From the NCBI GenBank assembly GCA_965603825.1, contig CBFDEM010000013.1, positions 1-64,000 on the forward strand: a stretch of 64,000 bases of DNA, given 5' to 3'. The position numbers and the translations under genes are program-made. This document shows positions 1 through 64,000 of this stretch, in pieces (position 1 is the stretch's first letter; each line of letters begins with the position of its first letter). Source of the stretch: Blepharisma stoltei ATCC 30299 (lineage: Eukaryota > Protista > Ciliophora). Below the pieces are notes generated by a model, which made no database searches, had not been told where the DNA came from, and saw nothing but the letters and a program-made list of their open reading frames with translations.

Positions 1-3000
1 AACAACACCCTAACACCCTAACACCCTAAACACCCTAACACCCTAACACCCTAACACCCTAACACCCTAACACCCTACACCCTAGACACCCTAACACCCT
101 AACACCTAACACCCTAACACCCTAACACCCGAACACCTAACACCCTAACACCCTAACACCCTAACACCCTAACACCCTAACACCCTAACACCCTAACACC
201 CTAACACCCTAACACCCTAACACCCTAACACCCTAACACCCTAACACCCTAACACCCTAACACCCTAACACCCTAACACCCTAACACCCTAACACCCTAA
301 CACCCTAACACCCTAACACCCTAACACCCTAACACCCTAACACCCTAACACCCTAACACCCTAACACCCTAACACCCTAACACCCCTAACACCCTAACAC
401 CCTAACACCTACCCTAACACCCTAACACCCTAACACCCTAACACCCTAACACCCTAACACCCTAACACCCTAACACCCTAACACCCTAACACCCTAACAC
501 CCTAACACCCTAACACCCTAACACCCTAACACCCTAACACCCTAACACCTACACCCTAACACCCTAACACCCTAACACCCTAACACCCTAACACCCTAAC
601 ACCCTAACACCCTAACACCCTAACACCCTAACACCCTAACACCCTAACACCCTAACACCCTAACACCCTAACACCCTAACACCCTAACACCCTAACACCC
701 TAACACCCTAACACCCTAACACCCTACACCCTAACACCCTAACACCCTAACACCCTAACACCCTAACACCCTAACACCCTAACACCCTAACACCCTAACA
801 CCCTAACACCCTAACACCCTAACACCCTAACACCCTAACACCCTAACACCCTAACACCCTAACACCCTAACACCCTAACACCCTAACACCCTAACACCCT
901 AACACCCTAACACCCTAACACCCTAACACCCTAACCACACCCTAACACCCTAACACCCTAACACCCTAACACCCTAACACCCTAACACCCTAACACCCTA
1001 ACACCCTAACACCCAACACCCTAACACCCTAACACCCTAACACCCTAACACCCTAACACCCTAACACCCTAACACCCTAACACCCTAACACCCTAACACC
1101 CTAACACCCTAACACCCTAACACCCTAACACCCTAACACCCTAACACCCTAACACCCTAACACCCTAACACCCTAACACCCTAACACCCTAACACCCAAC
1201 ACCCTAACACCCTAACACCCTAACACCCTAACACCCCTAACACCCTAACACCCTAACACCCTAACACCCTAACACCCTAACACCCTAACACCCCTAACAC
1301 CCTAACACCCTAACACCCTAACACCCTAACACCCTAACACCCTAACACCCTAACACCCTAACACCCTAACACCCTAACCACCCTAACACCCTACACCCAC
1401 CCCTAACACCCTAACACCCTAACACCCTAACACCCTAACCACCCTAACACCCTAACACCCTAACACCCTAACACCCTAACACCCTAACACCCTAACACCC
1501 TAACACCCTAACACCCTAACACCCTAACACCCTAACACCCTAACACCCTAACACCCTAACACCCCTAACACCCTAACACCCTAACACCCTAACACCCTAA
1601 CACCCTAACACCCCTAACACCCTAACACCCTAACACCCTAACACCCTAACACCCTAACACCCTAACACCCCTAACACCCCTAACACCCTAACACCCTAAC
1701 ACCCTAACACCCTAACACCCTAACACCCTAACACCCTAACACCCTAACACCCTAACACCCTAACACCCTAACACCCTAACACCCTAACACCCTAACACCC
1801 TAACACCCTAACACCCTAACACCCTAACACCCTAACACCCTAACACCCTAACACCCTAACACCCTAACACCCTAACACCCTAACACCCTAACACCCTAAC
1901 ACCCTAACACCCTAACACCCTAACACCCTAACACCCTAACACCCTAACACCCTAACACCCTAACACCCTAACACCCTAACACCCTAACACCCTAACACCC
2001 TAACACCCTAACACCCTAACACCCTAACACCCTAACACCCTAACACCCTAACACCCTAACACCCTAACACACCCTAACACCCTAACACCCTAACACCCTA
2101 ACACCCTAACACCCTAACACCCTAACACCCTAACACCCTAACACCCTAACACCCTAACACCCTAACACCCTAACACCCTAACACCCTAACACCCTAACAC
2201 CCTAACACCCTAACACCCTAACACCCTAACACCCTAACACCCTAACACCCTAACACCCTAACACCCTAACACCCTAACACCCTAACACCCTAACACCCTA
2301 ACACCCTAACACCCTAACACCCTAACACCCTAACACCCTAACACCCTAACACCCTAACACCCTAACACCCTAACACCCTAACACCCTAACACCCTAACAC
2401 CCTAACACCCTAACACCCTAACACCCTAACACCCTAACACCCTAACACCCTAACACCCTAACACCCTAACACCCTAACACCCTAACACCCTAACACCCTA
2501 ACACCCTAACACCCTAACACCCTAACACCCTAACACCCTAACACCCTAACACCCTAACACCCTAACACCCTAACACCCTAACACCCTAACACCCTAACAC
2601 CCTAACACCCTAACACCCTAACACCCTAACACCCTAACACCCTAACACCCTAACACCCTAACACCCTAACACCCTAACACCCTAACACCCTAACACCCTA
2701 ACACCCTAACACCCTAACACCCTAACACCCTAACACCCTAACACCCTAACACCCTAACACCCTAACACCCTAACACCCTAACACCCTAACACCCTAACAC
2801 CCTAACACCCTAACACCCCTAACACCCTAACACCCTAACACCCTAACACCCTAACACCCTAACACCCTAACACCCTAACACCCTAACACCCTAACACCCT
2901 AACACCCTAACACCCTAACACCCTAACACCCTAACACCCTAACACCCTAACACCCTAACACCCTAACACCCTAACACCCTAACACCCTAACACCCTAACA

Positions 3001-3844
3001 CCCTAACACCCTAACACCCTAACACCCTAACACCCTAACACCCTAACACCCTAACACCCTAACACCCTAACACCCTAACACCCTAACACCCTAACACCCT
3101 AACACCCTAACACCCTAACACCCTAACACCCTAACACCCTAACACCCTAACACCCTAACACCCTAACACCCTAACACCCTAACACCCTAACACCCTAACA
3201 CCCTAACACCCTAACACCCTAACACCCTAACACCCTAACACCCTAACACCCTAACACCCTAACACCCTAACACCCTAACACCCTAACACCCTAACACCCT
3301 AACACCCTAACACCCTAACACCCTAACACCCTAACACCCTAACACCCTACACCCTAACACCCTAACACCCTAACACCCTAACACCCTAACACCCTAAACA
3401 CCCTAACACCCTAACACCCTAACACCCTAACACCCTAACACCCTAACACCCTAACACCCTAACACCCTAACACCCTAACACCCTAACACCCTAACACCCT
3501 AACACCCTAACACCCTAACACCCTAACACCCTAACACCCTAACACCCTAACACCCTAACACCCTAACACCCTAACACCCTAACACCCTAACACCCTAACA
3601 CCCTAACACCCTAACACCCTAACACCCTAACACCCTAACACCCTAACACCCTAACACCCTAACACCCTAACACCCTAACACCCTAACACCCTAACACCCT
3701 AACACCCTAACACCCTAACACCCTAACACCCTAACACCCTAACACCCTAACACCCTAACACCCTAACACCCTAACACCCTAACACCCTAACACCCTAACA
3801 CCCTAACACCCTAACACCCTAACACCCTAACACCCTAACACCCT
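1..3844 (+). repeat. Telomeric repeat array (CCCTAACA)n, C-rich strand at the 5' end
   Basis: About 480 tandem copies of the 8-mer CCCTAACA, with occasional small indel variants, ending at ...CCCT|TTTGTTG. This is the known heterotrich (Stentor/Blepharisma) telomere repeat. Confidence 0.98.
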
Positions 3845-5382
3845 TTTGTTGTACTCGATCGTTATTGACTCTTTCTCAACAATTCCTTATGAGTTTGCAG
3901 AGAAGAAAAGAAAGATATTGATAAATGCAGAGAGACTGTATTTGATTGAATTTTATGGATCAATCTATGAAAGCGAAATTGGAAGCAACTCGAATTGGAG
4001 TCGAGTAGCAGAATCAAAAATGAATTGCTATCCTAAGCAAGTGTATTATTCATAATTCTGCTTTTTCTTAAAATATCTCAACTATTTCTGAATCGGCTAA
4101 AGAATATTATTATTTTAATTTAGATAAAACAATCGTTGTTGATATTGCTTACTATAATGAGAATGTTTCACTTAGAAGAGTAGGTCAAAAGATTAAAGCA
4201 ATAAAATGCGATGACCAGAATTTTAAGCTCGATCCTTGCAGTCAGGATGAATTTGATTTAAAATATATTACTTTAAACGATTTAGGAAAAATTCTAGAAG
4301 ATATCAAAAGCTTAGATAAAGCAATCAAACTTAATCCAAATTACGCCCCTCATTACTATAATAAAGGCAAAATTTTTAATGATTTAAAAAAATATCTAGA
4401 AGCAATCGAATGCTATGACGAAGCAATCAAACGCAACCCATTTGAAGCAGATTTTTATATGAATAAAGGCAATGCTTTTTATAATTTAGAAAGATATCTA
4501 GAAGCAAGCGAATGCTATGACGAAGCAATCAAACTCAATCAAAATGACGCGTTTTTATACTATGATAAAGGCAAAGCTTTTTATAATTTAGGAAGATATC
4601 TAGAATCAATTGAATGCTATGACAAAGCAATCAAACTCGATCCATACGATGCTGATTTTTACAATGAGAAAGGCAACTGTTTTTATATCTTAGAAAAATA
4701 TCTAGAAGCAAGTGAATGCTTTGATGAAGCAACCAAACTCAATCCAAGCTCCTCTTATTTTTACCATAATAAAGGTAGAACTTTTTATCATATAAAAAAT
4801 TATCTAAAAGCAATTGAATGTTATGACGAAGCAATCAAAATCAATCCAAATGACGCTTATTTTTATTATTATAAAGGCAGAGGGCTTTGTGATTTAAAAA
4901 AATATCTAGAAGCAATAGAATGCTATGACGAAGCAATCAAACTCGACCCAAACAATATGTATTTTTACTATTATAAAGGGAATGCTTTAAATGAACTTGG
5001 AAGATACTCAGAAGCAGTAGAAATCTATAGTCAAGTAATCAAAATGAATCCAAATGATGCCGATTTATATAATTGTATAGGCAATACTCTTTATATTTTA
5101 GGGAGATATCAAGAAGCAATAGAATACTATGATGAGGCAATTATTACACTTGTACCCAATAATCCTTTGTATTTCTGCAGCCGAGCAAGGGTATTTAATA
5201 AACTCAGACAAGAAGAAGCAGCATTGCAGGATTTTAATAGGGCTTATAATTTGATGCAAGAAAACCAAGAAAATGGTGTTTTCACTGGGGATGAATGAAA
5301 TCTTTCTGAAAAAGATATCAATTTTATTAACGACGTATTAAGCCGAGACCGTATAGAGCTACTCCAAAAAATGCAGATTTAG
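3845..5382 (+). pseudogene. 5'-truncated Kelch-like/TPR-repeat fusion gene (cut by the telomere, frame break at ~4053-4071)
   Basis: 3846-4052 translates LLYSIVIDSFSTIPYE...ILINAERLYLIEF..IYESEIG, collinear with the C-terminal part of the Kelch-like gene at 5792. After a stop and frame change, frame 1 is open from 4072 to TAG 5380-5382 (TGA 5296 read as W) and carries ~9 TPR units (YxxKGxAxxxLxxYxEAIECYDEAIKLNP). Confidence 0.75.
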
Positions 5383-5791
5383 AATAAAATTTGGTTAAAT
5401 AAGTCATCACATAATAATTATATAATCTCCTAATTAGTTTATACAACACTGAAAGTGAAAAGAAAAGTACTGGAAATCCAGAAATATTAGACTGAAGCAA
5501 AGCATAGCCTAAGATCAAAATAATGAAGTATTCAGCTTCCCCAAAGCTTATCGTACTTATGGAATTGCATTGATAGGAATCTAAAAAATTCTGCCATCTG
5601 GATGCATAAATCTAATAATATCGGACTATCTTGACTCTAGAAAGGTGGCCTAAGCTGGGTGCGTATCCACTAGGGTACAAATGATGGAATGCTAATTAAA
5701 ACTCTAAAAATAGTTTCCCAATATTCTTGCTTTCTCATGAATAAGAAAATTAACATTGCAAGAGTGTTGATAAGTTACTAAAATTGATAAA

Positions 5792-6799
5792 ATGGAGCTT
5801 AAATTTTATTTCAACTTGCTTAATTTTCAGCTAAGCCCTAGTAGCAACTTCCTATATAGTGAAACAGCAAACGCTCCAAGCCTGCTCAATCAAAACACAG
5901 ATAATCAAATATTAACACCTGATGAACTAATAATTAAAAGATCTTTCATTTTAAGCAGTAGAAATAATTCTGAAATCGAGAGAGATTTCAGAAGAATATG
6001 CTTAATGAATGATAACTGTTCTATTTCTAGCCCGGAGCTCAGCTATGCTTATAAAGAATATATAAAAGCTTACCATCAAACTACATCTATTTATTTTCTT
6101 AGAAGAATTAGCAATAGAACTGAATTGGTGATTTATGACAGTGAAAGTGAAGTAGAAGAAATCAAGATTTTAGAAACATCAGAAGTTTTAAGCGCTGAAA
6201 TGTGCATTTCTCGACTTCCAAATGGCGAATTATTCTGTTTCGGCAATGGCAGAAATTCTCGGAATACCTTCAGAATTGATAGCGATTATAGAGTTAGTAG
6301 GTTACCATCTGGAGCACGCTGCTCGAACTCATCAGCTATCTATTTCAACAGAAATATCTATTGATTCGGAGGAATAGACTGAAATAATTGACCCTTGACT
6401 CTATCTAGAAGATTTGATTTAAATCAAAATAGATGAAAAAGTTTAGCACCTATGCCGCAAGCTGATGCTAACTGTACTAGTGTAATATTTTATGGAAATA
6501 TTTTGATTTCTGGATTCTATAATAGAAATATTCTGATTTATTCGCCTGATATAGACTCTTTTTCAATAATGAACTATGAGCTTGAAGTATGCCAGGTAAA
6601 GGTCCTTATTAATGCAGAAGAGAGGCTGTATCTGATAGAATTTAGCAATAACTTGTTTATTTATGAAAGTGAGGTAGGTGATGAATATTCTTTGAAGCTA
6701 ATAGTACACTCAACACATTACCATGTACCTTTCAGAACATATTGAACATACAATAAAGGAGGGATTTATATCCCTATTTCCATTTATAATGGGGATTAA
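5792..6799 (+). CDS. Kelch-repeat-like protein (335 aa with UGA=Trp)
   Basis: One frame once in-frame TGAs are read as W: LPNGELFCFG, IYWFGG, RRFDLNQNRWKSLAPMP, GNILISGF (Kelch GG/Y/W pattern). Ends at TAA 6797-6799. Start uncertain. Confidence 0.8.
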
Positions 6800-7900
6800 A
6801 ATTTTTTAGCTCCTTTACAACAACAGTGCTTTTTATGGAAAATATACCATTCTTTATATGAGTAAAACTGTCAGAATTTTGCTTATATTATACCATTATA
6901 TCAAGCACATAAACAGGTTTAAATATGAAGGCATTTCAAAAATAATTCTTATCACCTATTGATTATCCCAATCCTAGAGCGATCTTCTAAACTATTTCCA
7001 ATTTCCGATTCTGTGCCAAAATTTCAAAAAGGAATTATAAGCTAGGAAGAGAAATTGCAATCGATGAAAGTATGCCATTGAAAGTTTGTCATAACTAATT
7101 GCTTCACATGCCAAACAAACCAATAAAATGAGGATTCAACGTATTTGAATTGTGTGACTCAAAAAGTCTATTTATGAAATCATGAAATTTATCAAGATAT
7201 AGTCCGAGCGGCTTCCTGTCTGAACATAAAAGGTGCTTAGGCTATAAATCATTGAAAAGAAAATAATCTCGCAATATCTGTGATATTTAGACTGGTTGAG
7301 GAATTAAACTGAAATAATGAAAAAGGGAAAATTTCTAGCCTATAAGAGCTAGTGAAGAATCTCAGTTAAAGATTTAGTTCAGCACTCTAAACTAATTAAA
7401 AATCACTCTATAAGGGCAAATAAGCAATATCGGATGCTCTGGAAGTATAGGAATTAAGAATACAGAAAACCACTACTACAAGTTTTGCTTAAACGAAAAA
7501 GCAATAGTTGAATTAAGGGAAAATTAATTTAAAGTTAATAGCTTCTAGCAATCATGAACTCGATAATTGCCACCTGGAGTTTGAAATAATCATAAATTTA
7601 ATCCCAATAATAATTACTGGGAAGCACCAATTAGAAAAGAATTAAGACTTATATAAACCTTGTACAAATATTTTATTGATTCTGAATAGCCAAAAAGGAA
7701 CTCACTTGAGGAAATATGAAGAGTTCCTTTTTAGATATCAGAGCCTTTAAGAAATTTAGACAAGGAGATCTACCTATTTTTAGACAAATATATATTATTT
7801 TATAGGAATCAAAAATGGTTCATTACCCTTATCTACAAAATAATTGAAAGTGTCTGTGGTAATAGGTAAGTTATCCGAGAGGTGCAGACTTTGCATATAA
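6800..7900 (+). mobile_element. Degenerate PiggyBac-family (DDE_Tnp_1_7) transposase relic
   Basis: 7021-7170, frame 1: ISKRNYKLGREIAIDESMPLKVCHN*LLHMPNKPIKWGFNVFELCDSK, matching the PiggyBac IDE.M....MP.KP.KWG.K...LCD block around the first catalytic Asp (GAT 7063-7065). Later collinear remnants are VIFRLVEEL (~7280), SIRANK (~7405) and YRNQKWFITLIYKIIESVCGN (7801-7863, cf. RKWYKKLFF.L.D....N). Multiple stops and frameshifts. Boundaries are approximate. Confidence 0.75.
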
Positions 7901-8254
7901 GGGCATGATTTAGGCCAGCAGTTAGCTGCCCTATTAATTGCATATATAAAAGGTGTTATTAATTTTAATAGAAAGATCTCTCAGTGTACTTGTACTTCAG
8001 CTCAAAACCCATAAGATGAAGCTTCCATTCAAAACGAGTTTTTATTGCATTGTACTTTAGATTAATTCGGTTGTATGATCTAATTGAGAGAAATAATAGT
8101 GCCTTATAGAAGTCTTTGGAAAATGCTGAAGAATCATTATTTCTTTAGGTATTTTGATAATAGAGCTTAAAGGAATAGTAATTAGCTGTAAGCTGTATGA
8201 AATAATCATATTCAAGATTATTATATAAAAGTAAAATTGCGATATTTAGTATAT

Positions 8255-8629
8255 ATGGATAATTTTGCAAAATCTTTGATAGCTTCTCAAGACTTTCAAA
8301 TAGAAAAACTCCAAAATATTTTGAATAATGCAAAACAATTTAATTCAGAGAATATTCAATCACTTCTATCTACAAAATCAGAATTTTTATCACAATTTAA
8401 CGAAGACAAAGACATGCTCGAGGAAATGAGAAGAGAACTTGAAGCTGCTTATGAAAAAATTCAAAAATATGAAAATATTTTAACAAATATCGAAAGATTA
8501 TTAGATAAAGCAGAAATAGATGTTGCTGCTATTGAAGAATATGCATGGGGACCACAACAAGGCTATTTCAATGGAATTATGCAGACAATAAAATGGATAG
8601 CACCTTCTTTTAGTGCTAGAATTAATTAA
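8255..8629 (+). CDS. Small coiled-coil hypothetical protein
   Basis: ATG 8255 to TAA 8629, 124 aa, E/K/Q-rich heptad pattern. No recognisable family. Confidence 0.45.
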   Translation: MDNFAKSLIASQDFQIEKLQNILNNAKQFNSENIQSLLSTKSEFLSQFNEDKDMLEEMRRELEAAYEKIQKYENILTNIERLLDKAEIDVAAIEEYAWGPQQGYFNGIMQTIKWIAPSFSARIN

Positions 8630-9551
8630 CATACTTCTTTCTTATAAGTTCACTTAATCAATTTCCTTAATCATCTCAAATACTACCATTTATCGGCTAT
8701 ATATATAAATTACTGTTTCTAAGTGATTCATCTAAATAGGAAAAAATGTTTCTCTGATATCTGGATTATAGCTTCCTAATAAATAAAGTAGTGATATAAA
8801 AGATATCAAACTAAATTCAGTCCAGCACCAATAATCACAGGCATTTTTAAAATAAACTCCTATCAAAAATTAATGAAATTTATAAGCTTTGGGCAGAAAA
8901 TGAATCCCGATAATTTATGCTATAAAACCCAATCATCATATTTCATTCATTAATTAGTTATTTATTGAAAAACATTACTTAACTCTTTCGATGAGCTCTT
9001 CTGCCAAGCGTTATTGCATAGTTGAAATTATAACTAAGAAGGAAGCTAACGTTAGCTGGATCTCTAGCCCCCTATTCAACAAAGGTAGCTAACTTGTGTG
9101 TTAAAATCCTGGAACAGCATAAAGCTAATCGGATAAACTAAGCTCTACCTGGTGAATATAGAGAACTTACAGAGGTTTACAATAAGTAAAATCCTCAAAG
9201 CTTATTTGAAAACGTAAAACATGAAGCGCATAATCGTTAACACTAATTCTAAATCCTCTTGTATCAATTAAATGATATTTATTGTTTTACTAGCTTGATC
9301 AATTAAAATTCTATATTAAAAAAATAACCTGAAAAAATATTAAAAATAATAAAATTTTTTACCTGCTCTATTACAAAGAAACCATATACAAAAGACCTAA
9401 TTTGAAAAATATTTTGCATATTCATTTTTCAAAATAATTCTTAATTTAAAATACCATTCTTACATTTTTAATGTATTACAATACATTTCATTATTATATT
9501 TAATAATGATTTCTTGAATCTAATGAAGAAACTCTTTTAGTTGCAATAAAT

Positions 9552-12500
9552 ATGTCAACTCTGTTGTTTATACTTTTTCTTCCAGTATTTTCTTTAAATG
9601 ACACCAGCAGCCTTGGAGAACTCTATTTAAGTTACGGGGAATTTGTCCAGCTCTATTTATCAGAATATTTCGAAGGCAATTACTTGACATACTCTATAAC
9701 TCGAACAAACATGACAAACCAAGAGCTTCTTCTTCAGCATTCATACGATTTCAAATTTAATTCCTTCGTGCCTTATGCAAGCCCCACTCCAAACGAGGTC
9801 CGTATGAATTCCCGCTTAGGCTCGTTCCCCTCCTGGAGCAATGATGAAATTCAAGTCATTTTGGGTTTTCATCAAAATTTCATTTTATTATATAATTTAT
9901 CACTATCTACAGGGGATCTCCAAATAGCAGATCGCCAGCCTATCGAAACTGGGTATAATCTCCCAAAAATCTTACAAATTGAATTTATTCAAGATTTTGA
10001 TTCAATAGATCTCCCATCAAATTTAATCATATTGATGAGTCAATATGATGTAAACCAAACCCAGCCTAAGATGAGGCATGACGTCTATATGGCAGGCATA
10101 GACAATTTTAATAATATAGTACAAAAAATCTCGTTTGTGGGATTAAATGAAATTACTTATGCTTCAAAGGTAATGCTAAGCTCTGGGAGTTCATTGGATC
10201 ATTTGATAATTTATGGGGAATTTAGCGAAGAGAATGCTATTTTTGTGTATGATGTGACTAATCAAGAATCCCCCAAATTAATTCAAAAAATTCAGCAGTT
10301 TTTTATGTCTGAGGACCAGTTTTCAATCGCGAGCGTGATTTGGGAAGACGGTTTGCTTTATACTCTTGATACAAATTCTGGATTTATGGTATATGACATA
10401 ACATCAAAAGATGGACTGCTTAAAGAAGCAAAATATATTGATTTAAGTTTCTGTGGAAGTGCAAATAGCATGTGGCGCGACTGAAATCCTTTTGATGACA
10501 CCAAATTTACATTAAGCACTGAAAATGGATTTCTTATAGGAAATCTTCCAAATAGTATAAGTGGGTGGGTGCCAGGAATAGACTCAAATGGGACTTTTTC
10601 AGAAAGTTTGCTTACTCAATACGTTGGAGGTTTTTATTTTACTCAAACTTCAACTGATCAGCTCACAGTAATCTCAAATTTTTATAGTAGCCCCAGAATT
10701 TTATTCCAGGTGAGCATTGGTGAAGAAGTTGGCGATACCTATTATGAAGGAGGCCAATGGAGCATATTTCAAAACCCAGAAACCAAACTTTTTTATTATA
10801 TAAGAAATGACGATGATGGAATTCGAGTATTTACAATTAATATAACTGACTGAAATCTCTGGATTTCAGGTGACTCGTCTTATTATGCTAATATTGCTGC
10901 TGAATCCGAAAACTCTGGCCATAAAACAATTAATACCATCACTGTGCATTCAATTCCTGCAGACTCCCAAGAAATTTTGAAAGCTCATAACCATAGACCT
11001 ACAGTGATTGATCCAATTGAAGTTTCTTTTGTGGGAGACTCTTCAGAGCTAGTTTTAACCCCAACATCATATTTCTCAGGACCAAATATGACTTTTACAT
11101 TACAAGCATCGATTCCTGAGTATTTTGAGGTTTCTTCGTCTCCTATCAAAAAGCTCAGTTTATTTTCAAGCACAAGTTTGCCTGAAAATGTCACAAATAT
11201 TGAGATTATTGAAGATGGAATTTATTATTTTTATGAGAATGGACTTAGATATGAATCATTTGCAGATCCATATTATGATGGTTTTTTGATTGTATCTAAC
11301 CCTTTAAAAGTGACTAGAAATATGGCTGGCACATTGGTTTATTGAAAAATGGATGATAAATTTTATATATCTTCTTTCCCTCCTAATATGAATACCTCAA
11401 TTCAGTATTGGAATACAGAAATTGAATGCTTGTATTTTTTTATGAATAATGAAAATTTAATCTGTGCAGATCAAACACAAATAGATGCTTATGAATTTCA
11501 ATTTCAAGCTATATTCATAAGCAAATTTTCTATTAGAGGAGAAGATTTTGATGGTGGATATCAATGAAATATTACTGGCTTGAAATCTTATACACCTTCC
11601 GATTCCCAGAATGTTTATTTATTGCTTTTGAATAATAATGAAATTTTATATGAAATCAATATGATAGAAATAAAAGAAAGCAAACCTTTATATAGCTATT
11701 GAGCCCAAAATTATGTTCCTCAAGATGTTTTTGGGTTTACTGCTTCTGAATCAATGCTATATTTTGTTCTAAACGATGGAACGATATATGCATTCAATTT
11801 TGCTTTAAAATATGAGAGAATAATCCCTACAAATGCTGATGGGCAGATTATTTCGCTAAGTAACGTAAAAGATGAATTATTTATATATTCAGGAAACGAA
11901 TTATATATATACAATTGTGATCAGCCAGTTCATAATACGCTATTTTCATCCATTCATATAAATCAAGGATGTTTAACTTCAATTTCTGAAGCAGACAGTA
12001 TTGGAGCTTACATTGGTATCTTATGCCCAGATAAAAATGTGAAAAACCTTGAAATATATTCTGTGGTGTGCCCAAATGCTGATTCTTCATCAAGTGTAGA
12101 TGGTGAGTGTATTCTCCTAAGTAATATTGAAATTAAAATTGGAATGCCTAAGGAGGTTTCTGACATTATGGCTCATGGAAAATATTCAATTATAGCTCAA
12201 AATGGATTCAGCTCAACCCAAGTGGATATTCCGCTGACTTTTATATTAGATGGAGAATTAATATGGTTCAAATCCCAATACTGGGACATATCAAAAGATG
12301 TCCCATACAACAAAGCCGAGAAAATTGACCTAAGTGAAATATTTTTTGGACAAGGACTCAGGACGAAAATCAATATAAATGGCTTATATATTGAAAGTAA
12401 TATAACACAAGGGACGCCAGCTTATGTCACTGATAGAATTCAGGAGAATGGATTTTATAACTCAACAGCCTCAGATATGTTTTACTCGCATACTATTATT

Positions 12501-13907
12501 ACGAATACAAACCTTGTTATAATTCTTTCTGAAGCTAATGATATTCTTATATTGGATGCCAATAATTCTGAGATTGGACCATTGATAGCTTTAAATATTT
12601 CTGAATATCTTAATTATCCAGATGCCAAATGTAATTGAATTGACACATTTTCTCATGTAAACGGGGATTTATGTTTGCTGGCTACTTCTTGCTCTTATTA
12701 TATAGACCAGATCCTAACAAATTCTACTGGTAATATCAGTATCAAAACTCAAATAAAATCAATAGTTTTATGGGAATTTGATTATAATCATCTCAAAGTC
12801 ACAAATACCCTTAATTTAAGAACTTCATCTCAACTTTCCTTTTTAAAGATTATAGCAATAAACTCCCAGGATTTTGAAATCATAGGCTTTGATACTCCTC
12901 TAGGTGAAGAAGATGTTGAAAACCCAAACAATAACGTACTGCGCTTTTCCGGATCCTGAAAGTCTGGAACTATGGTTCTAAAACAGCTAGAAATCTTAAA
13001 TTTCATCACACTTAATTTGCAATCATTTTTTGCAGTTATGGTTGATGGGAAAAACATTGACGAAAAATCCACGTACTACTACGTTGTCGATAACTTATAT
13101 GGAATCAGAATTCTTAAATCTCCAAAAGATTCTACTTCAGAATTAGTCCAATCAATAGAAGTCCAGTATTCTGACCCATTAGACTCCATCGGAGTTTGTA
13201 AAAATTCTGTATATGCCCGCTCCTTTAGCGGAACAATGAAGAGGTTCAAAATGATCAACCCTGAAAAATTAGAAGTAGAAACAGTTTTCAATGCTTATAA
13301 CACTTATGGCATGTCTTTTCTATCCCAGCCATGCCTCATTGTTTGTACAGAAAATGAAGAATTTATTGCGAGCTCTGTATGGTCAGCTGAAAACAGCTTT
13401 GGGATCAGGATTTGGGATACCAAGACTTATAATGTCTCGACAATTGTGTCTGATTTGTATGTTTCTCATACCTATGACCCATTTAGGCCTGCAAGCGTTA
13501 AATTCTTGAATTCAAGCACAGTAACAACAATTGCACAGTATGGAGCCATTTATAAAAGCTATGAAATTAACCCAAATCTACTTGTGATACCTAAGATGAG
13601 TGAAGCTGAGTATAACTCACTTGTAGATAGTTGGGGCACAAGCACGTTTTATATAATAATTACAGCTGAAAACATGAACAACAGTGCTAATACTACTGTG
13701 ATGCTGCTGAAGAGAAGCCACAAAACTAATCACCAAAACGAAGAAATTTATTGGTGGGTGTGGTTCTTTGCTGCAATTGGATTCGTTACAACGGCTGCAG
13801 GTGTTTGGTATGGAATCAGATATTTATTAAGAAGGAAAAAGATGAAATACGTTGCAGAAAGGCCAATATCATATACTGATATGGAGCAGCTAAGCATAGA
13901 TCTATAA
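9552..13907 (+). CDS. Large type I single-pass membrane protein (1451 aa with UGA=Trp)
   Basis: Seven ORF-track pieces lie in the same frame and are separated only by TGA (10482, 10851, 11343, 11565, 11700, 12636, 12957). N-terminal signal peptide MSTLLFILFLPVFS, C-terminal TM YWWVWFFAAIGFVTTAAGVWYGI followed by RRKK, short tail, TAA stop. Confidence 0.9.
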
Positions 13908-13927
13908 TTAAATATTCAATTTAAATA

Positions 13928-14866
13928 ATGTACAAAAAAATAGATTTGTTTCCATCTCTAATTCCTGATGTACAGAGCATAACCCCACCAAGAAAGGCGG
14001 ATTTTTCTCTTCCACCGCTGAAATTTTCCAAAAACCAAGAAAAACCATCACCAAATGCCAGTCCTTTAAGAATTGACCCAAAATATCAATTAAAAATCTC
14101 CGCAATTTCGAGCAGCCAAGTTTCTCCAGTCCCAATCCAAAACGTAGATTTTAGTAAAAGTAAAAGAAAGGCTAAGAACAAGTTTTCGTTTATTAAAAAA
14201 GCTGAAGAAGTGATGAGTCCTTTTCCTCCCCCTTTGGAGATTCTTAATGCAAAGCTTCAAAACAAGCTGAAATGCTCTAGACTATTAGATATTACAGTGG
14301 CTTTCCCTGTGAAACAGAATAAAAAAGAGTATATAAGAATTAACAGAAACCAGTCTTTAACCCCGCACGGGAAGCTTGCAAGGTCTCCTACTCATTTCGA
14401 CTCCCCAAAGCAGAGTACTTATCCAGAACAAATTAAACAAGCATTTAGGCCAAAATTAATCCAGCGAATAATCCCGTTAGAATTGTCATTACCTCCCGAT
14501 AAAATTGGGCTAAGATATGTAAATACCAACTACAAAGACGTATCAAGAGCCAAAAGATCGAAATCAGAACTTGTATCATACCTAAAAAGAAAACCTCTCA
14601 AACATCATAAAGTAAAAGAAAACAACATAATATCAGACTCCGAGCTATCACAAAACTCTTCAAGAAAAATTGTCCTTAATAAACGAAGCAAGAATCAGCA
14701 AGCAATTACACTTGATCACGATTACGAGTTGAGCGCTCATGATAAGCATTCCTTCGACGTAGCATGCTATGTAAAAGAATTAAGCTCTACAGAGAGCTCG
14801 AAATCTATCATTTCTATCCTTCCCTCAGCTTTTCAAAACTCGACCCAAATTTTGACGTTAACTTAA
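13928..14866 (+). CDS. Hypothetical basic S/K/P-rich protein (312 aa)
   Basis: Long ATG-TAA ORF in gene-dense context. Low complexity, no domain recognised. Confidence 0.65.
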   Translation: MYKKIDLFPSLIPDVQSITPPRKADFSLPPLKFSKNQEKPSPNASPLRIDPKYQLKISAISSSQVSPVPIQNVDFSKSKRKAKNKFSFIKKAEEVMSPFPPPLEILNAKLQNKLKCSRLLDITVAFPVKQNKKEYIRINRNQSLTPHGKLARSPTHFDSPKQSTYPEQIKQAFRPKLIQRIIPLELSLPPDKIGLRYVNTNYKDVSRAKRSKSELVSYLKRKPLKHHKVKENNIISDSELSQNSSRKIVLNKRSKNQQAITLDHDYELSAHDKHSFDVACYVKELSSTESSKSIISILPSAFQNSTQILTLT

Positions 14867-14868
14867 TA

Positions 14869-16447
14869 TTAAAACATATAATTATACCCCCAGACATTTT
14901 CTTCTAACCATTCTTCATATTTCTCATGGAAATCCTGTGGCAGCTGTGGGGAGTCTTCAATTTTTTGATCAAGTCCTTGCCAATAATGATAAAAATTAAA
15001 CTCATGATTTATTTGTCGCACTTCGTCTGCTGTCAAAGTCTCAGTGTTTTCTATATCATTGATCCAGTCTTCGCCTTTGTTTTGGAGTCTGTGATAAATT
15101 GCGGATATTATATGCATATTTGATGGGTAGCTTTTTCATTTTTTATTGAGATATTTTACTTGCACTCTTAGTAGCTTTAAAGAGTCTATTTGAATTTCTT
15201 CAACTTGCAGCTTATTGAGGATTCTTTTGAAAATAAGAGAAGATTTGTATTGAATGAGATTGTCCTTAATTCTCTCTGGGTGATTTTTTACTAGCTTGTA
15301 GGTCACTTTTAGCATGGTCGAAATACAGTCTTCTACGATTTTTTCACTGTGGATTTCAGAAAAACAAGGTAAAGCTGGGGTTTTTATGACCTCGTTCCCT
15401 GAAAAATCTTGGTTTAAGAATTTTAAAAATACTAAAATCCCGTTAGCATCTGCCATAAGCTGGCTTAGATATGAGAACTGCACAATGTGGTTTAGCTTAA
15501 ACCTCATCATCAGTAATAAGAATATTTTAGATATGTAGAGTCCTGTAATGAATTTATGTCTTGTGTGTTCTGCTGAATGAGTTGACTCGTTACATTGTTG
15601 GCATTGACAATTAAATCTTCTCCGAAAGCCTGCAAAGCATTCTTCATTTTCTTCAAACATCCTCAGAGGAGACAGCCATTCTTCTTTAATGTCAACCCCA
15701 TTAGTATTAGCATTTGGGCAGCAGTTTAATAATGCTCGCAATAAGCCCACAACAATGATCTGTGGGAGAGGGTTTTCTTTTCTCATCATTCTCCTCTACA
15801 ATAAAACTCACGTAAAACATTTCAACAGCGTTATTAGGTGGAATTCTGTGTCTTGGAGTCTCTGCTTTTAATCCTTCTAAAATCTCTTTAGAGAATTTTG
15901 TTTCATTTTTATTAGGAAAATCCAAAATGAGCTCTATATATGCCAAATAAAGCATTGACACTTTTTTTATCGGGATAAAGCTGATTTCTGTGGAAATTTT
16001 GATTAAATGCATTAAGGCATCTTCAAGGGTGGAGGAATAAAACGCTGTGTCAGATTTTAATTCCTCTTGAGGGAGAAATTTAAACATAAGAAAAAGAATG
16101 TTTAAAGCTGTGCGCAGTTCTTGCTCTTGAGCCATGCTGTGCTCTGAGCTATTTATCTCTTCAGAAACTAACGCTAAATAGTTCGCAAGAATCGGGAGCG
16201 CTCCTTGCTCTGACAGTCTCATTGCAGCTTCTTGGATGCTTGAGATTCATTGAGCTCTGCTAGAATTGCAATCTTTCATTAATAAGGAATATAGAGCACT
16301 GCTGGCTTTTCTTCGCACTTCTTTGCTGGCTCCTTCAAGAAACTCCAGCATGTCGCTTTCATTTCCATTCCAATCGGAAAGTGAGTGTAAATGTAAATCA
16401 AGCTCTTCTGAAAAGCTGAAAAAGTAATCAACTTCTTCAAAATTCAT
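14869..16447 (-). CDS. STRIPAK component, STRIP/FAM40/Far11 family (520 aa; one 16-nt intron)
   Basis: LPQIIVVGLLRALL, RHKFITGLYISKIFLLLMMRFKLNHIVQFSYLSQLMADANGILVFLKFLNQ and KYLNKKW...SNMHIISAIY match the Far11/STRIP C-terminal region. Needs TGA=W at 16247 and 15136 and the intron at 15796-15811. Confidence 0.85.
15796..15811 (-). other. 16-nt spliceosomal intron GTGAGTTTTATTGTAG
   Basis: Removing it joins ...VEMFY to RRMMRKENPLPQ in frame. GT..AG ends, A at position 10. Confidence 0.85.
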
Positions 16448-16498
16448 TTTTTAAATGCATTTAAAGAAATATGAAAGATAATAAATTGTGTTAAGCTA

Positions 16499-17959
16499 TT
16501 AGAGGTCAGATTTTTGGTTTCTATTATTTTTGATGAATTTGTGAAGTTCTGAGAAACTTATGTCCTCATCGTACTCAAAAATCAATGGATTTGCTTTGTC
16601 GTTATGACTAATGTAGAAGATTGCTGGGATAGAATCAGGCTGCAAACCCTCTGGAAGCCTGTTTAGAGTTCCTTCTATTTTGGCAAAAATTATTTCGCTG
16701 TTTAATTCTGCTAATTTTTCAAACATAGGGAGCACTTTTTCACAGTCCTCACAGTCTAAAGAGTAAACAAACAGCGCAATATCTTTTTTTGCATTTTCTA
16801 GCTTTTCATATATATTTTTCCCTACATATTTATAAACTCCTTTTTCTACTTCTTTATCAGGGATCTCTTCTGACAGCACAAATGGCTCCAAAGTTCCATC
16901 AATATATTTTTGAATAAATTCCGTGATTTTTTCTACCTGCAAAGATCCGTTTTTGACCATTTCACTTTCATTCAAAATGTACATATTTTTCATGTCGTCA
17001 ATCATTAAAAGATGCTTATTCTATGTAGAATTTACGTTTTTGAACACTTTGATTTCATCAAGCAGCCATGTGTAGTCGTTTCTTTTAGCGACTGCATATG
17101 TGAACTTTTGGTTGAAGTTTGATATGGCTCTGCTGAATCTGGAAATTACATATCTTGTGCCTGATGGGTTTGTTCGTGGAGAAATCTCTGCGTACAAGCA
17201 AACTATTGTGTCAGCTTTTTTAGTCAGAATAGGCTCGGTATTGGGGTTTAGTCAGGATAATTTTCCAAAAAAATTATCAAAAATCGTATCTGCAACTTTA
17301 TCGATGTTTTCTATATTTTTTATATAAAAATATCTTTCCTCTTCATTTAAAACCAGCATTGGAGGTCTTGCAACCACAATTCCATCATTTATATTCAAAA
17401 TTTTAGCGATTTCTTCACTAAAGGTATATGCGAATGGCAGAAAGTGCTTGCTGGCGTTTGCGATTTCCATAAATAGTTTGAACTTTGGGCTTCTTTTAGG
17501 AAAAACGCCTAATACAATTCCATCAGTGCTGCATTTAGTGCTCAAAGAGCTATTAAAGTCAGCAAAATTCTCAAAAATTGGAATATTTTCAGTCATTCTC
17601 ATAAAAGTTGCTTCTATTTCTGCAGGCTCAAATGACCCAGTATAAATGATATATTTTTCAGCGTTGGCAGGGTAAATAATGATGTGTGGGTATCCTTCTA
17701 ATTGATAATTCGCAGCTATTTGGGCTCCTTCTTCATTCATTATGTCAACTAAAGCAAATTCTTGGTCAGGCAATTTTGATGCGATTTTAGAAAATTGGTC
17801 TTGGAAGACCATGCATGGATGTAGGGAAGAAGAGCAAAATGAGATAAATCGGCCTTTTCCTGATTTTTGATAAATAAATTCTTCTAAATCTGCTGCTCCT
17901 ATGTGTGAAAATTTAGCTAATCCTAGAGTGACAGAGAAAAGGAAGAGAAGAAACTCCAT
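16499..17959 (-). CDS. Protein disulfide-isomerase-like ER protein (481 aa; one 15-nt intron)
   Basis: Signal peptide, thioredoxin-fold segments (GYPHIIIY, LEPFVLSEEIP, YVGKN), C-terminal CEDC site and KDEL-like KSDL end. Needs TGA=W at 17252 and the intron at 17021-17035. Confidence 0.85.
17021..17035 (-). other. 15-nt spliceosomal intron GTAAATTCTACATAG
   Basis: Contains an in-frame TAG. Removing it restores the PDI-like frame. A at position 10. Confidence 0.85.
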
Positions 17960-18716
17960 TTACTAAGAGATTAGCATCAGATAAATAGTCAAGCCTTCAC
18001 AGAAATTATGATTGTGATGCAATGAAGTTAGAAAGCTCAAATTTCCCTCTGGCTTGAATTTTAGTTATATGCAAGAAATTGGCTCAAAGCCCCTAAAATT
18101 CATTCATTGTATAGAAATACTTAGAAAAAAATATTGGAGTAGTATCAACACATAGAAACAATTCTATATGCTAATTAGTTACGCCGTCTATATCGCACAC
18201 CTACTAAAATGTGCCATTTATTATTGCTCGCTTAGCTAAACAAATTACATATTTTAATCACAAATAGCATATATTAAGGCGCTCATTCTTTAAAAATTAG
18301 AATTCAATAGCACTTGCTCAAAAATTGATTGAGCCTTAATGGCAAATGCTGTATCATTTTCTATAAAGCAATTTTCTAATTACTGTTCTAGCGAAAGCAC
18401 AACTTTGAGTTTGTTTGTTGATGCTTACGTAACACATAAGAAAAGCCTTATATGCTATAGAAGGCACCATCACTCTTGCACTTTCATAGAGCTGTGCATG
18501 GTTGGCTTATGTTGGGGTAGTAGTAACACAAAGAAATGGTCCTCTGTGCTAATTGTATCTCCGTCTCTTTCACACTTGCTTATAGCTCGTGCTATAAATA
18601 CATTTGCAAGCAAAATCCGCTTAAAAAGAGAAGAATATAATAGGCTCTTCTTAATTATTATCCACTAAAAAAAACTAATCCATTTCATTTATTCCAGGTC
18701 AGATAATAATTTGAAA

Positions 18717-19613
18717 ATGAACACTGATCAACGTGTCTCGGCTCTCTTCAGTAAACCAGGAAATCAGACGTGTGCTGACTGTAATTCAAGGAACCCACGC
18801 TGGCTCAGTATTCCATTAGGGGTATTTATCTGTATTCAATGCAGCGGCATGCATAGACACTTGGGGACTCACATTTCCTTTGTCCGCTCAGCTACACTTG
18901 ATAAGTGGACTCCAGAGCAGCTCCACATCTTTGAAAGATTAGATAACAACGTGGCGAATGCTTATTGGGAAAAGCATATGCAGGATTCGAATTTGAAACC
19001 TAAAGAAACTGACAGCCCGCAAAAGGTCTTGAGCTTTCTTAGGGAAAAATACGAGCATAAAAAATGGGTAAACAAGGACGAGTTGAATCCTGTCCAAAGA
19101 ATCAAAAGAGGTGAAACAGTCCAGCAGCCTAAAGCCCAAGAAGACAAGCAGCCTAAGGCTCAAGCCATGAAGCCCAGAGCGCCGCAAACAAACTCAATCA
19201 ATTTATTAGACGGTGATTTTATAGCTCCTTCATCCCAGCCTAGAAATGCAGTTCTAAACGACGATTTTATCCGCTTCGATCTTGTAGTTGATGTCCCTGC
19301 AATCCAAGAAACTAAGTCTATTAACACCTGGCCAGCAACAAACAGCATCGTTTTTCAAGAAAGAAATGTAGAAGAGAGAAACTTCAAGCAAATCGAAGAA
19401 AGAAACACCAAAACCCTTGACGACAGAGACAAGAAAATCCGAGATGTGATGGCAATGTACAATAATAATAGTCTGCAAAGTCCAGACATGAACCGAAACA
19501 CTCAGCAACAAAAGCAACAATTTCAGTCTTTAGGAGCTCTTGCCGCACAGAAGTTTTTATCAGGAGAGAGAGCCGACTTTGGGTATAGCAATAGCTACTG
19601 GCCAAGTTTCTAA
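18717..19613 (+). CDS. ArfGAP-domain protein (SMAP/AGD-like)
   Basis: CADC-x16-CIQC zinc finger, HRHLGTHISFVRSATLDKW, FLREKYE.KKW. Confidence 0.92.
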   Translation: MNTDQRVSALFSKPGNQTCADCNSRNPRWLSIPLGVFICIQCSGMHRHLGTHISFVRSATLDKWTPEQLHIFERLDNNVANAYWEKHMQDSNLKPKETDSPQKVLSFLREKYEHKKWVNKDELNPVQRIKRGETVQQPKAQEDKQPKAQAMKPRAPQTNSINLLDGDFIAPSSQPRNAVLNDDFIRFDLVVDVPAIQETKSINTWPATNSIVFQERNVEERNFKQIEERNTKTLDDRDKKIRDVMAMYNNNSLQSPDMNRNTQQQKQQFQSLGALAAQKFLSGERADFGYSNSYWPSF

Positions 19614-19635
19614 ATTTAATTACTTATTGTGTGAA

Positions 19636-22176
19636 TTAATTTTCAGTTTTATTTTCGTATACAGCATAATGGAGAAGGGGTATTAGATTCCCTGGCAGAA
19701 CACTGGAAGCCCTGCTTATGAAAGTTTCTGTGGTGTAGCCAGTATGCAGTGCATATTGGTGCGCGTATTTTATCATTAAGGCTTGTGTTTCTTCTCTTTG
19801 ATCTTTCTGGATAAATAGTGCTAATAATTTTATTACATCATTTTTCCCTTCAAGAAGTCTTGCTTTAAATGCGTGGCTTCATTTCCCTTCTGCTTCGTAG
19901 ACACAAAACAAAATCGGCAAGCATTTCAGCCCAGATCCCATTAGAGTTATTTGTGTTAGATCATAAAAACCTTTTAAATTCCCTAGGAGCATTGAAAATA
20001 GGGTTGCTAAAGTGTCTTCTATGTTATCAGATATTGCTTTATATATGCTATACCCTACAAGCATTAGAAATCGTGTCAGCGACGCCTTGAACTCTTTAGT
20101 AAAAGACTCAGGCCCAGTAAAAGCTTGCAAAAAGTCTTCAGAAAACTGCTCTAGAGCATCTGCCACACACCCAAATGCAAAAGAACTTTGGTCTATTTCT
20201 GCTATTCTTTTATGGTAAATATGTGTCGTCTTTATTGTAAAAGTGCTATTACTCTTATACACTTTTAAGGGAAGAAGCGATATAATGTTGTCGAGGTTTG
20301 AGAAGAGAGGGTGGTAGGAGGAAAACAGCAATTCGACATCAGACAGTTTTTGGACTGTCCTGAGAAGTTTGCAGAAGGATAGCTTTTCAGCATAGACTAA
20401 GAATTTTGAGGCTGGTAGATCTAGAGACAACTGCTCTGCTAAAATCAGAAGGATTATTTGTGAGGTAGGCTTCAAAGAGTTGAAATAAGCAGGTATTGAT
20501 TGACGAAAGGCTTGGTTTAAAGGAATATCATTACTTTTTTGCTTATGGAGGATTGGCAGTAAAAATGCAACCACTGAGTCTATTTCTGTTTCATTATAAA
20601 ACGGCTTGAAAGAATCCAGCTGCGAATTTGCCAGTGGTTCAATTTTCAAAGAGCTTTCCCAAGCTTTATAAGAAGGAGCGCTTTCTTCATTTATATGCTT
20701 AAGAATATAAGCTAAAATTATCGAAAAATGCCTATACTGGTGCTTATCAAGCTTTCTGAAAATAGCTCACAAATAATTATAAATCTCAATCCATAGCCCT
20801 CTTTCGCTTATATAATTTTCTGCAGTGGCTAAAGGGTATGATGAGCTAAGCACAGAAATTTTGAATTTTATTTCCATTTCACTTTCTTCTTCGAGCAATT
20901 CATTTAAAATTTCTTTTGGGTCAATGCCTCTGCTTTCCAGAAGCACGATAAGTTTATTTGCGGAGTTAATGTCCCCAGCTATGATAGCGTTCCTAAGTTC
21001 TTCTTTTTTATCAGTTTTCAGCTCAGTTATCAAGTGCAGCCCTTGATCTGTAATAATATACAAATTCTGATCATGAAATGCATAAGAAAAGATTTGCTTT
21101 ACAGATGAGGAATGTTCCCATAACTTAAGATCTTCAATCCCTCTGGCAGTCCATAGTTCATAGTTAATTGAGTCTATTTTCCTTCCATTACAGCCTCCAC
21201 ATACACAAATTTTAATTTCTTTTCTGTCTAAATCTGACTTTCTTTCCATTATTTCGCTAGCATAGCATTTCCCAATAATCATCAAATCATTTTCAGTCAA
21301 TAGTAAAACAGTCTTTTTCCATAGCAGAGAAAAATCATGATTACCATACGGCAGTGCAAAAGAAAACGTAGGCCTTGGGAGGTTTTCAAAATCATGAATA
21401 TCTATATGAGTATCATAAGTCGCCACGATTATAGGCCCTCTATACGAGTTTTGATAGGAAACTTTGGCTTTAGGTCCAAAATTTAGATAATTTGGCTTCA
21501 AGCCTTCTTTGATATCCAGCAATAAATCAGAAATCGCAATCAAGCAGCAGTTTTTGTCCCCAGAATGGATTAATATAGATTTCATAGTCTCAATCAGCTG
21601 AATGCTGGCTATTCCGTTAGGCAGAGTAAATGATCTTTCCATCTGCCCCGTGCCTGAATTAATCACTATTAAAGACCCGCTGAGCGTACTCACAATGATC
21701 CATTCTTCACATCACACCATTCCTGTAAACGAAACCTGATTATTTATCTGCAAACAGGTGACGTCTAAATGATTTTCATATCTTCTTTCTCTATTAACTA
21801 AGCAGTGCCCTATAGTATCAATCATATCATCAATGACATTATCAGGCATCTGCGGTCTTTCAAGCACCGAAAAGAAGTCTTTTTCAATAAACCGCTTCCA
21901 GGTCGCATTAAAGTGATCAGACTGGCACGAGTAAGATGTAAAAATAAACAAAGACCCTTGGCTGACTAAAATTGCTATAAATTCTGATTTTATACAAATA
22001 GATACAGGCTGTAATGACTGAATTGTAAATCATGGAAGAGTTTTTAGAGTATTGTGATGGTAATATAGAAGAGAGGTGGAGGTAGCTATAAGAGCTTGGA
22101 AATCAGGAACACATTCACAAGCTGCTGCAATTGGAGCAGCTTCCACTAAAGTTGTAAGAGAATATATGTCTTCCAT
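19636..22176 (-). CDS. Hypothetical protein (846 aa with UGA=Trp); N-terminal beta-rich half, C-terminal helical half
   Basis: ORF-track pieces 21712-21951, 20767-21693 and 19879-20649 share one frame separated only by TGA. ATG 22176, TAA 19636-19638. Family not recognised. Confidence 0.75.
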
Positions 22177-22192
22177 ATAGTTATCTATTAAA

Positions 22193-23251
22193 TTAATCAT
22201 CTAATTGCGAAGAGATTTCGAGCTCTTCTAGCAGTAAAGCTTTCATTTGGTCAAATGAGAGCTCGGCATCTTCAAACTCAAACGCAATGGTTTCTTGAGA
22301 AACTGGCTCTTCGTCAGAGTCATGCAAATCTGCGAGATATGGGTGTCTTAGCGCTTCTTCTACAGTGAGTCTCTGGCTTGGGTTGAATGCCAGCAGTTTT
22401 TCTAATAAGTCAATAGCTTCTGGAGGGGCTTCAGGGTTTATGATATTTTGTAGTGGCTGTTTCACATGTTTGTCGAGCGACTTCACAAATTTCCTCGCAT
22501 GGTCATTTGCAATGAACTCTAAATCAGCTTCATCAGGTGTCCCAAGGGTTTTTATAATCAAATCTATCTGTTTTATATAATTCTGCCCCGGGAACAGAAC
22601 TCTCCTCCCTAAAATCTCGCCAAATGTGCAGCCTACGCTCCAAATATCGACTGCTTTTGTATAATTGTGAGAAGAAAGCATGATTTCTGGAGCTCTATAA
22701 AACCTAGTGACCACGTATTCAGTCAGGTCTTCCAAGCTTGAGTTTATTTGTCGACTGAGCCCGAAGTCACAAATCTTGATAGAGCAGTCAGCATTTACAA
22801 GGATATTGCTGGGCTTTATGTCTCTGTGAACAATATTAGCGCTATGGATAAACTTCAGTGCTCTTAGGATGTAATAGATAAAATACTGGGCATGGTCATT
22901 GGTGAGCTCTTGGTCTGACTTAAGAATCCTATGCAGATCAGTTTCCATAAGAGGAGTGATGATGTAGATTTCGCCAAGCTCAGAAGGGTCAGCGTGGATG
23001 TGTATAACCCGCTTCAGCCCTAATATACCATCATGCCTAAGCAGCCGCATAGCTTTGATTTCTCGAAGGTTTCGCTTGGCGTCAATCACGTCTTCGATTT
23101 TGTTCAGTTTTTTTATTGCTACAGCTTCATCTTTTTCAGTGTCACGGGCTTGGATTACTGTGCCATAAGCCCCATAGCCTATGATTTTTTCTGCAGTGTA
23201 CCTTGGGCTTATGTGAAAAGAGTTTAAAATTTCTTCAGCTGTTTCTCCCAT
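22193..23251 (-). CDS. ERK-type MAP kinase (TEY activation loop)
   Basis: GYGAYG, VAIKK, HRDIKPSN, DFGLSR, LTEYVVTRFYRAPE, HPYLADLHDSDEEP (CD domain). Confidence 0.95.
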   Translation of the reverse strand: MGETAEEILNSFHISPRYTAEKIIGYGAYGTVIQARDTEKDEAVAIKKLNKIEDVIDAKRNLREIKAMRLLRHDGILGLKRVIHIHADPSELGEIYIITPLMETDLHRILKSDQELTNDHAQYFIYYILRALKFIHSANIVHRDIKPSNILVNADCSIKICDFGLSRQINSSLEDLTEYVVTRFYRAPEIMLSSHNYTKAVDIWSVGCTFGEILGRRVLFPGQNYIKQIDLIIKTLGTPDEADLEFIANDHARKFVKSLDKHVKQPLQNIINPEAPPEAIDLLEKLLAFNPSQRLTVEEALRHPYLADLHDSDEEPVSQETIAFEFEDAELSFDQMKALLLEELEISSQLDD

Positions 23252-23272
23252 TTAATATAGATTAAATTACAA

Positions 23273-25990
23273 TTAAAATGGATCGTCCCAGCCTGGGTCT
23301 GGCAGTTTGCCTCGCTTAGGCACGTCAATTGAGTCTCTAGCCTCTTCTTGCTATATAAAGATTACAGAAATAAAAGCAGACAATGTCTGCTTGCTTCTCA
23401 TAGCTGGCAAAATTTCGTCAGAAATGCTTGGAACTCTGGGAATATAAGGCGGCTTTATTTGTTTGCTGAGGATATTGTCCCAGTTTACACTCTTAAAGTA
23501 GCTGTGGTTTTTTATGATTTCTGTGTTTGCGCGCATGGCAGGGTTTTTGTCAAGTAAAACTTCGACTATCTGCAAGGTTTTTAAGGACTTGTTTATTTTT
23601 GGAGGAAAACCCAGTCTGTTTTTGAGAATTTTTTCATAGATTTTGTAAGGCTCTTCGTCTGAGTCTCCAAAGGGCATCATCCCACATACAAATTCATAAG
23701 CCATAACTCCAAGGCACCAATAATCTGCTGAAATCCCATACCCTTTCCCTAAAATGACTTCAGGTGCCATATAATGTGGCGTCCCCACAATTGTATAAGT
23801 CCTCCCTTGAATAATCTTAGCAGTCCCAAAATCAATCAGCTTAGGATAGCCTTCTTCGTCAATCATAATATTTTCTGGCTTAAGGTCTCTATAAACAATA
23901 TCCCTCTCATGCATATGTTCAAGTATAGCTAGCATGCACGATATATAGAACTTTGAATTGGCGTCGTTCATGCTTCCTAGCTCCCTTAAGACGTCAAATA
24001 AGTCTTTGCCTTGAACATATTCTTGGAGAAAATAAATTCTTTCGTGGTCTTTAAAGGTTTTGACTAATTTCATTATCAGAGGATGGTCAGTCTGTAGGAG
24101 AATATGACGCTCGAGGAGTAAGCTACTATAGAGATCATAGGCTTTGATTTTATCTCGGCATATAGTTTTTAGTGCATATGGAAGTCTGGTGGTCTTGTGG
24201 GCTGCAAGAAAGACGTTCCCGAACATCCCTTTGCCTAATAGTTTGACTATGTGCAAATCTTTGAGAGTGATTTTGTCATCTTGAAGCTCAATTCTCTTTA
24301 AAAGCATGATTCTTACGCCTTCGTTTACTAGGCTTAAAAAGTCTTCTTTGCTTAGTACCCACACTTGTACAATTCCGTTAGCCTTTACTGTTGCAGTTCT
24401 TTTTTCTTTTAAAATAATTGATCTTTCCCCAAAGTAATCATGCTGGCCTATAGTCCTAATCACTGCGTTATTTTTTATGATATCCACTTTTCCTTCTTTT
24501 ACTATATAAAAGGCATCCCCTGGGGCATTTTCATAAAAAATTACTTCTCTATCTCCAAATTCCCTCACAAATACTTTATTTACCAGAGACTCCAATTTCT
24601 TAAAAGGTAGTGCTTTGAGTAGCTGGACGTTTCTCATAATGCTTAAAATCTCGTTTCGTGAGCTTACTCTATTGAGCTGCCCTCCTATGCAGGCCTCAAA
24701 CTCTTGTCTTGCTATTTCTTCAATATCCACGTTTCCTTCTGCTCTTAAGTTTTCTTCGAAAACTCCTTCAGGAGCCGCTTCGAATTCTTCATCTCCTATA
24801 CATTCTAAAACATTGACTTTTTTTCTGGACTGTTCTGCTATTAAACTTCCTTTTACAAGGATTCACAGCTTTTTCCCTTTAGGTGCCCCTCTAGGAATAA
24901 CAACCTCATTTGGCTGAAAAGACTTGCATTTCATTTTGCTTATAATGTCTTCTTCCTGGGCTTTTGTTAGGCTTTTCAAAAAAGAGCTGCTTTCTAGTGC
25001 AATTCTTTGCGAGTTTTTGTAGATTATTTTTTGTAGGTGGCTTCCCAAAGCACGTGCCAGATCATCTCTTCCTATATACAGAAGAGTTGCCTTGGTTACC
25101 ACAGCGATAGTAGCCGTTCTTACACTATTATACAATAATGCCTGCTCACCGAAATAATCCCCTCTGCTCATTTGGCGGACGATTTTTCCTTTAATTGTAC
25201 AATTAACTAGCCCATCTTTGATTATATAAAACAGGTTCCCTGGCTCTCCTTCAGTTACTACCTTTCTCCCAGGATCAAACTCTTGATGGCTCAAAGCAGC
25301 CAGCAAGGTTTCTTGTTGATTTTTATTCAAGCACTGAAAAATTGGTACACTTTCAATAAACTGCTTATTTTCGTTATATCTTTGAGCATTGATTGATTCA
25401 ATTGCGTTACGAAATTCATACCTGTCAATTCCCCATAGCATCACTTTTTCTATAGAAAGGACTGTATTGGTTCGCTCACACTCTTGCATAAGAGCCATTT
25501 CTCCAAAGCTGCCGCCTTTGCCTAGCACAGTTTTTTGCATTCCTTTCTCGACTACTTCGCACCTTCCTTTAGAAATAATAAAAAAATGAGTAGCAGGGCT
25601 TCCTTTGGAATAAATTACCTGCTGTGGCTCCATCACATAAAGCCTCATATTTGAAATGGCAGCTTCTATGTTGTCTTCTGAGAGGCTCTGGAAAATGAAA
25701 TGGTGTCCTAAGGCAGCCCTGATTTCTTTTTTGTCCTGCATGGTTTTGGGGACTTCTTTGATAATTGCAGTAGAAGCTTCAGTAGGGACAATAGTTCTGC
25801 CTCGTTTCAAGGTCATAGCCCTTTTCTTTTCGTTTCTTTTGGCTGGCTGATTGGGGAGATTTTCTTCTGGGAATAGTCCTCCCATCGATATAGCTCGGTT
25901 GTGCAGGAATTTAGCTGTAGCGCTTCTTTTTAGAGGCATTATAGCAGAGACTGTATCAGAAGAGTTTTTCTTGATCGTGCAATTCCCCAT
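23273..25990 (-). CDS. PKG: cGMP-dependent protein kinase, alveolate type (900 aa; one 15-nt intron)
   Basis: N-terminal MGNC acylation motif. Repeated cNMP-binding domains (FGEMAL..RT, FGEQAL..RTA, FGERS..RTA). Kinase GKGMFG/YRDLKPEN/DFGTAK/GTPHYMAPE. TGA=W at 24863. Intron 23351-23365 gives the AGC-type end WDDPF. Confidence 0.93.
23351..23365 (-). other. 15-nt spliceosomal intron GTAATCTTTATATAG
   Basis: Contains an in-frame TAG. Removing it adds QEEARDSIDVPKRGKLPDPGWDDPF*, a typical PKG C-terminus. A at position 10. Confidence 0.88.
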
Positions 25991-26059
25991 ATATTATGCA
26001 AAAATCTTTAAATTAAAGATATCTTTTTTCATTAAAAATTAGTCTATTAAATATCTATC

Positions 26060-27151
26060 TTAAATAAACACTTTTGGGTAGAAATTCTCCTCTTTGATTG
26101 TTTTCCCTGTAAATTGCCCATAAATTTTGACAAAAAATAAAGCAATGCCTGTGATTACAGCAATATATAGTAATAATGCAGCAAATAGAACAAAAATAGC
26201 GTCAATAAGCAGGATTACTGGGATTATAAATACCAATAGGACTCCTACAAGAATTGGGTTGTGCTCTAGAATTCTGAACCATTGCAATAAATAGTGCCCT
26301 GTAACTATAAACATCAAGACAATTAAAATTATCGGCGACAATAAAAACAGCAGAGGGTAGAAATATTTTTTATACTCAAATATTCACAATTCAGACTCCA
26401 GCTCATTTATATAGTCCTTTGCGATTACCAAAGCAATAAAAGGAGAAAATGGGAATAAGAAAGGCCCAAATATCAAGCATAGTATAATAAACCAGTTTAC
26501 GTTCCATATATCTTTTCCAAGCAAGCAATAGAAGCTGTGGTTCGGATCAAGCTTGTTACTTCCACAGATCCAGCATCAGGTTGTCCCGCATACACAGTTC
26601 ATATGTGAACACCCACCTCGCTTTTCGACCATCCTCTTGCACTTAGGACAAAACTTCACATTATTTGCTTTTACCCATTCTTCGAACTGTATATCGTCAT
26701 TTTTGTGGCATCTTTTCCAGCCGTGCCAGGAATCAAGGCAGAAGAAGCAATATAGATGCCCGCACTCGTTGCATTTTAATTTGCTCTTATTCGAGCTCCC
26801 AGTGTCATATCCATTACATCCTACCTTTGGACAAAATCTTACAAAAGGGTTCATATTGAGCTCTTCTCTCAATAAAAAACGGTCATATTTCTGTATCCAT
26901 GATTTATCTAGAATTTCTGATAAATATTTTCGACTGAGGGGGTTTGTGCAGATCGGACATTTAAGATTTCTTACTTTTGATTCCGAGATTGAGTGCATGA
27001 GGTACAATTTCATGCAGTCTACACAAAAAGAATGCCCACAGTAAGGAATTGTTGTGTTATTTTGTTTATCCCAGTAACAAATTGGGCACATTTCAGTACT
27101 TTCTTTGCTTACGAGCTCTATTTCTTCGATTGTTGAATTCAAAGAGTCCAT
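26060..27151 (-). CDS. RBR (RING-IBR-RING) E3 ubiquitin ligase with C-terminal transmembrane segments (363 aa)
   Basis: RING1 CPIC..CGHSFCVDC..CPIC, IBR CPKVGC..CNECGHLYCFFC..WH, RING2 CPKC..GGCSHMNCVCGTT(W=TGA 26576)CWIC, then hydrophobic helices to TAA 26060. Confidence 0.9.
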
Positions 27152-27259
27152 TTTTATTTTAAATTAAGCGATTAACGACTATTCGTAAGAGAAAAACGAA
27201 AAGTAAAAAATGATGAAAATAGGCAGCTGGGACTGAGATAAGTTGTTGGGGAGTAAAAA

Positions 27260-28185
27260 AGCCATTTTTAATATTTTTAATTGAAAAGTTTAGGGGAATA
27301 ATTAGTGTCTTGCTTTGCATATGTGTAAATACCCTAAAATTTTAATAAAAAAAGTAAAATTCCTGCAACAAAGCCTAACATTATAATTGTCACTATGCAA
27401 GGTATAAAAGCGATTACAATGATGCTCATAAAAGGAAACAGTAATAAAATAAGCAGGAGCCTAAATCATAGAGGATGCCTAAATCTGAAAAAAAATCTAA
27501 TCGCAGGAGATAGGCACCTCAATAAGTAGAAGAACTTCAATTAATGGAGAAAAAATCAAAAATAGCATAACCAAAATATCTATGCGTGCAATTCATTTCA
27601 CAGGGTCAATTTCTTGAAACCAGCTTAGAATTATATAAAAAATATAAAAAAGTGCCAAGGAAACAGCAAAAGTCCAAAAATTAAAGCGAAAATTAAAATC
27701 TAATGAATTTCCATATATCTCCCGCTCCAACAGCGGATATTGTGATAGGTTCTTGGTTGTTTCCTCCGCACCTTCAGCAATAGTACCAATGATGCCTATA
27801 TATGCAAACATATTATGGCCTCTTCTCCTTATTTCAGCCCTCCTTACATTAGGGCAAAATTTCACGCTATTTTTCTCGGCTCATTCTCAAATTCTATATC
27901 GGCAATTTTCTTGCAGTAGAGATCTGTCATATTTTTGAGGAAATGATAGTAGAAAGAAAATCTCGGCTGATAGTTCTGGTGCAGACGGAAATTGGATGGA
28001 ATATTGGTTACTTTTGATTCTGAGATCAGGGAAATTAAATAGGAATTTAAGCATTCTTGACAAAAAATGTGACCACAGTCAGTGACTGTGATGAGAGAGG
28101 ACTTGGATATATAGCAGATTGGGCGAATTTGGTAGTGCTTTTTGTTAAGGCTCCTCTTCTAAGATTATATAAGTTATTTAGCCAT
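27260..28185 (-). pseudogene. Decayed tandem paralog of the RBR E3 gene
   Basis: Minus-strand fragments QIRPICYISK..DCGHIFCQECLNSYLISLISESKVTNI and VKFCPNV match the neighbour (CPICY..CGHSFCVDC..SISESKVRNL; VKFCPKC), followed by hydrophobic stretches. Many TAA/TAG stops and frameshifts. Confidence 0.75.
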
Positions 28186-29762
28186 AATTCCTGATAGCTA
28201 AAATTTATTGATTAAGTTTATTTTAATTAAAAGCATTATTCTTCATTACTCCTTGGATCAGTCTATTTAGGAGATTACAGCACTTGCGATAAATAATTAT
28301 CTTGAAAAGTCTCTCAACCTCATTCTGAATCTACTTTGAACTTTGCAGGGCTAGATTTTAATCTCCAGAAGCGAAGGTGAAATCTTGTCCTTAGTATTAG
28401 CATCTGTGGGTTGAAGAAGAGGATCTGTAAGCCTAAACAGAAAACTTCACCAATAAAATCAATAAAAATTCGATCAAGTCTGAATTTTCTCCTCAGATCA
28501 AGAATTTTAAGTCAAGAGCCTGCAATTTTAAAATAAGAATTATCGGGCTTATATGCTTTAAAATTATGATGAGCAAATTTATTACGTTAAATACTTTGCT
28601 TGCCAAAGCGTTTTAAAAATTGAAAATTGGAATGTCAGACATCTATACTTAAGCATGATTTTAGCAGATTAAGAGGCAAATATAATTCGCCACATATAAT
28701 AGTTAATTCAAATATCCTCAAATTAATTTAAAGATTTAATCTACTTTTTCAAACTTATCTGGTTCAATTTTTGCTATTATTTGAAGCTCAAGTTGCATCT
28801 ACACTCATTCAACAATGAAATAATTAATTCCGATTGCATCTTTAAGTCGATTATTAAATGCTCTTCTTTCTTTCAAAAAAATAATATAAATATTTAAAAA
28901 CAATTAATTAAAAAGAAATAAATTTGCTCAAAGTTTAAAGAATAAAAAATCAGAATGAATTTTTGATGATTCATGTATTACAGCCAATATCTATCTAAGA
29001 TTTAACAAAAAAGCAAAGGTTTAATAAATTTTTTTAAGGACTAATTTATCCATAAAAATTTGGATAGGTACTCTAATTATCAGGGAAATACAAGTCACCT
29101 TTGAAAAGGCAAGCATAAAATCTATTTTGAATTATAAAAGCAAATTAATGATAAAAATTGTAAAATTTTATTGAAATTGTAATTTCACTTAATAAAACTA
29201 TTTCCAATTATTTTAGATTTATTTTTAATAAATTGCGAAGCTGAGATCCTATGAATTTATTTTTTCTTACCGATGCTATGCAAAAAATTAATAATCTCTC
29301 AAATTTAGCCATTTTATTGGTATTTAATAAAAAAAATGCAGCATCAGTGCTCTAAGTAGCACCTAAAATAATCACTATTTTGATCATCCAGTCCTTTAAA
29401 ACATTATATCACTTCCAAAAACTGCATAATGATTATAATTTATGATTCCATTCCAATTATACCGATTTTTATCCTATCAACTTCAACTTCTTCCCATAGC
29501 AAAATACCTCTTTCTGATTACTAGCAAAACTATTATAACACTCTTTTCATAACTATTTTTCAGTCATCAACCTATAGCATTTCTATTCTAACGATACTTA
29601 CTTATTTTGCATTTCGAGTCCAGCAGCAAAAAAAAACACCCAAAATTTTTTTTTCACAACTTTTATTTAAATATTCAAGAAAAATACACAGGATCTCAAA
29701 AACTAAATCCGATCCCCATGCTAATTATTACCATGAAAAATTTCATAAAAGCATTTAGCTTT

Positions 29763-30359
29763 TTAAATATTATTTTGGGGCCTGAAAAAAGGACTGTTCT
29801 CTCTCATGAGACACTTGTCTACGTGAATATCAAGCAGATACTTATTGTACAATATCTTCTGGCAATAAATGCAGCTGATTCTGGTCGATTTGTCATGCAC
29901 TTGAATCATGTGAAATTTAACTGCGTGCTTGTGCTTGAACTCCTTATTGCATACTGGACATTTGGCGTTTTTCCCTTCTTGGTTGTGGACCTTTCCTATA
30001 TGCTGTTGGAGTCCTTTTGGAGAAATAAAGTCTTTGTTACAGAGATGGCAATGCATAGAGCCTAAGTCATTAGGTGTCGGTAAAGGGAGCTGAGTGATAG
30101 CCATTCCCAGAGCTTGAGGAGTTGCCTGAGGCTCAGAGGCTGAGGAGCTCTTTACCTGGACATGCTCCTGTATGGCTGCATTTCTGTCAGTGTTTGTGTT
30201 ATTTGAAAACCGGTGAATAAAGAGTGCTACTTCACTGCCGAAGTTGAGGTTGCAACTACTACATTTATATGCAGTTTTACTTTCCGCGCTGTGAAAAGCG
30301 TCCAAAATACAGGGTCGTGGGAGCAGTCAGAAGCTTCCCATAAAGGAATTCCTTTGCAT
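29763..30359 (-). CDS. C2H2 zinc-finger protein (198 aa with UGA=Trp)
   Basis: CHLC..KGLQQHIGKVH, CPVC..FKHKHAVKFHMIQVH, CIYC..H..KC. In-frame ATG at 30359 reached through one TGA. Confidence 0.85.
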
Positions 30360-31739
30360 TTTCTATTATCGGTAGAGAAAATTTAAAATTTGAGCCATTA
30401 AGGTGGTTTCGGATTATGGATTCTGTATGTGGATTAATTAATTTTAGTATATTTTGGGACAAGGACGGCTGGGGGAAGAAAGGAATAAAAAGAAAAGAAT
30501 TAGGTTTGATGCCTTATTTATTCCTAAAATAAAGCAGTAACCACCATATATATTATTTATTTAACTAGCCATAAGTAATGGCAAATAAGTAGAAGTAGCT
30601 CAAGGCAGAGAGACTGGATTTAATAAAAAATTCATAATGTTAAGACAAATCGGCGCTTATTTCTCAGATTTATTCAACACCAAGAATTCATTTTTAAATT
30701 TTTTAATAAGTTCATTTTAAAATATGTGGCCTTTTTCTAGTTTTTATTAAGTACAATTTATAACTTTTTAATTCAGACTTAACTGCTTACTTTAAGCTTG
30801 GGAGTGGACTTGGTTTTACTACAGAATTCAAAAAAAAAACTTTTCTAAAGAAATAAATATGAAAATTTACTCAATAAGCTGATTTGCTCAATACTTTATA
30901 TAAAAAAAGCATATATATGAAGATAATTAGTTGGGTTATTATTGCTTGATAGGAAATCATAAAAATTCAAATAAACCACTCTTATGACACTGGAAATACG
31001 ATTCCTTCAAATACAAATTTTAAGAAGTTCCAACTACTTCCAGTCTGATTTTTGTCTGTGCATGCAATAAAGAATTATTATAAGAATAATTAGCTATTGC
31101 CAAGTTCACATTAATGCAGAAAATTTCCTCACATAAAATTATCAAGGTTGACTTAATAATTTTGTAACTTATCCTATAATTATGGAGTGAATATAAATTT
31201 CGGAATTGGAATTTAAAACTATGAGCATCATCATTGCTCTTATATGCTAATTTTGTTTGATTTAAAATTAGATCTCTGATCCTTAAAATATGTATTGTAT
31301 AAGCTAATCTATATACAAGATATTGGATTTAATAAATAAAATATTTATATGGTACTAATCTATGCTAATAGCTTTATCCTTTTCTTTTCTATTTTAACGC
31401 TGTGAGTTTTTTGATTAAAATTAAAATATAAGTTATTTCGCATATGCCTATTAGAAATTAATAGCATAAGCCATTCTTGATACGCTTACACAAATGTATT
31501 TATGAGCTTTTTAAACCCAAAAATCTATTTTTTTTCTTTATAACTGAATCATAATTATGAATGCATTTAATTGTAAGTTTAATTTGAAATACAAATAAAA
31601 GCATTTAGCAGCTATTTAAATACTCAATTCATAATAGCTCTTATACTTTTCAATGCAAACCTATTTACAAATCAATTGATTTACTAATAATAAATTTTGG
31701 GTTGAGCAGTTCTTCATATTTATATATAAAATATGCAGT

Positions 31740-32260
31740 TCCTCTGTGACAGAGGTATGCATACCTGACATGGTTTTGAGCTGTGCTTATGGCACTACAT
31801 GAGTCAGTAACCTTAATGCGAGAGATGAAGACTGAAGGCTGATATTTTTCGATAACCCCCTTGGGTAGTTAAATTCATTCTTTTTACAAGCAGATTCCAG
31901 TTCAGTGGGTATCCGATATGATGCAAAGTATCATTCTTGCTTAAGAGTTTGTATGGCTTGCTCCAAATAGTGATAGCTGCTGAGTTCTTTTTCCAGATGG
32001 TAGGAAAGAAGGGAAGCAAGCTAGACAGTGAAGCGGGAGTTTATTCAAAAATGGTCCTCTTGTGCTGAATTTTGACGTGGAGGGGATAGAGTTGTTATTA
32101 CTTGGGCGAAGCCATAGTTTGGAAATAGAGACGGTCAACGAATCAGGTAAATTATCTTAAACCTTCACCCAAAAGCTGGAGGTTTCACCAATCTCAGGGC
32201 AGATGCGTTCTCCCATCCCACACAGGAGAGAGCGCAGCTAACTAAGTAGGGACTTAAAAG
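31740..32260 (+). ncRNA. Candidate structured non-coding RNA, family unassigned
   Basis: GC-elevated island between AT-rich spacers with no convincing ORF. At least eight helices can be drawn, most with G-U pairs on the + strand. TATA-like TATATATAAAA at ~31721-31731. Confidence 0.5.
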
Positions 32261-32297
32261 AATTTACTTAAACTAACTAGCTAATTCATAATATAAA

Positions 32298-32570
32298 ATG
32301 GGATATTACAGTGTGCAGTCTTTCTATAGCTTGCTTGATTCTGTACCTAAAGTTACTGGAATTTCAGGAGGTCAGCTATTCAGCCAATTTTCAGAAAAAG
32401 AATATTCAAGAGCTCCATCCGAAGCTTTTATTGGGATGAAAATAGAAACTTTGATACTTAGATATGCAGAAAATCAGCACCAATATCTTTTTGGCTATGA
32501 ATGCTATAAAAAATTAGTTCCACTCATTCAAAAACTATATGAAAAGCAACAACAAGAGAAAATCTCTTAA
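32298..32570 (+). CDS. Small hypothetical protein (90 aa)
   Basis: ATG after an A-rich leader, TAA stop, ordinary amino-acid composition. No family recognised. Confidence 0.6.
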   Translation: MGYYSVQSFYSLLDSVPKVTGISGGQLFSQFSEKEYSRAPSEAFIGMKIETLILRYAENQHQYLFGYECYKKLVPLIQKLYEKQQQEKIS

Positions 32571-32711
32571 AATCCTAATTTTTTAAGTAAATTTCTTTGC
32601 TGACTTAATTCATAATATTTAAATAAAATACATCACGATTAAGAATAAATTAAAAATGCTTTGTGTATAGTATCCACTGCTCTCCATAATTATTTCACTA
32701 AAAAATAATTC

Positions 32712-33323
32712 TTATTTAATCGGCATTTTTTCGGCAGCTTGCTGACTCCATAAATCCATACACGCTTTTTCTGCTTTAGAAGGCTGGAATAAGATATTCA
32801 AAAAGCTATAATAAGATTTCAGCATATTGTCTTTTTCAGATCCATAGCAATATATCATAAAGACAATCATAGCCATAAACAGAAACACCTCTATTTTATT
32901 CACATCAAGTCCATACTGTTTTCCTTGTCTTCTAAGGATTATGTCAAGAAATCGTGCAAAGAAATAAAGTGCCCAAGTTTCCCTACGTCCAGGGTCTTCA
33001 ACTAAAATGGCCAGCCCACTAATTCCGCCAGAGATCACATAATTTAGGCCATCCTCTTTTTGGCGGAAATTTCTCAATAAGCATAAACTTGCCTTAAACA
33101 TAGAGTTCATAAGAGAGGCAAAACCTACGAATCTAAGAGTGTCAATGGATATAAAGCTTAGCAAGGACTTTATTGGGTTTCTGTAGCCCTTTCGTAGGAT
33201 AAAATTAAGGAGAATGTGAAGCGCTGACTTTGCGGCTAAGCTTTGAAGAAAGGCCATGACAAAGCCTCTTAGGGTATTTTCCCAGCATGGGCCTTTGTGC
33301 TTGCACAGCCTCTCTTGTGGCAT
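32712..33323 (-). CDS. TMEM135/PXMP4-like membrane protein
   Basis: CKHKGPCWENTLRGF, FKASLCLLRNFR, ISGGISGLAILVEDPGRRETWALYFFAR resemble TMEM135 repeats. Several hydrophobic helices. Confidence 0.75.
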   Translation of the reverse strand: MPQERLCKHKGPCWENTLRGFVMAFLQSLAAKSALHILLNFILRKGYRNPIKSLLSFISIDTLRFVGFASLMNSMFKASLCLLRNFRQKEDGLNYVISGGISGLAILVEDPGRRETWALYFFARFLDIILRRQGKQYGLDVNKIEVFLFMAMIVFMIYCYGSEKDNMLKSYYSFLNILFQPSKAEKACMDLWSQQAAEKMPIK

Positions 33324-34791
33324 TAATTTTATTATAAATTGGCATTTCTAATATTATATTAAAAATACTTATGGTGATAACTGTTTTAGTTTATTTGCTT
33401 AGAACCAAATGGTGAACCATTTTATTGGGATAAAATCCAAGATGTAATAGTTCGAAAACAATAAATATTTGAAGATTAAGTCCATGCTGTGAATTAAGCA
33501 ATGATTAACTCATAGTTTCTAAGTCAAAACAAAGAAAAGTTGAGAAAAGCTAAAATTTATATATTCAACATCAATTGAGCGAAAATTTACTATAGACTCA
33601 AAACAAGAAAAAATCATTGATTTCTCAATAAGAGACTCAGATAGGTACAAATTATTATGCTTTTTCTCTAACAAAATATATGCTAGTTTATCAAGTCAAT
33701 GTAAAAAATTGATAATTAAGTTAAATTTGCTTAGCTATTCACATAAAGATCATTTCCTCAAGTAATTTTTGCTTACTCAAATATATAAGCTCTTACAGAT
33801 TAATATTATATTCAAAGGGAAGTTGAAATAATAATAGTTGAAGAGAAGCTTTTCCAGAAAATTTAAATATAATAAACTGTATTGATGCTCATGTATAAAT
33901 CGCTAAACGTTTCAAAAGAGTAAGATTCTAAAAACTAATTATACAAAATCTAGAGTTTTGGCTGAAATATGCTAGAATAAATTTATTATTCTGCGATGAT
34001 ATAGCATAAGAAACAGAGAAGAAAGAATCATTATTATTTTTGAATACCCTAAAAAACCATTAAAATATATTGATGATACAATTATATTAATCTTAAATCC
34101 TGATTGATGGAAGATTACTGAGCGTTGGACATTCAATATATAAATTGAATTTGATTCAAAATGCAGAAAAACGAAAGTATTTAAAGTTTAATTTATTTTT
34201 CCAAGAAAACTTGGCTTTTAATGAAAAATGGGGATTTTCTGCACATGAATTAATGGAAAGAACGTTGGAAACTTTAATAATCAGACGCAATTCAGAGTTT
34301 TAGTTGGGAATCAAATGTAAGATGAAAATTTATAAAGAATATTTATTTTTCAAAATTTAATTAGTTTTACGACTTAAATTATACCCTGATTTTCTTAGAC
34401 TTCATTTAAATTCTTTATTACTAGAACATGCTTTTTAATAGGAGACTTTAATCTTTGATAATTCCATTTTCCCTTGTTTTTTATTGGCAAAAAATAACTA
34501 ACTTAAAGAGCTAAAATGGCAATATTCCTATGTTTTCAGCTTATTTTCAAATTTAAATTCCAGGTTTATTATAACCCAAGAGATAAGCTCTTCTTATTTG
34601 ATTAAAATAAAATGAATGACAGATCTAAATTTGCTTATTTTATAAATTAATAAATTTTTAACCTTAACACAGATTTTGGCCAGTTTAAAATTCAAAAGCC
34701 ATAATAAAAACTTGTATAGAATTTCGACATAAACAATTAAACTCAATACGCATATATTTTTAAATTCTCCACATTTTATTAGCCTAACAAT

Positions 34792-35677
34792 ATGGAATTT
34801 ATAGCAGGGATTTTCGCAGGGATTTCTGTAACTCTATCAGGACATCCTCTTGAGTAACTTCTATTTCAGTACAATAAAAGTCCGAATGCAAGCTGGGCAC
34901 GTTCATAGCTTATCTCAATGCATATTAAAAAGTTATAGGGCTGACGGATTTCGAGGTTTCTATTATGGAATATCATCCCCTTTATGCTCAATCCCTCTTG
35001 TGAATGCTGTCGTTTTTGGCAGCTACTCCCAAGCTGCCGCTTATCTCGGTAATGACAACACAAATATATGAAACGGCATTTTGGCAGGGTCTTATGCAGG
35101 TCTTGTTAACACAACTGTAGTTACACCTGTTGAACTAATTAAATGCAGGATGCAGGCTCAGTCCCACAACAGTGAGATTGGTACTGAAATGAAATACAAA
35201 AATAGCATTGACTGTGTCAAAAAAATAGTAAAAGAACAAGGAATCAGGGGACTTTACGTTGGAAATGTCGCATCAATATATCGAGAAATCCCAGGATATG
35301 CAGCAAATTTTGTTGCATATGAATATGCGAAGGAAAGCTATAGGAAGCTCAGTGGGAAAGACACAGTGCCCACCTGGGCTTTGTTTATATCTGGGATGTG
35401 GGCTGGCTTTAACTGCTGGTTTTGGAGCTACCCACAAGACGTAATAAAAACAAAGCTACAAGTTGGGTTTCCTATAGAAAGAGGCTGGGATGGAGGCTTT
35501 TATATGATGGCCAAGCTTATTTATAAAGAAGAAGGCTGGAGGGGTTTTTGGGTCGGCTTTTCAGCTTGCACAATTAGATCGACAATCCCGAATGGCTTTG
35601 GATTTTTAGCTTACGAGCTCGCCTATGAAATTATAACAAGACATTGGGTGAGGGAGCCTCATCTTGTGAACCATTAA
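34792..35677 (+). CDS. Mitochondrial carrier, carnitine/acylcarnitine or basic amino acid type (289 aa; one 16-nt intron)
   Basis: Three Px[DE]xx[KR] signatures: PLDTIKVRMQ (after splicing), PVELIKCRMQ, PQDVIKTKLQ. TGA=W at 35069. Confidence 0.92.
34854..34869 (+). other. 16-nt spliceosomal intron GTAACTTCTATTTCAG
   Basis: Removing it creates the invariant carrier motif GHPL-D-TIKVR. A at position 10. Confidence 0.9.
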
Positions 35678-35698
35678 GAATTTCTTATTATGAAGATA

Positions 35699-36616
35699 TT
35701 ATAGCTTAATAACCTTGAGTTTCAATAGTAAAGGCATAGCTAATTGCATAAGCGGGGACATAATCTGATATGGGACTAAGGTGGAGAAGTAAGCTTGGAC
35801 GCTATGTGCCCAGTGGCCATAGTTGATTCCTGTATGCAGGTTGTTGACCAAGCTCCTAACATAAGTCTGCACCTTCAAGCATGTAACAAAGTCAGCGAAC
35901 CCTAAGCTGCCTGCAAGAGGAGTTGCGACAGGGCCTGGCTTTACAGTAGCGACATCAATTGAATTGGAATATTCATACCTTAAAGCCTCACTCAAGAAAT
36001 GGTTATACCTCTTGGTCGCTGCATATAAAGCTATGCTTGGCAACGCTATTTCTTCAGCTGTGGAAGAAAAATTAATTATGAGGCTTCTTTGGTGGGTTTC
36101 TTGGTGTCGCTTTAAGAAAGCGGGGATTAAATGATAGGAAAGCATTGTCTGTGGGTAGATGTTTATTCCAATCATTTCTTCAATGCTGTCTAAGTCTTGG
36201 TTGATTAGGAATTTTGACTCGCCGCCGATTCCTACGTTGTTGATGAGGACTGAGATGTTGTATGGAGCCAAATCTGAGACTACTTGCTTATAGAAATTTT
36301 CAGGGTCTCTGTGAGAGTACTTGAAATCGACAGCTAGGTATTTTATGTCAGGATTTTTAGTTTCTGCTGAAATTGCTTTGGAAACTTCAGCTAGCTTTGT
36401 GGGGTTTCTTGAGATTAGTAGCACTTTGAAGCCTCGAGAAGCGAATTCAGTTGCAAGACCTTTGCCTATCCCATCTGAACCACCAGTGATTGCAACCCAG
36501 CCGTACTTGTATTGCTCAAGGTTGATTTTGCAGAAATAGTTTGAGTAAATCATTTTACCGAGCTGATAAACCACTTTGAAGATCCCAAGCCAAACGATTA
36601 GACTCCATAAAGACAT
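35699..36616 (-). CDS. SDR family very-long-chain 3-oxoacyl-CoA reductase (KAR/HSD17B12-like)
   Basis: N-terminal TM, WVAITGGSDGIGKG, LINNVG, YAATK catalytic motif, VKPGPVAT. ATG 36616 preferred over the upstream ATG at 36676. Confidence 0.88.
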   Translation of the reverse strand: MSLWSLIVWLGIFKVVYQLGKMIYSNYFCKINLEQYKYGWVAITGGSDGIGKGLATEFASRGFKVLLISRNPTKLAEVSKAISAETKNPDIKYLAVDFKYSHRDPENFYKQVVSDLAPYNISVLINNVGIGGESKFLINQDLDSIEEMIGINIYPQTMLSYHLIPAFLKRHQETHQRSLIINFSSTAEEIALPSIALYAATKRYNHFLSEALRYEYSNSIDVATVKPGPVATPLAGSLGFADFVTCLKVQTYVRSLVNNLHTGINYGHWAHSVQAYFSTLVPYQIMSPLMQLAMPLLLKLKVIKL

Positions 36617-37342
36617 TTTTGATCTTTTATAGTAATAAAAATATTGAATAATAAGGAGTTTTATTAATAAGACCATTAGTCGCTAAAAAAATAGAAAAAT
36701 AATTGCTTAAACTTTACAGAAAATCTCTAGGTCTCATTTCGAGGATAATCTTTAGAGGCTTTTTAATCTGCTCTATAATTTTAATATACAAACTGAATCT
36801 TTTGCTATAAGCATTTTTGCTTAAGGTGAGGTACTGGGTTCAAATTGCAAAAGTAAATGACAGTTCTAGGCAAAAGAGTTATGTGTGCATCTATGCCACT
36901 TGTCAAAATTCCATTTATTTGGATATTTTTACATGATTTTAAGGCTATGAAGCATATTCTATTATCTAACACTTTATTTTTTTTCACTATTTTTGAATTT
37001 AAGCTTAATTTTACCATATTTCTTGACTAATGTAGCCTAAACATTACTGTAATTCAAGGCTAATAAGAAATTATAGTATAAATAATAAAATATTTCCCAA
37101 AATGTATTAAAGTTTTTTATATTTTATTATTCGTAGATTCACCTAAAATCAATGAATTGAGAGAATGGATATTAGTGACTATAATAATTATAAGAAACTT
37201 ATTAAAGAAATAATAAAAAAAAGTCTACTCACAAAAGCTATAAGTCGCATAAAGATTGATGCTCGTACCGTGCTGTAAGTATGAAGTTACAGTCTTAATT
37301 ATCAATATTACGATTATAAGTTATCATTAAATTACAATATCT

Positions 37343-38281
37343 TTACCTGAACAAATGCTCATAGAGCATATAAGGCAAATTCTGATAATTCGGCGAAAGG
37401 ATCGAATTCGCAGCCTGATATACTGGAGCTAAAGGAGATTGCAGAAGACTATTAGAATCAGCCGATGACATAATAAAATCTTGATTTGTCCTCAGCCCTC
37501 CTATCGAGAGCTGTGGTGGCTTTTTCTTCCCAATTTTTGACTGGACACTTTTTGATCTTTTATTTTGTTTATTTATTTGTAAATTTCCATTGGAGTTTTC
37601 CAATGTGGTATTTCCTTCAGTTTCACAGACTCTTGCAGACAATTTTTGTGCCGTAGATTCCACAACTATATTAGGGATCGGCAAGCTTTCATGCTTCTTT
37701 AAATATTGTTTAAGATCACAGTTAGGATTTATTGAATTTTCATGGTCTTTTCTTCGTTTTAGGCTTGGGGTTTTAGCTCTTCTGGATGGAGGCTTTTCTT
37801 TATTTTCATTATTGACATAAAAATGCATAGAGGAAATCCGCTCAATTACTTCTTTGGCTTTTGAGCTGCTAGGCAGCCTTGATGCTCTGTATGAGGAATA
37901 TCGAGTTGATAGCAATTTTTCTAGAGAAGCACTGTCGTTAATAAATTCTTGATATTGAATATCGGCTAAATCATAGTTGTGGAACATTGAGTTTTTGGGT
38001 TTTTGGTCAGATTTTACAAATCTGTAGAATCGTTTCTGAGTTTTTTGGTTTGAAGGAGTTTGTTTAGAGCTTTTTAGATGTTCTCTTTCACTAATAATTG
38101 AGACAGGGGATTCGCATATCAGAGAATTAGATGGCTTCGAACGTAAAGAAAATTGTGGAAACCTTTGGTGGTGATAGAGAGGGTCAAATCGAACTTTAGG
38201 GATTTTCATATTGACAAGTTCTTCAAGGGTACAGCCACTTTTTATTTTGGCTTGGTTTGCTATTTCTAATGGAATATTCAT
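37343..38281 (-). CDS. Hypothetical S/K-rich protein (312 aa)
   Basis: Long ATG-TAA ORF, likely disordered. No domain recognised. Confidence 0.65.
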   Translation of the reverse strand: MNIPLEIANQAKIKSGCTLEELVNMKIPKVRFDPLYHHQRFPQFSLRSKPSNSLICESPVSIISEREHLKSSKQTPSNQKTQKRFYRFVKSDQKPKNSMFHNYDLADIQYQEFINDSASLEKLLSTRYSSYRASRLPSSSKAKEVIERISSMHFYVNNENKEKPPSRRAKTPSLKRRKDHENSINPNCDLKQYLKKHESLPIPNIVVESTAQKLSARVCETEGNTTLENSNGNLQINKQNKRSKSVQSKIGKKKPPQLSIGGLRTNQDFIMSSADSNSLLQSPLAPVYQAANSILSPNYQNLPYMLYEHLFR

Positions 38282-39418
38282 TACATTAATTTGATGAAAT
38301 TTAACATTTTGGTTATGAAGAGAAATAAATCATATATTTACATATATATCAAAACATTTATTTATTTCAATAATCATTCAAATTCTATAATTGCTTTTTA
38401 AAATAAATATCAAAAATGTATAATATAAGAAATGTATTATGCAAAGTATTTGATTCCAAATTTGCTAGAACTTCTCCTTATTACAAATCCTTGCTTATAA
38501 GGTCTGAAATCTAATTCCAATTCTTACGAATTTTTGCTTCAATAGTCAATCTTATTAGACTTTATATTGTATTATCAATTAAATTATTCCTTAATTGAAT
38601 TTTATTGTATCAGCAATTAAAGAATTTCTTTATTGAAGTTTACAATAGTTTCACATAATTAGATAAAACTTTTCAAAACATTAATAATCTGATAAGATAT
38701 TCTGTCTTTTCAATAAGTTTATCGTCATCCTCCTTAATATGTCTAAACATAAGAATCCTAGATTTTTGAAATGCTGGCTCTTTTTCATATAATCAAATCA
38801 CCATTAGAATGTTTGGTCTATTACTATACTGCCCGAGCCTCTTTTTGCTCGGGCTAAATTTTCACCTCATTCAAGAGATTGAAAAACTTCATTTAAAGAC
38901 TGTAAAGTTTATCCTTATAATATTTTTGAAAGTTTATCAGTAATCTTTTCTTGAACTTACCCTGTTCTTTTAATTCCGGCCAATAGTGATTTCATGCGTA
39001 TTCTTTTCTTTTGGAGTATACAATAAGCTCTAAAACTTGATAAATTTGAACCGAACCCTCGAAAAAGATAAATAAAAATGCCAAATTTCGAACTGGAAGC
39101 TAAGGTGCTTGATCATTCTTTTAAATTCAAAACCCCTTGCATTTGAAACGTCTAAATACTAATGATTTTTGGAAAATATTATGCATAGAGTTTTGGGTTG
39201 AATTTATTAGCTGGACAATATGAGCCCTTTTTCTAATTGATAAAATTTATGGGAGGTGCAGTTATGTCTAATTTTGTGGCCTTAATTGTTGCTTTGTCAC
39301 TAAAATTAGCTGTCTAATGGGAAAGGATTTCATCAAAAGCAACCTTTAGTAAGACAAAGCCCTGATTAAAATTTACATATAAATAGTTATTTATATAATT
39401 ATATATATCTATAAACAT

Positions 39419-39928
39419 TTATGCAGGGTGTTGTTTACTGATATGCTTGATAAGCATATACTTGTTGTAAACGGATAGGCCGCATATACCACAGGTAACT
39501 CTCGTTGCCTTTTGGTGGACCTGTCGATCGTGGAAAGTAAGTGCATGCTGATGCTTGAAGGTTTTGTGGCATATGCTGCAGGTTACTCCTTTATCTTTAC
39601 TGGAATGAGCCTTGCCAATGTGCTGTTGAAGCCCTTTGTGTCCTTTAAAGAATTTCCCACAAGTTGGGCACTCGAGCTCGTCGTTTTCTGATTCTGCAGT
39701 TGAGCAAGAATCAACAGACGCAGGAGAGTCTGGGACCTCTGTGCTGAGCTCTAGTCCTAACCTGAAGTGTAAGAAGGAAATCGAATCTCGGTCAAGCTCG
39801 AAGTCTTGAATTAGGTGGTCACGGTATTGTAAAGGAGACTCAAAGCCAATCCCACATAAATCACAACAATAGTCTGTGTGTTGTGAAGTGCTTATGCATT
39901 TCAAATGTGGAATATGTGCTGTAGTCAT
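39419..39928 (-). CDS. C2H2 zinc-finger protein, paralog of 29763-30359
   Basis: CPTC..KGLQQHIGKAH, CSIC..FKHQHALTFHDRQVH, CGIC..YNKYMLIKHISKQH. Confidence 0.88.
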   Translation of the reverse strand: MTTAHIPHLKCISTSQHTDYCCDLCGIGFESPLQYRDHLIQDFELDRDSISFLHFRLGLELSTEVPDSPASVDSCSTAESENDELECPTCGKFFKGHKGLQQHIGKAHSSKDKGVTCSICHKTFKHQHALTFHDRQVHQKATRVTCGICGLSVYNKYMLIKHISKQHPA

Positions 39929-40871
39929 CGTCGATTTATTAATTATGAACCATAATTTTAAAATGTCCTTGGTTGCATATAAGAATTTTATGAATAAATT
40001 TTATTTAATCTGCATGATTAAGCGAGAAAATAAACACTGGAATTTTTGAAAATTATTTTTTATGAGATAGCAAGTGGATTCACTCTATTGTTAAATAAAT
40101 AAAAAAATAAGATTTATCTAAAATTATACCGATCTGGCGACGCAATAGCAAAATGTATATAAATTTTTAGTCTATTATATCGTATAGTTAAAAATAGTCA
40201 TGAGCTTTTTTATTTTCTCACCATCTAATGCTAAGACAGTGAAGCATAATTAATTCAGGCAGTTTAAGTATCACTTAAAATTGGTCTTTATATCTTAGCA
40301 ATCTTTAAGCTTGTCAGATTAACCTATTCGTCCTTTTTTATGCGTTGAATAAAGGTGACGTAATGAAGAAGATGGTAGACCAATTTTGAGAATATTTAAT
40401 AAAATAATTTATGCACCAGATAATTGGATTTTGACAGAAAATTACTTAAAATGGCTTTATATATAATTTCATTGAACCTGTCCAAATTTTGTTCAACCTG
40501 CCTTATTAATTGAATAAAGAAACGTTTAGTTGAAATAATTTATATATGAGGAATTTCTTATAATAAGAGCACGTAAATTAAATTGTGATAAAAAATTATT
40601 TTTAATTTCAATTATTTTTGACTCTGAAATATACAAATTCTAAATTTAGCAGGTTATGACTATCTTTAATATTTTAAAATAAAATATTCCATCATTTATA
40701 AGTATTTATTTCACAAAGTATAAAAAATTTACTATTAAAATTACCCATTTATCATTATTTGCCTTCAAAATTGTTAAATTTGATCAATATTACAATTTAT
40801 TTTTCAGAACTTTTCCCTAAAAGAAACAATTTTTCCTTAAACTTGAGGAGAAAATATATATTATATCTAAA

Positions 40872-43109
40872 ATGGATTTATGTGATGATTCAAACAATGT
40901 TCAAGTATTTTGTAGAGTCAGACCGCTAAATGACATGGAAAAGCACTTACCAAGCAAGCCATTTATCGATATCTCAGCTGATTCTCGTACAATAACTGCT
41001 CACTCTTCAAATGCCAATGAACCTATTAAATATAATTTCGATTACGTTTTTATTCCACCCACTCCTCAATCAACTGTCTACGAAAAAGCAGCGCGTCCTA
41101 TAGTCGAGTCAGTAATGCAAGGCTTTAATGGGACTGTTTTCGCATATGGACAGACATCCTCAGGGAAGACTTATACAATGACAGGGCCTAACTCAGAAGA
41201 TCCTAACTATATGGGGATAATTCCGCGTATGGTTACGACGATTTTTGTCCTTATAGAGAATGCTGATGAAAATATTGAATTTACAGTGAAAATTTCTTAT
41301 TGTGAAATTTACTGCGAAAAAATCAGAGATCTAATGATTTCTTCTAAAGAAAATCTAAAGATTAGAGAAGATAGGGCAAGAGGTGTATACATTGATGGAC
41401 TAACAGAAGTATGTGCATCCACAGGAGAAGAAATTTATGAAATAATGAAGCTCGGAAACACAAATAGAGCGACAGCGTCGACAAAAATGAACAATTCGTC
41501 ATCAAGGTCCCACTCAATTTTCTCCATCACAGTTACTCAGTCCACTATGGATTTTTCCACAAAAGTTGGAAAACTCCACTTGATTGACCTTGCTGGCTCT
41601 GAAAAAGTTGGGAAAACGACTCTAGAAGGAATCCGCTTAGAAGAAGCAAAAAAAATCAATAAATCCCTAGCAGCACTAGGAGCTGTAATAACAGCTTTAT
41701 CTGAAGGGAAAAAGTCTCACATTCCTTATAGAGATTCTAAGCTGACAAGAATTCTTGAAAATTCATTAGGAGGAAATTCCAAAACTTCGCTAATAGTAAC
41801 TTGCTCCCCTTCCCATTATAATGAAGAAGAAACTTTGTCAACTTTAAGATTTGGGGTAAGAGCGAAACTAATTAAAAACAAGCCAAAAATCAACAAAGAG
41901 TTTACAGTGAGTGAGCTGAAACTTCTTCTAGCAGATGCAAAAGAAGAAATAAAGCAAAAAGACATGCTAATTAAACTATTTGAAGAGCAGATGGAAACTG
42001 GAGATTGCAACTTGGCGCTTACAGCTGACACAAGCATTTTCGGGGATGAAGATCTGTTTAAGCCTGAGTATATGGAAGTTATACAGGAATTAGAGCTGAC
42101 AAAGCAAAAAATGTTAGAAGAAATGGAAATTAAAAGAGATCTGCAAGAGAGGTTTGAGCAGATTGAAACCGAAAATGCTGAATTAAGTGCAGAATACAAT
42201 AATTTAGTTAAATACGCCCAAGAAATTTGTGATGAAAAAAATATTTTAGAAAATTTACTCCGAGATAAAGAAGAAATTATCGACAAACTGACCGCCATAA
42301 AAGATTCCTACGAATCTAAATTTGAAAATTTCCAAAACGAAAAGCTACGTCTAGAGAAAAAAATTGTCGAAAAAGACGTAGAAATTGAATACCTTAAGAG
42401 AAGAGCCAGAGCTTCTGCAATTGATTCTGAAGAAGATAAAAAATTGCAGATAAGCGAAGAAAGGGAAAAAAATATTTTAAGAATCCATGGGGATTCTTTA
42501 AGTAAATTATCAATGATAAAAGATGGAATTAATGAAGAAATTTATGATGAAAATATATGGAAAAATGAGAAGCTGAAGCTTGTAAATCAGCTTCAAATTA
42601 GGATAAAGTCAATAATTGACCTTGAAATTGAGCTTGAAGATGCTCGAGAAGTCATAAAAAAGCTGGAAAATTCTAAAGGGAGCACCTGGAGAGAAGAAAG
42701 AAAACAGAACAGCATCTTGGAGAGGCAGCTAGAACAGCTGACTATAATGTATCATCAATTAGCAAAGCAGCAGTCAGAATCCTCATTAGACAGCAGCATA
42801 AAAGAAAAAAAAATCCACCGGCTGACAGAAAAATCTAAAAAGCTTGAAGAAGAGCTAAAATCCTTAAAATCATCTATAAAAGAATACGAGTTCACTAGCA
42901 AAGCATTAAAAGATGAGCTCAAAAAGAAGCCTCAAAGCAGCATTCTCAGTACAATGGGAACTCTAGGGTTACTATTGCCAAGTCCTAAGATTAAAAAATC
43001 AATAAAAGGTGGCGGCAATTCCAAGTTCCTGGCAGTTTTTGCTGATCAGGCTAGAACCTCATCAGCTGCTTTTAATAGACTCTCATTAAATAATGAATTA
43101 CAAATTTAA
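40872..43109 (+). CDS. Kinesin heavy chain (kinesin-1 family)
   Basis: N-terminal motor domain (GQTSSGKT, NSSSSRSH, DLAGSEKVGKT, HIPYRDSKLTRIL), coiled-coil stalk and IKKSIKGGG (IAK-like) tail. Confidence 0.95.
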   Translation: MDLCDDSNNVQVFCRVRPLNDMEKHLPSKPFIDISADSRTITAHSSNANEPIKYNFDYVFIPPTPQSTVYEKAARPIVESVMQGFNGTVFAYGQTSSGKTYTMTGPNSEDPNYMGIIPRMVTTIFVLIENADENIEFTVKISYCEIYCEKIRDLMISSKENLKIREDRARGVYIDGLTEVCASTGEEIYEIMKLGNTNRATASTKMNNSSSRSHSIFSITVTQSTMDFSTKVGKLHLIDLAGSEKVGKTTLEGIRLEEAKKINKSLAALGAVITALSEGKKSHIPYRDSKLTRILENSLGGNSKTSLIVTCSPSHYNEEETLSTLRFGVRAKLIKNKPKINKEFTVSELKLLLADAKEEIKQKDMLIKLFEEQMETGDCNLALTADTSIFGDEDLFKPEYMEVIQELELTKQKMLEEMEIKRDLQERFEQIETENAELSAEYNNLVKYAQEICDEKNILENLLRDKEEIIDKLTAIKDSYESKFENFQNEKLRLEKKIVEKDVEIEYLKRRARASAIDSEEDKKLQISEEREKNILRIHGDSLSKLSMIKDGINEEIYDENIWKNEKLKLVNQLQIRIKSIIDLEIELEDAREVIKKLENSKGSTWREERKQNSILERQLEQLTIMYHQLAKQQSESSLDSSIKEKKIHRLTEKSKKLEEELKSLKSSIKEYEFTSKALKDELKKKPQSSILSTMGTLGLLLPSPKIKKSIKGGGNSKFLAVFADQARTSSAAFNRLSLNNELQI

Positions 43110-43729
43110 GATAATCTTGTGCTGGAGCTGGATGTGGGCCTGTCAATTGAGAAGAACTTGGGCATTTTTTCAGGAGTTTTGCTTTCTTCATAGGCTTCGT
43201 CGTAATTCTCGTCATAGCCATGGTAAATATTGTCTTCATTAAAGTCTTGTGAATCAAAGGAAGGGACTTCTTCTAGGGATAGAGTGGATAGATAGACAGA
43301 CTCGGTTTGGTTCATTTCACTGTCAAATAAGATAGAGATATTACCTGATCCAAGAACATTACCATGCCGGTCGTTTAAGATGACTTCGTCTTCATCAAGA
43401 TTTAGTATATTAGAACAATCGTGGGCAAGCTGGGAAAAATCGTAATTTGAAGGGTCAGAAATTCGAATTTTTACTACTTCATTTGAGTAATGAACTGCTA
43501 CAAAGGTAATGCATGATCTCTTCAAGCTGTTTATTGCCCTCACCAAGTATTTTCTATCATGCAATCTTTGAAACCTCATATCAACTCTTAAATCAGCTTC
43601 AGAAATCTGCAGAAAATCTTTCCCATTAATTCCGTGTGACAAGAAAAGTGATGAGGCAGAACCAAGGTGTATTAAATTGAGAAACTCTGATACTTCTTTT
43701 GAGTTCCAATGCCAAGGACTTTTGTACAT
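43106..43729 (-). CDS. SAM-domain protein with acidic tail
   Basis: WNSKEVSEFL..IHL...FLSHGINGKDFLQISEADLR..HDRKYLVRAINSL is a SAM consensus. Confidence 0.82.
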   Translation of the reverse strand: MYKSPWHWNSKEVSEFLNLIHLGSASSLFLSHGINGKDFLQISEADLRVDMRFQRLHDRKYLVRAINSLKRSCITFVAVHYSNEVVKIRISDPSNYDFSQLAHDCSNILNLDEDEVILNDRHGNVLGSGNISILFDSEMNQTESVYLSTLSLEEVPSFDSQDFNEDNIYHGYDENYDEAYEESKTPEKMPKFFSIDRPTSSSSTRLS

Positions 43730-43871
43730 TATAATAAAGATGAATATATATAAATTGATAAAAATTATAGATGGCAGCTTTTTATTTTCATGATTAAATT
43801 TTCAAACAATCAAGCTATTGCTATCATTAGGAAATTTAAAATTCATTATATTAATTATAATAATTTGCAAG

Positions 43872-44996
43872 ATGCAACCTTTAAAAAGAGAACCTGATCC
43901 CACAGTGATAAGATCTTTCACTACTCCAGGCGAAGTTTATTCACTTGATTATGGACTAACTGTAGCAAAAAATAAAGGAGCTCTGATAAGTGCTCTCAGA
44001 CAGTGGCTCTTCAGTCAATGGAGAAGTGGCCAGAGGCAATACGAAACAATACCTTTCGAAAATATAACATTCACTCATGAATCTGAGGCAAATTATATAT
44101 TTCAGATGGAAAATGCAGGCGCAATCACCAATCCTCCTATAGGTGACCAAGAGTATCTTTCAAGAATTAGCCAACAATTTAGTGCCTACCTAACGAGAGT
44201 AACAAGTAGACTAAGAGAAGAATGGAAAGAAAGGGAGCTGATCAGAAGCGAAGTCAATATCAATACAGAAATTCAACCTTTTCAAGCTAAAACTAATCAG
44301 CGCTACAGAGAGATGCGAAGTGCAACAATGGCTGGAATGGATATTCACTTAATCGTTTTTGACTCCATTAGAGATTGGTATATCTTAAGCAACCTGAGGC
44401 ATAACAATATAGTCCCTTGGTATGGGATGGTTAAAATTGATAAAATCATGTACGCAGCAATTCAAAGATTGACAGTCACTCTGGAATCCTTTATAAACTC
44501 AAAATTTTCAAAACAAAGGCCTGAGGATTTGCCCTTAAAATTAAGAATAATCACCCAAATCGGGTACGGGATTGCATTTATGCACATGAAAAACATCGGT
44601 TTAAATAATATTACTCCATGGAGCATTTTTATCGACGAAAACGCCAATAATCGGCCAGTTATATACGACCTAGACCTTGCATTGCGTGCTGACATAACTC
44701 CAGCTCCATGGATAAAACGCTTTAAAGAAGAGGATTTTGCATCGCCTGAAGCTAAAACGGAGAATCAGCAAATAAAATTTCAGAATTCTGATATTTATTC
44801 CTATGGAATTCTAGCCTGCTATATTTTAACTGGAAAATATCCTCAAGAAGCATTTAAGTGTGAATTTGCTTCAGATCCTGAACTTGATGGAAATATAAAG
44901 GAATTTATCATACAAATGCTTTCTGAAAATGAAACCAGAAGGCCTAGTGCAAAGATGTGCTATGAAAAATTTGAAGAATTTAATAGGCTTCTTTAA
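43872..44996 (+). CDS. Protein kinase-like protein, probable pseudokinase
   Basis: LRHNNIV, QIGYGIAFMH, FASPE, SDIYSYG and RRPSA are kinase landmarks, but HRD is replaced by LNN and DFG by DLD. Confidence 0.8.
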   Translation: MQPLKREPDPTVIRSFTTPGEVYSLDYGLTVAKNKGALISALRQWLFSQWRSGQRQYETIPFENITFTHESEANYIFQMENAGAITNPPIGDQEYLSRISQQFSAYLTRVTSRLREEWKERELIRSEVNINTEIQPFQAKTNQRYREMRSATMAGMDIHLIVFDSIRDWYILSNLRHNNIVPWYGMVKIDKIMYAAIQRLTVTLESFINSKFSKQRPEDLPLKLRIITQIGYGIAFMHMKNIGLNNITPWSIFIDENANNRPVIYDLDLALRADITPAPWIKRFKEEDFASPEAKTENQQIKFQNSDIYSYGILACYILTGKYPQEAFKCEFASDPELDGNIKEFIIQMLSENETRRPSAKMCYEKFEEFNRLL

Positions 44997-45004
44997 TAAA
45001 ATAA

Positions 45005-46465
45005 TTATTGGTTATACAATTTTTCTCTTAAAATATTCAATACTTCAGTAATTGAAGTGTCTTGGCTGAGGTCAAAACCTCTTCGTATGAACTGTGCGAA
45101 AGACTGAAAATTCTTAATTATTAAGAAAAGGGAGTCAATTTCTTTCATCACGTCTCCTTCTACGTCAAAAAGCTGCTTAAAGTATGGCAGAGATTTGCAG
45201 GACTGAATTATTTCTGAATCAGTGGCTGTTTTCTTGATTTCTAAAGTTTTTATTATTTGTGACTTAAAAATGTTTTTTTGTGAAATCTGGGTTTTTAAAT
45301 CAAATATCTTTTCCAAAATTTCTTTAAGGGCTAGAATAACATCATCTGGAGCTGATTTTTCATGAAATTCACTATAAATATCAGCCACAACTGCGTTAAT
45401 TTTATTGTATTTTTCAAAAATCTCTTGGCATCCTTCTGCAATACTAATTAAATCTTCACATTTACACGAAAAAATTTCACAGATTTTTTGGGTTATTCCT
45501 TCCTCCTCAGAGCCTTTTTCTAAATTATTTATTTCATTAATGAGCTTGCCATTGTTTTCTTTTAAAATTTCGATTTTTTCTTCTAATCCTTTGATTTTTT
45601 CTTTCCATGCTTCTTCATTGGAATCATTTATCATAATATCTTCTCTATTCCGCATTATTTTCTGATAAACCTTCATTTGTTCTTCATAGAAAACTATAAT
45701 TCCCATTATTTTTACATCAGATTCTGACTCAGGGTCGAATTTTCGCTTTAAAAAGGAACCAAAAATTTTTTCTTCATTAATGAGTTTTGCTGAGTCCCAG
45801 ATTTCTATGGGGTCTGTAGGGATTGGGAATTTTAAGTCTTCGTCTTTTCGGCCGATTGGAGAAATTGATCTTGACCATGGTCTGTCAGTTGAGACAATAA
45901 GATCTTTGGATTGATTTTTTGTAGTAAAAGGTTTGGATAGCTTTGAATATCCCCCAAGCACGTCTGCTAAAACCTCAGCCATTTTGTCATAGTCGCCTTC
46001 TTCAATATAATTATAACCAAGTTTTTCTAGCATAGAATTTATATTAGAAAGCTTTTTGGATTCTGATGATTTTGAAGAATCTTGGTAAGGAGGAGGCTTT
46101 TTGTACGTCCGAGATAATGTGATTGATCTTGATGCTGGATCCTTGAGCAAGTTATTCATTTTATTAAGATCAGGATGGCTTTCAAGAGAGTTTCCTTTTA
46201 TAAAATCATTAATGGATTCAGCAAATTCTGTTGATAAAGTGTCAATTTTACAAAAATCTTTTGGCATGTGCCTATGGTGGGCTTCTTTTGTTGTATTATT
46301 TGAAGAGGCTAGTTTTAGAGGCTGATCTGGAATATGAAGCCCTGATGTGGCTTTGAAATCAAGGAATTGCCTTTTTTTCGTTTTTTTGAATGAAGAGTCA
46401 TTGATAAATTCAGTTGGTTCTTGAGTTTTGGTGAGAAAATTTAAATCTAGTTTGGGAATTTCCAT
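45005..46465 (-). CDS. Hypothetical coiled-coil protein (486 aa)
   Basis: Long ORF from ATG 46465 (MEIPKL) to TAA with a central heptad-rich region. Confidence 0.75.
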   Translation of the reverse strand: MEIPKLDLNFLTKTQEPTEFINDSSFKKTKKRQFLDFKATSGLHIPDQPLKLASSNNTTKEAHHRHMPKDFCKIDTLSTEFAESINDFIKGNSLESHPDLNKMNNLLKDPASRSITLSRTYKKPPPYQDSSKSSESKKLSNINSMLEKLGYNYIEEGDYDKMAEVLADVLGGYSKLSKPFTTKNQSKDLIVSTDRPWSRSISPIGRKDEDLKFPIPTDPIEIWDSAKLINEEKIFGSFLKRKFDPESESDVKIMGIIVFYEEQMKVYQKIMRNREDIMINDSNEEAWKEKIKGLEEKIEILKENNGKLINEINNLEKGSEEEGITQKICEIFSCKCEDLISIAEGCQEIFEKYNKINAVVADIYSEFHEKSAPDDVILALKEILEKIFDLKTQISQKNIFKSQIIKTLEIKKTATDSEIIQSCKSLPYFKQLFDVEGDVMKEIDSLFLIIKNFQSFAQFIRRGFDLSQDTSITEVLNILREKLYNQ

Positions 46466-46505
46466 TCTATTATCAGTAATTAGGGTTAAAAAATAATATA
46501 TCACA

Positions 46506-48083
46506 TTAAAGTCTTAAAGAATGGTTCAATGAAGGCAGATTCGGCTTTTGTAAAGACAGCCTTCTGCTATGTTTTATATAGCTAGTTTTCACTTCCGCCT
46601 TCAAGCTTATGTCAAGAATTCATGCATGATTTAAAGCCTGCTCTGGGGTAATTCTTTTGGCTGGGTCTCATTCTAAGCATCCTAAATAAATTTTACTTTC
46701 AATTAAATCCAGCAGCAGTTTGTCTCCACAAGGAAAAAAATCGGTCAGCAATTTACTGCCTGGTATTCTATTTCTTCCTTTAGGGGACGGCAAACTAAGA
46801 GGGATAAGTTCTTCACTAAAGAAAAGATTTGCACGAGTCGATTTTTCAATTAAATTATCTGGTGGAAGCCCTTTAATTTCCATAATCCTTGTCATAAGAT
46901 CAGCTTCATTTTCAGCTGGAAATAAAGGGTAGGCATTTGCGAGCTCTACTAAAATGCACCCAAAAGACCATATATCTATTGCAGTTGTGTATGGGATTCC
47001 TAGGATTATTTCTGGCGCTCTATAAAATCGTGACTGAATATAAGTATATACGCACTCATCCTCTAGGCAAGCTGAGCCAAAATCAATTATTTTTATTCCG
47101 GATTTATTAAGATGTTTTAGTAAAATATTTTCTGGCTTTAAATCGCAGTGAATAATATTTTTTTTTTTTAAAAATTGTAAAGAGTAGAGTAGTTGGATTG
47201 CGATTCGTCTGACGAGGTTCAAAGGTAGCCCTTTGAAATTGTTATTTTTTATAAGTTCATATAAATTTATACTGAGAAGCTCAAAAGTCAAACAAATATG
47301 CTTTCTAAATGTAAAATTGTCATACATATGGACTAAATTTGCGGAGTCCTGCTTATCGGTAGAAGAAATTATTGATAAAACCTTTATTTCAATGCCAGCT
47401 TGGTATAAAAACTTTTTCTTATTTCTGATGATTTTCATAGCAATTAGGGAATGCTTTTTTCTATCAAAGCATTTGCAGACCTGCCCAAAGCTGCCTTTTC
47501 CAATTATGGAAATAATTTCATAGCGATAATCAATGTGATCTCCTATAATAAGATTATAATCACCCCTTTCGTCATCATATCCGTAGTTTTTTAAATTTAT
47601 ATTTGAGATCTTTTTAGCTCCTAGTCCGAGAAAATATATTTTCTTATATGATAAAATTTCAGCTTGTTCATATGGGGTTAAATATTTTTGAAATTTTGAT
47701 AAGGCTGTGCCAGGAGTAATAGGAAGCTGCAGGGACTCGAATTCTTGCTGAGGAGTTGGTGGTTCTGAGGATTTTCTTGTTTCTTGAGTACATTCTCGAG
47801 AACTTATATTACCGTTGATAGAAGTTTTTAGTTTCATATCAGAAGTATTGAGCGCAGCTATAAGTGGGCTGCAAAATTTATTGCGGATGATGCTTTTTCT
47901 ACCTCTAGGGGAGGCATAAGGGGAAATTTTAGCTAGGGCTGCAGATGAAGACTTATCATTGATTGGATTTTTGGGTAAGATTTGGGAATTTCTATAAGAG
48001 CGTGGCAATGAACCATTTCTAGGAGAGTTAATAATAGTTCTATTTCGCTTTGGAGTTATATTTCTTGCTGATTTTTTTTGCAT
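46506..48083 (-). CDS. DYRK2/3/4-type dual-specificity kinase (520 aa; probable 15-nt intron)
   Basis: YGYDDERGDY (DH box), GKGSFGQV, HCDLKPEN, DFGSA, YTYIQSRFYRAPE. C-terminal CLE(W)DPAKRITPEQALNHA(W)I uses TGA at 46668 and 46620. TAA 46506. Confidence 0.93.
46682..46696 (-). other. 15-nt frame-preserving intron GTAAAATTTATTTAG
   Basis: Removing it converts DLIESKIYLGCLEW to the kinase consensus DLIERCLEW. A at position 10. Confidence 0.8.
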
Positions 48084-48311
48084 TTTTGTGAAGCAATCTA
48101 ATATATGCAGAATAATTATAATTGATTGATAATAATCAAAAATGCAATTCAGCTATTTCAAAAGCTTTATTAATCTTCTGCAGAAATTATTAAGGTCTCT
48201 GAAGAGGTAAAATTATTATTTTCGTATTGCTTAAAGACTTTAAATAGTCTATGCAATGGACTATATTAAGGAAATATGAAATTTATACTAAATAACATTT
48301 CATAAGCCGAA

Positions 48312-49439
48312 ATGATGCAAATGCTCATTAGAGGATTCAAGAGCTCCCCTCGTCTTCTGATGAAAAAAGACTACTACAAAATTCTAGGCGTCAGCCCTTC
48401 TGCTACAGACCCAGAAATAAAAAAAGCTTATTTTATCCTCGCAAAAAAATTTCACCCAGATGTCTGTAGTGACCCATCTGCCAAAGAAAAATTTTCTGAA
48501 ATTAATGAAGCTTATGAAACCATTGCAAATTCTCAGAAAAGGAATCTTTATAATGCCTCTAGAAAGGAAAATAACACCCACAAAGAAGAAAAAGTCCATG
48601 AAGATCCTGAAAATATTTTTGAAGGGTTTGAAGATTTTAATTTCCAAGGCTCTTTTTCCCAGTTTGAGTTCAATAACATTTCTCTGGATAATAATCAAGA
48701 AAAAAAGCAATTTAAAGGTGATGATATTAAATTAGCAATTGAAGTCCCATTTTTAGAAGCAATTCATGGGATATCAAGAGTTTTGAAATTTGAAAGGAGA
48801 ACATTGTGCAATGCATGTCATGGCTCAAAAATGAAAATTGGCACAGCAAGAGCAAAATGCGAGGCTTGTCAAGGGAAAGGGGTTATATCAGTAAAAAAAG
48901 ATAATATGAATGTACAGGTTATGTGCCAAAAATGCAAAGGCGTTGGGAATTTTATAAGGGCATTATGTTTAAGCTGCAGAGGAAGAGGGATTTTATCGAG
49001 CAAAGCCACAGAAGCTGTTCGCTTTCCATCAGGGGTTGATGATGGCTTTATGCTGAGAATGCTAAATAAAGGGCATCATAGTGAATTAGGTGGCCCACCT
49101 GGTGATTTGCAAGTGTGGGTAAAAGTGCTACCCAGCCCTACTTATAAGCGCCAAGGTTACGATATACATACGAATTTGTCTTTATCTGTAACCCAAGCTG
49201 TCCTTGGAGCCGAAATAGAAGTGGATACAATTCATGGAAAAACAAAAATACAAGTAAACCCAGGTACGAACCCTGGAGATACACATAGAATTGTAGGACA
49301 AGGGATCAAATACTTACCCCCAAGCACCCTTAAGGGGCATCATTTTGTGGAATTTAATATAAAAATCCCTAAAAAGCTGACTTCAGAGCAGAGAAGCATT
49401 TTTGAGCAATTAGAAAAAGTAAAATCCAAAACAAAATAA
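48312..49439 (+). CDS. Type I DnaJ/Hsp40, mitochondrial (Mdj1/TID1-like)
   Basis: Presequence-like N-terminus, J domain with HPD, four CxxCxGxG-type repeats, C-terminal substrate-binding domain. Confidence 0.92.
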   Translation: MMQMLIRGFKSSPRLLMKKDYYKILGVSPSATDPEIKKAYFILAKKFHPDVCSDPSAKEKFSEINEAYETIANSQKRNLYNASRKENNTHKEEKVHEDPENIFEGFEDFNFQGSFSQFEFNNISLDNNQEKKQFKGDDIKLAIEVPFLEAIHGISRVLKFERRTLCNACHGSKMKIGTARAKCEACQGKGVISVKKDNMNVQVMCQKCKGVGNFIRALCLSCRGRGILSSKATEAVRFPSGVDDGFMLRMLNKGHHSELGGPPGDLQVWVKVLPSPTYKRQGYDIHTNLSLSVTQAVLGAEIEVDTIHGKTKIQVNPGTNPGDTHRIVGQGIKYLPPSTLKGHHFVEFNIKIPKKLTSEQRSIFEQLEKVKSKTK

Positions 49440-49578
49440 TTACAAATGCTATAATTTAAAAATTTAGGTATAAAAATAGCAATATTCGCTTATTTGAAAT
49501 ATAAATCTCGAAAAATTGATTTAAGCATAATTTTAATTATTTTTTAATATGAATTAAATACGTTTATAATTAATTCTA

Positions 49579-50373
49579 ATGGCACTTGGATCAAATATAG
49601 GCATTATGGATGGAGCCTTTTTTGTAGGAAAAACAGAGCTCCTCAGCTGGGTTAACGGTCTCCTCCAACTAAATATCACAAAGGTCGAGCAAATGGCAAC
49701 AGGAGCTGCTTATTGCCAAATTATGGATGCAGTATTCCCGGGATGCATAAATCTCAGCAAAATTAATTGGAGCGCTAAATATGATCACGAGTACACCCAC
49801 AACTTTAAGCTCCTGCAAGCCGCTTTTGATAAAAATAACGTGCAAAAATTTATTGAAGTTGAAAAACTTATAAAGGCAAAATCATTAGATAATTTAGAAT
49901 TTTTACAATGGTTCAAGCGGTTTGTGGATTTAAATTATAGAGGAGGGGACTACCCCGCTTTAGAAAGAAGGAGAGGAGCTAAAACGCCATGGGATGTAGG
50001 CGAAAGAGCTGGGCCTCAAGTATCGCAGCCGAGATCTCAAAATCCTCCACAACAGAGAAATCCGAAACCTGCTGTAGCTTCAAGAGCTCCTCAGCCAAAG
50101 GCGAAACCTGTAAGAGAAGCAAAACCAGACGAAAGTGAAGTTACCAGACAAATTGCAGAACTAAGACTGACTGCAGATTCTTTAGAAAAGGAAAGGGATT
50201 TTTATTTTGGAAAATTAAGGGCTATTGAGCTGTTTTGTGAACACTTTGAAAATCAAGAAAATCCTATTGTCATGGATATACAGAAAATATTATTCGCGAC
50301 AGATGAAGAAAATGTCGCAGTGAATGATGATGGGAGTGTTTCTATTACACCAATTGAGCCGGCGGAGTTGTAG
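49579..50373 (+). CDS. EB1: Microtubule plus-end-binding protein EB1
   Basis: CH domain (GAFFVGKTELLSWVN..TGAAYCQIMD..DNLEFLQW) and EBH domain (LEKERDFYFGKLRAIE). Confidence 0.95.
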   Translation: MALGSNIGIMDGAFFVGKTELLSWVNGLLQLNITKVEQMATGAAYCQIMDAVFPGCINLSKINWSAKYDHEYTHNFKLLQAAFDKNNVQKFIEVEKLIKAKSLDNLEFLQWFKRFVDLNYRGGDYPALERRRGAKTPWDVGERAGPQVSQPRSQNPPQQRNPKPAVASRAPQPKAKPVREAKPDESEVTRQIAELRLTADSLEKERDFYFGKLRAIELFCEHFENQENPIVMDIQKILFATDEENVAVNDDGSVSITPIEPAEL

Positions 50374-51653
50374 AATGGATAATTAATAATATTTGGATTT
50401 AATAAAAATAAGCCTGCAATTATAGATCCTTAAACTTATTATCATTTATCTAAAATTTTGATTTGAATGAGCTTAATTTAAAAATCTTTGGCAATTTATG
50501 CTTATTTACAGATTTTTATTATATTTACTTAATGAAAGCTGATCAAACGTTTGAGCATTTGCAATGCTAAGCAATCTTCAATATCCTTCTCTATATATAA
50601 TAGTAGCTCAGTCAAGATAGAATCTATTTATCCTTACAAGATATTTTTAAATTAGATTATGCTCAAAAGATAATTAATTAGCGTAAATAGATATTAATCA
50701 GTACAATTTTACTACCTTCAAACTCAATATCCTTTTAAAATCACTTATGATCCTATACATATCATTCATGCCTTCATGAGCAATGATATTGTTTTTCTCA
50801 TTCAATATACATTTACATTTGTTTATTTAATATAAAAAGGAAAAGATATATCTATTTATTGCCATTAATTGTAACTGACTAATGAAAATCTTGTTTACTA
50901 AATGATTTCATCATTAAACATACTGAATTTAAGCATGAGAAAAACAAAGATATTGGCCTTAAGAGTCACAAGTTTCTCTAGTTGAGCATTTTAATAGAAA
51001 TTATGTGTATTTAGAACCATTTATCAACAAAAAAGATTTTAGTATGAAGAAACTATATATTCAATAGTTTAACAAAGAGAAAAAGAAAAAGCAAGATATT
51101 TATCTTTTTAAATCATGATAATGAGTCAACGCATTGTTCTCTTAATAGATAAAAAAAGAAAGATATTTTGGAATTTATGATAAAAAATGGCGAGAAATGG
51201 TTAGGTGCTGGCCGTTGTAAATTTTGGGAATAAATATGGAAATTTGGGTCATTTTGGAAAATTTGGAGTAAATGTTTAGAAATCATAGGAGTTTGAGCAA
51301 AACAAATAGCTAAAGCAGATACAAATTAAATTGATTAATTATTTGGATTAATTTAGAAATTTTTACAAATAAAAAAATTTAAAAAATTTTCGAGTTTTTT
51401 ATAGTATTTTTAATTTTTCCAAGCCTAGCTAGCTTCACAATAAACACTTTTTATGATAATTCAAGCAACAAGGCATTTCATTTTATTTTACAATTTTAAT
51501 AGGAATAATAATCAAAATTCCTATGCATAAATATTTTTATAACTTCTTTCTAATTTTTATCATTATTTTAAAATTTTGTATCTCTTCTAAACTACTAATT
51601 ACTTTAATTTAATCTTTAAACAACCCCTTAACACTTCAATTAAATCAAATTAA

Positions 51654-52169
51654 TTAAGATGACGTAGAAGAAGCAGTCTGTAAAGTTTGCACATTTTTTG
51701 GGTTTTCAGACCAATTAATTGGGAACCTACTAATTCTTGGACGGTCAGCCAATATAGTTCGCTGGATTTTTTCAGGGATTGGCACAGGTGGCAAATTTTC
51801 CATGAGTTCTGGATCAGTGTATTGGTTATTCGCATAATATCCGATTCTGAAAAATTCCTGTTCCCAATAAGAGCATGTCAAAATGACAGCTGTTATACCT
51901 ACGACTTCTTCAGAGGGAATCTTATTAATATCAGGCCCATCAGCTTCGAATACGAACCTCATTGTCCCATACTGTAGCGGGCCAATCAGAACTGAATCCA
52001 AGACTTGATCAAAGCTGGAGTTTTCTGAAGAGCCTACATATATGATTTTCCACTCCAAATCATCTGGCAGAGGTGTTAAGCACTCAAATGTGATTTCGAA
52101 TTTAAAGGCATCTTTGAACATTGCTGGGTTATTCAAGACTCGCACGTTAGTGACATTGATTGCCGCCAT
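51654..52169 (-). CDS. ASF1: Histone H3/H4 chaperone ASF1
   Basis: VLNNPAMF..FEITFECL..DLEWKIIYVGS..DQVLDSVLIGP..EFFRIGYY..PRISRFPINW. Confidence 0.96.
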   Translation of the reverse strand: MAAINVTNVRVLNNPAMFKDAFKFEITFECLTPLPDDLEWKIIYVGSSENSSFDQVLDSVLIGPLQYGTMRFVFEADGPDINKIPSEEVVGITAVILTCSYWEQEFFRIGYYANNQYTDPELMENLPPVPIPEKIQRTILADRPRISRFPINWSENPKNVQTLQTASSTSS

Positions 52170-52286
52170 TTCACCTAAGTAAAATTATGAAGATGTGAGA
52201 GGTATTATGCTAATATAAAATAAATTGATTAATGTTAAGAAATTGATAATTTTAAACAGAAATGTAGTAGCATTAGTTTAAAATCA

Positions 52287-52736
52287 TTAATCCACTGCTG
52301 TCACCTCCACCTCATCAATCTCCAGAAACTCATGTAATATATCTTCATGGTAAAACTCACAATTATTTAGCAGCTCGCTATAATCATTATCACTGTTATC
52401 CTCTTCATTTATATCTACATCCAGTCGATCTTTTATTCCACATTTTTCTTCTTGCACTTTTCCGGTGCTGAAATTATATCCTGTAATTGACTCAGACGAA
52501 GAAAACACTGGGAAAAGCCTTTGAGGGGTTCGAGAGTTTGGTAGATTTATGCTGCGCTTAGAGGAGCCAGGGATGTGAGTTTCTTTGACATTATCACAAA
52601 TTGGCGACCTAGGAGAACTTTCGAGAGGCGGCTTATCAAGATTTATGACACGTCGTAATGAAATATTGGAATTGTTATTTATTGAAGAGTGAGGCAATCG
52701 TGGATTTGTTGCGTTTAAGGATGCACTGCAACCCAT
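52287..52736 (-). CDS. Hypothetical protein with N-myristoylation/palmitoylation motif
   Basis: Starts MGCSAS, 149 aa, acidic C-terminus, TAA stop. Confidence 0.65.
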   Translation of the reverse strand: MGCSASLNATNPRLPHSSINNNSNISLRRVINLDKPPLESSPRSPICDNVKETHIPGSSKRSINLPNSRTPQRLFPVFSSSESITGYNFSTGKVQEEKCGIKDRLDVDINEEDNSDNDYSELLNNCEFYHEDILHEFLEIDEVEVTAVD

Positions 52737-52945
52737 TTGATATGATTTATATTATTTACAGATTATGGTCCGCATATATTATACTGATTATAATCTTAAT
52801 TTGGCTGAAATAGCTTATAATTCTGCTGTTTTTACTTTAAATTCAGAATAAATTCTAAGCTTTTTATATAAAAATCCTTAGTAAGCTTATTTATTTAATT
52901 CACCAATTGATATTATTTTTCTCAAAATTATCAAGTACTTTATAA

Positions 52946-53719
52946 TTAAATTTTACCGACTTTCTTTTTCACATAATCCTGTGGCAGATTACGTTTAACG
53001 ATATCATTATAGCTTCTCTTAAATTTTAGCATATCCTCTCTCCTTTCTGTTCTTTTCTTATATCACTCATCCAATACCTCTTCTCCTTTATTACTCTCAT
53101 TTTCATCTTTTTCGGATTTTCTTTCTGAATGCTCTTCAATAAAATGGTTATTATTTTGCTGATTTTTACATTTGTCAAGCTCTTTTCTAAGCTCGAAAAT
53201 TGTTTCTTTGCATTTTTTAATCTCATTTTGATACATTTTATTGTGGGATTCCAGCTCTTCTTTCTCATGTCGAGATTCTCTAAGCTCTTCTAATAGCAAT
53301 TCAATCTGTTCTTTAATAGCTTCGGTCTCGATTTCCTTTTCTTCTTCAGCTTTGTTAATATTTTCTTTGAGCTCTTCGATAGTTTTTTCGTTTTTTTCGT
53401 CTTTTTCAAGTCTCATTTTAAGGAGTTTAAGCTCTGCTTGTGAATTTTTGTAGTCGTTATCTGTATTTTTTATTATTTCTTTTAAATTGTCAATAGTAGA
53501 TTGGCATCTCGTGGACTCATTTTCATAATCCTGCTCGATTTCTTTGATATGGTCAACTAAGCTTTGATAATTTGTTTGCAGAAGTTTGTAGTCACTTTCT
53601 AGTTTTGATAATTTTTGAGTAAGCTGGAAGTTTTGCTGTAGTAAATTTGTGTTTTGAGCTCGAATAAGCTCGATATTGCTACCAAATATTTGAGGGAGAA
53701 ATTTATTAACTTCAGACAT
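52946..53719 (-). CDS. Coiled-coil protein (257 aa with UGA=Trp)
   Basis: E/K-rich heptads. The frame continues through TGA 53063 to TAA 52946-52948. Confidence 0.72.
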
Positions 53720-53857
53720 CGAGAAATCTATTACATTTTTACTAATAAATTTTTGGTTGAAACTTAGGATTTTACTTTTAAAATTTTAGAATAGATGCTG
53801 TTTTAACATAAATAAGCTACATCTCCTCCAAATTTAAAAAATCTAATCAGTTATTAT

Positions 53858-55312
53858 ATGAAGAAAAACAGTATTATAGCACTAAGTGACCCAAACTTTA
53901 AAAAGAAGCAAGAAATCCGCCGAATCCAGCCTCTTTTCCGCAAGCAATTTCAATCTCCCCGCTCCTCTTTAACGTCCTTAGTATCCCCTACCAATCAGCC
54001 TCCATCTACCTCAAATTTTCTTCAGATCGATTCTATGTCCCCTGCAGGTGTTCGTCCAGAAACCGCAGAGCCAGTCCTCCACAGCGACGCCCACATAGAA
54101 TCCGAAATTAAGCGTTTAATTGGCGAGCGCATTTCTTTAATCAGAGAACTTGTGACTTACGGAGAAAAATACGAAAATAAGCTGTGCATGAAAGCCAGAT
54201 TCAGCCAAATGCTTGGGTACTGCCAAAAACTTGATAGCATGGTAAAAGATGCAGGAAGCCATATAAAACAAGAAAAAGAGCTCTTTGATAAACTAGAAAG
54301 TGGGCTTGGTGTGATAAGATCTCAAGAAAAAAACAAAGAAAGGCTATCACCAATGAAAAATTATGAAGAAAGTCCGCCTGATACAGAAGAAGGGTTAGAG
54401 CATCAGCATTGTGTGGATATTTCTGGGGTAACGTGCTTGGCATACATAAGGGCAAATAGGGATATGAGTGAATTTGAAGTAAATATACATGTGGATATAA
54501 GCTGTGAAGTTTTTACCTATGAATTTAAGCAATTTCGTTTCAGTATCCCAGAAGTAGTTATAGGTGGAAGATTTCTTTCTCTTGCTGTAGAATGAGACTT
54601 ATTCCCCCATTTCTATTTTACTTCCGAAAATGGGTCGCTAAAGCTAGGTTTTGATAGAGAGTATGGAATTCACAAAATTTATATCATAGCAAAAATCAGA
54701 GGGTTTTATTTTCAGCAGGTCTGCGTGATGTTGACTGAGAAGTCTGATTCTTTTATATTATCAATAGAAGAGCCGAGCATTTCTAAATCTCCTATAAAGG
54801 CTGAAGTCGCCAAGGAAAGGCTTAAACTCGACTCTAGCGCTGAGCTGATTTCTTCATCAAGAAGAAAAGCTTTTAAACATTTATTAGAAGAAAAACTAAG
54901 TCTGCTAAAAGATGACGGAGGCTTGAAGCTTACATGGGGATCTTCATTATGAGATATGGAAAAAAGGCTTAATAAAAGGAAATCAGATATAAGGAAAACC
55001 ATGTTTAGCTTTTTCAATGTAAAAGCTGATCCTGGACTGTACTCAGACTATGATGTACTGATGCATCAGGATAAAATTAATATCAACGGAAACAAAGGCT
55101 TGGTGGTTTCTATTAAAATTAACACAATTTTAGACCTGCTGAGGCTGGAAATAAAATATGACAATTTATCAAGAATAATTAAAGAAGAAGACTATAGAGA
55201 AGATTTTTTGTTTTTAAAAAGCCTGAGTTTTGATGGAGAAATCCAGTATGCAACGTTATTCAGGTCACTGGAATTTGAATATTTTATCCGTCAAATTTCG
55301 ATGTCACGCTAA
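53858..55312 (+). CDS. Hypothetical protein (484 aa with UGA=Trp)
   Basis: Three ORF-track pieces in one frame, separated only by TGA (54593, 54950). TAA 55310-55312. Confidence 0.75.
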
Positions 55313-55367
55313 TTTTAACAAATTTAATCATACCGTTTTAATAAAGAGGATTATATTAATTCCTCAC

Positions 55368-56225
55368 TTAAGAAGAGGTTCTTGAGCGCAAGAATTCCAA
55401 AAGATAAATTGGTAAGAGCGAGTTGACGAATAGTCTTCCTACAAAGCTCCAATACCCAACGTAAAATCCCCATACGGATTCTCTATGCAGTGTTTTGAAA
55501 AAACAGTCTAAGAAGTTTCTGTAAATTTCTTTCCCTTCTTTTTGGACCTGCAGCTTAGTTTTAATGTTGTCAAATGGCAAGGCGAAGATCCCGCCTGTAA
55601 TAGATGCAAAAATTGCTGCCAAAGGTTTTACTCCAGTCACGTCTCCCCAGTTATTGGCCCAAAAAGACTTAGCTTGATCATAGGTGCCAAGCATGCCGAA
55701 AGCTATCATAGATTTTTGAAGGGAGTTTGCGAAAGCTCCTTTAAGCATATCTTTCCCTAAAAGGGTAGGGACTGATGCCAAGCCTTGATAATGGTATGCC
55801 AATTCTGGTTTAAGCACAGGGCTTGCTTGCATTCTTGTAAGGATCACATCAAGAGGGTTCAAAAGGTAAGTAAGTACAAAAGCAGCCGTCATAGAACAGG
55901 CTGTTCTTCTCATGGTAGAAACTGAGTGGTATCTATCTTGGCTTTCTGCTTTTGAGACGAAATGATAATATATATAAGTTCTCCCAATGCCAAAAGTGAA
56001 AGTTCTTAATAAGGCTGGGCCAAAACCTGTATACAAAGCTGACCATCCTTTTTGAGAGATTGCTGTATGTGCCAAAGGGCTGCCTCTTATGATCTCTACC
56101 TTTTGATTTATAGCGAGGACCTGCTGTTGAACTTTCATAAAATCGAAAGGCTGAGATATCAGCAGTGGAAGTGTACTAGCAATTGCTCCTAAGGCGGCTC
56201 CAGGTGATTGACGAGAGTCGGACAT
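55368..56225 (-). CDS. Mitochondrial carrier, 2-oxoglutarate/dicarboxylate-like
   Basis: QPFDFMKVQQQ, NPLDVILTRMQA, LPFDNIKTKLQ signatures. LGTYDQAK and YRNFLDCFFKT resemble OGC/DTC. Confidence 0.88.
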   Translation of the reverse strand: MSDSRQSPGAALGAIASTLPLLISQPFDFMKVQQQVLAINQKVEIIRGSPLAHTAISQKGWSALYTGFGPALLRTFTFGIGRTYIYYHFVSKAESQDRYHSVSTMRRTACSMTAAFVLTYLLNPLDVILTRMQASPVLKPELAYHYQGLASVPTLLGKDMLKGAFANSLQKSMIAFGMLGTYDQAKSFWANNWGDVTGVKPLAAIFASITGGIFALPFDNIKTKLQVQKEGKEIYRNFLDCFFKTLHRESVWGFYVGYWSFVGRLFVNSLLPIYLLEFLRSRTSS

Positions 56226-56246
56226 ATTATTGGTAAATGGTTAAAA

Positions 56247-57728
56247 TTAAAAAGCAGAATATCCTTTATTATTTATAAAGCTTACCAAATCATTAATTTC
56301 TACCTCTGTTTCTTCATGTGTATTTAAAGATTTTACCCTAACCTTCCCTCTCTCTATTTCGCTTTCCCCAATCCACACAATAAACCCAATTCCTACCTCA
56401 CCCGCATACCCAGCTTGACCCTTTGAATCTGATTTTTCTTTATAGCTCATTTCACAAGGTATCCCACCATTCCACAGCAAATTACAAATTTTAAGCCTCT
56501 CCTTTACCAATAAATATTTGTTTGACGACCCTGCTTGTGCTACCAAAACTGATCTTTTTGGGTGCAAAATTTTCTCATTTTTATATTTTTCTTCTAAAAA
56601 TGCAAAAATTCTTTCCACGCCTAAAGAAACTCCGACAGCTGGGGTATTTACTTTATTTTCGCTTAATTTGGCAATTAAATTGTCATATCTGCCGCCTCCA
56701 GCAATTGAGCCTAAACTTGTGTCAGTTTTGAGCAAAATTGCTTCATATATAAGTCCAGTGTAATAGTCAAGCCCTCTAGCCAAGCTTAAGTCTAAGCTTA
56801 AATATTGGGTTGTGCCTAATACATCAGTAAATTCAAATAATTTTTCTAGCTCAGACAATGCAAGATTTCCTGTTTCATTTTCTGTTATTTCTTTGAATTT
56901 TTTGAGTTCTGATAAAATGCTTCAGGCTTCACCTTTGATTCTTACGTATTTTCCTATAGAATCCGCGACATCTTCTGTGATCCCTTTTTCAATCATTTCT
57001 TGTTTTACTGTGTTTCAGTCTTCTTTATCGAGTTTGTCAATAGATGATGATATATTTTGGCATTTTTCTATAGGACAGCCAGCTACTTTTAGTAAAGCGT
57101 CTAATAGAAGTCGGTGGCTTACCTTTATAATAAATTTCAGATCTAGTTTTTCAAGGATTTCTACAATAATTTTCAGGATTTCGGCTTCTTGGATCATTGT
57201 GACGCCTTTTCCTATGATATCGAAATCGCATTGATAGAACTCTCTATATCTGCCTTTAGAGGCTTGTGACTGCTCTCGGCGATAAACTTTCCCTAATTGA
57301 TACCTTTTTCAATTAAAAAGCCGATTCATAGCAACATATCTTGCTAATGGGACTGTTAAATCGTAGCGTAAGGATAAAATTTCGCCACCTTGGTCTGCAA
57401 GATTATAAATTAGTTTTGCGCCTTCTTCTCCGTATTTTTCTGTTAGTGTTTCTGTCAATTCCATTACAGGTGTATCTAATTGTCCTGCAAGATGTTTAGA
57501 AAACACTGCTCGGACTGTTTCAAAGACTTTTTCTCTTATTGCCATTTGCTCAGGAGAAAAATCCCTCATCCCTTTCGCTACCTTTGGGGTATATTTTTTA
57601 TGAGAAATTTGATCATTAGCCTCACTTGAATAACTTCTTGATAAAAAGAAACTCTGGCTTATAGGAGATTTTCTTATGATTTTGCTATAAAAACTCATAG
57701 GAAATCTTCTCATCATGGTTGGTATCAT
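56247..57728 (-). CDS. HARS: Histidyl-tRNA synthetase (493 aa with UGA=Trp) with N-terminal presequence
   Basis: [81 protein letters not shown]. Pieces joined through in-frame TGAs. Confidence 0.95.
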
Positions 57729-57755
57729 TATGATTATTTTAACTTGATATTTTAT

Positions 57756-59756
57756 TTAAGTAAATAAATCAAAAGGATTATTGCTTTTTGGCTTCTCATG
57801 CATATGGCTCGTTTCTACATGCTTGTATCCAGGATTTTGAGGTGGCATGTGAGAAGTTTGGCTTGGCATATGAGCTTGAGAAGTTTGGCTTGGCATATGA
57901 GCTTGAGAAGCAGGCACTCCTGCTGGCTGTGGATTTACAATTGCATACCACTGTTGAAAAGTGTAAGGATAAGGAATCCCATGGGTGCTTTGGTACATTT
58001 GTGCCATCATCTGATATTGCTGTAGTAATACATTAGAGTTCCCACTATTATTTTGTGGCTTTGCTGAGTGGATTATATGAGCTTTTTTCTTTTCTTCTTC
58101 TACAAGCTGGGCAAATGGGTCTGGCCCACTTGAAAGAAGGTTATTTTGCATTTGAGAAAATGGGTCTTGGCTAGCTGGGGCCTGTTGATAACCAGTGGAT
58201 TGAGGATATGAAGGGTTTCTAGGGTCTTGGCTCGGGTATGGAGCAAATGATACGTCAGTTAAAGGGTTTTGGCCTGACTGAGGAGGGTAGTTATTACGAG
58301 GTGGAGATTGTAATGGTGGCTGGGAATATTGTCCAGGGAAAGAAGTAGTCAGAGGAGCTGGCTGAGGGCGTTGGCTTTGGAAAGCATTTTGAGACTGAGG
58401 ATTTTGGAGTTGAGGGTTTTGGGGTGGATGCTGAGGGTTTTGGGGTGGATGCTGAGGGTTTTGGGGTGGATATTGAGGATTTTGGGGTGGATGCTGAGGA
58501 TTTTGGGGTGGATGCTGAGGATTTTGAGGCTGAGGTGGGTATTGGCTAGGGAAAGGGTTATTTTGAGCTGGATTTTGGGCTGTTTGCTGGTATGGGCTTG
58601 GAAAAGTACTAGTCTGTGGAGGCTGAATTGGGGGCTGAGGATAAGGATTAGGAAAAGCCTGAGGTGGTGAGCTATAAGATGGAACAGAGCTCTGAGGCTG
58701 GGGCGGCGAACTGTATGATGGAACAGTGGTTTGAGGCTGAGGAGGTGGAAAAGATGGAAATGCTTGAGAAGCTTGATTAGCATTTTGATAATTATAAGGA
58801 ATCTGCTGCACCTTCGGGGAGGTATCTGCTGGTGCTTGATTTCTTTGTGCTTGATTCCAATTTCCAGCCATATTCTGAGGTGGCGGAAATGAGGCCTGGA
58901 ATCCTCCAGAATTGCCACCTACATTTCCAGTCTGTGGTGAGTACCCTCCATTATTAACCTGAGGGTTTTGATACTGATTTGGCGTATTTCCTCCTGTTTG
59001 TCCATAAGAATTTTGAGGTGGCTGCCTAGCCTGCTGATTTTGATAATACCCTGGGTCAAAAATCCCAAATTGTCCTGGGTTTTGATACTGAGTCTCTTGT
59101 CCAGGAGGTTTTGGTATAGCTTGAGTATTCTGCGGCCTAGAAATCGTAGGGACATTTTGTGGTTGCTGAAATCCGCTCCACGTTTCAGTGCTTTTAGGTT
59201 CTTCTTCAAAATCTATAAGACTTTTAATGACTGGGGCTTGCTGTGCTGGTGGAGGCTGAGCATAAGTTTGTTGTGCTGGTGGAGGCTGAGGATAAGTTTG
59301 ATATTGGGGCTGAGGTACTGGTGGTTGCTGTGGAGGATTTGCAGGCGCTTTTACAACAGGCTCTTGCTTTCGTTGGCTATTTTCTGCTTTGCTTTCATCA
59401 TACCAGCGTTTTTCTGCATATTTTAATCTAATGAAATCTCGAAGTCTGGCTTGATCTTTAATATCAGGGATAGGATAAGACCTGAGGTCATGCTTCGCCA
59501 TCCAAACTTGGGTCGCTTTTTCATTGCCCCACTGTTGGAGCTTTTCGACTTCTGCTGCTGAAAAATTGCATGTAGAAAGACCTTTTACACGATGATTGAA
59601 CTCTCGATGAAGGCCTCCGCATATTGAGCACAGAAAAATTCCGAAGTCAACGATGGTATAGGTGGTTCCAGCTTGTTGGCAATCAAAGCAGCGCTTATTT
59701 GAAGGAACTTTTCGGAGATCTTGTAAGATGCTTGCTGGGTCAGGTGTCTTTTTCAT
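57756..59756 (-). CDS. ArfGAP with long P/Q-rich tail (AGFG1/HRB-like)
   Basis: CFDC-x16-CSIC, HREFNHRVKGLS..F...EV, IRLKYAEKRW. Low-complexity PQ tail with NPF/DPF motifs, ending NNPFDLFT. Confidence 0.9.
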   Translation of the reverse strand: MKKTPDPASILQDLRKVPSNKRCFDCQQAGTTYTIVDFGIFLCSICGGLHREFNHRVKGLSTCNFSAAEVEKLQQWGNEKATQVWMAKHDLRSYPIPDIKDQARLRDFIRLKYAEKRWYDESKAENSQRKQEPVVKAPANPPQQPPVPQPQYQTYPQPPPAQQTYAQPPPAQQAPVIKSLIDFEEEPKSTETWSGFQQPQNVPTISRPQNTQAIPKPPGQETQYQNPGQFGIFDPGYYQNQQARQPPQNSYGQTGGNTPNQYQNPQVNNGGYSPQTGNVGGNSGGFQASFPPPQNMAGNWNQAQRNQAPADTSPKVQQIPYNYQNANQASQAFPSFPPPQPQTTVPSYSSPPQPQSSVPSYSSPPQAFPNPYPQPPIQPPQTSTFPSPYQQTAQNPAQNNPFPSQYPPQPQNPQHPPQNPQHPPQNPQYPPQNPQHPPQNPQHPPQNPQLQNPQSQNAFQSQRPQPAPLTTSFPGQYSQPPLQSPPRNNYPPQSGQNPLTDVSFAPYPSQDPRNPSYPQSTGYQQAPASQDPFSQMQNNLLSSGPDPFAQLVEEEKKKAHIIHSAKPQNNSGNSNVLLQQYQMMAQMYQSTHGIPYPYTFQQWYAIVNPQPAGVPASQAHMPSQTSQAHMPSQTSHMPPQNPGYKHVETSHMHEKPKSNNPFDLFT
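57851..57910. repeat. Coding 27-nt tandem repeat (2 copies plus partial), encoding SQAHMPSQT
   Basis: GAGAAGTTTGGCTTGGCATATGAGCTT at 57851 and 57878. Confidence 0.85.
58411..58526. repeat. Coding 21-nt minisatellite (about 5.5 copies), encoding PQNPQHP
   Basis: Near-identical units of TGAGGGTTTTGGGGTGGATGC at 58411, 58432, 58453, 58474, 58495 and a partial copy at 58516. Confidence 0.9.
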
Positions 59757-59983
59757 TTTTATTTATATAATTGCTTGTTATGACATAGGATTTTAAATAT
59801 ACGTTAATAAAATAAAAGGTTATTTGGAGAAAAGAAAAGAGAGGAATTCGGTTAAAGAAAATAATATTTATAGCAAAATGATAAAAAGCTATGCTTAATA
59901 TTCCAAGATTTAGATATATAGATATAAATAATTTTGATAATATAGTGCTATTTATTTCTAGATTATTTAGTGTAAAAAGTGGA

Positions 59984-61519
59984 TTAATTTATGTTTCGAA
60001 CTTCTCCATCTGAATTTATAAATCTTCCTTTTCCTTTAGGTTTTCCATACTGTCAGTATCCTTCATAAATTGACCCATCTGTATAAAACCTTATCCCTTT
60101 ACCGTGCGGCTTGTTATTTGCCCATTCTCCTTTATATACACTTAAATCTTCCAAAATTTCTATCTGTTTAAAGCTAACCTCAACTCCATCATTTAGCTCA
60201 AAATCCCATTCGAATTTTTCTAAATTTTTGATTTCTTTTACCCTAAGTGCTGCTTCTTCTGTATCATTTACTTCATATACAGCCATATTCAGGTATTTTG
60301 GCCTGTTATCATTTTCTAAAAAATACTCTTCTCTGCTGGAATTTAAAGCGTCTTCGAATTTCCACTCAAACGGGAAATTTTTAGATTCCTCAGTATTTGT
60401 TGTTTGATCTGAAATTCTTGTTTCTGAAGTAGTTATATCATGATGCTTATCATTGCATTCATCGAGGCACAGCTGAAAAGGGATAAAATTTAGGTAAAAT
60501 CTTTTAATGTTTGATAAATCAGTCTCCACATTCATTTTCAAAAAAATTGTTTTGCTTTCTTTCACCTGTAAAAATCCATCGGAAAATGCTGGCATTGGGA
60601 TAGGATTTTCAATTTTTAAATAAAAATCGTCGTTATTTATTGCGCTGGAAAGGAGCATTATTTTCTCAACTGAACTTTTTTTGTTAAACCAAGACGTGAT
60701 GTCAAGCCCTCGTATTTTTTTTTCATTATAAATCAGATCCGAAAACGGTATATCCTGTAGAGTCTCATTAAGTTTATCACCATATAAATACAATTCGCCG
60801 CCATCTTTTAGTGTGCTAAGCAGCTTGCTTGATACGCCACCTCCAAGACAGTCAAACGCTAAAGTTGGCTGAAATTCGCAAGCAGCCCTATTAAGTTTTT
60901 CGTCCATTTTTGTTTCATTATTTTTTATCATACAATTTCCTTCAAATTTCCTAACAAAATTCCATTCTTCAGCTGATTCCACAATGTTTATAGATTTAAT
61001 TTTTTTATTTTTACAAAATTGCAGCACAGATTGCCATATATTTTTATCTTTTGAAGTAAATAAAATGGCTTTATGTTTATTTGTATCAATAATATCTTTT
61101 ATCATTTCTTGCATCAAAAAATTTCAAATTCCAAAAAAATTCGTTAGGTCTTTATATTGGTTTTTGACTACTACACAAGAGGTGGCATTGCAGACAATAT
61201 ATTCAGCTCAAGAGCCAGATAGAGTGTCGTCAAACTGAGCAAATTGGACTTTACTGCCAACAAGTTTTCAGGACTTCAGTCCACCTCCACTTTTCATTAC
61301 AATTCCACTCCCTTCAATTCCTAGGATTTTTGGAGAGAAATTCTGTATTTGAGAAAATTTATCGACTCGATCCAGATCATATAAATTCATCGGAGCAATG
61401 TCAACTTTAATTAAAACTTGTCCTCATTTTGGAACTGGAATTTTTACTTGTTTTATTGACAAATAGGAGTGATTATCATGCTTTTCTAGTACAATTGCAA
61501 GCATCAACTCAGTGTCCAT
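59984..61519 (-). CDS. MDR (zinc-type alcohol dehydrogenase/quinone oxidoreductase-like) fold fused to C-terminal MORN repeats (511 aa)
   Basis: IPVPK(W)GQVLIKVDIAPMN, ILGIEGSGIV, GS(W)AEY, AFDCLGG, GGELYLYG, then VYKGEWANNKPHGKGIRFYTDGSIYEGY(W)QYGKPKGKG. ATG 61519, TAA 59984. Confidence 0.8.
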
Positions 61520-61846
61520 CTTGCAGATAAATAAAATAAATCATACTGGATTGCTTTAAACAGAACATTTATGGACAGATAAATAAATTGAGAAAAAATA
61601 ATTTGTTTTTGCTTATTAATATTAATATCATATTTAAAATTAACATTTTATACATAATTATAAGTAAAATAAGTTAAAAATTTATTAAAAAGCTAAATTT
61701 CTCTTAAATGGATAAATTTCTTTAAATATTATTAATTTATCAAAATAAACACTATTATCAGGTTATTTTAAAAAGCTATATTAAATATACCAATTTAATA
61801 CAATATTGGCTTGGATTTATGTGTATTTTTCAATTGATTTTTCCAA

Positions 61847-63199
61847 TTAATTTGAGTTTATTTGGTCAATTGTATTGTCATCAATGAGATTTACGTCTTC
61901 GTCTGAGCCTCCATCAAAAGATAAAGGAGAGTCTTCTTCATGCTCTATCGGTCTTACACATTCGCTCAAAGAAATAACGCTCCTTGAGACATTATTATCA
62001 ATTTCTGGCTCACAGCATGGTTCTAATCTGATAGTTAAATCTCCTAATATTTTTGAATTTCCATTTCTTTGTATCTGATACTGCTTTGTCTCAAAGTCTT
62101 CTTTTTTCATTTTTAGGTCTAAATTTTCTTTATGAGAGTCAAGTGTATTAAAGCTTTCTTTTCGCTTCATTTCTAAGACATTTAATTTATTTCTATGTTT
62201 TGTTATTTGCAACGACGTTTTATTCAGTCTATTTTTGGTAGCCTCCAACAATTTCATATGCGCTTGAGCTTTATACTTATCTTGCTTCAGCTGTGCGTAA
62301 TTTACATTTAGTTGCTCCTTAAAAGCTTCTAATTTTTTCCTTTCTTCATTTATATAGTTTCTCTCCTTACTAACCCTCAATTTCTCTTGTGCCAAAAAAT
62401 CTTCCCTTTTCGATAAATTTTGTTTTAAAATTTGAATTTCATTTTTTTCGTTTACTAAATTTTGGGCTTGTTTATTGATCCTATACAAGCACTCTTTTAC
62501 TTTTTCTTCCTTTATTTTTATTCGGGTTTCTTGGTCAAGTTTACGTCTCGAGTCAGAAATTTCAAGCGAGTCTTCTCTTTCTCTTTCTTCAGTTTCGCTA
62601 CGTCTTTGGTCTGATCTAGGCAGTTTAAGTTTAGTATCATTCCTCAGCGATTTATTTGACAATTTATTGAAGTCGTTTTTCTTTGAAAATTCTTCTTTAA
62701 TGTCAACAGAATTATTAGTCGAGTGGGTACTAACAACTCCGAACATAGAGCTATCGGTGTATCTTCTGTCAATTTCTCCTTCAAACTTAAGCATGATTGA
62801 CCCGATTGTGTCTCCTTTGAGATTTTGGAGACTCCATCAGTTAGAAAAGCGGCCTTGAGAAACTTCTTTTACGTTAATATCACAACTCCCAACTTCTTTT
62901 TCTCCAAAAATCATTTCCTTGTGGTGCACTACGACTTTTAAAGAACTTGACTCTTTTATTCGAAATTCATAAGTGGCATTTCATTTTGGGTTTGAGCCAG
63001 AAAGGCTGTGAGTTTTTCATTCAATTTGATCACTATTAATTTTGCAATATAACTTCATAGAACCTAATGTAGCTACATTTATATTGATTCTTGCTTCAAC
63101 AATTTTAACACATAGCGAAATAAATTTTTTGCAGGCTCGTTCTGAGTGGATTTCGCTTTGACAGTCTGGTTTCGGTCTAACGATTTGGCTCTTATGCAT
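61847..63199 (-). CDS. C2-domain plus coiled-coil protein (450 aa with UGA=Trp)
   Basis: LCVKIVEA...(W)KTHSLSGSNPK(W)NATYEF...FGEKEVGSCDI...(W)WSL is a C2 pattern, in frame with the coiled-coil ORF 61847-62794. Confidence 0.82.
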
Positions 63200-63902
63200 T
63201 TTAATATGGATAAATAGGGATTTTATATTTTGAAGTGCATTTTTGGATTCATAAGCGAAAAAGATATGGTTAAAATAAAATACAGAATGGAAAAGCCTTG
63301 GCTTTAACGGAAATTTAAAGGAAAATATTTAAAAATGCATAAGATTGCGAGTGGTTATTTTACGAAAATTCGAAATAAGAGGGATTATTTGTATTTTGAT
63401 AATAAACTAATTTTCTAGCACTTATAACTTTTACCTGAAGCGTGTTGCCTCTTTATTGCTTCAATTTTCTGCATGCCAAATACCTTTCAGTTAGAATTCA
63501 GATCGGAACTAATATTAACTTAATGTAAGCCAAAAATACATTTATTATGCGAAGAGTTTGCTCTAAAGGTATATATTATCACTAAAGCGTTTTATAGTTT
63601 TCGTTTTATTAATATATTTTTCACCAGTTTTTAGCTTATTGGTAATTAACTTATATAGGTTTAAAATTTGGGGTTTATTCAATAAAAATCAAGTTTAATA
63701 ACAAAAGATAATAACTGTTCTTAAGCACGATTTATTTTCTGTATAAACATAAAATTATTTTTACCTAATCGTATCTCCATTTTAGTAAATCGAATTATAT
63801 ATAAGTTTTCTCTTTATTCAAAATTTTTATTTCTTGCTTTTATTTATCCTTGCTCTATTATTCTCAGTTAATCCACTATCCCAAATAACTTTATAATAAA
63901 TC

Positions 63903-64000
63903 ATGGCTGACATTGAAGAACCTCCAATAGAGAACCCAGAGGAGGAAAAACCGCCATCAGCAAATCAAGATGAGCTTGCGTCCCCCAGCTCTGAAGCTGC
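63903..64000 (+). CDS. Start of a gene truncated by the window edge
   Basis: ATG after an AT-rich leader, then MADIEEPPIENPEEEKPPSANQDELASPSSEA open to the window end, with a sharp rise in GC. Confidence 0.6.
   Translation, partial: MADIEEPPIENPEEEKPPSANQDELASPSSEA

Follow-up and report, generated by a model that had tools for sequence, protein, structure and literature searches.

A GC-elevated island in an AT-rich part of the genome of Blepharisma stoltei ATCC 30299 raises the question of what kind of product, if any, such a sequence encodes. A preliminary description of the locus, made from the sequence alone, had proposed that the island is a new structured RNA gene, a proposal that makes two separable claims: that is, that the island is expressed as a non-coding RNA, and that this RNA is structured.

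We analysed the first 64,000 nucleotides of one contig ('the window', C13:1-64000, at a telomere-capped left contig end) of a somatic genome of 41,464,486 bases in 64 contigs. The published somatic genome of this strain reads UGA as Trp (10.1101/2021.12.14.471607), has introns of 15-16 nt, and has short intergenic regions and tiny UTRs (10.1101/2021.12.14.471607). In the window, the 32 long ORFs are closed by TAA in 27 cases and by TAG in 5, and a long ORF contains on average 1.6 in-frame TGA codons, in confirmation of the TGA=Trp code. The practical lesson is that ORF calling in the B. stoltei genome needs TGA=Trp. The window begins with ~3.8 kb of CCCTAACA telomere repeats (position 1 to about 3840), far above the reported modal telomere length of 209 bp.

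Composition and coding tests of the island

The two features that define the island and its upstream flank are as follows.

31740-32260, + strand: GC-elevated island, GC 0.43, without coding signal and without Rfam match
31653-31868, + strand: 71-aa ATG ORF, visible only with TGA=Trp, judged to be a chance ORF

The description of the island as a GC-elevated block is borne out: GC content is ~0.21-0.24 in the upstream spacer and 0.39-0.43 in the block, and is 0.40 for the transcribed unit that contains the island (T1, below), with a mean of 0.37 for coding sequence and ~0.22 for AT spacers. The upstream sequence, described as AT-rich spacer, is indeed low in GC, but under TGA=Trp it holds the start of the 71-aa ORF, whose score is chance-like. 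GC islands of at least 300 nt number 40 in the window, and an open frame (with TGA=Trp) covers at least 87% of the island in 39 of the 40; the sole GC island that is not covered by an open frame is the one at this locus, at 31678-32482.

Neither hexamer nor period-3 statistics give a coding signal on either strand, in agreement with the earlier judgement that the block holds no credible protein. The best hexamer score among the six frames of the island is -1.7, as compared to 1.5±1.9 for dinucleotide-matched random sequence and 14.4±5.3 for true coding windows, and the period-3 signal is 0.65 for the island vs. 1.4-3.2 for genes. Searches of Pfam and of the B. stoltei genome itself with the longest stop-free translated pieces of the island gave no family match and no paralogue. 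The + strand of the locus holds only two ATG ORFs of at least 35 codons with TGA=Trp, namely the 71-aa ORF and, immediately downstream of the island, an ORF of 90 aa. The 90-aa ORF has a hexamer score of 0.178 per codon, which ranks first of 81 small ORFs and lies below all long genes; it has no Pfam match, no relatives in a word search, and no paralogue in its own genome, and its Atlas structure model is poor (pLDDT 0.44).

Frame 0 of the island contains six TAG and zero TAA codons across 166 codons and, since TAG closes long ORFs in the window, TAG is a stop. A hidden gene read as a chain of frames 0, +1, and +2 (joints AAA-TAG and TCT-TAA) was considered and rejected, with coding scores that are negative throughout. 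The combination of coding-level GC (0.40-0.43 vs. 0.22 in spacers) with no coding trace suggests some constraint on the sequence itself.

Transcription of the island and its neighbours

Contigs assembled from expression data define one transcribed unit that contains the island and two units downstream of it.

31705-32298, + strand (inferred): T1, unspliced ORF-less transcribed unit containing the island, from RNA-type contigs
32298-32570, + strand: T2, orphan 90-aa ORF, apparently a separate transcript, with its own contigs in four runs
32712-33323, - strand: neighbour of the Tim17/PMP4 family; two paralogues (C34 and C51), homologues in Stentor (59%) and metagenomes

The expression data are four public runs of one study (X1 to X4), each of which contains about half to 0.6 of the words sampled from a 4-kb stretch. 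The runs, for which the label 'RNA?' was a guess, were used as Logan contigs mapped on 4,001 letters, and such contigs are uninformative on strand, true ends, and level. Poly(T) and poly(A) remnants at the ends of neighbouring genes, including T9 at 32693, where the neighbouring minus-strand gene has its 3' end, indicate that the runs are RNA. The island is covered in all four runs by contigs (31705-32298 in X1, 31705-32272 in X3, 31718-32272 in X4, and 31735-32247 in X2) that are 513-599 nt long, align with 0 gaps and 0 mismatches, and have depths of 36-72, similar to those of neighbouring genes; depth is zero in the AT spacers at 31208-31609, upstream of T1, and at 33352-33600. We conclude that the candidate RNA gene is non-coding yet expressed. 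Being transcribed, longer than 200 nt, and without coding statistics or protein homology, T1 qualifies as a lncRNA in these respects.

The right ends of the T1 contigs lie just after genomic A runs and are followed by unaligned letters in X1 (5 letters) and X3 (2 letters), with none on the left side; these letters point weakly to + strand poly(A) ends at ~32272-32298. At the other end, the TATA-like run at ~31721, which had been taken for an element preceding the island, lies inside the RNA contigs that start at 31705 in two runs. In the 1-kb AT-rich spacer upstream of T1, low-depth (3-5) RNA contigs at 30868-31170 suggest a weak unannotated transcript.

The contigs of T2 start at 32304, 32305, 32329, and 32360 and end at 32591-32603, with 7 unaligned 3' letters in X1. 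The contigs of T1 thus stop at 32247, 32272, or 32298 and those of T2 resume at 32304-32360 in all four runs, and other AT-rich transcript ends, e.g. 32571-32603, do have coverage. Contigs of the PMP4 gene likewise end 21-104 nt short of the PMP4 ATG, and T2 contigs beginning 6 nt downstream of the T2 ATG therefore fit a start belonging to T2 itself. The contig break between T1 and T2 in four of four runs disfavours the suggestion that the island is a structured leader of the 90-aa gene.

Three further features of the contigs concern the neighbouring genes. At 32943-33012, in the PMP4/Tim17 gene, a second contig with six base differences in 70 nt is present in X1-X3 and absent from X4, and probably represents a second allele or strain in the samples; T1 and T2 are without a variant of this kind. 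At 33271, the PMP4 contig of X1 and X3 departs from the genome 52 nt ahead of the ATG, with a further 29 letters that do not match, which could reflect a chimeric contig or an alternative 5' end. At 30751-30779, near the 5' part of a minus-strand C2H2 zinc-finger gene, RNA contigs of two runs skip 27 nt (TA..AC on the + strand), possibly an intron that exceeds the usual 15-16 nt.

Known RNA families, relatives, and folding

An Rfam search of the whole window at the gathering score returned nothing, in agreement with the earlier failure to match the island to U1, U2, U3, SRP, or rRNA, and a search over 31500-32500 at E<=10 returned chance matches only. Elsewhere in the genome, Rfam models identify three reference genes.

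C18:415074-415307, - strand: RNase P RNA (RF00009), 83 bits
C31:54778-54979, - strand: RNase MRP RNA (RF00030), 106 bits
C29:114848-115008, - strand: U1 snRNA (RF00003), 87 bits

A second, sub-threshold U1-like match lies at C18:451628-451788.

The suggestion that the island is a divergent RNase P or MRP RNA is not supported: both genes are present elsewhere with strong scores, and the locus has no match to RF00009 or RF00030 at E<=10. T1 resembles these RNAs in that its island is GC-elevated and ORF-less in an AT-rich genome (GC 0.43 vs. 0.44-0.45) and in that an 8-nt sequence, GGGACUUA, resembles a P4 strand; T1 differs from them in being more than twice as long, in folding no better than mRNA, and in having internal T5 runs. 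U1 snRNA was rejected as well, with no RF00003 match at the locus and with the U1 gene on C29. The T1 heptamer AUGCAUACCUG at 31757 is faintly like the U1 5' end, and T1 contains a GCACUA loop, but the heptamer lies 50 nt inside the transcript and not at its 5' end. Both of the small motifs that had been pointed out, at 31757 and at 32249, are present.

The exclusion of telomerase RNA stands: no stretch of at least 9 nt that is a permutation of CCCTAACA is present on either strand, and a template scan of both strands of 31650-32320 gave neither an exact 9-mer, nor a 10-11-mer when 1 mismatch was allowed, nor a 12-mer when 2 were allowed. A profile search of the whole genome with the ciliate telomerase RNA model (RF00025) gave no match, and the genome authors report telomerase RNA as not found in Blepharisma or Stentor (10.1101/2021.12.14.471607). 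T1 is like a ciliate telomerase RNA in being an unannotated ncRNA gene of a genome in which telomerase RNA eluded the authors, and unlike one in being without a template and three times longer than ciliate telomerase RNAs. Matches to snoRNA families at the locus are chance-level (DdR6, 16 bits, E 9.8; sR43, 11.6 bits), and inspection by eye finds one imperfect C box, AUGAUGC at 31918, without a terminal stem to the CUGA at 31981.

Internal T5 runs would terminate Pol III. T1 contains T5 runs at ~31845, ~31881, and ~31989 and T4 runs at ~31774 and ~32071, and the RNA contigs read through all of them, which argues against a Pol III transcript. A comparison of the regions upstream of RNase P RNA, MRP RNA, and T1 for a shared snRNA-type promoter found no 7-mer in common.

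T1 is a single-copy sequence with no paralogue in the genome. Searches with blastn and tblastx beside the PMP4 paralogues on C34 and C51 found nothing like T1 or T2, and the same searches around the PMP4 homologues of Stentor coeruleus, of a Logan contig, and of ENA metagenome scaffolds found no T1-like or T2-like sequence; exact scans of metagenomes with two T1 21-22-mers gave zero matches.

Nine helices had been found in the island by eye, and all nine are there: seven are fully paired and ungapped, and two have one or two mismatches. The island is not, on the other hand, 'helix-dense': stems of at least 6 bp number 35, as compared to 40.4±6.5 in dinucleotide shuffles, and stems of at least 7 bp number 15, as compared to 13.0±3.4. 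The minimum free energy (MFE) of the island is no better than that of shuffled controls, with z-scores of -0.40 (+ strand) and +0.04 (- strand), and the z-score of the 594-nt T1 is -1.03. Controls from the same genome gave -2.47 for RNase P RNA, -2.84 for MRP RNA, and -0.75 and -0.34 for two pieces of mRNA. The results show that T1 folds like mRNA and unlike the RNase P and MRP RNAs of its own genome. MFE z-scores overlook many genuine functional RNAs.

Local folding was assessed in sliding 150-nt windows (26 tests), and two dips in z were found, each of which coincides with a feature of the sequence.

31741-31766, no strand: two DNA palindromes side by side at the 5' end, CCTCTG-tga-CAGAGG and AGGTATGCATACCT, the latter perfect over 14 nt
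32159-32236, + strand: two 9-bp hairpins in the 3' part of the island (32159-32185 and 32204-32236), from pairing

The dip at 31700-31849 is as low on one strand as on the other (z -2.4 on the + strand, -2.8 on the - strand), that is, DNA-palindrome-like, because of the two DNA palindromes. The 12-nt palindrome core, GGTATGCATACC, was considered as a recurrent site and rejected, with only two occurrences genome-wide. The dip at 32100-32299 (windows 32100-32249 and 32150-32299) has z -2.1 on the + strand vs. -0.2 to -0.4 on the - strand, and the hairpin region at 32159-32236 is the only strand-specific local fold signal, one that is not significant after 26 tests. Both dips are unremarkable for 26 tests.

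Selection on a + strand fold had been deduced from the G-U wobbles in the helices, a deduction that the shuffles overturn by reproducing the excess of G-U stems: stems that contain G-U number 33 on the + strand vs. 19 on the - strand in the island, and 36.4 vs. 23.7 in shuffles. The asymmetry arises because the base composition of the island has more G (130) than C (94). These checks show that helices found by eye and G-U asymmetry are no evidence of structure in a G-rich strand. We conclude that, of the two claims made in proposing a new structured RNA gene, the claim of an expressed non-coding RNA stands and the claim of structure does not, folding and helix counts being those of controls.

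Readings of the transcribed unit

The best explanation, to which we give even confidence, is that T1 is a lineage-specific Pol II non-coding transcript with its own ends, separate from T2; the strand (+), the polyadenylation, and the independence of T1 from T2 are what we infer. According to this explanation, T1 would be a ~0.6 kb, unspliced, ORF-less RNA, probably made from the + strand and polyadenylated, that would end in the AT-rich tract at 32272-32298, just where the T2 unit begins. With the end of T1 abutting the start of T2, transcription of T1 would run across the T2 promoter, whatever it is, and upstream tandem transcription could regulate T2 in cis, either by occlusion or by opening of its promoter. 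Such an effect in cis on T2 is, speculatively, the most likely function of T1.

In yeast, SRG1-SER3 is a case of an intergenic Pol II lncRNA that runs in tandem into a downstream promoter. T1 resembles SRG1 in being unspliced and ORF-less, in its mRNA-like level and apparent poly(A) ends, and in its position immediately before a small gene of the same orientation, at whose start its 3' end falls. T1 differs from SRG1 in having coding-level GC in a genome that is very rich in AT, a feature that transcription as such would not require. A literature search found no ciliate example of an SRG1-type tandem-transcription mechanism. Ordinary intergenic lncRNAs of ciliates are barely described in the literature searched, and the B. 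stoltei annotation masked classical ncRNAs only.

The evidence that separates T1 from T2 has to be set against two readings in which the locus makes mRNA. T1 and T2 have the same orientation, are directly adjacent, and have similar depths in the four runs (61/74, 43/47, 36/47, and 72/52), and their contigs are separated by a short gap, of which as few as 5 nt are shared by all runs, in a tract of 80% AT where a dip in coverage could split one long mRNA into two contigs; the island would then be a ~0.6-kb 5' leader with many upstream AUGs that controls translation of the 90-aa ORF. We regard this as unlikely: the break recurs in four of four runs even though contigs do cover the AT-rich ends of other transcripts, in two T1 contigs the terminal A run is followed by additional unaligned letters, the UTRs described for B. 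stoltei are tiny (10.1101/2021.12.14.471607), and several upstream ATGs (among them those of a 25-codon ORF from 31734 and of the 71-codon ORF) would block scanning to 32298. That T1 is instead the mRNA of a small protein, from the 71-aa ORF at 31653-31868 or a shorter one, is highly improbable. Its attraction is one of position, in that the 71-codon ATG ORF begins 17 nt after one copy of an 11-mer, AATTCATAATA, and the 90-aa ORF begins 4 nt after another; against this, the hexamer score of the 71-aa ORF is -0.159 per codon (rank 47 of 81 small, chance-size ORFs), its first 52 nt lie outside all RNA contigs, and the rest of T1 would have to be a GC-rich 3' UTR of ~430 nt, next to genes whose 3' UTRs are ~20-30 nt.

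Two other readings accept T1 as non-coding and differ on whether its sequence matters. T1 could be a functionless relic or young orphan locus, DNA of formerly coding or of foreign origin whose transcription persists and which has still to reach AT equilibrium, and several observations agree with this: T1 and the 90-aa ORF are both orphans for which neither relative nor paralogue was found, the fold of the 90-aa ORF is poorly predicted (pLDDT 0.44), and neither structural nor coding constraint is detectable in T1. We consider it improbable, as a recent pseudogene should retain a hexamer signal in some frame, whereas the best of the six frames of the island scores below random; translated pieces of the island have no paralogue or Pfam match; and an old relic should have drifted to the spacer GC of ~0.22. 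T1 could also belong to a new family of structured RNP RNAs that act in trans, its fold being hidden from single-sequence thermodynamics. Its GC of 0.43 equals that of the RNase P and MRP RNAs (0.44-0.45) and exceeds the coding mean of 0.37 with no coding signal, there is a modest fold signal on the + strand only at 32100-32299 (z -2.1), and an Sm-site-like AAUUUUGA is present at ~32068. Set against these are global and half-length z-scores within the mRNA range, helix counts equal to those of shuffles, no Rfam similarity even at E<=10, a single copy without detectable relative, and 3' ends that appear to be of the poly(A) type and a level like that of mRNA, both untypical of snRNA-type RNAs, and we regard this possibility as distinctly improbable. 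The same low standing applies to the wider idea that T1 is a heterotrich-specific, Pol II-made functional RNA under sequence selection, e.g. the scaffold of an RNP: a long shot, but one that, if true, would explain RNase P/MRP-like GC without coding trace and the contrast with 60 kb in which all other GC islands are protein genes. The locus is a clean, expressed, single-copy, ORF-less unit with coding-level GC in a compact genome of tiny UTRs and 15-16-nt introns, and could serve as a test case of whether ORF-less GC islands mark functional RNAs.

The lineage-specific transcript that we prefer and its downstream neighbour are bracketed by exact copies of the 11-mer.

31626-31636, + strand: AATTCATAATA copy 1, ~70 nt upstream of the first T1 contig base
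32283-32293, + strand: AATTCATAATA copy 2, between the T1 3' ends and the ATG of the 90-aa ORF
32607-32617, + strand: AATTCATAATA copy 3, 4 nt after the T2 contig ends

The window of 64 kb has no other exact copy; all three lie on the + strand and bracket T1 and T2. Genome-wide, the 11-mer is 3-fold enriched (287 occurrences vs. 93 for its reversed control). A role as a general promoter or 3'-end element was rejected, because the position with respect to ORFs is not constant among 40 sampled sites, and the flanks of the three local copies, when compared, are not significantly alike. The 11-mer may be a unit-boundary signal (a promoter or 3'-end element) or the trace of small duplications. A 17-nt inverted repeat with 88% complementarity (32256-32272 and 32582-32598) flanks the 90-aa ORF unit, and each of its arms lies just upstream of a copy of the 11-mer.
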